A stretch of 64,000 nt of DNA from an uncultured Clostridia bacterium. GTDB lineage: Bacteria > Bacillota > Clostridia > TANB77 > CAG-508. The notes below the pieces were generated by a model. The model made no database searches and was not told the origin of the DNA. It saw only the letters and a list, made by a program, of their open reading frames with translations. Of the stretch, positions 1 through 64,000 are shown piece after piece; the stretch's first letter is position 1; every line of letters begins with the position of its first letter. The position numbers were made by a program, and so were the translations under genes. The DNA is taken from positions 20,556-84,555 of the forward strand of contig CANQCV010000001.1 in assembly GCA_947591045.1 (NCBI GenBank). Reading direction: 5' to 3'.

Positions 1-616
1 TTTTTGAATTATATTTAGAATAAGCATCATATTTGCCAATTAGCAACATTATATGTTTTCTTCTGTAAAACTCGTTATTTTCTCTTAACTCTAAAAATTT
101 ATCAATGTCTCTCATTTTTTGACCTAAGTTAACAATTACTACATCTGAAATTTGAATAATGTCTTCAGCAAATTGTGTTGGCATATTTCTGCTTAAATCA
201 ACAAAAACAATATCATAGTAACGGTCAGCCGTTTGTAACACTTCTGCATATTTTTCAGAAACACTTGCATAATCTTTATATTCAGTTGATGTAGGAGATG
301 GAAGTACATCTAATCTATCTCTTAAAATTATTTTTGAGTAGTTTTTTACGATTTCTGGATTAGTCTTATTAGAAGTTAGTACTCTTATTAAGCCTTCAAC
401 TCCAGACTCTATTCCTACAGATGCAGGTTTTACTAAAGCAACATTTGTTTTTTCTTCTTCCCAAAAACATTCTTCTAAAGTTTTATCATTGAAACTTGTT
501 GAAACAACCAAAATTTTATAATTGTGGTCTATTGCCATTTGTGTAGCAACAGCAGCAACTGATAAACTTTGTCCAGTTTCTTTAGTTCCCATACTTTTAA
601 AGGTTATAATTGCCAT
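1..616 (-). CDS. ParA/MinD-fold ATPase-like protein (CpaE/TadZ-like); C-terminus lies outside the window
   Basis: Hand translation from ATG 616..614 gives MAIITFKSMGTKETGQSLSVAAVATQMAIDHNYKILVVS...DIVFVDLS. It has a deviant P-loop-like N-terminus and a Walker-B-like DIVFVD. The stop of the upstream ORF is 2 nt away, consistent with an operon. The frame stays open to the window edge. Confidence 0.4.
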   Translation of the reverse strand, partial: MAIITFKSMGTKETGQSLSVAAVATQMAIDHNYKILVVSTSFNDKTLEECFWEEEKTNVALVKPASVGIESGVEGLIRVLTSNKTNPEIVKNYSKIILRDRLDVLPSPTSTEYKDYASVSEKYAEVLQTADRYYDIVFVDLSRNMPTQFAEDIIQISDVVIVNLGQKMRDIDKFLELRENNEFYRRKHIMLLIGKYDAYSKYNSK

Positions 617-617
617 A

Positions 618-1316
618 CTATACTCCTTTTTCTAATTGTTTAAAAACTTTTTTTATTTCAGAATATTGTTCTCCTCCTAATATTTCTTCCACCATAAATA
701 TCATTGCCTCTTTATATTGGTTACTTAATTTCTTAAATTTTATTTTAGATACTCGTTCATTTTCTGCAATAGTATTTTGGTCTTCTATATTAATTGGAAA
801 ATATATTTTTTCTTCTTCCCATTCTATTTTGTATCCTAATGATAAATAATTTAAGTAATCTTCTTCTTCTTGAGATGCCTCGCTAGAAAAGAATACTCTT
901 GTTAATTTTAAGATTTGTGTTAAACCGCTTAAAATTTCTAACCCTCTTTTTAGTGAATATGTATCAAAAGCAGTGACAAAATAGTTTCTCTCTGCTTCAA
1001 GGATTTTGTAAGATTGTACTGATTCTGTTTTATCTATATCTATTAAAGCAATGTCATAGTCTAATTCATTATTTTGTGGTGTACCTAAATAGCTTTTTAT
1101 TTCTTCCATGCTATCAAAGCCTACTGCGACATCAATTCCCTCAAAGTCTGTTACATATGATGTTGTTGGCTTAATAACTGGAACTACATACTTTGCTTTT
1201 TGATTTACTGTAGAATCAATGACAAGTACTTTATTTCCGAGACTCACAAGTACTTTGGCTATATATATGATTAAATCTGTCTTATCATAACCACCTATAA
1301 ATCCTATATTTTTCAT
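618..1316 (-). CDS. ParA/MinD-fold protein with degenerate Walker A (pilus-assembly-associated)
   Basis: 232-aa ORF. The N-terminus MKNIGFIGGYDKTDLIIYIAKVLVSLGNKVLVIDST resembles a MinD/ParA beta1-P-loop-helix but lacks the GKS/T signature. It is tightly packed between the CpaB-like gene and a second ParA-like gene. Confidence 0.4.
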   Translation of the reverse strand: MKNIGFIGGYDKTDLIIYIAKVLVSLGNKVLVIDSTVNQKAKYVVPVIKPTTSYVTDFEGIDVAVGFDSMEEIKSYLGTPQNNELDYDIALIDIDKTESVQSYKILEAERNYFVTAFDTYSLKRGLEILSGLTQILKLTRVFFSSEASQEEEDYLNYLSLGYKIEWEEEKIYFPINIEDQNTIAENERVSKIKFKKLSNQYKEAMIFMVEEILGGEQYSEIKKVFKQLEKGV

Positions 1317-1332
1317 TTGTTCCTCCGTATTT

Positions 1333-2406
1333 TTATAAACCTAGAGATTCTAGGTATTTTTCTCTTTCCTCTTGTATTCCTTGAATTTCAGATGTTACAC
1401 CTTGTTGTACATTATCGTCTGCATCGTCATTGTTTGTTTCTCTGTTAATTGGATTTCTAATAACCTCTTTTTCTGATGTATCATTATTTCTAATAAACAA
1501 TGCATTTTTTGCTTCGTCTAAACAGTTTGGATCTTTTGACATAAGGGCAATTACTTCGTCAGATGGTAAGTATGTTGTTTCTGCTGCCTCTTGAAGTCCT
1601 GCCTCTACATATTTTGTTGCATATAGTTTAGCTCCATTCATTTTATATGCCTCTATAATTGCACAACTCATATTTAAAATATCTACTTCACCTAATTCTA
1701 ACCATATGCAATTTTCAGAAGAAACGCCATTTATTTCAGGGATAGTTACTTGTTTGTGAGATACTACAATATAGTCTTGTCCATTTGGAAGTCTCAATCT
1801 AACATCTATATATTCTCCTGTTTGTAATTGTGATTGTAATGTAATAACATTATATTCTTGTTTTCTTACATCAGAGCTTAATAGACCACCTCTTGTAACA
1901 AGTGAAGATGTTAGAAGTGTATTTGCTTGTAAATCAACTTTAGCTATAATAGTTTGAGTATCAAGAGTTACAAAAATTTTTGCTCCTGATTGATTTTGAT
2001 AATAATAGTTTCCTGTTTCGTCATCTAATATTAATGTTGGTTTTTCAGTATCAGATATTATTAAAACGAAACTGCCATCTTCTTGAGGTAAAATAGTCCT
2101 TCCTTGTGAATCGCACATAGAATAGTTTGCTACATCAGCTGATGATGCGATTGCATTTGTTGGTACTGCATTTTTGTTAACTTCTACTTGCATCAAATTA
2201 TCTTCTGTAATAATTTGTCCTGATTTTACATCTGTTGCAAGTACATAAGCGTACATTTTCTTTGCCTCTTGTTCCTTTTTTTCTGTATTTAATTTAGATA
2301 ATTGCATCAATAAAACTGCAATTATAACTCCTGTTATTAAAAGTGTAATTACTATTCCCAAAAGAAATGAATTATTTGCTTTTCTTTGCATTGGATTAAT
2401 TGCCAT
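1333..2406 (-). CDS. Flp/Tad pilus assembly protein CpaB/RcpC-like (N-terminal membrane anchor)
   Basis: The ORF track runs to 2484. The likely start is ATG 2406 (MAINPMQRKANN...), preceded by AAGGAGG. There is a single N-terminal TM helix (FLLGIVITLLITGVIIAVLLM) followed by a beta-rich domain, and the context is ParA-like genes. Confidence 0.45.
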   Translation of the reverse strand: MAINPMQRKANNSFLLGIVITLLITGVIIAVLLMQLSKLNTEKKEQEAKKMYAYVLATDVKSGQIITEDNLMQVEVNKNAVPTNAIASSADVANYSMCDSQGRTILPQEDGSFVLIISDTEKPTLILDDETGNYYYQNQSGAKIFVTLDTQTIIAKVDLQANTLLTSSLVTRGGLLSSDVRKQEYNVITLQSQLQTGEYIDVRLRLPNGQDYIVVSHKQVTIPEINGVSSENCIWLELGEVDILNMSCAIIEAYKMNGAKLYATKYVEAGLQEAAETTYLPSDEVIALMSKDPNCLDEAKNALFIRNNDTSEKEVIRNPINRETNNDDADDNVQQGVTSEIQGIQEEREKYLESLGL

Positions 2407-2551
2407 ATATGTATTCCTCCTTAAATTTGACAAAATATCATTAATTATCTTAATTGTACAACAAATAATACAAAAAAACAACAATATTAAGTCTTTGTAA
2501 TTAAAACTTAATATTATTGTAATATAATTGTAATATTTGTCTTCTTGGTAA

Positions 2552-2998
2552 CTACATTCTATTGCATCCGCAATTATTTCTTCTTACTCTTCTAGCATTT
2601 GCGACATTATTTGCATTTGTCAAAACAATAACTGGGTCATTTCCACCATTTGTATTATTAGAAATAAGTGTAGTAGTTCCATTTTCATTTGTAGTAACAA
2701 TTCCATTATTATTATTTTCATTATTACTATCACACATTCTACATCTACATCTTCTTAAATCACATCTTTCAATTAAATTACAAATTAATCTTGTAAGTAC
2801 TGCTGTAACATAAGCAAGTATTGTGTATAAAATAGCAAACACTAAAAAAGACGAATCAAATGCTGCATATGTAACTATAAGCAAAACTGCGAAAAAAGTA
2901 GCTGCCACAAGTAAAGGATTTCTTAATATTTTTTGTAACACTATTGCCAAAAGAATCGTTGCTACTGGTAATGCAAAAGCCAATAATAATATATTCAT
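2552..2998 (-). CDS. hypothetical small membrane protein with Asn-rich and Cys-rich tail
   Basis: 148-aa ORF with 3 predicted TM helices. These are followed by CDLRRCRCRMCDSNNENNNNG and a C-terminal CGC motif. No family recognised. Confidence 0.35.
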   Translation of the reverse strand: MNILLLAFALPVATILLAIVLQKILRNPLLVAATFFAVLLIVTYAAFDSSFLVFAILYTILAYVTAVLTRLICNLIERCDLRRCRCRMCDSNNENNNNGIVTTNENGTTTLISNNTNGGNDPVIVLTNANNVANARRVRRNNCGCNRM

Positions 2999-3130
2999 AA
3001 ATTATCTCCTTTAAATTCTATTTTAATATAATTTATGTATATATATTTTTTGTGTTACAATTATTTATAAAAAATATATTATCATACAAAAAAAACCATG
3101 TTACAAAACATGGTTTTCATTAATAGTATA

Positions 3131-3394
3131 TTATAATTCAATATTATCTATAATTTCTATATCCTTTAATAAGAAATTCTTTACCTTTGTAGCTGTAATA
3201 TCATAGAATAAAAAGTCATGTACTTTTTGACCTGTAATTTCCTGATTCCAAAAATCATGTACATTTTTAAATATCTTTTCTTGCCTTGGTGTTAATTCTA
3301 GTTTAGTATCTGTAATTTTTATTTCTTTAAATAAAACACCCCTTATTTTAGACCAAATATTTACTTCTGAAGGTAATCCTGATTTACTTTCCAT
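3131..3394 (-). CDS. hypothetical protein
   Basis: 87-aa ORF preceded by AAGGAGGAAATAAGAG. It has an internal repeat, NVHDFW / KVHDFL. No family recognised. Confidence 0.35.
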   Translation of the reverse strand: MESKSGLPSEVNIWSKIRGVLFKEIKITDTKLELTPRQEKIFKNVHDFWNQEITGQKVHDFLFYDITATKVKNFLLKDIEIIDNIEL

Positions 3395-3582
3395 CTCTTA
3401 TTTCCTCCTTTGTGTTTCAAAATACTTACTATCAATATACTTATACTACAATTAGTTTGTTTTAGCAAGTGGTTTTACTTTCGTGTTCTACTTTTTAAAT
3501 CAAAATTATCCTTGTAAGTGTTGGTATTTCTGCGTTTTTGGTATTATTACATTTTCATTACATTTATGTTACATTTATATTA

Positions 3583-4137
3583 CTATATTTCCATCTGTTT
3601 TCCTAAAAAGCTTGCTGCTGATTGTACAACTTTTTGTTCTACTTCTGTCATCTTTGTGCCTGCATCTTTTGATAAAAGTATAACACTACCTATTACATCT
3701 CCGTCTGATATAATAGGATATACAACTTGTGAATTAAATCTTTTTTCTTTATTATCATTTTTAGTAATTGGTACAGCTAAATCATTATTTTCCTTGCTTG
3801 TATAGTTTTCTTTATCTTCTAATATCCTTTCTAATTCTTCACTAATGCTTTGTTCTAAATATTCTTTTTTAGATCCACCTGATACGGCAATAACTGTATC
3901 TTTATCTGTAATACAAGCAATATGTCCTGTTGTTTTTGCAAGTGTTTCTGCATATTCTGTTGCAAATTCTGATAATTCTCCTATTGGCGAATATTTTTTA
4001 AGAATTACTTCTCCTTCTTTATCTGTAAATATCTCTAAAGGGTCACCTTCTTTTATTCTTAATGTTTTTCTAATTTCTTTTGGAATAACAACTCTACCTA
4101 AATCATCTATTCTTCTAACTACTCCTGTTGCTTTCAA
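3583..4137 (-). CDS. spoVT: stage V sporulation protein T, AbrB-family transcriptional regulator
   Basis: N-terminus MKATGVVRRIDDLGRVVIPKEIRKTLRIKEGDPLEIF is the SpoVT/AbrB swapped-hairpin domain. The 184-aa length and GAF-like C-terminal part match SpoVT. Confidence 0.85.
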   Translation of the reverse strand: MKATGVVRRIDDLGRVVIPKEIRKTLRIKEGDPLEIFTDKEGEVILKKYSPIGELSEFATEYAETLAKTTGHIACITDKDTVIAVSGGSKKEYLEQSISEELERILEDKENYTSKENNDLAVPITKNDNKEKRFNSQVVYPIISDGDVIGSVILLSKDAGTKMTEVEQKVVQSAASFLGKQMEI

Positions 4138-4378
4138 TTTTCCCCCTCCTTTTAAATCTTATACTTGAAAATATAAACAAATTTGTATTTTCAATTTTTC
4201 ATAACCTTATTATTGTTTATTTTTTCAAGTTTTATTCATTATTTTGTCAAATTTGTAAGAAAAGGGCTTTAATTTTATTTTCAAATTGTTTAAAAACAAA
4301 AAATGAAAAATAAGATATATTAAATTTATATCTTATTTTCATTTTAACAATTTACATTTTTTAAATAGTTTTAATAAA

Positions 4379-5860
4379 TTATTTTACATAAAGCACGACA
4401 CGAAAGCTGACGTAAATAAAGTAACGCGTGATTATATCGGAACCGTGAGCACGCACAACAGGGAAAGTGGCACCATTAATTTCGAAGCCACCACCACGCA
4501 GAACAACGAACATCTGGTTGTCATGAATGTTGTGTCCTGTTGTCCATTCCCACATATTTCCTGCCATATCATATATATTATACAACTTAAAATCATCACT
4601 TGAACCTGTTGCAAGTTCTATATAATTTGTGCCAGTATTTTGTTCTACTTGTCCTTTGGTATATGTTGTAGCTATTGTCCATTTATTATCAATTATTGTA
4701 TGTTTTGCATATAACCCATTTATTTTTCCATAGTTTGGTGCTGTATTACCATAATAATTTCCCCATGATGATGAATCTTTTATATTTTTTCTTCCATCAA
4801 ATATATTTTTACATATATGGTTCCATGCTTGACTATCCACTAAGTAACTTCTTACTCCTACCTCATCACCATCCTTATACATATTTTCTGCTACTAATTT
4901 CGAGTTTGGTTGTGTTATATAATTCCATGCTTGTACCCCTTGTTTACTTACTGGTTTTAATTTTTTTATAGATTCTGTATCTCCATAACTTCCTCTTACT
5001 TTTGCATAATCATTTGCCCATTCTTTTGTAAAAGTATGACTCGCACCTTCTATTGTATAATATCCTAAATTACTATCTTTAATAGAAAATGTTGCATCAC
5101 TTGGAATTCCTGCCTCATATCTTGCTATATAAAATCCTCCATTTTTTTCTATACTTTCAGTTGCTACTTCTATTTGGTCTTCATTTACCCATTTTTCTGT
5201 TGGTAATGTTGGAGTGTTTCCATTATTTTTATATGTGGCATCTAACTTTGTTTTATCTTCTGCTGTATAGTTATCTCTCCAACCATACCCTTGTCCTTTT
5301 TCTCCCTCTGGTGCATTTTCATCACTACTATTATCTCCTTTTGTCTTATATTCGATATTAATACTCCAACTTTCTTTCATTACCGCATGTTTGGCATTTT
5401 CGTATTGCTCCTTTGTACATGGTATCCACACAAATTGATTTCCTTCTTTATCTTCTATTACTATTCCATCATTTACACTTGTTCCTAAATCTGTCCTTAC
5501 AAAAAAGCCCCTTGGTACTACTATTTTATTTCCATATACATCTTCTGCATCTACTGTGCTTTCTAGTACCACATTTGAACTTCCTCCTCCTAATGTATCT
5601 ACTAATGGTAGCCCATGTGGTCCTTTTCCTGTTTCTTTCATCATTTCTTCTAGCATTGTATTTAAGCCCTCTACTTCTTTTTTGCTACTTTCTTCATATG
5701 CATCTCTTGCTTGTTCTGCCTTTTTTATTAAGCCATTTTCTCCTGCTACCATATTTATACTTACTGTGGCTAGTATTATTAATACGATTATGGTTACAAC
5801 AATGGCTATTAGTGTTATTCCCCTTTCTTTTATTTCTGTCATTTGTTTTCTCCCTTTCAT
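4379..5860 (-). CDS. prepilin-like N-terminal anchor fused to an FGE-sulfatase (SUMF1/C-type-lectin-fold) domain protein, paralog 1
   Basis: N-terminus KERGITLIAIVVTIIVLIILATVSI is a prepilin-type hydrophobic segment. The C-terminus carries FGE-family motifs DMAGNMWEWTT, LRGGGF and SFRVVLY. The gene is preceded by AAAGGAGG. Confidence 0.75.
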   Translation of the reverse strand: MKGRKQMTEIKERGITLIAIVVTIIVLIILATVSINMVAGENGLIKKAEQARDAYEESSKKEVEGLNTMLEEMMKETGKGPHGLPLVDTLGGGSSNVVLESTVDAEDVYGNKIVVPRGFFVRTDLGTSVNDGIVIEDKEGNQFVWIPCTKEQYENAKHAVMKESWSINIEYKTKGDNSSDENAPEGEKGQGYGWRDNYTAEDKTKLDATYKNNGNTPTLPTEKWVNEDQIEVATESIEKNGGFYIARYEAGIPSDATFSIKDSNLGYYTIEGASHTFTKEWANDYAKVRGSYGDTESIKKLKPVSKQGVQAWNYITQPNSKLVAENMYKDGDEVGVRSYLVDSQAWNHICKNIFDGRKNIKDSSSWGNYYGNTAPNYGKINGLYAKHTIIDNKWTIATTYTKGQVEQNTGTNYIELATGSSDDFKLYNIYDMAGNMWEWTTGHNIHDNQMFVVLRGGGFEINGATFPVVRAHGSDIITRYFIYVSFRVVLYVK

Positions 5861-5882
5861 TTTTACTTTTCCTCCTTTATCT

Positions 5883-5908
5883 CGGGCGACCGATGGTCAG
5901 CCCCTACA
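5883..5908. repeat. GC-rich palindromic element copy A (CGGGCGACCGATGGTCAGCCCCTACA)
   Basis: 8-bp stem GGGCGACC/GGTC(A)GCCC with one bulged base. On the minus strand it lies directly upstream of the SD of the paralog-1 gene. Confidence 0.8.
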
Positions 5909-5938
5909 TTTAATTTTTTTATTTTTTTCCCTTTTTTT

Positions 5939-5964
5939 CGGGCGACCGATGGTCTGCCCCTACA
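5939..5964. repeat. GC-rich palindromic element copy B (CGGGCGACCGATGGTCTGCCCCTACA)
   Basis: Same element 56 nt from copy A, with one bulged base. Confidence 0.8.
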
Positions 5965-6060
5965 ATAGTTATTTTCTTTTACAATGTAGCCAATAATATT
6001 TTTTGAATAGAAAAAACATTATAATTACATTACACAATTCGTACATTTATAAAAATGCAC

Positions 6061-6102
6061 GCAAAAAAGACAGTCCATTTATTTTCACATAAATAGTCTG
6101 TC
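6061..6102 (-). terminator. intrinsic terminator / attenuator between the leader ORF and pilin-FGE paralog 1
   Basis: Minus-strand hairpin GACAGACTATTTAT-GTGAAA-ATAAATGGACTGTC followed by TTTTTTG. By hand pairing it has 12 Watson-Crick pairs, 1 GU pair and 1 mismatch. Confidence 0.55.
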
Positions 6103-6140
6103 TTTATATATCACAAACAAAGCGATTTTTTCGCTTAACT

Positions 6141-6215
6141 CTATTTTACTAAATTGTAGCTCTCTCTCTCTCTCTCTCTCTCTCTTACAGCCTTAAGGCT
6201 TTTACAGTTTTTCAT
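6141..6215 (-). CDS. leader micro-ORF 1 (24 codons) containing the (AG)13 tract
   Basis: SD AAAGGAG lies 10 nt before ATG 6215. The peptide is MKNCKSLKAVRERERERESYNLVK, ending at stop TAG 6143..6141. It is homologous to leader ORF 2 up to the repeat. Confidence 0.45.
   Translation of the reverse strand: MKNCKSLKAVRERERERESYNLVK
6160..6185. repeat. perfect dinucleotide microsatellite (CT)13 on plus, (AG)13 on minus
   Basis: Counted by hand at 26 nt. It lies inside leader ORF 1. Confidence 0.95.
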
Positions 6216-6244
6216 TTGTACTTTTCTCCTTTAAATTTATATTA

Positions 6245-6284
6245 CGGGCGACCAATGGTCGCCCCTGCATCACATATTTGTGAT
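6245..6284. repeat. GC-rich palindromic element copy C (perfect stem) plus adjacent ATCACA-N4-TGTGAT palindrome
   Basis: CGGGCGACCAATGGTCGCCCCTGCA at 6245..6269, followed by ATCACATATTTGTGAT at 6269..6284. Confidence 0.8.
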
Positions 6285-6339
6285 TGGTAACCCATTGTTT
6301 GTATTTTTCTATTTTTTTATTATTTCTATAATTATATAT

Positions 6340-6370
6340 TTATATTATAATTATACTTATTATTTGTCAA
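6340..6370 (-). promoter_or_regulatory. possible sigma-A promoter for leader 1
   Basis: Minus-strand TTGACA (6370..6365) followed by TATAAT at a 15-nt spacer, or TAATAT at 17 nt. The spacing is imperfect. Confidence 0.3.
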
Positions 6371-6409
6371 GATATTATTTATAACTTTTATATTAACATA
6401 TTATATTTT

Positions 6410-8392
6410 CTAATTTACTGTTTGACTTAATCTTACTGGTTCCTCTTCATGGTATTCTTTTATTATATTTCCTAGTTCTGTTGAAAAATCTTGTAGCATT
6501 ACCATTTTAATAGTTGGTTCTTTTCCATCAATGTAATCGTCTAAAACTTGTTTTAGTTTCTTTAAGTTTGGTAGTTCTTCTTGCAAATCTTTTCCATGTT
6601 TTTTGGCTCTGTCAAATAGCTTTTCTTTAATTGCTACAATATCTTCGTTACTTGCACATGAAATTCTTTGAAACATTTGAAATACATCATAATACTTAAA
6701 TATTGGAACTGTCATACATTCTTTTTCAAATTTATCATAAAAAGTTTCCATTTTCATTGGAATACATCTAAATATTTCTTCTGCTTTTTCCATATACATT
6801 TTTTCTTCTAACTTTATATTAATATTGTTAAAATGTATCAATATTTCTCCCATATCTTCTGATGCCTCATCCTCTATTGCCACTCTTGACAATTCTTCTT
6901 CTGCATTATCACAATATGATGAAGTCAAAGACGAAATATTCATACCATTTAAAAATACGCTCTTGATTGTCTTCATATCATAATTAATTAAATCTTTTTT
7001 TACAAAATATTCAAAATACACAAATAATTTAACAATATTAATAAGTTCCACTCTTCCATTTTTTACATCATCTAATGCTTCTTCTATAACACCATTAAAT
7101 TGGTCGTCTGGTATTTTCCAATATTCTTCTGTAAGAAGTCTCTTGCATGCAGGAAGTTTATCTGTATCTATGGTATTTCTAATAACTTCCATATCATCTT
7201 TAAATACTTTCATATCAAATATACGAGTACGCACATACATTTCAATAAATTTAAAGAAACGATAATCGGCTTTAAAATTATAGTAATAGTTATTATCGAA
7301 TTCTTTAATATAGAATTGACGATTATCCATAAATACCCTAGAAGATACCAAAATAGCCTTGTATTCTTCATTGTTATTAATATTTACAAATTTATCTTTT
7401 GTAATTTTTCCTGCTTTTATTTCAAATGATATAGCAATTGTAAAAATAAGCATAGTTTGTAATACTCTATGGTTCGTATTTGGATATGACTTATTTACCA
7501 TGTCAAATATCTTTTTAAAGTTAGTTAAAGAATGTTTTAAAATTCTTAAATTTCTCGTTCCACTTTTATTAAATGTGGAGATAATTAAATTTGTATTTTC
7601 CCTTAAAAAACGAATTAAGTCAGGATATTTTTCATAACGCATCAATATTCCATTAATAATATAATTAAATTCTGGAACATACTCAAAAGTTTCGCCAATT
7701 AACTTTTCCTTAATTCTTTCATAATCATTTGCTTTATCAAAAACATATTCAATAGTGTCACGAATTCTCTCTACCATTGGTTTATCTGTTTTTTCATTTA
7801 ATTGATTTTGTTTATCCAAAAGATATGTTGCAATAAAAGTCTTCATCTCCAAATTGCTATTTTTCAATTTTGTTGATAATTCCTTTTCATTACAAATAAT
7901 AATTGTTTTAATGTGATCATGTTCTACGAAATTATTAATATAACCCAAAATATCTATAACATCAACATTAGCTCTTTCTAGGTCATCAAAGCATAATACT
8001 TTGTCATCTGTTGAGAAAAACTCTGCATAATCTATTTTATCGCCATTTTGCGTTACTCCAAAAAAGTTTGCCATGTCTAGTCCCGTTTTTGCATATTCTG
8101 GAATTGTTGAAACTCCACTTGTATCCATGAATTTTTTTAAGTTTCTATCCATTAATTGTGTAGTTTCAATAAATATTTTTTTACTTATTTCTTCCAAGTT
8201 TGAAATACCATATAGCGACATATAAATTGCTGTATATCTTTTTCCATTTAATTGCATTGATTCTATTTTTGGTTTAATCTTGTTGTTCCAAAAATAGGTC
8301 TTTCCGCTTCCCCACTCACCATTTATCATAATAGCATAATCTGTATAATCTGACCTTATATAATCTAAAATGCTTTCTACTAAATCTTCCAT
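6410..8392 (-). CDS. KAP-family P-loop NTPase
   Basis: N-terminus has INGEWGSGKTYFW (the KAP-type Walker A GxWGSGKT) and a Walker B at VLCFDDLERA. A long helical C-terminal region follows. 660 aa. Confidence 0.65.
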   Translation of the reverse strand: MEDLVESILDYIRSDYTDYAIMINGEWGSGKTYFWNNKIKPKIESMQLNGKRYTAIYMSLYGISNLEEISKKIFIETTQLMDRNLKKFMDTSGVSTIPEYAKTGLDMANFFGVTQNGDKIDYAEFFSTDDKVLCFDDLERANVDVIDILGYINNFVEHDHIKTIIICNEKELSTKLKNSNLEMKTFIATYLLDKQNQLNEKTDKPMVERIRDTIEYVFDKANDYERIKEKLIGETFEYVPEFNYIINGILMRYEKYPDLIRFLRENTNLIISTFNKSGTRNLRILKHSLTNFKKIFDMVNKSYPNTNHRVLQTMLIFTIAISFEIKAGKITKDKFVNINNNEEYKAILVSSRVFMDNRQFYIKEFDNNYYYNFKADYRFFKFIEMYVRTRIFDMKVFKDDMEVIRNTIDTDKLPACKRLLTEEYWKIPDDQFNGVIEEALDDVKNGRVELINIVKLFVYFEYFVKKDLINYDMKTIKSVFLNGMNISSLTSSYCDNAEEELSRVAIEDEASEDMGEILIHFNNINIKLEEKMYMEKAEEIFRCIPMKMETFYDKFEKECMTVPIFKYYDVFQMFQRISCASNEDIVAIKEKLFDRAKKHGKDLQEELPNLKKLKQVLDDYIDGKEPTIKMVMLQDFSTELGNIIKEYHEEEPVRLSQTVN

Positions 8393-8410
8393 TTTTTATA
8401 TTTTCCTTTC

Positions 8411-9037
8411 CTAATCTTTTGCTATAATCATAATTCCTACTTGTTTTGCCCCTGCATTTTCCAAAGTTCTTTTACATTCTTTTGTAGTTAGCCCCGTTGT
8501 ATAAATATCGTCTAATATCAATACATTTTTTTCCTTTATTTTATCCTCATTTTTCACCTTATATACATTTTGTATATTTTTTATTCTATCGCTTTTATTT
8601 AAACTACTTTGCATCTTATTGTTTTTTTGTTTTATAAGTACATCTGTATAAATAGGTATATTAAAATCATTTGAGATTTTTCTTGCAATTAGCTCACTTT
8701 GATTATATCCTCTTGATTTTTTTCTTTTTTTATGTATCGGAACTGGAATGATTATATCATAACTTTTCAAAAATTCACAGGCATTTTTATTTTTCACAAG
8801 AATTTCACAAAACATATTATACAAATATGATTTATCATTAAACTTAAAATCAATCATTTTATCTCTAACAATATCTTTGTATTGTAGCAAATAAAATATA
8901 TTTTCACTATTATTTTTATATAAATATTCTTGTATTTGCTCATAACAGGTTTTACATATATATCCTTCATGTAGCTTTCCGCAAATTCCACAAGTTGGTG
9001 GAAAAATAAAGTCGAGGGCAATATCAACTATTTTCAT
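8411..9037 (-). CDS. comFC: ComF family protein (ComFC, phosphoribosyltransferase-like)
   Basis: N-terminal Cys pairs CGICG...CKTC and a C-terminal PRTase motif VLILDDIYTTGLT. It follows recD2, as is common in Clostridia. Confidence 0.8.
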   Translation of the reverse strand: MKIVDIALDFIFPPTCGICGKLHEGYICKTCYEQIQEYLYKNNSENIFYLLQYKDIVRDKMIDFKFNDKSYLYNMFCEILVKNKNACEFLKSYDIIIPVPIHKKRKKSRGYNQSELIARKISNDFNIPIYTDVLIKQKNNKMQSSLNKSDRIKNIQNVYKVKNEDKIKEKNVLILDDIYTTGLTTKECKRTLENAGAKQVGIMIIAKD

Positions 9038-9073
9038 TTATTATCAATTTCCTTTCATACTCCCCCGAAAATA

Positions 9074-11305
9074 TTATTTATACATTTGCTGTAATTTAAA
9101 CTTAATACCAGTATTTCTAATTTTGTTATCTGCATTTTGTATCATAAAACCAAGCACATTTTTATTTCCTATCATAATCAAAAGCTTTTTAGCTCTTGTC
9201 ATTCCTGTGTATAATAGGTTTCTTGTAAGTAGCATTGGAGCTGATGGAGCAATTACTAGAATAACAACATCAAATTCACTTCCTTGTGCTTTGTGTACAG
9301 TAATTGCATATGCGTGTTCAATTTGTTCTAATTCATTAAAGCCATACCACGCCACTTTTTCATCATCAAATTTAATCTCCATTACTTTCTCTTCTTCGTT
9401 AATTCTTTTTATTGTTCCAAACTCTCCATTAAATATACCGCTACCTGATTCAAAACTATCTCCACGCTTTTCCCAATAAATCTCGTAATTGTTCTTAATT
9501 TGCATAATTCGGTCATTCTCTCGAAAAATGCTATCTCCAAATTTTCTTTCTTTTTTACTTTCATCTTGCGGATTTATCTTTTGTTGCAATAATTTATTTA
9601 ATTCTTTTGTTCCAAGTTCTCCTTTTTTAGTCGGAGTAATAACTTGAATATTATTTAAAAAGTCATAGTCCCCATAGTTTTTTAATCTATCATAGCTTAA
9701 AGAAAGAACTTGCTCTAATATCTTATTTTTATCGTTTTCATCTATATAAAAGAAATCATCTAAATACTTATCTTGTGCCTCTTCTATCTCCTTTTTGCTA
9801 ATAAATGCTTCTCCTTCATTTACTCTATGTGAATTCATAATAATTTTGCTTTGAGCAGCTTGTCTAAAAATTTTGTTTAATGTTATTGTTGTAATTGTTT
9901 CTGAATCTATAATATCTTTTAAAACATTTCCTGGTCCTACTGATGGAAGTTGGTCTGTGTCACCTACCAAAACTAATTTTGTACCATTGTAAATGCCTTT
10001 ACAAAGATAATTCATTAAAAACACATCTACCATTGACATTTCATCTACAATAATAATATCTGCATCAACAGGTACAACAGAAAGGTCTGTATTTACATTT
10101 TGTGTTTCCTCTGACACAAAACTTCCTATTTCTAACAATCTGTGTAATGTTTTTGCCTCTTCACCTGTTGTTTCTGTCATTCTTTTTGCTGCTCTTCCAG
10201 TAGGAGCACATAAAACAGGTTTCATTTCATTATGTTTATATAATTCAATAATCGTCTTTATAATGGTAGTTTTTCCTGTACCAGGTCCTCCTGTGATAAC
10301 ACATACATTATGATTATTTATAGACTCAATTGCTTCTTTTTGCTTATCAGATAAATCAATATTTGACTTTTTCTCAAATAAACTAAGCTCTTTTTTAAAT
10401 CTTGGAATCTCTTTTATATTTTTATATGTATCTAATGCAATAAGTTTTTCTGCTATATTTTTTTCTGCTTGATAATATGAGGGCAAATATACCCATTCAT
10501 CTTTTTGTCTATCTTCAATAATCAATTCCTCTTTTGCTTTCATGTTAATAATAGCATCTTCTATCTGCTCTTCTTCTACACCTAACAAATTACTTACAAA
10601 TTTTATAAGATTATCATATAAAACTGCACAATGGCCGTTATATGTTGCTAAAATAATAGCATGTTTAATTCCACTTTTAATACGCTTTGAATTATCATAT
10701 TCCATTCCCATATCTAGCGCCATTTTATCAATTTGATTAAAGTCTACTTTATTTATTAAATCTACTAAAAGATATGGATTAGACTGTATCTCTTCTATTG
10801 CATTTGCTCCTAATTTTTTATATACAGTTTCTGCACTCTGAGGTCCTATTCCGAATTTTTCCAAAAAGCCAACAATTTGCCAAACTTCCCAATTTTCTAT
10901 AAAGCTCTCTGCTATCTCGTAAGCCTTATCTTTTGTAATTCCTTTTATTTGTGCTAGCTTTGTAGGTTCTAGTTTAAAAACATTAATAGTATCTTCTCCA
11001 AATGTCTCTATTATTTTTTTAGCAGTAGCAGGTCCTACCCCTTTAATGGTACCATTTGCTAAATATCTTTCTAATGCTTCCATGCTTTGTGGCATCATTT
11101 TTTCAAATGTATCTACCTTAAATTGTTCACCATATTCCTGATGTTCTACTATTTTACCCACGATTTTTAGGGTATCTCCTACATTAATAAAAGGAAGATA
11201 CCCCACAATTGTTATTTCTCCGTCTGATGTTTCAAAATTTGCAATGCAATAACTATTTAATTCATTTTTATATATAATTTCTCTTATTTCTCCCTCTAGT
11301 TCCAA
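9074..11305 (-). CDS. recD2: SF1B ATP-dependent RecD-like DNA helicase RecD2
   Basis: 743 aa with Walker A GGPGTGKTT, motif IIVDEMSMVD, HhH-like GVGPATAKKI and the C-terminal TVHKAQGSEFDVVIL. Confidence 0.9.
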   Translation of the reverse strand: MELEGEIREIIYKNELNSYCIANFETSDGEITIVGYLPFINVGDTLKIVGKIVEHQEYGEQFKVDTFEKMMPQSMEALERYLANGTIKGVGPATAKKIIETFGEDTINVFKLEPTKLAQIKGITKDKAYEIAESFIENWEVWQIVGFLEKFGIGPQSAETVYKKLGANAIEEIQSNPYLLVDLINKVDFNQIDKMALDMGMEYDNSKRIKSGIKHAIILATYNGHCAVLYDNLIKFVSNLLGVEEEQIEDAIINMKAKEELIIEDRQKDEWVYLPSYYQAEKNIAEKLIALDTYKNIKEIPRFKKELSLFEKKSNIDLSDKQKEAIESINNHNVCVITGGPGTGKTTIIKTIIELYKHNEMKPVLCAPTGRAAKRMTETTGEEAKTLHRLLEIGSFVSEETQNVNTDLSVVPVDADIIIVDEMSMVDVFLMNYLCKGIYNGTKLVLVGDTDQLPSVGPGNVLKDIIDSETITTITLNKIFRQAAQSKIIMNSHRVNEGEAFISKKEIEEAQDKYLDDFFYIDENDKNKILEQVLSLSYDRLKNYGDYDFLNNIQVITPTKKGELGTKELNKLLQQKINPQDESKKERKFGDSIFRENDRIMQIKNNYEIYWEKRGDSFESGSGIFNGEFGTIKRINEEEKVMEIKFDDEKVAWYGFNELEQIEHAYAITVHKAQGSEFDVVILVIAPSAPMLLTRNLLYTGMTRAKKLLIMIGNKNVLGFMIQNADNKIRNTGIKFKLQQMYK

Positions 11306-11491
11306 ATTCTAATCCTCTTAATGTAATTTCATATTATTCCTTAATTATACATAACTTATTATATAATTGCAATATCAAAATTATATTTTTGCTTTTACAA
11401 ATGTATTTAAATTAATGTATGAAACAAAACTAAAAAAATACCATTCTTTTTCAGAATGATATTTATTTAACCTATTCTATAGCTTATGTTC

Positions 11492-11568
11492 TGGTGCCTC
11501 GAACGGGAATCGAACCAGTGACACAGGGATTTTCAGTCCCTTGCTCTACCAACTGAGCTATCGAGGCA
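11492..11568 (-). tRNA. tRNA-Phe (GAA)
   Basis: Reverse complement GCCTCGATAGCTCAGTTGGTAGAGCAAGGGACTGAAAATCCC...GGTTCGATTCC...CACCA. The anticodon loop is CTGAAAA and CCA is encoded. Confidence 0.9.
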
Positions 11569-11582
11569 TATTATATAAAAAA

Positions 11583-11659
11583 TGGCGACCTGGAACGGGC
11601 TCGAACCGTCGACCTCTAGCGTGACAGGCTAGCGTTCTAACCAACTGAACTACCAGGCC
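11583..11659 (-). tRNA. tRNA-Asp (GTC)
   Basis: Reverse complement GGCCTGGTAGTTCAGTTGGTTAGAACGCTAGCCTGTCACGCTAG...GGTTCGAGCCC...GCCA. The anticodon is GTC. Confidence 0.9.
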
Positions 11660-11686
11660 ATAAAATACCTTATATAAAAAAAGAAA

Positions 11687-11762
11687 TGGTGGGCGCAATA
11701 GGGCTCGAACCTATGACCTCCTGCTTGTAAGGCAGATGCTCTCCCAGCTGAGCTATGCGCCC
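11687..11762 (-). tRNA. tRNA-Val (TAC)
   Basis: Reverse complement GGGCGCATAGCTCAGCTGGGAGAGCATCTGCCTTACAAGCAG...GGTTCGAGCCC...CACCA. The anticodon is TAC. Confidence 0.9.
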
Positions 11763-11900
11763 ATTTCTTTCGACTTGTTAAGTATACTAAATTTTAAATA
11801 AATTGTCAATACATATTTACAATTTTTTTCTCTTTTTGAGAAAAAATAGGACTATAAATGTGGGAATTTTCCTGTTAAATTAGAAAATTCCCACATAAAA

Positions 11901-13100
11901 TTACTTTAATAGTTCTATTGCTTTTTGTAATTGTGTGTCATCTTTTCCACCTAATTCTTGAATATCTTCTGGTAATTCTACTACATAGTCAGGTGTAATT
12001 CCTACTTTGTTTATTTTATTTCTATTTGGTGTGCAATATTCTTCTGTTGTCATTTTTAAACCACTACCATCTGATAACTTTATTAATGTTTGTATAACAC
12101 CTTTGCCATATGTCTTTACTCCAACTATTTTAGCTCTGTCATTATCTTGTAAAGCTCCTGCCAAAATTTCGGATGCACTTGCTGAATACTCATTTACAAC
12201 CAATACCACAGGCATAGTAATCTCTGGATCTACTTTACACTTTGTAATTTCTTCTTTACCATTTTTATCTACAGTAATTAGTAATGTATCTTTTCTTTTA
12301 GATAATAATTCTAATATATAAATTGCTTCGTCTACAACTCCACCACCGTTATCTCTAATATCAATAATTAGTGAAGTAATTCCTTGCTTTTTTAATTCAT
12401 TGTATTTTGTTTTAAATTCTTCTGCTACTCCACCATCAAAATCTAAAATAGAAATATATCCTATTTTGTCTTCTAGCATTTTGCTTTCTATATGACTAAC
12501 TACTATTCTTTTTCTTTCTACCTCTATATTAAGAGTTTCTTCTTCTCTTTTTATTTCAAGATTTACTTTTGTTCCTTCTTCTCCTTTTATTTTATTTGTC
12601 ATATCTGATATATTTTCTGTTGTTACTTCTTCTCCATCAACTTTTGCTATAATATCTCCTGATTTTATCCCTGCTTTTTCTGCTGGCGAATCTTTCATTG
12701 GCTCTGTTACAATAATTTTTCCTGTATCTTTATTAACCAACATGTTAATTCCTATTCCTACATAATTTCCATATGCTTCGTCTAATTCATCAGACATTTC
12801 ACTAGGAGTATAATATTCTGCATACTTATCTTCTAGACCTGCTACATACCCTTTTATTGCTCCCTCTATCATTTTTTTATCATCTATTGTTCCAATATAT
12901 TTATCTTCTAATAATGTTCGAATTTTCGATAATGTTAATTCTAAGCCAGAATTATCTCCACTTGAAATAATGGTTCTGATATCCGTTGTATTCGTTATTT
13001 TATTATATACTAATAGTGTAGTAATAGTTGCTGTTAATAAAACAGTTATTAGTATTAGCATAATTGTTCTATATATTTTCTGTACTTTGCTTTCGTCCAT
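11901..13100 (-). CDS. ctpA: S41 family carboxyl-terminal processing protease
   Basis: N-terminal anchor, PDZ-like segment (GIKSGDIIAKVDG) and S41 core (NEYSASASEILAGALQD...GKG). 399 aa. Confidence 0.8.
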   Translation of the reverse strand: MDESKVQKIYRTIMLILITVLLTATITTLLVYNKITNTTDIRTIISSGDNSGLELTLSKIRTLLEDKYIGTIDDKKMIEGAIKGYVAGLEDKYAEYYTPSEMSDELDEAYGNYVGIGINMLVNKDTGKIIVTEPMKDSPAEKAGIKSGDIIAKVDGEEVTTENISDMTNKIKGEEGTKVNLEIKREEETLNIEVERKRIVVSHIESKMLEDKIGYISILDFDGGVAEEFKTKYNELKKQGITSLIIDIRDNGGGVVDEAIYILELLSKRKDTLLITVDKNGKEEITKCKVDPEITMPVVLVVNEYSASASEILAGALQDNDRAKIVGVKTYGKGVIQTLIKLSDGSGLKMTTEEYCTPNRNKINKVGITPDYVVELPEDIQELGGKDDTQLQKAIELLK

Positions 13101-13157
13101 TTGTCATATCCTCACACAAAAAAATATTTAGGTTTTTAAGGAAAACCTATTAAACCT

Positions 13158-14351
13158 TTATCTTGAAGGAGCTTTTACATAATTTAATGGTTGCACACTT
13201 TTTCCATTTACTCTTACTTCAAAATGTAAATGAGGTCCAGTTGCATTACCTGTTGCTCCCACTTCCATAATCAAATCACCTTTTTTCACTTCTTTATGTA
13301 ATTCTGTTAATATTTTTTGTCCATGTCCATATAATGTTACAAGTCCATTTCCATGATTTATCATAACGCAATTTCCATATCCGCCAAGCCATCCAGCATA
13401 TGTAACTATTCCGTCTTCTGCTGCTACTGCTGGTGAGCCATATGGGGTATTACCTATATCAATTCCTGTATGTTGCTTTAATACTCCTTGTATTGGGTGC
13501 TGTCTTACTCCAAAGCCTGATGTAATTACCGTTCCTGATATAGCTACAGGCCATAGCATTTCCCCTCCTGTATATTGTATGTTTAAGTCACCTAAACTAT
13601 TCGTAGCTTGTTGAATTGCCATTTCAATTTGAATTTGCTCTAATTTATAATTAGTTATTTCTTGTTGTAAATCTTTTTCTTCCTGATTTAGTTTTGCTAT
13701 CTCATTTTTTTGCATTGATATAGTGTTTTGTAAAATTACAGTAGTTTGTTCTTTTTTTGCTTTAATAATTTTTAATTGTGTTTCTTCTTTTTCTAATCTT
13801 TCTTTTGTAGTTTCTATGTCATTTTTCCTATTTCCTACTTCTTCCATTAGTTGATTGTCATATTCAATCAATTCTGTAATTAAATAATAACCTGATATAA
13901 AATCAACAATATTAGTAGAAGATAATAAAAAATCTAAATACCTTGTTTCTCCTGCCTCATACATTGCAATAAGCCTTTGTTTTAATATTTCTTCCTTTTG
14001 ATTATAGTCTGCTTCTACAACTTCTAGAAGTTCTTTTGCATTATCTATTGAACTTTGCAATGTATCTAGCTTTCCAGATAAATCTGTCATTTGAGTTTGA
14101 TATTCTAAAACTCTGTCTTCTAATTCTTGAACTCTTAGCATTGTGCTTGAAATCTCGCTTTGAACATACTCTAATTTTGTGTTTGCCATATCTATTTGTT
14201 CTGTTATTTCTTCTTGTTTATCTATTAAATTTTGTCCGCCTGTTTCCTCATTTGTTTGTTCTTCATTAGTTATATTCTCAGCAAATACAAAACCACATGA
14301 ATAAAACAAAAATATTAATATACAAAATATCGAAATTAATTTTTGTTTCAT
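13158..14351 (-). CDS. M23 family metallopeptidase with N-terminal coiled coil (EnvC/PcsB-like)
   Basis: Signal peptide, long coiled coil, and a C-terminal M23 domain with HTGIDI and GPHLHFEVR. Confidence 0.8.
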   Translation of the reverse strand: MKQKLISIFCILIFLFYSCGFVFAENITNEEQTNEETGGQNLIDKQEEITEQIDMANTKLEYVQSEISSTMLRVQELEDRVLEYQTQMTDLSGKLDTLQSSIDNAKELLEVVEADYNQKEEILKQRLIAMYEAGETRYLDFLLSSTNIVDFISGYYLITELIEYDNQLMEEVGNRKNDIETTKERLEKEETQLKIIKAKKEQTTVILQNTISMQKNEIAKLNQEEKDLQQEITNYKLEQIQIEMAIQQATNSLGDLNIQYTGGEMLWPVAISGTVITSGFGVRQHPIQGVLKQHTGIDIGNTPYGSPAVAAEDGIVTYAGWLGGYGNCVMINHGNGLVTLYGHGQKILTELHKEVKKGDLIMEVGATGNATGPHLHFEVRVNGKSVQPLNYVKAPSR

Positions 14352-14382
14352 ATTTGCCTCCCTTTATTATGTATTAATCATT

Positions 14383-15561
14383 TTACCAAAATTTTAATTT
14401 TGAATAAACATCATTAGAAATATAGTTTAATGGATTTACTCTTGATGCAGATGTACCATTTGTACGCACTTCAAAATGTAAATGTGGTCCTGTGGTGACA
14501 CCAGTGTTTCCTGACACCGCTATAACTTGACCTCTTTTTACTGTTTGACCAGTTGAAACTTTATATTGTGATAAATGTCCATAACATGTATATAAATTAT
14601 TTGAATGTTTTATCATAATAAAGTTACCATATCCTGATTGCTTACTTGCAGTTACAACATATCCATCAGCTGGTGCATATACATTAACATATCTTACACC
14701 AATATCTAGTGCTTTATGATTTGTTGAAGCACCTGCAGTTGGTTGATCTCTTTTTCCATATCCAGAAGTAATTACATTCCAATATAAAGAAGATGTTGAT
14801 ACAGGCCAACTTAAAGTTCCAGAAAAGCTACCTACATATCCACTTGAATTTTTAAGTGCTTCCTGAATTTCTTTTTCTGCCTTTTTAATCTCTTCATTAA
14901 ACTTATCTATATTAGCTTGCACTTTCTTTTCTTCTGCTGTTAAAGAATTTACTTTTGCTTGCTTTGTACTTTTAGTATTATTTAATGATATACTCTTTGC
15001 TTGTACTTTACTTCTAGATTGCTTTACTTCTAATTGTTCTTCCTCTAAATCTGCCTTTGCTTTTTCTATTTTTAGTTGTTGATTTTCAATAGCATCCATC
15101 ATAGCTTGGTCTGCTTCTGCTAACTGTTCTACCATATAATAATTAGATATAAAATCTACAACATTATCTGCTGAAAGTAGTAAATCTAAATATGTAGTTT
15201 CTCCAGATTGGTATATTGCAACAAGCCTTTCTATAAAAGCCTCTTCTTTTTCTTGATATTCTTTTTCCAATCTTTTGATTTCTGTTTCGTTAGTAGAAAT
15301 TTTTTTCTCTAAGCTATTTATTTCTTTATTTAACTCTGATATTTCATCTTCATAATCTGAAATCTGAATATCTAATTTTTCAATCTCTTTTAAAACACTA
15401 TTTTTTTGAGTTGTAATCTCTTTTTTGTCTTCTTTTGCATCTTGCAGTTGGTCCTCTAATTCATCTTTTCTTTGTTGGGCTGTTTTTGCATATATTGCTG
15501 GCATTATTATCGCCATTATTAACAAAAACGCTAAAAAAGTGGATACTATTTTTCTTTTCAT
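14383..15561 (-). CDS. M23 family metallopeptidase with N-terminal coiled coil, paralog
   Basis: Same architecture as the neighbouring M23 gene, with HKALDI and GPHLHFEVR. It lies directly downstream of ftsEX. Confidence 0.8.
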   Translation of the reverse strand: MKRKIVSTFLAFLLIMAIIMPAIYAKTAQQRKDELEDQLQDAKEDKKEITTQKNSVLKEIEKLDIQISDYEDEISELNKEINSLEKKISTNETEIKRLEKEYQEKEEAFIERLVAIYQSGETTYLDLLLSADNVVDFISNYYMVEQLAEADQAMMDAIENQQLKIEKAKADLEEEQLEVKQSRSKVQAKSISLNNTKSTKQAKVNSLTAEEKKVQANIDKFNEEIKKAEKEIQEALKNSSGYVGSFSGTLSWPVSTSSLYWNVITSGYGKRDQPTAGASTNHKALDIGVRYVNVYAPADGYVVTASKQSGYGNFIMIKHSNNLYTCYGHLSQYKVSTGQTVKRGQVIAVSGNTGVTTGPHLHFEVRTNGTSASRVNPLNYISNDVYSKLKFW

Positions 15562-15591
15562 AAGCGACTCTCCTTATTTTTTCCTAATTAC

Positions 15592-16485
15592 TTATACTTC
15601 TAAGTATTTTCTCATTGATATAGCACTACCTATTGTACCAATTCCAATTCCTAATGCTAAATAAATACCAATTAACATATTAAATGTATCTGAGAATTGT
15701 AATAAACTTATATTAACATTTTCAACAACCCCTGTAGCTTGTCCTGCAAAATAGTTATATCCAATTCCTAATAGAAGTACAGATATTAATGCTGCTACTA
15801 CTCCAATAACAATTCCCTCTATCATGAATGGCCATCTAATAAAACCGTTTGTTGCCCCTACATATTTCATGATAGAAATCTCTTTTCTTCTAGCATGTAC
15901 TGTTAATTTGATTGTGTTTGTTATAATAAATATAGATACTAATATTAAGAAAACTAATATAACTGCTGAAATCGTTCTAACTCCATTTGCGATATCTAAA
16001 AGTCTATTAATTGTATCACTTCTTAATGTAATATCATCTACATTTTCAAATGTTCTAATTTGCTCTGCTACTTCATCTATTTTACTTAAATCATCTAACC
16101 TTACTATGTATGAATCTGGGAAAGGACTACTTTTATCAAGTCCTGCAAGTACTGCCTCTGCTCCCTTATATCTTGCTTTCATTATATTTACAGCATCTTC
16201 TTTTGAAACAAATTCAGGAGGTTTTACAGATGGTAAACTACTTATTTTGTTTCCTAATTCTGTAATTTGTTCCTCTGTTGCATCATCTACAATAAATACT
16301 TGCATTGCTTGTTGCTCTGATACTTGTCTCATTACTTCTTGAACATTTTCGCCTATTAAGAAGAAAATTCCAAATATAAACATTGTTGCACACATAATTA
16401 TCAAAGACGCCACTGTAGATTTTTTATTTTTAAATAAATTTCTAAAACCTTCCCCTATTAAATATCCTAATACATTATACCTCAC
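15592..16485 (-). CDS. ftsX: cell division ABC transporter permease FtsX
   Basis: FtsX-like N-terminus YLIGEGFRNLFKNKKS and 4 TM helices. I favour GTG 16485 (SD AAGGTGG) over the track start 16509, which overlaps ftsE by 35 nt. Confidence 0.8.
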   Translation of the reverse strand: MRYNVLGYLIGEGFRNLFKNKKSTVASLIIMCATMFIFGIFFLIGENVQEVMRQVSEQQAMQVFIVDDATEEQITELGNKISSLPSVKPPEFVSKEDAVNIMKARYKGAEAVLAGLDKSSPFPDSYIVRLDDLSKIDEVAEQIRTFENVDDITLRSDTINRLLDIANGVRTISAVILVFLILVSIFIITNTIKLTVHARRKEISIMKYVGATNGFIRWPFMIEGIVIGVVAALISVLLLGIGYNYFAGQATGVVENVNISLLQFSDTFNMLIGIYLALGIGIGTIGSAISMRKYLEV

Positions 16486-17161
16486 TATTATAACCACCTT
16501 TTTTATCATCTCTTATTATGTTGCCTTTTTCAACTTGGATTACTCTTTTTTTCATTCTATCTACAATATCTTTAGCGTGTGTCGCAACAACTACTGTTGT
16601 ACCTCTTGCATTAATGTCTCTTAATAATGTCATAATTTCCCACGCAGTATCTGGATCAAGGTTTCCTGTTGGCTCGTCTGCTATAATCATTGATGGGTTA
16701 TTTACTAAAGCCCTTGCTAACGCTACTCTTTGTTGCTCTCCTCCTGATAACTCATTTGGATAAACTTTTGCTTTATCACTTAGTCCAACTAAAGATAGAA
16801 CCATTGGAACTTGTCTTCTAATATGTCTTGGTGTTGCTCTTACAATATACATTGCAAACGCAACATTTTCATAAACAGTTTTATCTGGTAACAATCTAAA
16901 GTCTTGAAATACTACCCCCATACTTCTTCTTAAAAAAGGTACTCTTTTTGGTTTTAAAAAGGTAGTATCTTTTCCATTAATAATAATATTTCCAGAAGTA
17001 GGTTCCTCTTCTTTTAATATTAATTTAATAATAGTTGACTTTCCAGAACCAGAACTTCCAACTAAAAATGCAAATTCTCCCTTGTCAATCTTAAAATTAG
17101 CATTGTTTACCGCTTCTGTTCCTGTGTCATATGTCTTACATACATTTCTAAACTCAATCAT
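16475..17161 (-). CDS. ftsE: cell division ATP-binding protein FtsE
   Basis: 228 aa with Walker A GSSGSGKST, signature LSGGEQQRV and Walker B IIADEPTGNLD. Confidence 0.9.
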   Translation of the reverse strand: MIEFRNVCKTYDTGTEAVNNANFKIDKGEFAFLVGSSGSGKSTIIKLILKEEEPTSGNIIINGKDTTFLKPKRVPFLRRSMGVVFQDFRLLPDKTVYENVAFAMYIVRATPRHIRRQVPMVLSLVGLSDKAKVYPNELSGGEQQRVALARALVNNPSMIIADEPTGNLDPDTAWEIMTLLRDINARGTTVVVATHAKDIVDRMKKRVIQVEKGNIIRDDKKGGYNSEV

Positions 17162-17379
17162 TTTTATCTCCTTTGACCAATTTACTGCTATTAGTCAGCT
17201 TGTTATATTCGATATTATACATTTTAAAATATTACACTCTAATCATAACAATAAAATATTCTAAATGCAATACCTTTTTATGCGAAAAACCATATAATTT
17301 TTTCTTTTTTATTTCTTTTTCGTATTTATTCTTTCTTTTTTTCATTATTAATAGTCATTGTTATTTTTTAGAAAAATTA

Positions 17380-18309
17380 CTATTCTAATACAGTTTTAGC
17401 AATAGTTTCTGCATCTATTTTAAAATACTTTATTAGCTCTTCTGCTTTACCTGAACGCCCGAAACAATCTTTGATTCCAACTCTTGCAACCTTTGTAGGA
17501 TATTTTTCTGATAACACCTCACATACTGCTGAACCAAGTCCTCCTATAATACTATGGTCTTCTACAGTAACTATTTTTTTAGTTTCTTTTGCACACTTTA
17601 TAATTAATTCTTCATCTATTGGTTTAATAGTATGAATATCAACTACTCTAACAAATACGCCTTTTTCTTCTAGTAGTTTTTGTGCTTTTATCGCCTCTGA
17701 TACGCAAAGTCCTGTAGCTATAATTGTACCATCAGTTCCTTCTCCTATTTGAACTCCTTTTCCAAATTCAAACTTTTGGTTTTCTTCATAAATTACTGGT
17801 GTAGCGAGTCTACATAAACGCAAATATACAGGTCCTTTTATTTTTGAAATTTCCTCTACCGCCCATTTAGTTTGAATATCATCTGATGTACACATAACTT
17901 TCATATTAGGCATTGTCCTCATAAGGCTTATATCTTCTAACATTTGATGTGTAGCTCCATCTTCTCCTACTGAAATTCCTGCGTGTGTACCACATATTTT
18001 TACATTCAAATTAGGATATGCAATACTGGCTCTAATTTGGTCATATGCTCTTCCCACTGCAAACACAGCAAAAGAACTTGCATATGGTATCTTACCAAAG
18101 GTAGAAAGTCCTGCTGCAATTCCAATCATATTAGCCTCTGCAATTCCCACATCAATAAATCTATCTGGGAATTTTTTCGCAAACATTTCTGTTTTAGTTG
18201 CTGTTGATAAATCAGCATCTAAAACAACAACATTTTTATTTTTCTCGCCTAATTTAACTAATTCTTCTCCATAACTTTGTCTTGTAGCAATTTTTTTATC
18301 TATATCCAT
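17380..18309 (-). CDS. transketolase, C-terminal (pyrimidine-binding) subunit
   Basis: 309 aa with the DVGIAEANMIGIAAGL motif, paired with the N-terminal subunit gene. Confidence 0.85.
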   Translation of the reverse strand: MDIDKKIATRQSYGEELVKLGEKNKNVVVLDADLSTATKTEMFAKKFPDRFIDVGIAEANMIGIAAGLSTFGKIPYASSFAVFAVGRAYDQIRASIAYPNLNVKICGTHAGISVGEDGATHQMLEDISLMRTMPNMKVMCTSDDIQTKWAVEEISKIKGPVYLRLCRLATPVIYEENQKFEFGKGVQIGEGTDGTIIATGLCVSEAIKAQKLLEEKGVFVRVVDIHTIKPIDEELIIKCAKETKKIVTVEDHSIIGGLGSAVCEVLSEKYPTKVARVGIKDCFGRSGKAEELIKYFKIDAETIAKTVLE

Positions 18310-18336
18310 TTTTAGAAAACCATTCCTTTCTTTATA

Positions 18337-19173
18337 TTATTGGTTAAATTCTAATGTATCTAGTTCTGTCATTGCTTTATTGTATTCCTCTTCATTTGGT
18401 GCTTTACCATGCCAATCTGCTTTTCCCTCCATATATGAGATACCTTTTCCCTTAATTGTATTTGCTATAATCATAGTTGGTACACCTTTTGTTTGCTTTG
18501 CGGTATTAAAACAATCTATTAATGAATTAATGTTGTGTCCGTCTACTTGAAGTACAGAAAAGCCAAAACTTTTGAATTTTCCCTCTACATTGTCTAATCC
18601 AGAAACATCTTCTACTCTTCCATCAATTTGCAAATGATTATAATCTAAAATTACACACAAATTATCCAAGTGATACTTATATGCCATCATACAAGCCTCC
18701 CAGATTTGTCCTTCATCTATTTCTCCGTCTCCTATAATACAATAAACTCTACAACCTGCTCCATTCATTTTAGATGCAAGAGCCATTCCAACAGAAGCGG
18801 ATAGCCCCTGTCCTAATGAACCTGTTGTCATATCTACTCCTGGAACCTTTACCATATCTGGATGTCCCTGTAAGAAACTATTTATATTCCTAAAACTTTT
18901 CAAATTTTCTTTATCAAAATAACCTTTTTCTGCAAGCACACTATATAAAGCAGGTGAACAGTGTCCTTTTGATAATACTAATCTATCTCTATTTATGTCA
19001 TCTGGCTTTTTTTCATTTACATTCATTTGATTAAAATACAAAACTGCTAGAATATCTGCACATGATAAAGAACCTCCTGGATGACCAGACTTGGCTGAAT
19101 ATACAGCCTCAATTATTCCTTTTCTAACATTGTTTGCCTTCATTTTTAAGGCATCTATATTTGTAATTTTCAA
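18337..19173 (-). CDS. transketolase, N-terminal (TPP-binding) subunit
   Basis: 278 aa with SGHPGGSLS and GDGEIDEGQIWEA motifs. Confidence 0.85.
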   Translation of the reverse strand: MKITNIDALKMKANNVRKGIIEAVYSAKSGHPGGSLSCADILAVLYFNQMNVNEKKPDDINRDRLVLSKGHCSPALYSVLAEKGYFDKENLKSFRNINSFLQGHPDMVKVPGVDMTTGSLGQGLSASVGMALASKMNGAGCRVYCIIGDGEIDEGQIWEACMMAYKYHLDNLCVILDYNHLQIDGRVEDVSGLDNVEGKFKSFGFSVLQVDGHNINSLIDCFNTAKQTKGVPTMIIANTIKGKGISYMEGKADWHGKAPNEEEYNKAMTELDTLEFNQ

Positions 19174-19268
19174 ATTTATCCCTCCTTGCTTTTTTTAGAG
19201 TATATCATAAACACATAATAAAAAACAATGCTTTAAAAAATATAAGCATTGTTTTTTATTAATTTTAA

Positions 19269-22148
19269 TTATTCTACTACACTATTTTCCATTATCATAT
19301 TTGCAATTACATTTTCCTCTTGTTTCTTTTTTTCTTCTTCCTTTACAGTTTTATTTAATTGATCTATTAACTCTTGTAGTCTCTTTACATCTTTTCCTAT
19401 TAGCTCTAAATCTCCATTTGAAGTTGATTGTTTTAAATTATTATTTGCTTTTATAATCGCTTCTATCAAATCTTCTTCATTATCTGGGTTTTCAATTTCA
19501 ATATTAACTGCATAGCTTGAAACTAAATTTGATAAGGCTTCTTTTAATGTATCTCCTATAGCAAGTTTATTTCCTGATGCTACTATTACCTTTTTTAAAG
19601 TTAGTGTAGAATCTGTTTCATTAACATATTGTTGATAAATAGGCTCCACATATAAAAGAGTATTATCAATAGGCACTATTATCATGTTTTTAGTTATTCT
19701 GGTGCCATTTACATTTAATGTTTGTAGTTCTGCTGATATTTTTTCATCTTGCTCTATTTGTGTATCTAATTGCATTGGTCCTAAAACACTGCTATCTGTA
19801 GAAAATTTATATACACATAATTTTGGTTTTCCATCTTCATAAGTTGCTACCATGTATGAAATAATATTTTGCTTTTCATATGGTGTAAATGGTAATACAA
19901 GTCCAAGCTTTTCTTCAGTATTTTCTATGGTTTTTACCATTGTATAATAAGGTTCAATATCTGTACCGGTTTTATTAGATAATTTACTTGTATTATGTGT
20001 TGCTACATCCCATACATCATCACCTCTATATAATACATCTGCTTGAATATTATGATATCTTTGCATCATATCTGCTTGAATTTTGTATAAAAACTGTGGA
20101 TATACAAATTGATCGCTTATGTCTTCTGGTATTTGCTCTTCTGTAAATAAATCTGGATAAATCTTTTCATATGCACTTGCTATTGGATCTGCAATATCTG
20201 TAACATAGAATCTTATTGTTCCATCATATGCATCAATTAATACTTTTATAGAATTTCTAATATAGTTAAATTCTAATTTATTAATATTATCAATTTGTAA
20301 TATTGTTTTCTGTGCGTATGGATAATAATTAGATGTAGTATATGCATCTAAAACCCATACTAGCCTTCCGTCGTCACTTACTACCATATATGGATTATCG
20401 TCATACAATAAATATGGCATTACTGTCTTTGCTCTATCTATTATATTTCTATTAGTCAATATTTTACTGTCCTGATTTACATTAGCAGAAAGAGCAAGTC
20501 TTAAATCTCCTTCTTTTATACCTATTATAAATCTGTCTAAAAATCCTAGGCTTAGTCCTGCTTTACCATCATATGTATTCTTTGAAGTTTGAGAAGTAGT
20601 AGATGATAATATTGGATAATCAAATTCTTTTCTGTTGTTGCTGTTTGTTACAATATTATTGTTTGTTTGAATTCCAAAGTATATCCTTGGTTGGCTAACA
20701 GAAACAATATCTTTATCAGACGAATCAAAGCCTTTTTGTAATTTTTTTAAATTTCCACTATTATTAACAGATACTGCTGATGTGATAACTAAACCATATC
20801 CATGTGTATATTCATATGTTTTATTATTATATGTTCCACTACTATTTATTTCTCTTGGTGAAATATACATAAGCTCATATTTGCCATTATTGTTATGTCT
20901 TGCAATTTGTGTAGAATGATATGTATAATAGCCTTTTTCTGTTTGAACAGCATTTAAATCCTTAATTACTGTATCTTTGTCTACAATAGGAATATTGTCC
21001 ACAGTTTTAGAATAATTTTCTAACATTTGCTCTGTTATTGTGGCTCCTCCATTTGCAATACTAATCTCTTCTGCATTAATTCCATATGCATCTTTTGTAT
21101 TTTTTATATTTCTTTCAATATTAGCCTTTTCTTTATCTAGCTCATTTGGTGTAATAAAAGCTACTTGAAATACAAATATTATTAACAATAGGCTAACAAG
21201 ATATGTTGGCACAGCAGCAATGCTTAAAATAACTTTTTTTGTTTTTCCATTGTTAAAAAATCTAATAGCCATATAAACAGATATTATAATAATAATTGGA
21301 AGTATTCTGTAACCCCATAACTTAATTGTGACATCTGTAAGTCCTGCACCATATATTGAATATGATGTATCTTCTTGTAATGTCATAAACTTTTCAAATC
21401 CAATATTTTGTGTATGTATAAATGTAAGTCCTGCAAGAAGTATTGCTGCAATCATAATATTATTTAATAATTGTTTCAATATTTTGCTCTTTTTCAAGGT
21501 TTCCCTTGATATTCCTTCAAAATATATGTTAAATGCTGCAATATAGTAAATAACATTATAGATTGTAATTCCAATAACCAATAAAAGCATATAAATAATC
21601 ATAAATTCAATAAAAGGTTTTTGGAACATAAAATAACCTATATCATGTCCAAATATTGGATCTAATACTTCAAATGATGTTTTATTCATAAATAGCATAT
21701 ATGTATTTAATATAATTTTTGATGTAATACTACTTACTATAATAGAAAGAATAAAAGCTATTGATTTATTAGGCATTTTTGGCATTACTCTTTTTTCTTC
21801 ATCAAAAAACACTTTCAACTTTCTTTTTATCCTATAATTGTTTGCATATATAATAATAAACAATATAATAAAGTTAATTCCAAATGTTATTGCAGTAGAA
21901 TTAAAATTTTGCCAAAATATACTAACATATTGCTCGCCTATTTCTTTAATTTCTAAGTATTCTCCTCTAAAAATGATGTAGCCTATTATCAATGTAAGAA
22001 GTATAAATAAAAGAACAACATACATTCTAACTTTACTCTTTTTTACTTTTGCTTCTTCTTTAGTCTTTTCTTCCGCTTTAGCAGCTCTTAGTTCATTTTT
22101 TATTTCTTCTTTTGAGACTTCTTTTACTTGATTAATATTATCATCCAT
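19269..22148 (-). CDS. UPF0182 family large membrane protein
   Basis: 959 aa. The N-terminal third has about 7 TM helices and is followed by a large extracytoplasmic domain. This size and layout is typical of UPF0182. Confidence 0.65.
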   Translation of the reverse strand: MDDNINQVKEVSKEEIKNELRAAKAEEKTKEEAKVKKSKVRMYVVLLFILLTLIIGYIIFRGEYLEIKEIGEQYVSIFWQNFNSTAITFGINFIILFIIIYANNYRIKRKLKVFFDEEKRVMPKMPNKSIAFILSIIVSSITSKIILNTYMLFMNKTSFEVLDPIFGHDIGYFMFQKPFIEFMIIYMLLLVIGITIYNVIYYIAAFNIYFEGISRETLKKSKILKQLLNNIMIAAILLAGLTFIHTQNIGFEKFMTLQEDTSYSIYGAGLTDVTIKLWGYRILPIIIIISVYMAIRFFNNGKTKKVILSIAAVPTYLVSLLLIIFVFQVAFITPNELDKEKANIERNIKNTKDAYGINAEEISIANGGATITEQMLENYSKTVDNIPIVDKDTVIKDLNAVQTEKGYYTYHSTQIARHNNNGKYELMYISPREINSSGTYNNKTYEYTHGYGLVITSAVSVNNSGNLKKLQKGFDSSDKDIVSVSQPRIYFGIQTNNNIVTNSNNRKEFDYPILSSTTSQTSKNTYDGKAGLSLGFLDRFIIGIKEGDLRLALSANVNQDSKILTNRNIIDRAKTVMPYLLYDDNPYMVVSDDGRLVWVLDAYTTSNYYPYAQKTILQIDNINKLEFNYIRNSIKVLIDAYDGTIRFYVTDIADPIASAYEKIYPDLFTEEQIPEDISDQFVYPQFLYKIQADMMQRYHNIQADVLYRGDDVWDVATHNTSKLSNKTGTDIEPYYTMVKTIENTEEKLGLVLPFTPYEKQNIISYMVATYEDGKPKLCVYKFSTDSSVLGPMQLDTQIEQDEKISAELQTLNVNGTRITKNMIIVPIDNTLLYVEPIYQQYVNETDSTLTLKKVIVASGNKLAIGDTLKEALSNLVSSYAVNIEIENPDNEEDLIEAIIKANNNLKQSTSNGDLELIGKDVKRLQELIDQLNKTVKEEEKKKQEENVIANMIMENSVVE

Positions 22149-22175
22149 ATTAAAACTCCTTATCTTTTAAAAAAG

Positions 22176-23081
22176 TTATATTAGTGCATTAACAAAATCA
22201 GTACTATTAAAAATCTCCATATCATCTATTTTTTCTCCGACACCAACAAATTTTACAGGCATTTGATTTTCTGAAACAATGCCAATAACAACTCCTCCTT
22301 TTGCTGTGCCATCTAGTTTGGTTAAAATTAAACCTGTAATATCTACTGTTTCTTTAAATGCTTTTACTTGCTCTATTGCATTTTGACCAGTAGTAGCATC
22401 TAAAACCATTAAAAATTCTTTTGAAGCATCTGGTAATTCTTTGTCAATTATTCTTTTTATTTTTATTAATTCATCCATTAAATATTTTTTATTATGTAAT
22501 CTTCCTGCCGTATCGCAAATTAATACATCTGCTTGCTTTTCCTTTGTTATTTTTATTGCATCATATACAACTGATGCAGGATCGGCACCTTCTTCTTTTT
22601 TTACAATATCACAACCTGCACGATTTGCCCAAATTTCTAGTTGTTCAACTGCTGCTGCTCTAAATGTATCTGCTGCTGCAACTACAACTTTTTTTCCGTC
22701 TTGTTTTAATCTGTTTGCTATTTTTCCAATAGAAGTTGTTTTTCCTACACCATTAACACCAACTACTAAAATAACTGATGGTTTTGTTTCTATTTTTAGG
22801 CTATTATCTACTGAATCAAATATTTCTTTTATTTCCTCTCGTAAAGCCTGTCTTACTCCTTCTTCATCTTGTATATTTTCTTTTTTAATTCTATCTCTTA
22901 ATTTTGATACAATCTCTGTTGCGGTTTTTACTCCCACATCAGACATAATTAAAGCATCTTCTAGCTCTTCTAATAATTCTTCGTCAACTTTTCTAAAATT
23001 GCTAAAAACATTATTCATCTTTTCTTCAAAAGATGTTTTTGTCTTGTTTAAACCTTGTTTTAATTTATCAAAAAAACCCAT
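22176..23081 (-). CDS. ftsY: signal recognition particle receptor FtsY
   Basis: MGFFDKLKQGLNKTK start (SD GGAGGG) at 23081. NG domain with GVNGVGKTTSIGK, DTAGR and TKLDGTAKGG. Confidence 0.9.
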   Translation of the reverse strand: MGFFDKLKQGLNKTKTSFEEKMNNVFSNFRKVDEELLEELEDALIMSDVGVKTATEIVSKLRDRIKKENIQDEEGVRQALREEIKEIFDSVDNSLKIETKPSVILVVGVNGVGKTTSIGKIANRLKQDGKKVVVAAADTFRAAAVEQLEIWANRAGCDIVKKEEGADPASVVYDAIKITKEKQADVLICDTAGRLHNKKYLMDELIKIKRIIDKELPDASKEFLMVLDATTGQNAIEQVKAFKETVDITGLILTKLDGTAKGGVVIGIVSENQMPVKFVGVGEKIDDMEIFNSTDFVNALI

Positions 23082-23260
23082 ATTCCCTCCATCTTGTAAA
23101 TATAACATATTTAGTATACCATAGATTTCCAAAAATGTATACTTTTATTGTTAAATATCAGTTAATTTTAATATTTTTTTAATATATTAAAAAAATAAAT
23201 TATAAAAAACATAGAAAAATCTAAAATAGTATGATACAATAAAAATGTTAACAAAATTGT

Positions 23261-23336
23261 GCCAATATAGCTCAGTTGGTAGAGCAACGGATTCGTAACC
23301 CGTAGGTCAGCAGTTCGATTCTGCTTATTGGCTCCA
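23261..23336 (+). tRNA. tRNA-Thr (CGT)
   Basis: GCCAATATAGCTCAGTTGGTAGAGCAACGGATTCGTAACCCGT...GTTCGATTCTGCTTATTGGCTCCA. The anticodon loop is TTCGTAA. Confidence 0.85.
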
Positions 23337-23343
23337 TTAAAAT

Positions 23344-23372
23344 TTGAAAATAATGTTAAAATGTGATATAAT
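23344..23372 (+). promoter_or_regulatory. sigma-A type promoter with extended -10
   Basis: TTGAAA, a 17-nt spacer, then TGaTATAAT at 23364..23372. Confidence 0.55.
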
Positions 23373-23400
23373 AAATTAATACCGGTTTGGTTATGCATCA

Positions 23401-23415
23401 TCACTTTGACCTGTC
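23401..23415. repeat. left arm of a perfect 15-bp inverted repeat (TCACTTTGACCTGTC)
   Basis: Exact reverse complement of 23812..23826. It lies in the 5' UTR of the small HTH gene. Confidence 0.9.
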
Positions 23416-23458
23416 GTATAATACTTGTGTAGTGTACATTGAAAAGGAGATTATTCTT

Positions 23459-23728
23459 GTGAGAAAATCAGTAAACAATGCGACCAGAGCAACTAAAGTA
23501 ATTCGGATGATTCAACGCAATGGATTAACTTGGAAAGAAGTAGCCACGGAAATGAAGCTTTCTGTGTCTTATCTTCAACAAATCCTAAGGTCTTACTATA
23601 AGTCTGAAAAGGCTTATAACAATCTTCTTGCCAAAGGCAGAGCCAACAAAAAGGCAAAAAAGAAAGCCCAGATCCTATGGAGTAGTTACACTATGTTGCC
23701 ATTTGTGGAGCATGGGATATGCAATTAA
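23459..23728 (+). CDS. small HTH-like DNA-binding protein (hypothetical)
   Basis: GTG start 9 nt after AAGGAG. It carries an HTH-like segment LTWKEVATEMKLSVSYLQQIL and a basic tail KGRANKKAKKKA. G+C is higher than in the flanks. Confidence 0.4.
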   Translation: MRKSVNNATRATKVIRMIQRNGLTWKEVATEMKLSVSYLQQILRSYYKSEKAYNNLLAKGRANKKAKKKAQILWSSYTMLPFVEHGICN

Positions 23729-23811
23729 TCTATTGACTAATTCTCGAGAAATCGAAGAATTGGTCAATCTCCAAGGAATTGATGTTACTGTAGTTCGTAG
23801 CTAACCGGTAA

Positions 23812-23826
23812 GACAGGTCAAAGTGA
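23812..23826. repeat. right arm of the perfect 15-bp inverted repeat (GACAGGTCAAAGTGA)
   Basis: It lies in the 3' UTR just before the terminator. Confidence 0.9.
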
Positions 23827-23830
23827 GAAG

Positions 23831-23861
23831 AGAGCCTATTCACTTAGGCTCTTTTTCTTTT
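23831..23861 (+). terminator. intrinsic terminator
   Basis: AGAGCCTA-ttcact-TAGGCTCT followed by TTTTCTTTT. Confidence 0.7.
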
Positions 23862-23896
23862 GCAATTATAAAAATACACGAAGAAGTCCTTTTGCT

Positions 23897-24613
23897 TTAG
23901 AGCAAAAGGACCTTTTCGTAAAATCGGATAATCTTTGCATATTTTTCTTGCAAATAGCTTAACTCTGGTTTGTTGCTAGAATATACAAAATACAGATCAT
24001 AGCATCTAATTTGCGATTGCAAAAATGCAATCTGTTTTTGTAAGCAATCTAACAAGGCTTCTTTATTCTTTTCCCTTCTTTCCATGATTTGGTTTAACTC
24101 ATCTCCTACAAATACATTTATCGATTTAACTGTATTTGCATCAAAAATTAGTGAAGTTATACCTTTTCTTAACAAGTACTTGATTGCGTACTCGCCACAA
24201 TCATATGCAATTGCTATTCTTTTTATTCCAACTCCTTCCAAATATTTGTAGCCAATGTCCTTAATTTCCTCGACAGAAAACGAATCTAAAAATTGTTTCC
24301 GCTCATAAAGGAGCTGACTATAGTGGGCAAGAGTTTTTCTTGAACTGCTTTGGTAGTTGTTTCTACTACTATTGATAGAAGATTTCTTCTTTAGCTTTTC
24401 CCAAACCTTATCATCTACCAACCCAATAATAATCGCATAATCTCGGGCCTTGTAAAAAGCATCTTTAGGAATATCGTACTTAGAACTGTAGAATGAACAC
24501 GCAAAATTCGTATCCGAATTTGCATATTCTGTCACAACTTGGGCTATGGCGTCATTAGAAAGAGAGTAGCGAGCCTTAAAGTCAACAAACTTCTTGCAAA
24601 TATCCTTTTTCAT
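23897..24613 (-). CDS. hypothetical protein (higher-GC islet)
   Basis: Likely start is ATG 24613, preceded by AAGGGAGG; the track start 24727 lacks an SD. 238 aa, no family recognised. Confidence 0.4.
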   Translation of the reverse strand: MKKDICKKFVDFKARYSLSNDAIAQVVTEYANSDTNFACSFYSSKYDIPKDAFYKARDYAIIIGLVDDKVWEKLKKKSSINSSRNNYQSSSRKTLAHYSQLLYERKQFLDSFSVEEIKDIGYKYLEGVGIKRIAIAYDCGEYAIKYLLRKGITSLIFDANTVKSINVFVGDELNQIMERREKNKEALLDCLQKQIAFLQSQIRCYDLYFVYSSNKPELSYLQEKYAKIIRFYEKVLLL

Positions 24614-24793
24614 GTTGATATTTCCTCCCTTAATTAAAATGAGAAAGACTATACCATTTACAATATTTATTATATAACATTTTATGTAAATAGTCAATTT
24701 GTCATAATAATACACAATTTTTTTCAATTTTTAAGTGACATTTACAACAATATATGATAAAATAAGTTCGTAATTCAAATGGAGGTTTTTTAT

Positions 24794-26002
24794 ATGACAA
24801 AAATATTTGATGAATTAGTAGAAAGAGGTTATATTGAACAAATTACTCATGAAGAACTTAAAGATGTTTTAAATAATAAATCAGTTCCATTTTATATTGG
24901 GTTTGATCCTACTGCTGATAGTCTTCATGTAGGTCATTTTGTATCTATGATGGTTGCATCACACATGCAAAAAGCAGGTCATAAACCAATTATTTTAATT
25001 GGTGGTGGAACAGCAACTATTGGCGATCCTTCTGGCAAAACAGATATGAGAAAAATGATGTCACGCGAAGAAATAAATCATAATGTAGAATGCTTTAAAA
25101 GACAATTATCTAATTTTTTAAGTTTTGAAGGTGAGAATGCTGCAATTATCGTAAATAATGCAGATTGGTTACTTGATTTAAACTTTATCGAATTTATGAG
25201 AGATATAGGTTCTTTGTTCTCTGTTAATAAAATGCTTACAGCAGAATGTTATAAACAAAGAATGGAAAGAGGTCTTACATTTTTTGAATTAGGCTATATG
25301 CTTATGCAATCTTATGACTTCTTGCATTTGTATAATACATATGGATGTAAATTACAAATGGGTGGAAATGATCAATGGTCAAATATCTTAGGCGGTGTTG
25401 ATTTAATTAGAAGAATTGGACATTCTGATTCATATGGTCTTACATTTAAACTTCTTACTACAAAAGAAGGTAAAAAAATGGGTAAAACAGAAAAAGGTGC
25501 TTTATGGCTTGACGCTAACAAAACTTCTCCTTATGAGTTTTACCAATATTGGAGAAACATTGCAGATGATGATGTTAGAACAGTTCTATCTCTTCTTACA
25601 TTCTTACCAATGAGCGAAGTAAATAGATTATCTTCTCTAAAAGATGTAGAAATTAATGAGGCAAAAAAAGTTGCTGCGTTTGAAATTACAAAGCTAATAC
25701 ATGGTGAAGATGAGGCTTTAAAAGCTCAAGAGGCTGCAAAGGCTTTATTTGAGGGTAATGGCAACTTAGAAAATATGCCTACGACTAAAATAGAAAAAAA
25801 TATATCAATAGTAGAATCAATTGTTCTTTCTGGTCTTGCTCCCTCTAAAGGACAAGCAAAAACTTTAATTGAACAAGGTGGAATTACTTTAAATGATAAC
25901 AAAATTTCAGATACAAATTATGTGCTAACAGATGATGATTTTAAAGAAGGATATGCTATATTAAAAAAAGGTAAAAAAGTATATCATAAATTAGAAAAAT
26001 AA
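24794..26002 (+). CDS. tyrS: tyrosine--tRNA ligase
   Basis: HIGH motif as SLHVGH, KMSKS as KMGKT, and a C-terminal S4-like domain. Start is ATG 24794, after GGAGG. Confidence 0.9.
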
Positions 26003-26016
26003 AAGGAGTATTAGAT

Positions 26017-26949
26017 ATGAAAAAAATTTCTATTGTTGTTCCATGTTATAACGAACAAGAGGCTATTCCCTATTTTTATGAAGAAGTACAAAAAGTAAGT
26101 AGCACAATGTCAGATAAGTGTGAATTTGAATTTTTATTCATAAATGATGGTTCAAAAGATGATACACTTAATGTTTTAAAAAATTTAAGTAAAGAAGACT
26201 CACGTGTAAAATATATTTCTTTTTCAAGAAATTTTGGCAAAGAAGCAGCCATGTATGCTGGCTTAAAAGAAGCAACAGGAGATTATGTTGCAATTTTAGA
26301 TGCTGATTTACAAGATCCACCTTCTCTTTTACCTAGTATGTTTGAAACTTTAGAAGAAGGCGAATATGATTGTGTTGCAACAAGACGTGTTACAAGAAAA
26401 GGCGAACCTAAAATTAGATCTTTTTTTGCAAGATTATTTTATAAAATTATGAATGCTATTTCTAATACAGATGTCGTAGATGGTGCTAGGGACTTTCGTT
26501 TTATGACAAGGCAAATGGTAAATGCAATAATAGAAATTAGTGAATATAATAGATTTTCAAAAGGTATTTTTGGTTTTGTAGGTTTTAAAACAAAATGGTT
26601 AGAATATGAAAATATTGAAAGAGTTGCAGGAAAAACTAAATGGTCTTTCTGGAAATTGTTCCTATATTCATTAGAAGGATTTACCGCTTTTTCTACTAAG
26701 CCACTTGTCTTATCTACAATTATGGGAATTCTACTTTGCTTTGTAGCTTTCATTATGGTGATTGTAATTATTTGTAATACATTTATTTTTGGAAATCCTG
26801 TTGGTGGATGGCTTTCTCTTGCCTGCATTATACTTTTTGTTGGTGGTATTCAGCTATTTTGTACAGGTATTATTGGACAATATCTTGCAAAGACTTATTT
26901 AGAAGTAAAGCATAGACCAATTTATATTGTAAAAGAAAGAAATTTTTAA
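26017..26949 (+). CDS. GT2 family polyprenyl-phosphate glycosyltransferase (GtrB/CsbB-like)
   Basis: ISIVVPCYNEQEAI, DGSKDDT and DADLQDPP motifs, plus two C-terminal TM helices. Confidence 0.8.
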   Translation: MKKISIVVPCYNEQEAIPYFYEEVQKVSSTMSDKCEFEFLFINDGSKDDTLNVLKNLSKEDSRVKYISFSRNFGKEAAMYAGLKEATGDYVAILDADLQDPPSLLPSMFETLEEGEYDCVATRRVTRKGEPKIRSFFARLFYKIMNAISNTDVVDGARDFRFMTRQMVNAIIEISEYNRFSKGIFGFVGFKTKWLEYENIERVAGKTKWSFWKLFLYSLEGFTAFSTKPLVLSTIMGILLCFVAFIMVIVIICNTFIFGNPVGGWLSLACIILFVGGIQLFCTGIIGQYLAKTYLEVKHRPIYIVKERNF

Positions 26950-27019
26950 AATAATATTAAGGCAGTATTTCTTATATAAGAAATATTGCCTTTTATAAAT
27001 TTTTGTTTTCTATATATTT

Positions 27020-37546: not shown

Positions 37547-38593
37547 CTTTCTTCTGTAAAGTCACAAATCTGTTTATCCATTTGTTTAATTTTATCATTT
37601 GCTTTTTCAAACTCTACTGTTTTTTCGATAGCTTTTTCAACATTCCAAGTTGGTCTCCATCCAAAAGTTCTTTTTATTTTAGAACAGTCTAGTTTCAAAA
37701 AGTTAGCCTCATGTGGTCCGCCTACAAATTGATTCTCCCAATTTGCATCTTCCCCCCAATGTTTGCAAAATAGTGTAACAAGCTCTCCTGTTGTTATACA
37801 ATCTTCTTCATTTGGTCCAACATTATAATATCCAGCATAATTTTCATCTTCGTATTGGCATTTTGCAATCATTAAATATGCAAAAAGAGGCTCTAACACA
37901 TGTTGAAATGGTCTTATTGAATATGGATTTCTCACTCCAATTTTTTGACTATTTTGAACTGCTCTAATACAATCAGGAACAATTCTGTCTTTTGCAAAAT
38001 CTCCTCCACCTATTACATTTCCTGCTCTTGCAGTAGAAATTCTTACCTTTGAATCTTTACTACTGAAAAATGAATTTTTATAACTATGTGTTACAAGTTC
38101 AGAGCAAGATTTACTATTTGAATAAGGATCATATCCATCAAGATATTCATCTTCTCTATATCCCCATTCCCACTCATTATTTTTATAAACTTTATCTGTT
38201 GTTACATTTAAAAATGATTTTACTGTGTTTGATTTTCTAACACATTCTAAAATATTAACTGTTCCCATAACATTAGTTTCATATGTATAAACCGGATCTT
38301 CATAAGAAGTTCTTACAATAGGTTGGGCAGCCAAGTGAAATACTATTTCTGGTCCGTGCATCATCAAAAGCTTTCTTTAAATGTTCAAAATCTCTTATAT
38401 CACCTATAATGTGATGCATTTTACTTTCAATATTAGAAATTTCAAATAAATTTGGATTAGTAGGAATATTTACAGAATATCCTGTTACATTTGCCCCTGC
38501 ATTTATTAGTATCTTACATAACCATGTTCCTTTAAATCCAGTATGACCTGTTACAAATACATTTTTCCCTTTATAAAAACCTAAATCCATCAT
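37528..38593 (-). pseudogene. rfbG: CDP-glucose 4,6-dehydratase (RfbG/DdhB) interrupted by a 1-nt frameshift
   Basis: The N-terminal ORF (VFVTGHTGFKGTWL...KKAFDDA) and the C-terminal ORF (PEIVFHLAAQPIVRTSYEDP...) are contiguous RfbG sequence in different frames. The junction is GCACGGACCAGAA at about 38354. Confidence 0.75.
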
Positions 38594-38599
38594 ATTTAT

Positions 38600-39373
38600 T
38601 TACCACACTTTCCAAGGCGCATTTCCTGTTTGCCACAATTCTTCTAATTTTACTTTATCTCTTTGAGTATCCATACACTGCCAAAATCCGTTATGCTTAT
38701 ATGCAACAAGTTCATTATCTTTTGCTAGATTTTCTAATGGTTGTTGTTCAAATACAGTCTTATCTCCTTCTGTAATATAGTCAAACACTTCTGGATTTAA
38801 AACCATATATCCCCCATTTATCCATGAACCATCACTTTCGTGTTTTTCCCTAAAAGCCTTTATATTATTTTGACTATCTGTTACTAACACTCCAAATCTT
38901 TGTCCAACATTTACAGCTGTAATTGTAGCAATCTTTCCATGTGATTTATGAAATTCTAATAAATCTTTAATATTTACATTACTAACTCCATCTCCATATG
39001 TTAGCATAAAGGGTTCATTTCCAACATATTTTTGAATTCTTTTAATTCGTCCTCCTGTCATAGTATTTAAGCCAGTATCTATCAATGTTACTTTCCATGG
39101 TTCAGAAAAATTATCATGTACCGTCATCTCATTTTTTGCTAAATCAAATGTTACATCAGAGGTGTGTAAAAAATAGTCTGCAAAATATTCTTTTATCATA
39201 TATGCCTTATATCCTAAGCAAATAATAAATTCATTAAAACCATGTTTTGAATATTCCTTCATAATATGCCAAAGTATTGGTTGTTCTCCTATTTCTATCA
39301 TTGGCTTTGGACGCAAGTGACTTTCTTCTGAAATTCTTGTTCCAAACCCTCCTGCTAAAATTACTACTTTCAT
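38600..39373 (-). CDS. rfbF: glucose-1-phosphate cytidylyltransferase (RfbF/DdhA)
   Basis: MKVVILAGGFGTRISEESHLRPKPMIEIGEQPILWHIMK. 257 aa. Confidence 0.9.
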   Translation of the reverse strand: MKVVILAGGFGTRISEESHLRPKPMIEIGEQPILWHIMKEYSKHGFNEFIICLGYKAYMIKEYFADYFLHTSDVTFDLAKNEMTVHDNFSEPWKVTLIDTGLNTMTGGRIKRIQKYVGNEPFMLTYGDGVSNVNIKDLLEFHKSHGKIATITAVNVGQRFGVLVTDSQNNIKAFREKHESDGSWINGGYMVLNPEVFDYITEGDKTVFEQQPLENLAKDNELVAYKHNGFWQCMDTQRDKVKLEELWQTGNAPWKVW

Positions 39374-39387
39374 TTTTACCCCCTATA

Positions 39388-40125
39388 TTACTTCTTTAGT
39401 GTTTTACTATATTCTTCAATAGCTTTTTCTATTTCACCATCATATATTAATTTTCCGTCTTTCATAAAAATCCCTCTACTACAAAACTGTTTTGCAACTT
39501 CTGTAGCATGTGTAACAAATAATAATGTAACATCTTCTTTATTAATAATTTCTTTTACTTTTTTAATACATTTATTTTTAAATTCTTCGTCTCCTACACT
39601 TAATGCCTCGTCAACAATTAAAATCTCTGGTCTTATATTAACATTAATTGAAAAACCAAGCCTTGCTTTCATACCACTTGAATAAGTCCTAACAGGTTGG
39701 TCTATATAGTCTGAAATTCCTGCAAACTCTATGATTTCCTCTTCAAGTTCTCTTATTTCAGAATCACTAATTCCAAGTAATTGCCCTTTTAAATAGATAT
39801 TTTCTCTGCCTGTAAATTCTGGATCAAAGCCAGAAGTAAGCTCCAAAAGTGCACTTACTCTACCATTTACAGTTATATTTCCCTCTGTTGGAAAACAAAC
39901 TCCTGTAATCATTTTTAAAACAGTAGACTTTCCAGCTCCATTTTTTCCAAATAAAGCAACTGCCTCTCCTCTTCTAATCTTAAAACACACATCATTAACC
40001 GCTTTTTTCTCTTTATATTTTATTTTTTTACAAAAAGTATATAACAATCTTTTTTTATCATTTTTAAAAAGCTTATATGTTTTTGTAACATGGTCAAACT
40101 CTATCACAATATCTTGTTTATCCAT
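39388..40125 (-). CDS. tagH: ABC transporter ATP-binding protein, teichoic acid/polysaccharide export type (TagH/Wzt-like)
   Basis: Walker A GKNGAGKST, signature YSSGMKARL and Walker B ILIVDEALSVGD. Confidence 0.75.
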   Translation of the reverse strand: MDKQDIVIEFDHVTKTYKLFKNDKKRLLYTFCKKIKYKEKKAVNDVCFKIRRGEAVALFGKNGAGKSTVLKMITGVCFPTEGNITVNGRVSALLELTSGFDPEFTGRENIYLKGQLLGISDSEIRELEEEIIEFAGISDYIDQPVRTYSSGMKARLGFSINVNIRPEILIVDEALSVGDEEFKNKCIKKVKEIINKEDVTLLFVTHATEVAKQFCSRGIFMKDGKLIYDGEIEKAIEEYSKTLKK

Positions 40126-40140
40126 TTTGTATTTTCCTTT

Positions 40141-40957
40141 CTAACTTAACACATCTGGTATTTCTTTTCTTAATTTTTTATAAACCCATATTGCCATTAC
40201 CAATAAAACAATTAATATAATAACAAAACATAGTAATCTTTTTGGCTCTTCCCAAAACCAAACTTTATTTATAAAGCAATTTCTATATCCATTTACTATA
40301 TATGTAACTGGATTTACCATTAATAACTTTTTTAACCATGGTATGTCTATATTATTAACATCCCATAAAATACCCGAAAGCCAAAGTACAGCTGTAATAA
40401 AAGACTTTACAAGATTTGAAAAATCTTTACTCATTGATGACAAAAGTGAAGAAAATAGCGAAAACACAGTAAAAAATAGGAAATTAAGTAGTATAAAAAA
40501 TGGTAATTGGATAATATATATATCAACTGGTTTTCCAAATGCGAAAAATATACCAATAGTAATTGCTAACAAGAAAAAATGTACAATCATTTTTGAAATG
40601 CTCACAAATGTTGGTATGGTTGACACAGGGAATTTCATTTTAGTTACTAAATAACTATATTTTCTAATTGAATCTGTTCCTTGTGATAACATATCACTCA
40701 TATAAAACCATGGCATTAAACCAGCAAGTAACCATAAAAAATTAGAATACCCGATTAACAGTTGCAGTTTTACTTCCTTTTAAACCAATCTCAAATGCAA
40801 ACCAATATACAAATATAGTTACTGCTGGCTTTATTATAGCCCAAGACCAGCCTAATGCAGAACCTCTATATGTTTTTACTAAGTCTGCTTTTGCAAGTTT
40901 AAATATTTGACCTTTATACGCTATATGGTCTTTTATTATATCTATAAAACTACTCAC
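40141..40957 (-). pseudogene. tagG: ABC-2 type permease (TagG/Wzm-like) interrupted by a 1-nt frameshift
   Basis: The 71-aa ORF (...WSWAIIKPAVTIFVYWFAFEIGLKGSK...) and the 191-aa ORF are contiguous. The second frame is open upstream as YSNFLWLLAGLMPWFYMS. The junction is AATCGGGTATTC at about 40750. Confidence 0.65.
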
Positions 40958-41411
40958 TTTTTTTCTCCCCTATACTTTTTTGTGGTTCTGGTATTTGATT
41001 TATCCCATTAATAGGTTTTTGAAGTCCTAATTCTTTTTTTATTTTTGTTGTAGAAATTCCTTCTGTTCTATCTAAATAAATTACCTCACAATATTCTTTT
41101 AAATAGTCAAATCTGTCACTTCCAGCCCAGTCGCTACCCATTACAACAATGTCTACATCATATTTTTGCACATCAGATATTTTTTGTTCCCAGCATTCCT
41201 CTGGTATAACTAAATCAACATATCTTATTGCCTCTAACATTTTTTTTCGTGTTTCATAATTATGATAAGCTTGCTTTCCCTTTTCTTCATTAAATTCGTC
41301 TGTAGAAAGAGCAACAATTAAATAATCTCCTAATGCCCTTGCTCTTTGCAATAATCTAATATGACCATAATGTAATAAATCAAAAGTTCCATATGTTAAA
41401 ATTCTTTTCAT
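40950..41411 (-). CDS. tagD: glycerol-3-phosphate cytidylyltransferase
   Basis: MKRILTYGTFDLLHYGHIRLLQRARALGDYLIVALSTDEFN, with a short C-terminal extension. Confidence 0.85.
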   Translation of the reverse strand: MKRILTYGTFDLLHYGHIRLLQRARALGDYLIVALSTDEFNEEKGKQAYHNYETRKKMLEAIRYVDLVIPEECWEQKISDVQKYDVDIVVMGSDWAGSDRFDYLKEYCEVIYLDRTEGISTTKIKKELGLQKPINGINQIPEPQKSIGEKKSE

Positions 41412-41458
41412 ATTTACCACTTTTTTATGTTATATTAGTATAACATAAACTCCTTTCC

Positions 41459-43834
41459 TTACATTTCTATAATTTTTTCTGTAACTCTTTTTGCAGCATT
41501 TCCGTCATCTAAATAATTATATTTCTCATTAAACTTTTTGTACTTTTCATCATATTTAAAATCTTTTACTTTATTTATAGCATTTATTAAATCATTTTCT
41601 GTTTTTGTAATTTCTCCTGGAAGTTCGTCTATATCTATGTAAAAGCCTCTTAACTCGTCTTTGTATTTATCAAAATCATACATATAGAAAATCATAGGTC
41701 TTTTTAAGCTTGCATAATCGAAAAATACACTTGAATAATCTGTAATTAATATATCACTTATTATGTATAAATCATTTATATTATCTACTTCTGATACATT
41801 ATATATAAAGCCTTTGTATTTTTCAAAATCAAATGAATTTGCGACTAAATAATGTGCTCTAAAAAGTATTACATATTCGTCTTTTAGCCTATCTCTTAAT
41901 AAATCAAAGTCTACTTCTGTTTTATATGTATAGCCTACCCCTGATTCATGTTGGTCATCTCTCCAAGTAGGTGCATATAAAATTATTTTCTTATCCTTTG
42001 GTAAACCTAAATCATTTTTTATTTTCTCTACATCTTCCTGCTTAAAATTGTATAAAAAGTCATTTCTAGGATAACCTTCTTCAATAACTTTATGAGTCAT
42101 ATTAGTTTTTTCTAAGTTCCATGCAGATATAAATTTCTCTGTTGCAAATTTTGATGGTGATAATATATATTTGAATTTTTTAGCATCAGTTTTATACTTT
42201 TCATAAATTTCACTGTCTGTATTCATAGCATTATTTGTATTTTTTAAATCATATCCTAATTTTTTAAGTGGTGTTCCATGCCAACATTGTACATAAACCT
42301 GATCCTTTTTAGGATAGATTTGATCTTGTACACGATAATTAAAAATCCAATATTTAGCACTAGCTAAATTCTTTTGATATTCTTTTCCACCATATTTTAC
42401 TACTTTTGTGTTTCTGTTGTTTTCCAAATATTTATGTGGCTCTACATCTTCAAAAGCCCATATAAATTTAAAATCTTTGTATTTATCATCTGATAACATA
42501 TATTCATAAATTGCCTTTGGACTACATGCATATGACTTACCTTTAAATGCAAAAAATATTGCAGTTTTGCTATCTGTTTTTATCCCCAAAGTTCTTAATT
42601 TATAAATCATTCTTCTTCTTAATATAATAAGCTGCCTTACTATTTTTCTAAGTACTACATTTTTCTTTGAAAAATCAATTAATTTTGCTTTTAAAGTGCT
42701 TTTATTTTTCGCCATTTTTTTCTCCTTTAATTCTATGATATAATCAATAATTCTTTGGGTATTATGTGTATCTAATGTTTCTACATATTTTTTTCTAAAA
42801 TTTTCTAACTCTTCATAATTGTATTTTTCATGATAAATAGCATCTGCAATATCTTTTATATCTGAATAAGTATTTGATTTCATTTCTTCTTTTAAATTGA
42901 TATTTAGTCCTCTATTTTCTTTATAATCATTTACATCATATATATAAAAGAAAAGCGGTTTGTTTAAAGCACTTGCCTCAAAAGCAATAGCTGAATAATC
43001 ACTAATAACATAATCTGCTATTTTTAATAATTCAGAAGTATTAAACTCTTGTCCTATTTTATATTTTTCTTCTACATTACTTTTATCTAATGGATGCAAG
43101 CGAATAATTAAATTGTATCCTTCTTTGTTAAAAGCATCTATTATTTTTTGAATATCTATTGTTTTATTCTTTCTAAATGTTGGAACATATACGATATTCT
43201 TTTTTTCTTTTAATATAGGATACTTTTCTACCAACTCTTTTACTTTATCATCTTTTTCTAGCAAATAGTCAACTCGTGGCATTCCCAATACTTTTACTTT
43301 TTCACTTTCTACTCCAAAAGCCCCTTCATAAAATTTTTTAGTAACATTACTTGTAGATGTAACAAAATCATAATTTTTATGCATTTGCATAATTCTTGCT
43401 ACATCACTGCTACTTCCTTCGCCTTTATTAATAACTTGATACCCAAATTTTTTAATTGCACCCATAGCATGCCAAATTTGAGCAATAACAAGACCTTTTT
43501 TATGTTTTAGTACACTAATTGGAATAGAATATCCATCAACAATACAGATTTCTGATGTTGAAATATAATACATTGTTTTTATTGTATAAAAGCCATATCC
43601 AATTTTTCCAAGTAAAGACTTTGGTATTTTCTTAGTTAAAATTTTAACTTTGTATTTTCTTTTTTCAAATTCTTCTTTAAGCAAACAAAAGTCTATACTT
43701 GCTTTATCTGATTGCCTGCTGAGTAGCGTTACAGTATTTTTCTTTGTAGGAAATAATTTTATAAAACAATATATAAATTTTAGTCCTGCTTTTGCAATAT
43801 AAAGTAATGGTTTTAAAATTATGTTATTTTTCAT
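41459..43834 (-). CDS. CDP-glycerol glycerophosphotransferase family protein, tandem TagB/TagF-like domains
   Basis: 791 aa with two copies of the family motif: DYSAIAFEASALNKPLFFYIYD and DYSSVFFDYASLKRPMIFYMYD. Confidence 0.75.
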   Translation of the reverse strand: MKNNIILKPLLYIAKAGLKFIYCFIKLFPTKKNTVTLLSRQSDKASIDFCLLKEEFEKRKYKVKILTKKIPKSLLGKIGYGFYTIKTMYYISTSEICIVDGYSIPISVLKHKKGLVIAQIWHAMGAIKKFGYQVINKGEGSSSDVARIMQMHKNYDFVTSTSNVTKKFYEGAFGVESEKVKVLGMPRVDYLLEKDDKVKELVEKYPILKEKKNIVYVPTFRKNKTIDIQKIIDAFNKEGYNLIIRLHPLDKSNVEEKYKIGQEFNTSELLKIADYVISDYSAIAFEASALNKPLFFYIYDVNDYKENRGLNINLKEEMKSNTYSDIKDIADAIYHEKYNYEELENFRKKYVETLDTHNTQRIIDYIIELKEKKMAKNKSTLKAKLIDFSKKNVVLRKIVRQLIILRRRMIYKLRTLGIKTDSKTAIFFAFKGKSYACSPKAIYEYMLSDDKYKDFKFIWAFEDVEPHKYLENNRNTKVVKYGGKEYQKNLASAKYWIFNYRVQDQIYPKKDQVYVQCWHGTPLKKLGYDLKNTNNAMNTDSEIYEKYKTDAKKFKYILSPSKFATEKFISAWNLEKTNMTHKVIEEGYPRNDFLYNFKQEDVEKIKNDLGLPKDKKIILYAPTWRDDQHESGVGYTYKTEVDFDLLRDRLKDEYVILFRAHYLVANSFDFEKYKGFIYNVSEVDNINDLYIISDILITDYSSVFFDYASLKRPMIFYMYDFDKYKDELRGFYIDIDELPGEITKTENDLINAINKVKDFKYDEKYKKFNEKYNYLDDGNAAKRVTEKIIEM

Positions 43835-43852
43835 ATATATCTCTCTTTTTCT

Positions 43853-46114
43853 TTACTCTTTATTTAAAAATTCTATAAACTTGTCTGTTACAATTTCTCT
43901 TGAATATATTTTTTGCATTTTGTTATAATTTTCTACTAATTCTTCTCTTGTAACTTCATCTATGTGATTTATTTTTTCGCACAAATCTTCAAAAGATTCA
44001 ATATATGAATTTGGTATATTCTCCATAACCTCAAGTGAGCCAGGGTTTTTCATACAAAAAACTTTTTTACCATTTAATATTGCCTCTATATATGTCATAC
44101 CAAAGCTATGATTTAAAGATAAATCTATCATCATATCATGTGCTTTTAATTCTTCTCCTACTTGTGTTGTTAAACCTCTGTAATTTACGAAATCAGTAAT
44201 ATCATTTTCTTCTAGCTTGTCCATAAACTCATTAACATAGTCTCCTGTACCAAAAACATCTAGCACAAAATTTTTAACATTATGCTCTTTTAAATATATA
44301 CCAAAATTAATTAAATTATCTAAATCTTCTACTCTATCTTTACTAATTCTAAGTAAATAAATGCCTCTGTATAATTTTTTCTTTTTAACTGGCTCTATGT
44401 CTTCAGGGTTTACTATTTTGTATTGTTCTAACGCATTTCCTATTACTGCATAGGTATCATAATTATCATATTTATGTTGTGTCTTAAATGCTATCCTATT
44501 TTTATCTGTAACAAACACTGCCTTGTGTATTCTTTGTTTTTTTATTTGCTCTAACACTCCTGGGAATAATATTTCTACTGTATCATTAGGGCAATGGAAA
44601 AAGTATATCTTTTTATGTACTTTGTTAGATACACAATCATTTAAAAATAAATGCAAAGGCTCTCTTGTAGATATTAAAGTATTAGTTCTTATATTTTTCA
44701 TAAGTTTTGTCAAACGATATCCACAATAAGGATGAAGTAATTTTTGGTTTGAATCATATTTTAAATAACTATAATTTTTCTTGTTCCTATGCAAATCTCG
44801 AATAATTTTTTCCTTTAAAGATTTTGTATGTTTATAATATAAATAATTTATCTGCAAACCATATGGCATATTTTCCGGCTCTTTCGTTTTCTTCAAAGAA
44901 AGTAGTTCTACTAAATAACCTTTTTCAAGTAAGCCTTCTGCTAGTGCTCTTGTAGCATTAACAGTACCGCCAATTCCATAAAAGTTATATCCCATAAAAG
45001 TAATTTTATTTTTTTGCACATTAGAAAAATATTCATACATTTTTTCAATATGTTTACCTTCTTTTACATAGTCGTAATCAATGTTTTCTGGTAATCTTGA
45101 TTTGTAAAAATTATTGATTCCATAATCTTCATTTACTATTTTGTCAATCAATTTTTTTACACTTTTTATACTATTTTCTTCTAATTCCTCTTCTGTGCAA
45201 TATATTTCTCTATCTTTTAAATATGAATCTCTATCCGGCTGAAATAATATAACCGGCTTGTTTAAAAATGTAAAATCAAAGCCCACAGATGAATAGTCTG
45301 TAATAAGTAATTTGCTTTTTACTATTTCGTCCATAATATTAACAGATTCCTGGCATACAATAGATACTCTTTTAGTATTAATATTTGAACTTATATTTTT
45401 TAGTATTTTTTTATCAAAGAAAGAATGAACACATATTTTAAGCTCTAAATCATTTTTTTCTAGATACTCAGCTATTTTCTTAGAAGTAGCTACTTTTTCT
45501 ATACTTCTTGCAAAAATTCTAATATCTGCACCTTGTTCAAAATAATCCCTCCATGTAATAAACCACATTATTTGATTTTGTTTAGCAATAGACTCACTTT
45601 TGTTCACTAACTCCCAATATCTTGGATGATAGTCACAAAGTAATAATTGATAATCTTTAAAATCATTTTCTTTCATAAATTGCTGTTTTATTTGTTTATT
45701 ATAGATGCAAAAACGAAACATATTGTTATTATAACTTTGCCCTGTGTATCCAACTTTTTTTATACCAAGTGTTCCATGTTGTAAATACACACATGGCTTT
45801 TTTAATTTCATTTTTATTGGAAGAAACAATAACTCTGATGGCATAATATCTTGATAAGAAAGCGTAACATAAAACATGTCCGCATCAAAATATTTTTTAT
45901 AATGTTTTATACTATTTTTCCATAAAACAAATTTTTTTTCATAACTAGACAAATTTCTATATACTTCTCTATTTCCTTTATTTCTTTCTAATACTAAATA
46001 TTTGTCAATATCATCATGTATATTTACAACCTTTTTCCAAAAATAATAAGAATTATTATTTGCAGTAGTTCCATTATTTTCTCCAAACAACCATATATAA
46101 TTATTATTATCCAT
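43853..46114 (-). CDS. bifunctional CDP-glycerol glycerophosphotransferase-like / GT4 glycosyltransferase
   Basis: 753 aa. The N-terminal half has the TagF-like motif DYSSVGFDFTFLNKPVILFQPD. The C-terminal half is GT1/GT4-like (FGMTYIEAILNGKKVF). Confidence 0.65.
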   Translation of the reverse strand: MDNNNYIWLFGENNGTTANNNSYYFWKKVVNIHDDIDKYLVLERNKGNREVYRNLSSYEKKFVLWKNSIKHYKKYFDADMFYVTLSYQDIMPSELLFLPIKMKLKKPCVYLQHGTLGIKKVGYTGQSYNNNMFRFCIYNKQIKQQFMKENDFKDYQLLLCDYHPRYWELVNKSESIAKQNQIMWFITWRDYFEQGADIRIFARSIEKVATSKKIAEYLEKNDLELKICVHSFFDKKILKNISSNINTKRVSIVCQESVNIMDEIVKSKLLITDYSSVGFDFTFLNKPVILFQPDRDSYLKDREIYCTEEELEENSIKSVKKLIDKIVNEDYGINNFYKSRLPENIDYDYVKEGKHIEKMYEYFSNVQKNKITFMGYNFYGIGGTVNATRALAEGLLEKGYLVELLSLKKTKEPENMPYGLQINYLYYKHTKSLKEKIIRDLHRNKKNYSYLKYDSNQKLLHPYCGYRLTKLMKNIRTNTLISTREPLHLFLNDCVSNKVHKKIYFFHCPNDTVEILFPGVLEQIKKQRIHKAVFVTDKNRIAFKTQHKYDNYDTYAVIGNALEQYKIVNPEDIEPVKKKKLYRGIYLLRISKDRVEDLDNLINFGIYLKEHNVKNFVLDVFGTGDYVNEFMDKLEENDITDFVNYRGLTTQVGEELKAHDMMIDLSLNHSFGMTYIEAILNGKKVFCMKNPGSLEVMENIPNSYIESFEDLCEKINHIDEVTREELVENYNKMQKIYSREIVTDKFIEFLNKE

Positions 46115-46200
46115 ATAACTTCTCCTTAAAATTAATTGCTATTATAACTTGTATAATCTTATCATTTATTAATATTTGTTGCAAGTTTTTTTACCTATTT

Positions 46201-46974
46201 TTACTGTTTTTTTGGCTTTTCTTTTCTTGTCTGCATATGATATGATATTTCCTCTACAATAGCAGTAGGAGTAACCTCATTTAACATTCTTGCAATTTTA
46301 ATAAGTGTTCCTGGTACAATAATAAACTTACCATTTAGCATATTTTTAATTGCATATTCTGCTACATACTGACTTGTAAGCCCTGGTATCTTAAATTCTA
46401 CATTTGCTACATTGTTAAAATTCGTATCAACAGGACCTGGACAAAGAAGACTTATTTTTACATTAGATTTCTGTTTTTTTAGCTCTTTGTGAATTGCTCT
46501 TGTTAGTGAGACCACATAATTTTTTGTTGCATAGTATGTTGACATAAGTGGCCCTGGCATAAAGCCTGCAATAGATGCCACATTTAAAATATGACCTTCG
46601 TTTTTTTCTATCATATCTTTTAAATATAGTTTAGTTAAGATGTGGTATGCTGTTACATTTGTATTAATCATATTAATTTCTTTTTCCAAATCAGTATCTT
46701 TAAATCTTCCAAATAAGCCAAATCCAGCATTATTAATAAGAACATCTACATCTTTTATTTCTTCATATAAAGAATAACAACTCTCTTTGTTAGATAAATC
46801 TTTTGCAAGAATTTTTATTTGTATATTAGGATATTTTTTTAGTAATTCAGACTGTACTTCTTCTAAGCCCTCTTTGTTTCTAGCAACTAATGCTAAATCA
46901 TATCCTAAACTTGCCATTTTCCTTGCCATATCTCTACCAATACCAGATGATGCACCTGTAATTAATGCTAACAT
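46201..46974 (-). CDS. SDR family oxidoreductase
   Basis: TGASSGIG, NNAG and YxxxK (YYATK) motifs. 257 aa. Confidence 0.8.
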   Translation of the reverse strand: MLALITGASSGIGRDMARKMASLGYDLALVARNKEGLEEVQSELLKKYPNIQIKILAKDLSNKESCYSLYEEIKDVDVLINNAGFGLFGRFKDTDLEKEINMINTNVTAYHILTKLYLKDMIEKNEGHILNVASIAGFMPGPLMSTYYATKNYVVSLTRAIHKELKKQKSNVKISLLCPGPVDTNFNNVANVEFKIPGLTSQYVAEYAIKNMLNGKFIIVPGTLIKIARMLNEVTPTAIVEEISYHMQTRKEKPKKQ

Positions 46975-47063
46975 AAATTCCTCCTTGTTTTCTTTCTATT
47001 TTTATAACCAAATAATACCAAATATATACATAAAAATCAATAAGAAGGATATTAAAATCCTCC

Positions 47064-47634
47064 TTATTTGTAAATACATAATATTCTTTTAATTTCTTCT
47101 AATTGTCTAACTCCTTCGCTCTGCTCTTTTATAATAGAATCTGCAACATTTTTTAACCTTGGATCAATATAATATTGTAATAAATTTTCACACATTGCAA
47201 TCGCACCTTCGTGATGTGGTATCATTTCCAAAGTAAAATCATAATTGATATTAGTACTTCTTGGACTATTTCTCATTTCTTCAATCATGTTGCATGTAAT
47301 TTCTTCATATTTTCGCATATAGTTATTTATATCTTTTGGGAAATTTATAAACCCTGATGTCGTTTTTTCTATTTGTTTCATTTGTTCAACACCCTTTGTT
47401 TGCATTTCAATAATATTTCTTGCAATTTTTTGTAATGGCATGTAATTTGTATATTTAAGTAAATTTTCGCACATATAAATTGCTGCCATATGATGTGGTA
47501 TCATACATTTAATAAAATTAATTGTAATACTACCGAGTTACTTCTTGTGACAACATTTTATCTGCCATTTCATTTAGTATCTCATCAAACCTATGTAAAT
47601 ATTGCCTTGTTCTATATACTCTTTGATTTTGCAT
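47064..47634 (-). pseudogene. DUF305 family protein interrupted by a 1-nt frameshift
   Basis: SD AAGGAGAG and ATG 47634 open MQNQRVYRTRQYLHRFDEILNEMADKMLSQEVTR, ending at a stop. The next frame continues GSITINFIKCMIPHHMAAI. This mirrors the second internal repeat YMRKYEEITCNMIEEM...NINYDFTLEMIPHHEGAI. The junction is ACTCGGTAG at about 47533. Confidence 0.55.
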
Positions 47635-47750
47635 ATTCTCACTCTCCTTATCATATTTTATAAAAAATTATAAAAAAAGTGACTTTTATTTTCCATATTC
47701 TAGTATATATTCATATTTTTTGGTAATACTACTTTTAGGTGGTGATATTT

Positions 47751-47924
47751 ATGACAAGCAAAGAGCTTTTATATGTTGAAGATGCCTTAGGACATGAAAA
47801 ATTCATGCAATCATGTAGCAAAAAAGCATCTGGTCAACTAACAGATGCAACTTTATCTACTTACATGGCAGAATTAGAGCAAAAACATACAGAATTATTA
47901 AACAAATTTTTAAATCTATTATAG
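47751..47924 (+). CDS. small helical protein, probable partner of the CotF-like gene
   Basis: ATG 47751 follows GGTGGTG. 57 aa, and its stop lies 10 nt before the next start. Confidence 0.45.
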   Translation: MTSKELLYVEDALGHEKFMQSCSKKASGQLTDATLSTYMAELEQKHTELLNKFLNLL

Positions 47925-47934
47925 GAGGTTATTT

Positions 47935-48180
47935 ATGGAAGACAAAGATATAATGGAAAAAGAACTACTAATAATAAAAGGTGTATGTGATTTATACCTT
48001 CATGGAACAATAGAGTCAACAACAGCAGAAGTACACTCTGCTTTTAAAGACGCTCTAAATGAGTCTTTGAACATTCAAAACAAAATATATAACTTAATGA
48101 GTGAAAAAGGATGGTACAAAACAGAAACAGCAGAGCAAGCCAAAATTGATGCATTAAAACAAAAATTTTCTGCAAACTAA
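47935..48180 (+). CDS. spore coat protein F (Coat_F domain)-like
   Basis: 81 aa with Coat_F-like pattern ...LIIKGVCDLYLHGTIESTTAEVHSAFKDALNESL...MSEKGWY. Confidence 0.6.
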   Translation: MEDKDIMEKELLIIKGVCDLYLHGTIESTTAEVHSAFKDALNESLNIQNKIYNLMSEKGWYKTETAEQAKIDALKQKFSAN

Positions 48181-48271
48181 AAATATAATTTTTGACAATT
48201 GTCATTTAGCACAAAGTCCCACCAGTTTTTCTAGTGGGACTTAAATTTGTACATAACAAAAAGAATATGGT

Positions 48272-49756
48272 TTATTGATTTATATAAAGCACGACACGGA
48301 ACCCAATGCCGATGTAGGTGTCAGTCACCGCATTTGTGCCACTGCGAGAGGAAACAGGATAGTAGGTGCCGTCGACGTTAAAGCCACCCCCACGAAGAAC
48401 CGCGTACTTCGTACCGGTTGCTGTGTTTGCATCTGTTGTGCTATGGCGACCTGTCTCTGTTGTCCACTCCCACATATTTCCCGCCATATCATATATATTC
48501 TTTAGCATAAAGTTGCTTACTGAACCTGTTGCTAATTCTACTATTTTTGATAATGTATGTGTTGTTGTGTTATAACTACTACCATTTGTATAATCTGCTG
48601 AATTATATTTTAGTCTTTCTTCTTTGTCTGTTAATTCTTCTATTCCTAATTTTGGTTGTCCCTTTTTATATTTATTTGCTACTACCCATGCTGTTGCTTT
48701 ACTGTCAGCTTTTTTGGTTGACCATACATGTTGGGCATATAATACATCTTCTGCTAATTGTGTTGAATTATTAGTATAATTTCCATAGTTACTACTTTCT
48801 GATGCTATATTTGTGTATTTTTCACCTAACCAATCCACCGTTCTGTCCCATGCCCATCCATCTATTAACTGACTTGTTACATCATAGCTACTCTCTGCTC
48901 CACTATACATATTGCTTGATACTGTTACTGCATTTGTTTGGCTTATATAATTCCATGCTTGCATGCCTTGCTTACTTACTGGTTTTAATTTTATTCCATT
49001 TTCTTGCGATACATTTTTTGATTTATTTCCATTACTAGCATCTGCCGTATAATATGTCATTTTTTCTTTATTACTTTCATTATTTACAGAAAATGATGCA
49101 TTATCTGGTATTCCTGCCTCATATCTTCCTACATAAAATCCCCCATTATTTTTTACACTTTCTGCATTTCCTCCTTCTTCCGTCCAATCTGTATATTGTC
49201 TATATGACTGTGTTTTCCATGGGTTAGTACTATCTCCACTATCTGTTGTTGATCCTTTTGTATCGTCTACATTTGGAGTTTTATACACATGTTTCTTATA
49301 TTGCTCCTCTGTACATGGTACCCATACAAATTGGTTACCTTGTTTATCTTCTATTACTATTCCGTCATTTACTTTTGTTCCTAAATCTGTCCTTACAAAA
49401 AAGCCCCTTGGCACTACTATTCTATTTCCATATACATCTTCCGCATCTACTGTACTTTCTAATACTACATTTGAACTTCCTCCACCCAATGTATCTACTA
49501 ATGGTAGCCCATGTGGTCCTACTCCTGTTTCTTTCATCATTTCTTCTAGCATTGTATTTAGACCTTCTACTTCTTTTTTACTGCTTTCTTCATATGCATC
49601 TCTTGCTTGCTCTGCTTTTTTTATCAAGCCATTTTCTCCTACTACCATATTTATACTTACTGTGGCTAGTATTATTAGCACAATTATGGTTACAACAAGG
49701 GCAATTAGCGTTATTCCTCTTTCTTTTCTTTCTGTCATTTGTTTTCTTCCTTTCAT
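48272..49756 (-). CDS. prepilin-like N-terminal anchor fused to an FGE-sulfatase (C-type-lectin-fold) domain protein, paralog 2
   Basis: Start taken at MKGRKQMTERKERGITLIALVV (SD AAAGGAGG). The track start 49834 runs through the leader. The C-terminal motifs are DMAGNMWEWTT, LRGGGF and IGFRVVLY. The first ~150 aa are nearly identical to paralog 1. Confidence 0.75.
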   Translation of the reverse strand: MKGRKQMTERKERGITLIALVVTIIVLIILATVSINMVVGENGLIKKAEQARDAYEESSKKEVEGLNTMLEEMMKETGVGPHGLPLVDTLGGGSSNVVLESTVDAEDVYGNRIVVPRGFFVRTDLGTKVNDGIVIEDKQGNQFVWVPCTEEQYKKHVYKTPNVDDTKGSTTDSGDSTNPWKTQSYRQYTDWTEEGGNAESVKNNGGFYVGRYEAGIPDNASFSVNNESNKEKMTYYTADASNGNKSKNVSQENGIKLKPVSKQGMQAWNYISQTNAVTVSSNMYSGAESSYDVTSQLIDGWAWDRTVDWLGEKYTNIASESSNYGNYTNNSTQLAEDVLYAQHVWSTKKADSKATAWVVANKYKKGQPKLGIEELTDKEERLKYNSADYTNGSSYNTTTHTLSKIVELATGSVSNFMLKNIYDMAGNMWEWTTETGRHSTTDANTATGTKYAVLRGGGFNVDGTYYPVSSRSGTNAVTDTYIGIGFRVVLYINQ

Positions 49757-49787
49757 TTTTATTTTTCCTCCTTTATATAAAAAACAC

Positions 49788-49811
49788 GCAAAAAATACAG
49801 GCTGTTTATTT

Positions 49812-49829
<18 letters not shown>
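49788..49829 (-). terminator. intrinsic terminator / attenuator overlapping the end of leader ORF 2
   Basis: Minus-strand ACAGACTATTTAT-GTAAAA-ATAAACAGCCTGT followed by ATTTTTTG. 11 of 13 positions pair. Confidence 0.5.
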
Positions 49830-49946
<117 letters not shown>

Positions 49947-49967
49947 TTGTAATATTCTCCTTTACCT

Positions 49968-50034
49968 CGGGCGACCGATGGTCGCCCCTACATATATTTT
50001 TGCAATGGTCGTCCCTACATCACTTATTTGTGAT
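49968..50034. repeat. GC-rich palindromic element copy D (perfect), a degenerate half copy E, and an ATCAC-N-GTGAT palindrome
   Basis: CGGGCGACCGATGGTCGCCCCTACA at 49968..49992, CAATGGTCGTCCCTACA at 50003..50019, and ATCACTTATTTGTGAT at 50019..50034. Confidence 0.8.
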
Positions 50035-50075
50035 TGGTAGTCCATGTTTGTGTTTTTCTGTTCTTTTACATTTAC

Positions 50076-50104
50076 AGTATAGCTATATTTTTTCTTTTAG
50101 TCAA
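50076..50104 (-). promoter_or_regulatory. sigma-A type promoter for leader 2
   Basis: Minus-strand TTGACT, a 17-nt spacer, then TATACT. Confidence 0.45.
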
Positions 50105-50120
50105 GTATTTTTCTTCATTT

Positions 50121-51617
50121 TTACTCATTTTCGTTTAGTTCAAAGTAAAACATTACTCCATTTTCTTTATTTATAACACCATATTTATTTTGATAATTGT
50201 TCATAATTGCTTTTACTATAGCAAGTCCTATTCCAGTTCCACCATCTTCTCTATTTCTTGAGCTGTCTACTTTGTAAAATCTCCCCCAGACTCTTTCTAA
50301 ATCTTTCTCTGGTATGTTTTTACCTGTATTTAATACAGATATGCGAATTTTTCCATTTTCTTCAACTTTTTGTAGGTTAATCTCAATTTGCTTTTGTCCA
50401 TTTACTTCTTCACAATGCTTAATTGCATTTGTAAAATAATTTGTTAAAACCTCTTCAATATAAAATTCGTCTGCATAAACATATACCGCTTCTTTTTCAG
50501 AAAAAATAATATCTATTTGCTTTTCTTCTGCCATAACTTTATATTTACGAATAACTTCTGCAATTAATTCTACAATGTTAAATTTTTGATTATTAAAATC
50601 TCTATTTTCATACTCTAATTTCATAAGCTCTAATAATTGCTTTACTAATTTATCCATTTTATTAGACTCGTCTAAAATAACTTCTGCATAGTACTTTCTA
50701 GATTCTTCGTCTGTGTTTACATCTTCTACTAACCCTTCAGCATATCCTTGAATTAATGCTATTGGAGTTTTTAACTCATGAGATACATCAGAGATAAATT
50801 GCTTTCTCATTTCGTCAATCTTTGATTTTTCCTCAATATCTTTTTCTAGCTCTATGTTGTTTTCTCTTAATTGCTTAATTGTTATTTCTAGTTTATCTGA
50901 CATAGTATTTATGCTACATCCTAACTCATTTATTTCGTCTTCTGTATCTGTCGTTTGATATTTTTTACTAAAGTCAAGTTTTGCCATTTTATTTGCAATA
51001 TCATTTAATTGCAAAATAGGAGCCGTAAACTTTTTTGACACATAAGACGCAATAAATGCTGAAATTAAAATAGTAATAACTCCAATAAAAATAAGGGCTC
51101 TGTTAGAAATTTTTACACTTTCTTCTATAGGAACAACTGGAATTCTAATATATAGACTATATCCATTATATAGACTTCCAGTTAGTAGAATATAGTTCAT
51201 ATTATTAGTTTTATCTTCTACTCTTGTAATTACCATATTATTATCTTTGTAAAGAACATTATTTCCATTTTTATCTATATCCTCTATATCACGAAACTGA
51301 TTTAAAACATTAAAAAAGTCTTTGTCTGTACTAAAAATATACACATTGTCTTCAGTTCTAATATATATGTCAAAATTATTATTAAAAGCAATTCGTTTTA
51401 ATTCCTTTTCAATATTAGCCCCGTCATTATATTGATAATATTGATTAATTCTTTGGTAGACTTGTTTTACGGTTTTTGTTTTAGAATAAATATAGAATGT
51501 TTCCAAAACAATGTTATTTGCTAAAATTAGGCATAGTACAATAATAGTAATAACAATACACATTGTAGAAAATAGCTTAAATTGAACTGACTTTATCTTT
51601 TCTTTAAAGTTTTTCAT
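50121..51617 (-). CDS. sensor histidine kinase (two TM, HAMP, HisKA, HATPase_c)
   Basis: H-box SHELKTPIALIQGY, an N-box and the G-box GGTGIGLAIVK. 498 aa. Confidence 0.85.
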   Translation of the reverse strand: MKNFKEKIKSVQFKLFSTMCIVITIIVLCLILANNIVLETFYIYSKTKTVKQVYQRINQYYQYNDGANIEKELKRIAFNNNFDIYIRTEDNVYIFSTDKDFFNVLNQFRDIEDIDKNGNNVLYKDNNMVITRVEDKTNNMNYILLTGSLYNGYSLYIRIPVVPIEESVKISNRALIFIGVITILISAFIASYVSKKFTAPILQLNDIANKMAKLDFSKKYQTTDTEDEINELGCSINTMSDKLEITIKQLRENNIELEKDIEEKSKIDEMRKQFISDVSHELKTPIALIQGYAEGLVEDVNTDEESRKYYAEVILDESNKMDKLVKQLLELMKLEYENRDFNNQKFNIVELIAEVIRKYKVMAEEKQIDIIFSEKEAVYVYADEFYIEEVLTNYFTNAIKHCEEVNGQKQIEINLQKVEENGKIRISVLNTGKNIPEKDLERVWGRFYKVDSSRNREDGGTGIGLAIVKAIMNNYQNKYGVINKENGVMFYFELNENE

Positions 51618-51642
51618 TTTTTATTTCTTTTTTCCCTTCTAC

Positions 51643-52323
51643 TTATTTTATTTCAAATTTATATCCTACACCTCTCATTGTTTCGATATATCTTCCTTTT
51701 TTGCCTAGTTTGTGTCTAATCTTTTTTATATGACTATCAATAGTTCTAGAGTCTCCATAATAGTCATAATTCCATACATTATTTAGAATTTTATCTCTTG
51801 ATAAAGCTATGTTTTCATTATCCACTAAATATTTTAAAAGTTCATATTCTCTTAGGCTCATTTCAACTTTTTTTCCATCTACTGTTACGGTTCTTCCCTC
51901 TTGGTCTATAACAATTCCGCCATAATCTTTTGACTTTTTTGTATCATCACCCATAGTTCTTTTTAGAATTGCCTCTACTCTAGCAACTAAAATTTTAGGA
52001 CTAAATGGTTTTGATATATATTCATCTACCCCAAGTTCAAATCCAAATAGTTCGTCTTGTTCTTCTCCTCTTGCTGTTAACATGATAATTGGCACTTTAG
52101 AAGTTTGTCGTATTTGTCTTAAAACAGACCAACCATCAAGTTTTGGCATCATAACATCTAATAAAATCAAATTAAGATGATTTTCATTTTCTTCAAATAC
52201 CTTTAGAGCCTCTTCTCCATCTCCTGCCTCTAAAATTTTATAGTCCTTTTTAATTAAAAAATCTTTAATTAACTTTCTCATTCTAGATTCGTCATCTACA
52301 ATTAATACTGTAATATCGCTCAT
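51643..52323 (-). CDS. OmpR-family response regulator
   Basis: Start MSDITVLIVDDES, receiver domain with LLDVMMPKLDG, and a winged-helix C-terminus ending in RGVGYKF. Confidence 0.85.
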   Translation of the reverse strand: MSDITVLIVDDESRMRKLIKDFLIKKDYKILEAGDGEEALKVFEENENHLNLILLDVMMPKLDGWSVLRQIRQTSKVPIIMLTARGEEQDELFGFELGVDEYISKPFSPKILVARVEAILKRTMGDDTKKSKDYGGIVIDQEGRTVTVDGKKVEMSLREYELLKYLVDNENIALSRDKILNNVWNYDYYGDSRTIDSHIKKIRHKLGKKGRYIETMRGVGYKFEIK

Positions 52324-52401
52324 ATCAAAAACATCCTTTCTTAACAAAGATAATATACTACAAAAATATGTCCAAAATATGAACAAATTGAAAATATTCA
52401 A

Positions 52402-53064
52402 TTAAGATAATTTTGCAATAGCTCCTTTTATTTTTATTCCTTGTTCAGAAAACATTTTTTCATGCTCTGTTTCAATATTTTCCCAAAAATCTGTCTCTTT
52501 TTCTAAATCATATGTACATTTTTCTATAGTAAAGCCTGTTTGTTTAAAATAATTAAGGCTTTCTGTAAATAAAGCATCATCATCTGTTTTAAAATAAATT
52601 TCTCCGCTAGCAGCTAAAAATTCTTTGTACTTTTCTAGTTGCCTTGTGTGTGTTAGGCGTTTTTTCTTATGCTTACCTCTTGGCCATGGGTTACAAAAAT
52701 TGATATATATTCTTTGTACATTATCTTCTTTTGCAAATATATTTAATATTCGTTCAATATCATATCTAGTTAAATATACATTATCTATCTGTTTTGATTC
52801 TTGTTTAAAAACATCTTCAATTTTTCTTTTTGCTACCCCTAACATAGCATCTACCAAATCAATTGCAACATAATTTATATTAGAATTTTTTACAGAAATT
52901 TGAGAAATAAACCCTCCTTTTCCACAGCCTAGTTCAATATGTAATGGGTTTTCGGGATGTTCAAAAGCATTTTTCCACTTTCCTTTATATTCTTCTGGAT
53001 TATCTATATAAAATTTACTCGATTCTAATTCTGGCCTTGCCCATGGTTTATATCTAATTCGCAT
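52402..53064 (-). CDS. trmB: tRNA (guanine-N7)-methyltransferase
   Basis: 220 aa with HIELGCGKGGF and FCNPWP motifs. Confidence 0.8.
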   Translation of the reverse strand: MRIRYKPWARPELESSKFYIDNPEEYKGKWKNAFEHPENPLHIELGCGKGGFISQISVKNSNINYVAIDLVDAMLGVAKRKIEDVFKQESKQIDNVYLTRYDIERILNIFAKEDNVQRIYINFCNPWPRGKHKKKRLTHTRQLEKYKEFLAASGEIYFKTDDDALFTESLNYFKQTGFTIEKCTYDLEKETDFWENIETEHEKMFSEQGIKIKGAIAKLS

Positions 53065-53170
53065 TGTCTTAAAATCTCCTTAAGTTTGTTATTGTAGCAT
53101 ATATTATACTATGAAAAGACTTTGTTATCAATATTTTAATTTATAAATTTAAAGATGTTTTTTTTACATA

Positions 53171-53203
53171 ACAAAAAGAGATGCAGTGCATCTCTCTTTG
53201 TTT
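53171..53203 (-). terminator. intrinsic terminator after the hydrolase gene
   Basis: AGAGATGC-agt-GCATCTCT flanked by A/T runs on both sides. Confidence 0.55.
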
Positions 53204-53216
53204 TCAAGTGGTAGGT

Positions 53217-54050
53217 TTAGCCCAAGCAGAAATATTCTCCGAGTATCACTTCATAATTCTCGTATCCGCGTGCCTTGCGAGACTGAAAGATTAAATTAGA
53301 AGGTCCTATCGGTCCATCTCTCAATAAGTCTTCAGCCCATTCGTAGATTTCTTCAGGAACTTCAACTCGTCCTATACGACTTTTGGTTTTTTCACTATAC
53401 TGTCCTTCATCAAAAACCACACCCTTAATCGTATTAGGATATCTGCTGTCGTTCATTCTATGGAGAACTACGCTGCCTGCCAGCTTGCATCCATATTCTG
53501 CCTCATCTAATGGCAAACGCTTTATGAAGCTACCGCCTACTTCGAGATAGATAACATCCGCTAGGAAACTAACTTCCTCTTGAGTATAGCCGTTGTCTTC
53601 AGTGACTTCTTCCGGAATCTGATAAACTATCATGTCTTCAGAAAAGGATTCCTCTTCTACAGTAACTTCATCTACAGAGTCAACCTCAATAGTTTCGGTT
53701 TCCATCAAAGATTCTTCTTTTCTTTCTTGGGAAGAAGTTACATCCAGTTCCATGGGTTTTACTTCTGGTAGTATGATAGGCTTTAGTTCTCGAACACACT
53801 CTTGTTGTTCTTGTTGTTCATTTTGGTAGATTTCCACAGGCTCCACCTCTTGAACTTGCTCACAATGGTTCTGCTCAGCAAAGATTACCATAACAGGTAC
53901 AAATGAATGGTTTGTATTCTTAACAATGCTGCCTACTACTAGTAGCAAAGCAAGCATCGTAAAAGAAAACACTTTCATCATTCGGATATTGAGGTTCTTA
54001 CGCCTCTGCTTCCGTCTCTGCATCCTAGTCAAGTTTTCCTGTTGCATCAT
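53217..54050 (-). CDS. cell wall hydrolase, SleB/CwlJ (Hydrolase_2) family, with acidic Glu/Gln-rich linker
   Basis: N-terminal anchor and acidic linker. The C-terminal domain has FLADVIYLEVGG...VVLHRMNDSRYPNTIKGVVFDEGQYS. G+C is visibly higher than in the neighbours. Confidence 0.6.
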   Translation of the reverse strand: MMQQENLTRMQRRKQRRKNLNIRMMKVFSFTMLALLLVVGSIVKNTNHSFVPVMVIFAEQNHCEQVQEVEPVEIYQNEQQEQQECVRELKPIILPEVKPMELDVTSSQERKEESLMETETIEVDSVDEVTVEEESFSEDMIVYQIPEEVTEDNGYTQEEVSFLADVIYLEVGGSFIKRLPLDEAEYGCKLAGSVVLHRMNDSRYPNTIKGVVFDEGQYSEKTKSRIGRVEVPEEIYEWAEDLLRDGPIGPSNLIFQSRKARGYENYEVILGEYFCLG

Positions 54051-54156
54051 TGGTCTTGCTTACCTCCAATTACTAAATATAGTATTTTTGAATTTTCTTA
54101 CGAAAGTTCATACTTTATTATACCATACTTTGCCATATTTTTCAAATTTGTGCTCT

Positions 54157-55236
54157 TTAATCTCTTACATATTCATTCATTGGTTTTATTAAATATTTAA
54201 GTTCGTCTAATTTATCTGTTGAAACATATCCAGGTTTACTATTTATAACATCTGGTATTCTATTTACTATAGTTGCACAAGTAAGTTCTACTGTTGCAGG
54301 CCTTGCTACTACGATTGTTGTATCTGGCTCTCCTTCTATTGTCCACTCGTTCTTATCATAATCTTCTTTTGAATATACTTTTCCAATACATTCAGACTCA
54401 ATTGTAATTCCCTCTTTCGTCTGTGTTGTAACAACTGCGCTCATTCCAGTAGCATCTCCTGATTTTATTGTCATTCCAAGAGTTTCTGAATCAATGTCTT
54501 CTTTATATGTTTGAGGTACACATTTTTGAGTTTGATTAATTGGTGTTAAACCTAATTTTGAACACAACCATCCATTTACATTCCACATATAAGATGGTAA
54601 ATAATTGCCCTCATTTATAATATGTTGTCTTTCTGCATCTGTAATTTTATCTACTGATGCAATCTCATCTTCAAATTGCTGTAATGTTAAGCCTGCTCCA
54701 TGTGCTTTTGCAAGTGCAATTCCATAATCTTCTACATTGTATGAAGAGCTACCTTTAATTCTTCTAATTTTTTGTGTAGAACCTGCAATTGCTGAAATTA
54801 GTTCTCCCCAATAAACATCTTGATATCCACTTCCAGTAATCGTACATCCATTTTTCTTTGCCAAATCATCTATTTCATCTGCTAATCTTGGATTCGAATT
54901 AAATGGGAAAAATGCCTCTTCACAAGTTGAAATTGCATTAATTCCAAGTTTAGCACATAATAAAAACGCATCTTTAATATCCTTTAATAAGCTCATAGTT
55001 GTTACAATTACAATGTCTGGTTTTACACTTTTTAGCATGCTTTCTGCATCATTTGCATCTGTTATTTTAACTCCTTTATTTTCTGTTCCCATTATTTCTC
55101 CTATGTCTTTTCCAATGACATTTGGATTTACATCTACTGCTCCAACAATTTCTCCTCCTTTTTCATAAACATAACGCATAGTATATACTGACATCTTTCC
55201 TGTACCATATTGTACAACTCGTACTTTTCTATCCAT
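54157..55236 (-). CDS. NAD(P)-dependent oxidoreductase, DapB-N-terminal-like (amine dehydrogenase family)
   Basis: N-terminal Rossmann VRVVQYGTGKMS. 359 aa. The family call is tentative. Confidence 0.45.
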   Translation of the reverse strand: MDRKVRVVQYGTGKMSVYTMRYVYEKGGEIVGAVDVNPNVIGKDIGEIMGTENKGVKITDANDAESMLKSVKPDIVIVTTMSLLKDIKDAFLLCAKLGINAISTCEEAFFPFNSNPRLADEIDDLAKKNGCTITGSGYQDVYWGELISAIAGSTQKIRRIKGSSSYNVEDYGIALAKAHGAGLTLQQFEDEIASVDKITDAERQHIINEGNYLPSYMWNVNGWLCSKLGLTPINQTQKCVPQTYKEDIDSETLGMTIKSGDATGMSAVVTTQTKEGITIESECIGKVYSKEDYDKNEWTIEGEPDTTIVVARPATVELTCATIVNRIPDVINSKPGYVSTDKLDELKYLIKPMNEYVRD

Positions 55237-55337
55237 ATTTATATCCTCCTTTTCACAAATAAATAAAATTATTTGTACTTTTGTATAGATTATACACTAA
55301 AAAAAATACTTTATACAATATTTATATAAAGTATTTT

Positions 55338-56015
55338 TTAATGATTAAATAAACTTTTAAATGTATCAACAACAGCTGATACTAGTCCTATTGCAATATC
55401 AGCTAATATTTGAACTGCTTTATTTTCTTCATAAAGATTTAACATGATATCATGTGTTGGTGGTATAACCCATAAAATTCCTATAGTAGCTATGAATATA
55501 ATAATTGCTAAAAATAATTTTTTTGTTTTCTTCCAAGTCCATTTTTCTTTTATTTTATATCCTAAACTTCTTAAATAATTATAATAAGCATTTTGATATT
55601 GTTCCTGCATTTGTTTTTCCATTTGCTGACTTTTTCTTTGAAGTTCAGCTTCATACTTTCTTCTTTGCATATCACGATATCTTCGCTCTTGCTCTATTTC
55701 TTGGGCTGACATAGTATTTTGATTTTGCTTATAATAATTTTCAGAATAGCTAGCTTGTCCATTTTGAGTATTTGTATAATTATTTTTCTCTTCCCTTTTA
55801 CTTAATAGACTTTGATCATACTCTTTTCTTTTTACATCATCACTTAAAACCTCATATGCTTGGTTTATTTGTCTCATTTTAATTTCTGCATTTTTCTTGT
55901 TTTCTTCTGTTTGTAAATCAGGATGATATTTTTTAGCTAACACTCTATATGCTTTATCTATTACTTCTTTAGACGCATTCTCGCTTACTTCTAGTATTTC
56001 ATATAGTGTACTCAT
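55338..56015 (-). CDS. J-domain protein with C-terminal TM segment
   Basis: [34 protein letters not shown] carries the HPD motif. It is followed by a Gln-rich linker and a TM helix. Confidence 0.75.
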
Positions 56016-56131
56016 GATTTCTCCCTATAACAAAATTATTATATTAATTATTATATCATTAAACTTATAAAAAATATAGTATTTTATATCATTTTATGAT
56101 ATAATTCATATGATTTTAAATTTATAGGAGT

Positions 56132-56728
56132 GTGAAAAAGTTGAAACTTACATCAGATAGTGAGACATTAGCAGAAAATAAGGTATTAATTCTTTATATT
56201 TTGTATCATTTAAATGATGCTATAACTAATAATAACTTGTATCAGATTGTTATAGATGTAGACAATATGAACTATTTTTATTTTCAACAGTTTTTATTAG
56301 ATTTAGTAGATAATAACTATGTAATGCGCTATGAACAAGAAAAAAATACTCTTTATAAAATTACTGATAGAGGGAAGCAAACTTTGGAGTTAACAGAAGA
56401 TATCTTGCCTGGCATTATAAAATTAAAAATAGATACTAATTTAGCAAGTACACTAGAAGAAGTTAGTGACGAAAATTCTATTATTGCAGAATATACTCCT
56501 AAAAATGAAAATTACTATAACATAACTTGCAAAATTGTAGAAAAGAATGAAACAATTTTTGAAATTAAAACTTTTGCTGGCTCACGAGAACAAGCAAAAC
56601 AAATCGTAGATAACTGGAAAGCATGTGCAAATCAAATTTATCCAAAATTAATAGAAACATTAACTAAAGACTATTTAGGACAACATACAGACACAGATGT
56701 AAATGATTTAAATGTAAATAAAAAATAA
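56132..56728 (+). CDS. DUF4364-like winged-helix protein
   Basis: 198 aa. The N-terminus ENKVLILYILYHLNDAITNNNLYQIV resembles the DUF4364/PadR-like family common in Clostridia. Confidence 0.45.
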   Translation: MKKLKLTSDSETLAENKVLILYILYHLNDAITNNNLYQIVIDVDNMNYFYFQQFLLDLVDNNYVMRYEQEKNTLYKITDRGKQTLELTEDILPGIIKLKIDTNLASTLEEVSDENSIIAEYTPKNENYYNITCKIVEKNETIFEIKTFAGSREQAKQIVDNWKACANQIYPKLIETLTKDYLGQHTDTDVNDLNVNKK

Positions 56729-56766
56729 AAGGGAAATTATAAACAATTTCCCTTTTATTTTTTATT

Positions 56767-58206
56767 TTAGTATTGTCTTCCCCAAACCACCATTGTATTT
56801 GCTGGTTTTCCACAACATACACAAGTATCTGATATATGTTCTTTTTCAAATGGTATACATCTTGATTTTGCACCTGTAAGCTCATGTATTTTTTCTTCAC
56901 ATTCTGCAGAGCCACACCACATTGTTTTTACATATCCTTGATTTTCTTCAAGATTTTTAGTAAATTCCTCCATATTTGTAGCAATTGTTGTTTTTTGGCT
57001 TACTCTCTTTCTACATTCCTCATACATATTTTTTTGTATGTCATCTAAAATATCTTGTAATTTTACTTCTAAATCAGAAATCAAAACATCTATTTTTTCA
57101 AATGTATCACGCCTTACTACAACACACTTTCCCTCTTCTATATCTCGTGGTCCAAGTTCAATTCTTACTGGAACTCCTTTCATTTCCCAATCATTAAACT
57201 TATATCCTGGTGAATATTGTTCTCTTTCATCAAGTTCCATTCTATATTTTTTTGATAAGTTTTTGTATATTTCTTCTGCCTTTTCTTTTACACCCTCTTT
57301 ATGCATTGCTATTGGAACAATAACAGCCTGTATTGGTGCTACATATGGTGGTAATTTTAGTCCCCTATTATCTCCATGTGCCATAATAACTGCACCTATT
57401 AATCTTGTGCTACAGCCCCAAGAAGTTTGATAAGCATACTCTTCTTTTCCGTCTCTGTTTTGAAATTTAATATCAAATGGCTTTGTAAAATTTTGTCCAA
57501 AATAGTGTGTTGTTCCTGCTTGTAAAGCTCTTCCATCATGCATTAAAGTTTCTACTGTATATGTGTCTTCTGCACCTGCAAATTTTTCTGTAGGTGTTTT
57601 TCTTCCTTTCAATACTGGAATAGCAAGTAAATTTTCAATAACATCTGCGTAAACATCTAATATTTCTAATGTATATTTTTGTGCCTCTTCTGCTGTTTCG
57701 TGAATAGTATGTCCTTCTTGCCACAAAAACTCTCTTGAACGCAAAAATGGCCTTGTTTCTTTTTCCCATCTTAATACATTACACCATTGATTGTATATGT
57801 ATGGTAAATCTCTCCATGAGCTTAACCATTTAGAATACATTGTTGAAAATATTGTTTCAGAAGTAGGCCTTATACATAATCTTTCTTCTAATTCTTCTCC
57901 ACCGCCTACTGTTACCCATGCTACTTCTGGTGCAAAGCCCTCTACATGATCTTTCTCTTTATTTAATAAGCTCTCTGGAATTAGAACTGGCATAGATATA
58001 TTTTTTACTCCATGCTCCTTAAATTTATTATCTACATATTTTTGAATATTTTCCCATATTGCATATCCATAAGGACGAATCGCAATAAAGCCTTTTACAT
58101 CTGTATAATCTGCAAGTTCTGCCTTTAATACAATATCTGTATACCATTTTGCAAAATCTTCTTCTATATTTGTAATTTCTTTTACAAAATCTTTATTTTC
58201 TCCCAT
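56767..58206 (-). CDS. proS: proline--tRNA ligase (archaeal/eukaryote-like type)
   Basis: 479 aa with class II motifs ([20 protein letters not shown]) and the C-terminal Zn-binding tail CGKPA...WGRQY. Confidence 0.9.
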
Positions 58207-58219
58207 ATATTATTCCTTT

Positions 58220-64000: not shown

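Follow-up and report, generated by a model that had tools for sequence, protein, structure and literature searches.

Two genes for predicted surface proteins in the window (the whole 64-kb stretch of DNA analyzed) are each preceded by a short leader ORF that contains an AG dinucleotide repeat and runs toward a predicted intrinsic terminator. The repeat has 13 units in one leader and 15 in the other. The question raised by this locus is whether the repeat acts as a switch, in which its length sets the frame of the leader ORF and the frame sets the expression of the gene. The answer reached here is that the (AG)n leader ORF probably decides whether ribosomes reach and disable the terminator before the surface-protein gene.

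The two leaders of the window

The leader of paralog 1 (copy 1) and its gene comprise the following features.

6342..6370, minus strand (read 6370..6342): promoter-like site, TTGACA, 17 nt, TAATAT, from a consensus scan
6246..6265, minus strand: GC-rich hairpin GGGGCGACCATTGGTCGCCC of the 5' UTR, directly 5' of the leader Shine-Dalgarno (SD) sequence, -16.6 kcal/mol
6226..6232, minus strand: leader SD, AAAGGAG, 10 nt before the ATG at 6215
6141..6215, minus strand: leader ORF in its current frame, 24 aa, MKNCKSLKAVRERERERESYNLVK, stop TAG 6143..6141
6160..6185, minus strand: (AG)13 tract within the leader ORF, (CT)13 on the plus strand
6120..6136, minus strand: small conserved hairpin AAGCGAAAAAATCGCTT, -5.8 kcal/mol, then a U-rich stretch
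6085..6159, minus strand: hidden long frame after the repeat, LQFSKIELSEKIALFVIYKDRLFM, TGA 6087..6085 in the terminator hairpin loop
6063..6102, minus strand: predicted intrinsic terminator, hairpin 6102..6069 and T6 6068..6063
4379..5860, minus strand: paralog 1 gene, 493 aa, SD 5878..5870

The corresponding features of copy 2 are as follows.

50076..50104, minus strand (read 50104..50076): promoter-like site, TTGACT, 17 nt, TATACT
49969..49988, minus strand: GC hairpin upstream of the leader SD, with a half copy at 50018..50003
49963..49957, minus strand: leader SD, AAAGGAG, 10 nt before the ATG at 49946
49812..49946, minus strand: leader ORF in the long frame, 44 aa, TAA stop in the terminator hairpin loop
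49887..49916, minus strand: (AG)15 tract
49790..49829, minus strand: predicted terminator, hairpin 49829..49797 and T6 49795..49790, predicted -7.0 kcal/mol
48272..49756, minus strand: paralog 2 gene, 494 aa

The two copies are homologous from about the promoter onward, and the promoter, which is sigma-70-like, the SD and the ATG all lie upstream of the tract. A first-pass annotation of copy 1 had described the same SD, ATG and first 10 codons as in copy 2, and this is borne out; the sole difference is a synonymous TGT/TGC. Both AG tracts start at leader codon 11, and the length of the repeat unit is not a multiple of 3. The annotated (AG)13 tract and TAG stop after 24 codons agree with the sequence and its coordinates, and 38 nt separate the end of the stop from the hairpin core, the distance that had been given. 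Measured to the extended hairpin, the short frames of the window leaders end 35 and 43 nt upstream. The frame used by copy 2 is indeed open in copy 1, where it would be entered whenever n is a multiple of 3; it ends at the TGA inside the hairpin and differs from copy 2 by L/V, K/R and K/E changes. The (AG)13 tract is a predicted slippage site. By analogy with the switch of Streptococcus gallolyticus described below, the current short frame of copy 1 is predicted to be the OFF state and the long frame of copy 2 the ON state.

In the case of copy 1, the terminator hairpin has a predicted energy of -12.7 kcal/mol, or -15.9 kcal/mol with the flanking A/U pairs included. The terminator of copy 2 is weaker because of three changes in its 3' arm, and copy 2 may therefore leak in any frame. 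This weakness gives some room for another step through which the frame could act, namely exposure to Rho or RNase after an early stop, or unfolding of the SD by long-frame translation. The stable GC hairpins just 5' of the SDs in copy 1 resemble stability or processing elements, which would also suit such a step. However, a hairpin and T-run are present in all leader types and the long-frame stop always lies within them, and the leader stop of copy 1 is about 225 nt from the gene start, which is too far for translational coupling; coupling at copy 1 was rejected for this reason. As a replacement for termination this other step is unlikely, and it could act alongside the main switch.

The G+C content of the window is 28.6%, and dinucleotide runs of at least five units other than AT occur at just three sites per 64 kb, two of which are the homologous leader positions of copies 1 and 2. 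Because such runs are so rare at this base composition, the leader repeats are not a product of chance. The same count bears on the reading that the repeat is hypervariable but functionless and that its two lengths, n = 13 and n = 15, differ neutrally or by artefact. Dinucleotide tracts are error-prone in assembly and sequencing, and several of the comparison contigs are at low coverage. Nevertheless, all three sites are contingency-like, and the cassette is conserved, with two repeat units, before many surface-protein genes; a functionless repeat is accordingly highly improbable.

Repeat length and the post-repeat frame

Leaders from relatives were compared for repeat length and for the frame that follows it. 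In leaders of the window type, n = 9, 12 and 15 give the long frame, n = 13 the SY frame and n = 11 the ATI frame. Thus n varies modulo 3 among related leaders, a check that the first-pass annotation had proposed, and all three frames are represented. At one locus seen in two metagenome samples, L093 has (AG)15 and L089 has (AG)16 in sequence that otherwise matches exactly for about 330 nt on the upstream side and about 280 nt on the downstream side. Some of the comparison contigs have only 3-5x coverage, so that single-unit differences could include assembly error. Taken together with the five leader families described below, the three frames and the Streptococcus gallolyticus precedent, the L093/L089 pair argues for the earlier proposal that tract length switches and that the two paralogs are probably caught in opposite states.

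OFF-state copies that were found without reference to the hidden frame include copy 1 of the window, L095, L086, L047a-c, L056a, L080 and L022. The hidden frame is open in every one of them, and the post-repeat frame is thus kept intact in related leaders. The argument first given, that the changes between copies 1 and 2 are conservative at the amino acid level, is weak, however. Among five leaders of the window type, 11 columns after the repeat vary; they are spread 4/3/4 over codon positions 1, 2 and 3, and synonymous changes are not in excess. This distribution shows no sign of selection on the peptide itself, and amino-acid-level conservation was rejected as evidence for a functional peptide. 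What is conserved is therefore an open frame of fixed length that ends in the hairpin, and not the peptide that it encodes.

Leader types in relatives

Five leader types were distinguished whose post-repeat regions cannot be aligned with one another: the window leaders with L085, L094 and L095; L086, L089 and L093; L047 and L056; L080; and L022. In each type, a single frame stays open for 17-33 codons until it meets a stop inside the terminator hairpin; the remaining two frames stop 21-74 nt before it. The repeat unit is AG or AC according to type and occurs in 5-16 units, and the frame logic is unchanged. SD and ATG are conserved in every type, as are the hairpin and T-run. The joint probability of this architecture under shuffling is about 3e-4 across the leader families. 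The per-family values are P = 0.06-0.46, so that the architecture is not rare singly and is significant only in conjunction, and the families may share ancestry.

These leaders also bear on the idea that translation plays no part and that the length of the tract matters to the RNA or DNA itself, as an antiterminator that depends on length or as a spacing element, with the frames incidental. For example, (AG)n or (AC)n RNA might pair with the 3' arm of the terminator or with the U-run. The AC-type terminators have CACACA/UGUGUG arms, so that the 3' arm could pair with (AC)n RNA instead, and (AG)n could pair weakly with the U-run. The AG-type terminators, however, are without a CU-rich arm. An untranslated tract would also not account for the conserved SD and ATG, for a hairpin that is reached by exactly one frame in five unrelated leaders, or for L055, in which the repeat has decayed to (AC)4 and the ORF is nonetheless fixed in the long frame. 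The effect in S. gallolyticus depends on translation (PMC3894217). A translation-independent role of the tract is thus improbable, somewhat more so than the Rho, RNase or SD alternatives above.

Regulation by a riboswitch or a trp-type attenuator was considered and is disfavored, because no conserved antiterminator was found. Alternative pairing to the terminator was limited to a weak 7-bp interaction in L080. There are no codon runs in the leader besides the repeat, and the small hairpin at 6136..6120 does not overlap the terminator arm. A search of the whole window against Rfam 15 gave only tRNAs at gathering score, and the best matches in the leader regions (E >= 0.5) were far below threshold.

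The long-frame peptides of AC-type leaders vary in repeat number, with (HT)3-5, and the post-repeat peptide of this type reads DSILEERDNIRTHRTYT. Among AC-type leaders sampled independently of frame, 8/8 are in one short frame (n = 2 mod 3), which is not predicted by a simple switch model. Many database leaders were located via called ORFs, and this sampling favors long frames. A segment before the repeat, with consensus [AG]AAGCCTTNNGGCTGTA and peptide S-L-[KE]-A-[VL], is common to AG-type leaders, AC-type leaders and an intragenic repeat in a GT87 gene.

Human, mouse and rabbit samples all yielded the cassette, which is present on many paralogs of uncultured gut Clostridia and has leaders of at least five types. 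Among 60 regions upstream of distant homologs of the genes, a leader with a simple sequence repeat was present only at L047 and L056, plus the decayed L055; the cassette is therefore lineage-specific and not a trait of the whole protein family. A degenerate pattern of the leader matched L080 alone in metagenome contigs and nothing in viral contigs, and a search of protein representatives with the 44-aa leader of copy 2 returned a single cluster. Several ENA contigs end at or inside the leader (L081, L084), without upstream sequence. Metagenome assemblies miss such loci because contigs break at the leaders.

The region between terminator and gene

As had been noted, the terminator lies about 200 nt from the gene in copy 1 but only about 30 nt from it in copy 2, and the two further GC hairpins reported in the copy 1 spacer are present at 5960..5940 and 5904..5884. 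Both belong to a single module:

5884..6046, minus strand: copy 1 spacer module of about 160 nt, with both GC hairpins

This spacer is homologous to the post-terminator spacer of L094 and to the intergenic spacer between the tandem paralogs L082 and L083. A search for the GC hairpin at other loci gave no exact matches, with only diverged or truncated versions in L082, L094 and L095. The additional suggestion that the extra stretch gives terminator-independent expression found no support, since the stretch is a recurring module and a consensus scan of the roughly 200-nt spacer found no promoter-like site that could serve as a second promoter. In copy 2, about 15 nt separate the T-run from the gene SD, again with no promoter-like site; the same gap was seen in L085 and L084.

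This spacing is important for one further reading, in which the 44-aa long-frame product of copy 2 is a functional, phase-variable small protein whose own transcript ends at the hairpin, the gene being expressed separately. The hydrophobic tail of the window-type peptide, IALFVIY, recurs in metagenomic ORFs, and the copy 1 spacer could hide an unrecognized promoter. No promoter-like site was found in the short gaps of copy 2, L085 and L084, however, and the peptides encoded after the repeat share neither sequence nor character among the five leader types. The even spread of substitutions over codon positions also speaks against a selected peptide. Moreover, the stop always lies inside the hairpin, a position for which a free-standing gene would have no need. 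We consider a functional small protein very unlikely.

Products of the downstream genes

The first 150 aa of the two paralogs are 94% identical and the remainder about 30%. Paralog 1 has a pilin-like hydrophobic N-terminal helix and a variable body that resembles FGE-sulfatase and C-type lectin domains. The FGE-sulfatase family PF03781 matched paralog 2 with 37.5 bits, above the gathering score of 23.3, and paralog 1 with only 16.6 bits. The AlphaFold model of paralog 2 (pLDDT 86) had its best PDB matches to TaqVP (5vf4), Mtd (1yu4) and TvpA (2y3c), with modest TM-scores of 0.3-0.4. On these models, the genes are predicted to encode variable proteins with a C-type-lectin/FGE-like (CLec/FGE) fold. 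The N-terminus, RGITLIALVVTIIVLIILA, has Ala at the Glu5 position of the type IV pilin motif G-[FI]-[TS]-L-[IV]-E. Neither paralog matched the pilin N-terminal models of Pfam and NCBIfam; a faint GspG match (E = 0.009) was obtained only for the related L086 protein.

A proposed switch

Each paralog would form one expression unit made up of a promoter, a 5' UTR, a translated leader ORF with (AG)n, an intrinsic terminator and the surface-protein gene. Through slipped-strand mispairing, n would go up or down in whole units of 2 nt, and the ribosome would accordingly shift among the three frames that follow the tract. In the long frame (n a multiple of 3, as in copy 2 with n = 15), the ribosome would translate 24 more codons and stop in the hairpin loop. 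If it follows closely behind RNA polymerase, it would cover the 5' arm, the hairpin would not form and transcription would read through into the gene (ON). In the short frames (copy 1 with n = 13, or n = 14), it would stop 35-43 nt upstream of the hairpin. The hairpin would then fold, so that transcription would mostly end at the T-run (OFF or low). Leader translation, termination at the hairpin and long-frame read-through are inferred from the tested pil1 system of S. gallolyticus. With several paralogs per genome switching independently, the likely outcome would be a stochastic and combinatorial display of variable lectin-fold surface proteins.

This model needs tight coupling of ribosome and polymerase. 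Such coupling is not known to be general in Firmicutes. We conjecture that a pause site provides it; the small hairpin at 6136..6120 with its U-rich stretch is a possible RNA polymerase pause site.

The shared segment before the repeat and the single short frame of the sampled AC-type leaders leave room for a broader reading, in which a portable, clade-wide phase-variation cassette is fused either to a terminator, for transcriptional control, or to a gene, for translational control, and has three-frame off/low/on states or an element before the repeat by which slippage or translation is adjusted. This remains speculative and is less likely than the switch itself. If true, combinatorial surface variation across a large group of uncultured gut Clostridia would be driven mainly by this cassette, in a role comparable to that of invertible promoters in Bacteroides.

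For annotation, the leaders suggest a sequence rule of SD-ATG, about 10 codons, a repeat and one frame that ends inside a terminator. The frame of the leader may then predict which lectin-fold surface proteins a given strain expresses, and such predictions would be relevant to interactions with host or phage in organisms that are not yet culturable.

Comparison with known systems

In pyrBI-type attenuators the ribosome blocks the terminator. The position of the ribosome that translates the leader decides whether the terminator forms in trp and pyrBI attenuators, as proposed here, and direct masking of the hairpin would be pyrBI-like. Those systems differ in that the Clostridia leaders have neither regulatory codon runs nor a conserved antiterminator that could be found, and their input would be a heritable change of frame and not the level of a metabolite. 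Attenuation by the trp leader peptide is summarized in PMC3894217.

The diversity-generating retroelement (DGR) variable proteins TaqVP, Mtd and TvpA are, like paralog 2, ligand-binding CLec/FGE-like scaffolds for variable surface display. No such retroelement was seen here, and variation would instead come from the repertoire of paralogs and their on/off switching.

Emerson et al. reportedly described in 2009 that the Clostridioides difficile cwpV switch works by site-specific inversion by RecV. Here too a phase-variable surface protein, in a relative of Clostridium, would be controlled by a heritable DNA state on which the formation of an intrinsic terminator in the 5' leader depends. The difference is that cwpV uses inversion without leader translation, whereas the present leaders would use repeat slippage that is read by the ribosome.

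Classical contingency loci carry simple sequence repeats within the gene, such as CTCTT in Neisseria opa, CAAT in Haemophilus lic1 and CT or AG tracts in Helicobacter. As proposed here, slipped-strand changes near the 5' end shift the frame and switch a surface component. In the classical loci, however, the repeat is in the structural gene and the control is translational, whereas here the repeat belongs to a distinct leader ORF that has a stop of its own, and a terminator separates the repeat from the gene. None of the three frames after the repeat continues into the ORF of the gene; each ends at the hairpin or before it, and the gene carries a separate SD and ATG. The Discussion of PMC3894217 reviews the classical loci. 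One intragenic case of the classical kind is present in the window, a (CA)9 tract at 34015..34032 at the 5' end of a GT87 gene.

The closest system is pil1/pil3 of S. gallolyticus, in which control of attenuation by a (GCAGA)n leader peptide has been proven (Danne et al. 2014, PMC3894217). Mutants of the terminator, of the ATG/RBS and of stop codons established that transcription increases when the leader peptide is long and extends to the terminator (PMC3894217). Short pil1 leaders stop at least 28 nt before the hairpin and give low expression, long ones stop within or beyond it and give high expression, and the number of GCAGA repeats (13-22 units) differs among isolates (PMC3894217). The Clostridia loci have the same order of promoter, SD-ATG leader ORF with a simple sequence repeat, intrinsic terminator and surface-structure gene. 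In both, the repeat number sets the leader frame and is variable, here among the leaders of relatives. Short-frame stops well upstream of the hairpin and a long-frame stop within it are likewise shared, here by five leader types.

The differences are also clear. The repeat is a pentanucleotide, GCAGA, in pil1/pil3 and a dinucleotide, AG or AC in 5-16 units, here; both out-of-frame states are long in pil1, whereas one of three frames is long here. There is no sequence similarity in repeat unit or leader peptide, which makes the two systems analogs and not homologs. One or two operons for sortase pili are controlled in S. gallolyticus, whereas in uncultured, low-GC gut Clostridia the cassette is portable and accompanies many paralogs, dispersed or in tandem, that encode predicted CLec/FGE-fold proteins with a pilin-like N-terminus. 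The S. gallolyticus switch was tested with mutants, and that of the Clostridia leaders is predicted from sequence. In the literature searched, pil1/pil3 is the only described repeat-length switch that works by leader-peptide-dependent attenuation. The Clostridia leaders appear to follow the same logic, built independently from dinucleotide repeats, and if the leader switch is real, a single case would become a general strategy.

Anatomy of the two leaders

The anatomy described in the first-pass annotation (SD sequences, start codons, repeats, stops and hairpins) was confirmed in full for both paralogous units. Each carries a short leader ORF with an (AG)n tract, followed by a predicted intrinsic terminator and a surface-protein gene.

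Features of copies 1 and 2 (all minus strand)
6370..6342: copy 1 promoter-like site (TTGACA, 17 nt, TAATAT)
6265..6246: stable GC hairpin within the copy 1 5' UTR of ~120 nt
6215: ATG of the copy 1 leader, preceded by the SD AAAGGAG
6185..6160: copy 1 (AG)13, after ten codons (MKNCKSLKAV)
6143..6141: TAG ending the copy 1 leader ORF (24 aa) in its current frame
6102..6069: copy 1 predicted terminator hairpin (-12.7 kcal/mol), with T6 at 6068..6063
5860: start of the paralog 1 gene (493 aa)
49946: ATG of the copy 2 leader, with promoter type and SD as in copy 1
49916..49887: copy 2 (AG)15, in a leader ORF of 44 codons whose stop (TAA) lies within the terminator hairpin loop
49829..49797: copy 2 predicted terminator, hairpin (-7.0 kcal/mol) plus T6
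48272..49756: paralog 2 gene, starting ~30 nt past the T-run

The first ten codons of the two leaders are the same except for one synonymous difference. In copy 1, 38 nt separate the current-frame stop from the terminator hairpin. The frame used by copy 2 is open in copy 1 too, where its product would be LQFSKIELSEKIALFVIYKDRLFM and its TGA (6087..6085) occupies the matching position. We refer to this frame, which ends in the hairpin, as the long frame and to the other two, which end upstream of it, as short frames. The copy 2 hairpin has three 3'-arm changes and is much weaker than that of copy 1; given this weak predicted terminator, copy 2, the long-frame copy, may be leaky as well. Across the whole window (28.6% G+C), non-AT dinucleotide runs of at least five units occur at three sites only.

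Variation in repeat length

A query of gut metagenomes with the 44-aa leader returned 28 small ORFs, and DNA was recovered for several. Tract length in window-type leaders varied across frames, which supports the earlier claim of length switching. Leaders with n = 9 and 12 are in the long frame (small ORFs P0121-P0126, loci L085 and L094), as is copy 2 at n = 15, while n = 13 (copy 1) gives the SY frame and n = 11 (L095) the third frame, 'ATI*'. Two further loci, L093 (ERZ922505) and L089 (ERZ930493), are identical for ~330 nt upstream and ~280 nt downstream of the tract; their sole difference is (AG)15 versus (AG)16, placing one in the long frame and the other in a short frame. The repeat is therefore not invariant, since its length differs between leaders and between samples, and an artefact is disfavoured as the explanation. 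Coverage is low in several of the comparison contigs.

Long-frame peptides of the AC type exist with (HT)3, (HT)4 and (HT)5. ORF-based retrieval of leaders is biased toward long frames; of the nine leaders whose discovery did not depend on frame, eight sit in a short frame, which fits a mostly-OFF family. All eight frame-independent AC-type leaders share a single short frame (n = 5, 8, 11, 11, 14, 14..., all 2 mod 3), with a stop at the codon pair directly after the tract ([RK]-stop). These include L047 (at 20, 2127 and 4642), L056 (2562), L080 and L022 (~259). None of the AC-type leaders was in the other short frame, though long-frame versions occur in databases. A simple two-state model does not explain this bias.

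Recurrence in other leader types

Comparison loci were obtained via the downstream protein, a degenerate leader pattern and the leader peptides. They fell into five leader types with mutually unalignable sequences after the repeat.

Leader types and the loci that carry them
Window type: copies 1 and 2, L085, L094, L095
MQKTRNAKSLKAV-(AG)n: L086-L093
MANARSLEAL-(AC)n: L047 (three copies), L056
MKNRESLEAV-(AC)5: L080, ahead of a different protein
MQKPESLARV-(AC)11: L022

All five share one layout, in which SD and ATG are followed by ~10-13 codons and the repeat. Ahead of the repeat, AG and AC types share a conserved segment (…AGCCTTNNGGCTGTA, peptide S-L-[KE]-A-[VL]). In each type exactly one post-repeat frame continues uninterrupted for 17-33 codons and has its stop codon within a hairpin followed by a T-run (extended hairpins, -15.6 to -22.1 kcal/mol), and the remaining two frames end 21-74 nt ahead of the hairpin. 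Shuffling the inter-region yields the same pattern at P = 0.06-0.46 per family and ~3e-4 jointly; individual cases are not compelling, but the conjunction across families is. That tract length acts by RNA-only effects is disfavoured beside this frame pattern. In L055 (leader 1078..1190) only a decayed (AC)4 is left of the repeat, and the ORF (MIANARGSMRTHTIYIKEKGNIRTHRTYTF), now fixed in the long frame, ends inside the terminator hairpin; judged from its sequence, this looks like a locked version that has lost switching.

Several paralogs stand in tandem, as in L047, which holds three leader-plus-gene units in 6.5 kb. In L086-L092, which come from different samples and share leader and upstream flank, promoter, leader and terminator are identical throughout; the downstream genes diverge past the conserved pilin-like N-terminus, with frameshifts in some. 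Either true cassette exchange, by recombination at the shared 5' module, or chimeras formed in metagenome assembly could account for this divergence. Short-read contigs also tend to break at or inside leaders (L081, gene at 33; L084, beginning within the terminator; L082/L083), and the cassette is therefore systematically under-represented in assemblies.

Conservation of the hidden frame

Over 75 post-repeat nt, five window-type leaders have 11 variable columns and lack indels and new stops. The hidden frame of copy 1, earlier described as a conserved peptide frame, thus appears to be conserved as an open frame of fixed length and not at the amino-acid level: codon positions 1/2/3 take 4/3/4 of the changes, most of which are non-synonymous. 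Because of this, and because the other leader types have unrelated post-repeat peptides, what selection appears to preserve is a translatable, fixed-length frame ending in the hairpin rather than a particular peptide. A functional small peptide from the leader ORF is accordingly a disfavoured alternative. Among window-type leaders the hairpin varies in its 3' arm only; its 5' arm, within the long ORF, is invariant.

The expression unit and its proteins

Homology between the copies runs from the promoter through 5' UTR, leader and terminator into the gene. Since it starts at the promoter and the genes flanking it upstream are not related to each other (KAP NTPase at copy 1, two-component system at copy 2), promoter, leader, terminator and gene form one travelling unit.

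Identity between the paralogs is 94% in the first 150 residues and ~30% in the remainder. Their N-terminus is a pilin-like hydrophobic helix (RGITLIALVVTIIVLIILA) without the Glu5 of true prepilins, and pilin N-terminal models matched neither paralog there. An FGE-sulfatase/C-type-lectin-like domain makes up the body (for paralog 2, PF03781 at 37.5 bits). In an AlphaFold model of paralog 2 (pLDDT 86), two long helices at the N-terminus precede a C-type-lectin/FGE-like body, and the PDB entries it resembles most are the DGR variable proteins TaqVP, Mtd and TvpA. Thousands of homologues exist in MAGs of uncultured Clostridia (rabbit, human and mouse gut), with several paralogs in each genome.

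The 200-nt spacer and GC hairpins

The additional 200 nt in copy 1 recur as a module at other loci: downstream of the same terminator in L094, and as the spacer of two tandem paralogs in L082/L083, where the module begins directly past the stop codon of the upstream gene. A search of it in copy 1 revealed no promoter-like site, leaving the terminator-independent expression suggested previously unsupported. The module ends in a GC hairpin immediately 5' of the SD, present twice in copy 1's module.

Copies of the GC hairpin
Window: 6246..6265, 5940..5960, 5884..5904, 49969..49988; half copy 50003..50018
Elsewhere: L095 ~640..665; L082 ~385..408

The element, GGGGC(N)GACCATYGGTCGCCC, folds at -12.7 to -16.6 kcal/mol amid 28.6% G+C, and three of the four window copies lie immediately 5' of an SD, which belongs to either the leader or the gene. 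Rfam gave no match for the element, and it is not a terminator because it lacks a T-run. A U·G change preserves pairing in the L095 variant, which suggests action at the RNA level; a role in stability or processing is our guess.

A third repeat at a glycosyltransferase gene

The pre-repeat context (CTTNNGGCTGTA) is common to the leader cassettes and the third window repeat, (CA)9 at 34015..34032.

Features of the third repeat (all minus strand)
34059: ATG with SD, encoding MKQQNLGAV
34032..34015: (CA)9
32768..33928: GT87 glycosyltransferase gene in a polysaccharide locus, adjoining a DegT aminotransferase gene

The current frame stops after 18 aa. An alternative frame runs into the GT87-family membrane glycosyltransferase ORF, completing its first TM helix, and fusion would occur at n = 8 or 11. 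By its sequence, this is a putative classical intragenic SSR switch at the 5' end of the gene, currently out of frame.

Comparison with pil1 and pil3

An experimentally dissected precedent exists in S. gallolyticus, where pil1 and pil3 have a leader ORF with (GCAGA)n upstream of a stem-loop terminator (PMC3894217). Short leader peptides stop at least 28 nt ahead of the hairpin and give low expression; expression is high with frame-shifted long peptides, whose ends fall inside the hairpin or past it. Terminator deletion locks expression high, and heterogeneity is lost when the ATG and RBS are destroyed or stops are added (PMC3894217). The window loci have all sequence-level features of the pil1 design, and by this likeness read-through is the probable state of copy 2 (n = 15) and termination that of copy 1 (n = 13). 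The sequences show the layout, its repeated occurrence and the length polymorphism; we infer that the leader is translated, that transcription terminates at the hairpin and which way the effect runs. Rho or stability effects are disfavoured. Slippage by one unit would shift a locus from one state to the other. More speculatively, a small hairpin (6136..6120) with a U-rich tail might pause polymerase and let the ribosome catch up.

No description of such a leader attenuator in this clade was found in the literature searched. The arrangement generalises a mechanism that we found described for one species only and brings to light a large system of contingency genes among uncultured gut Clostridia. 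The window cassettes differ from pil1 in having a dinucleotide rather than a pentanucleotide unit and one long frame of three rather than two. Unlike pil1, they are multi-copy and precede several kinds of surface-protein gene, and the leaders have no sequence homology to it. The window feature is real, and its best reading is a pil1-like leader-ORF attenuator subject to phase variation.
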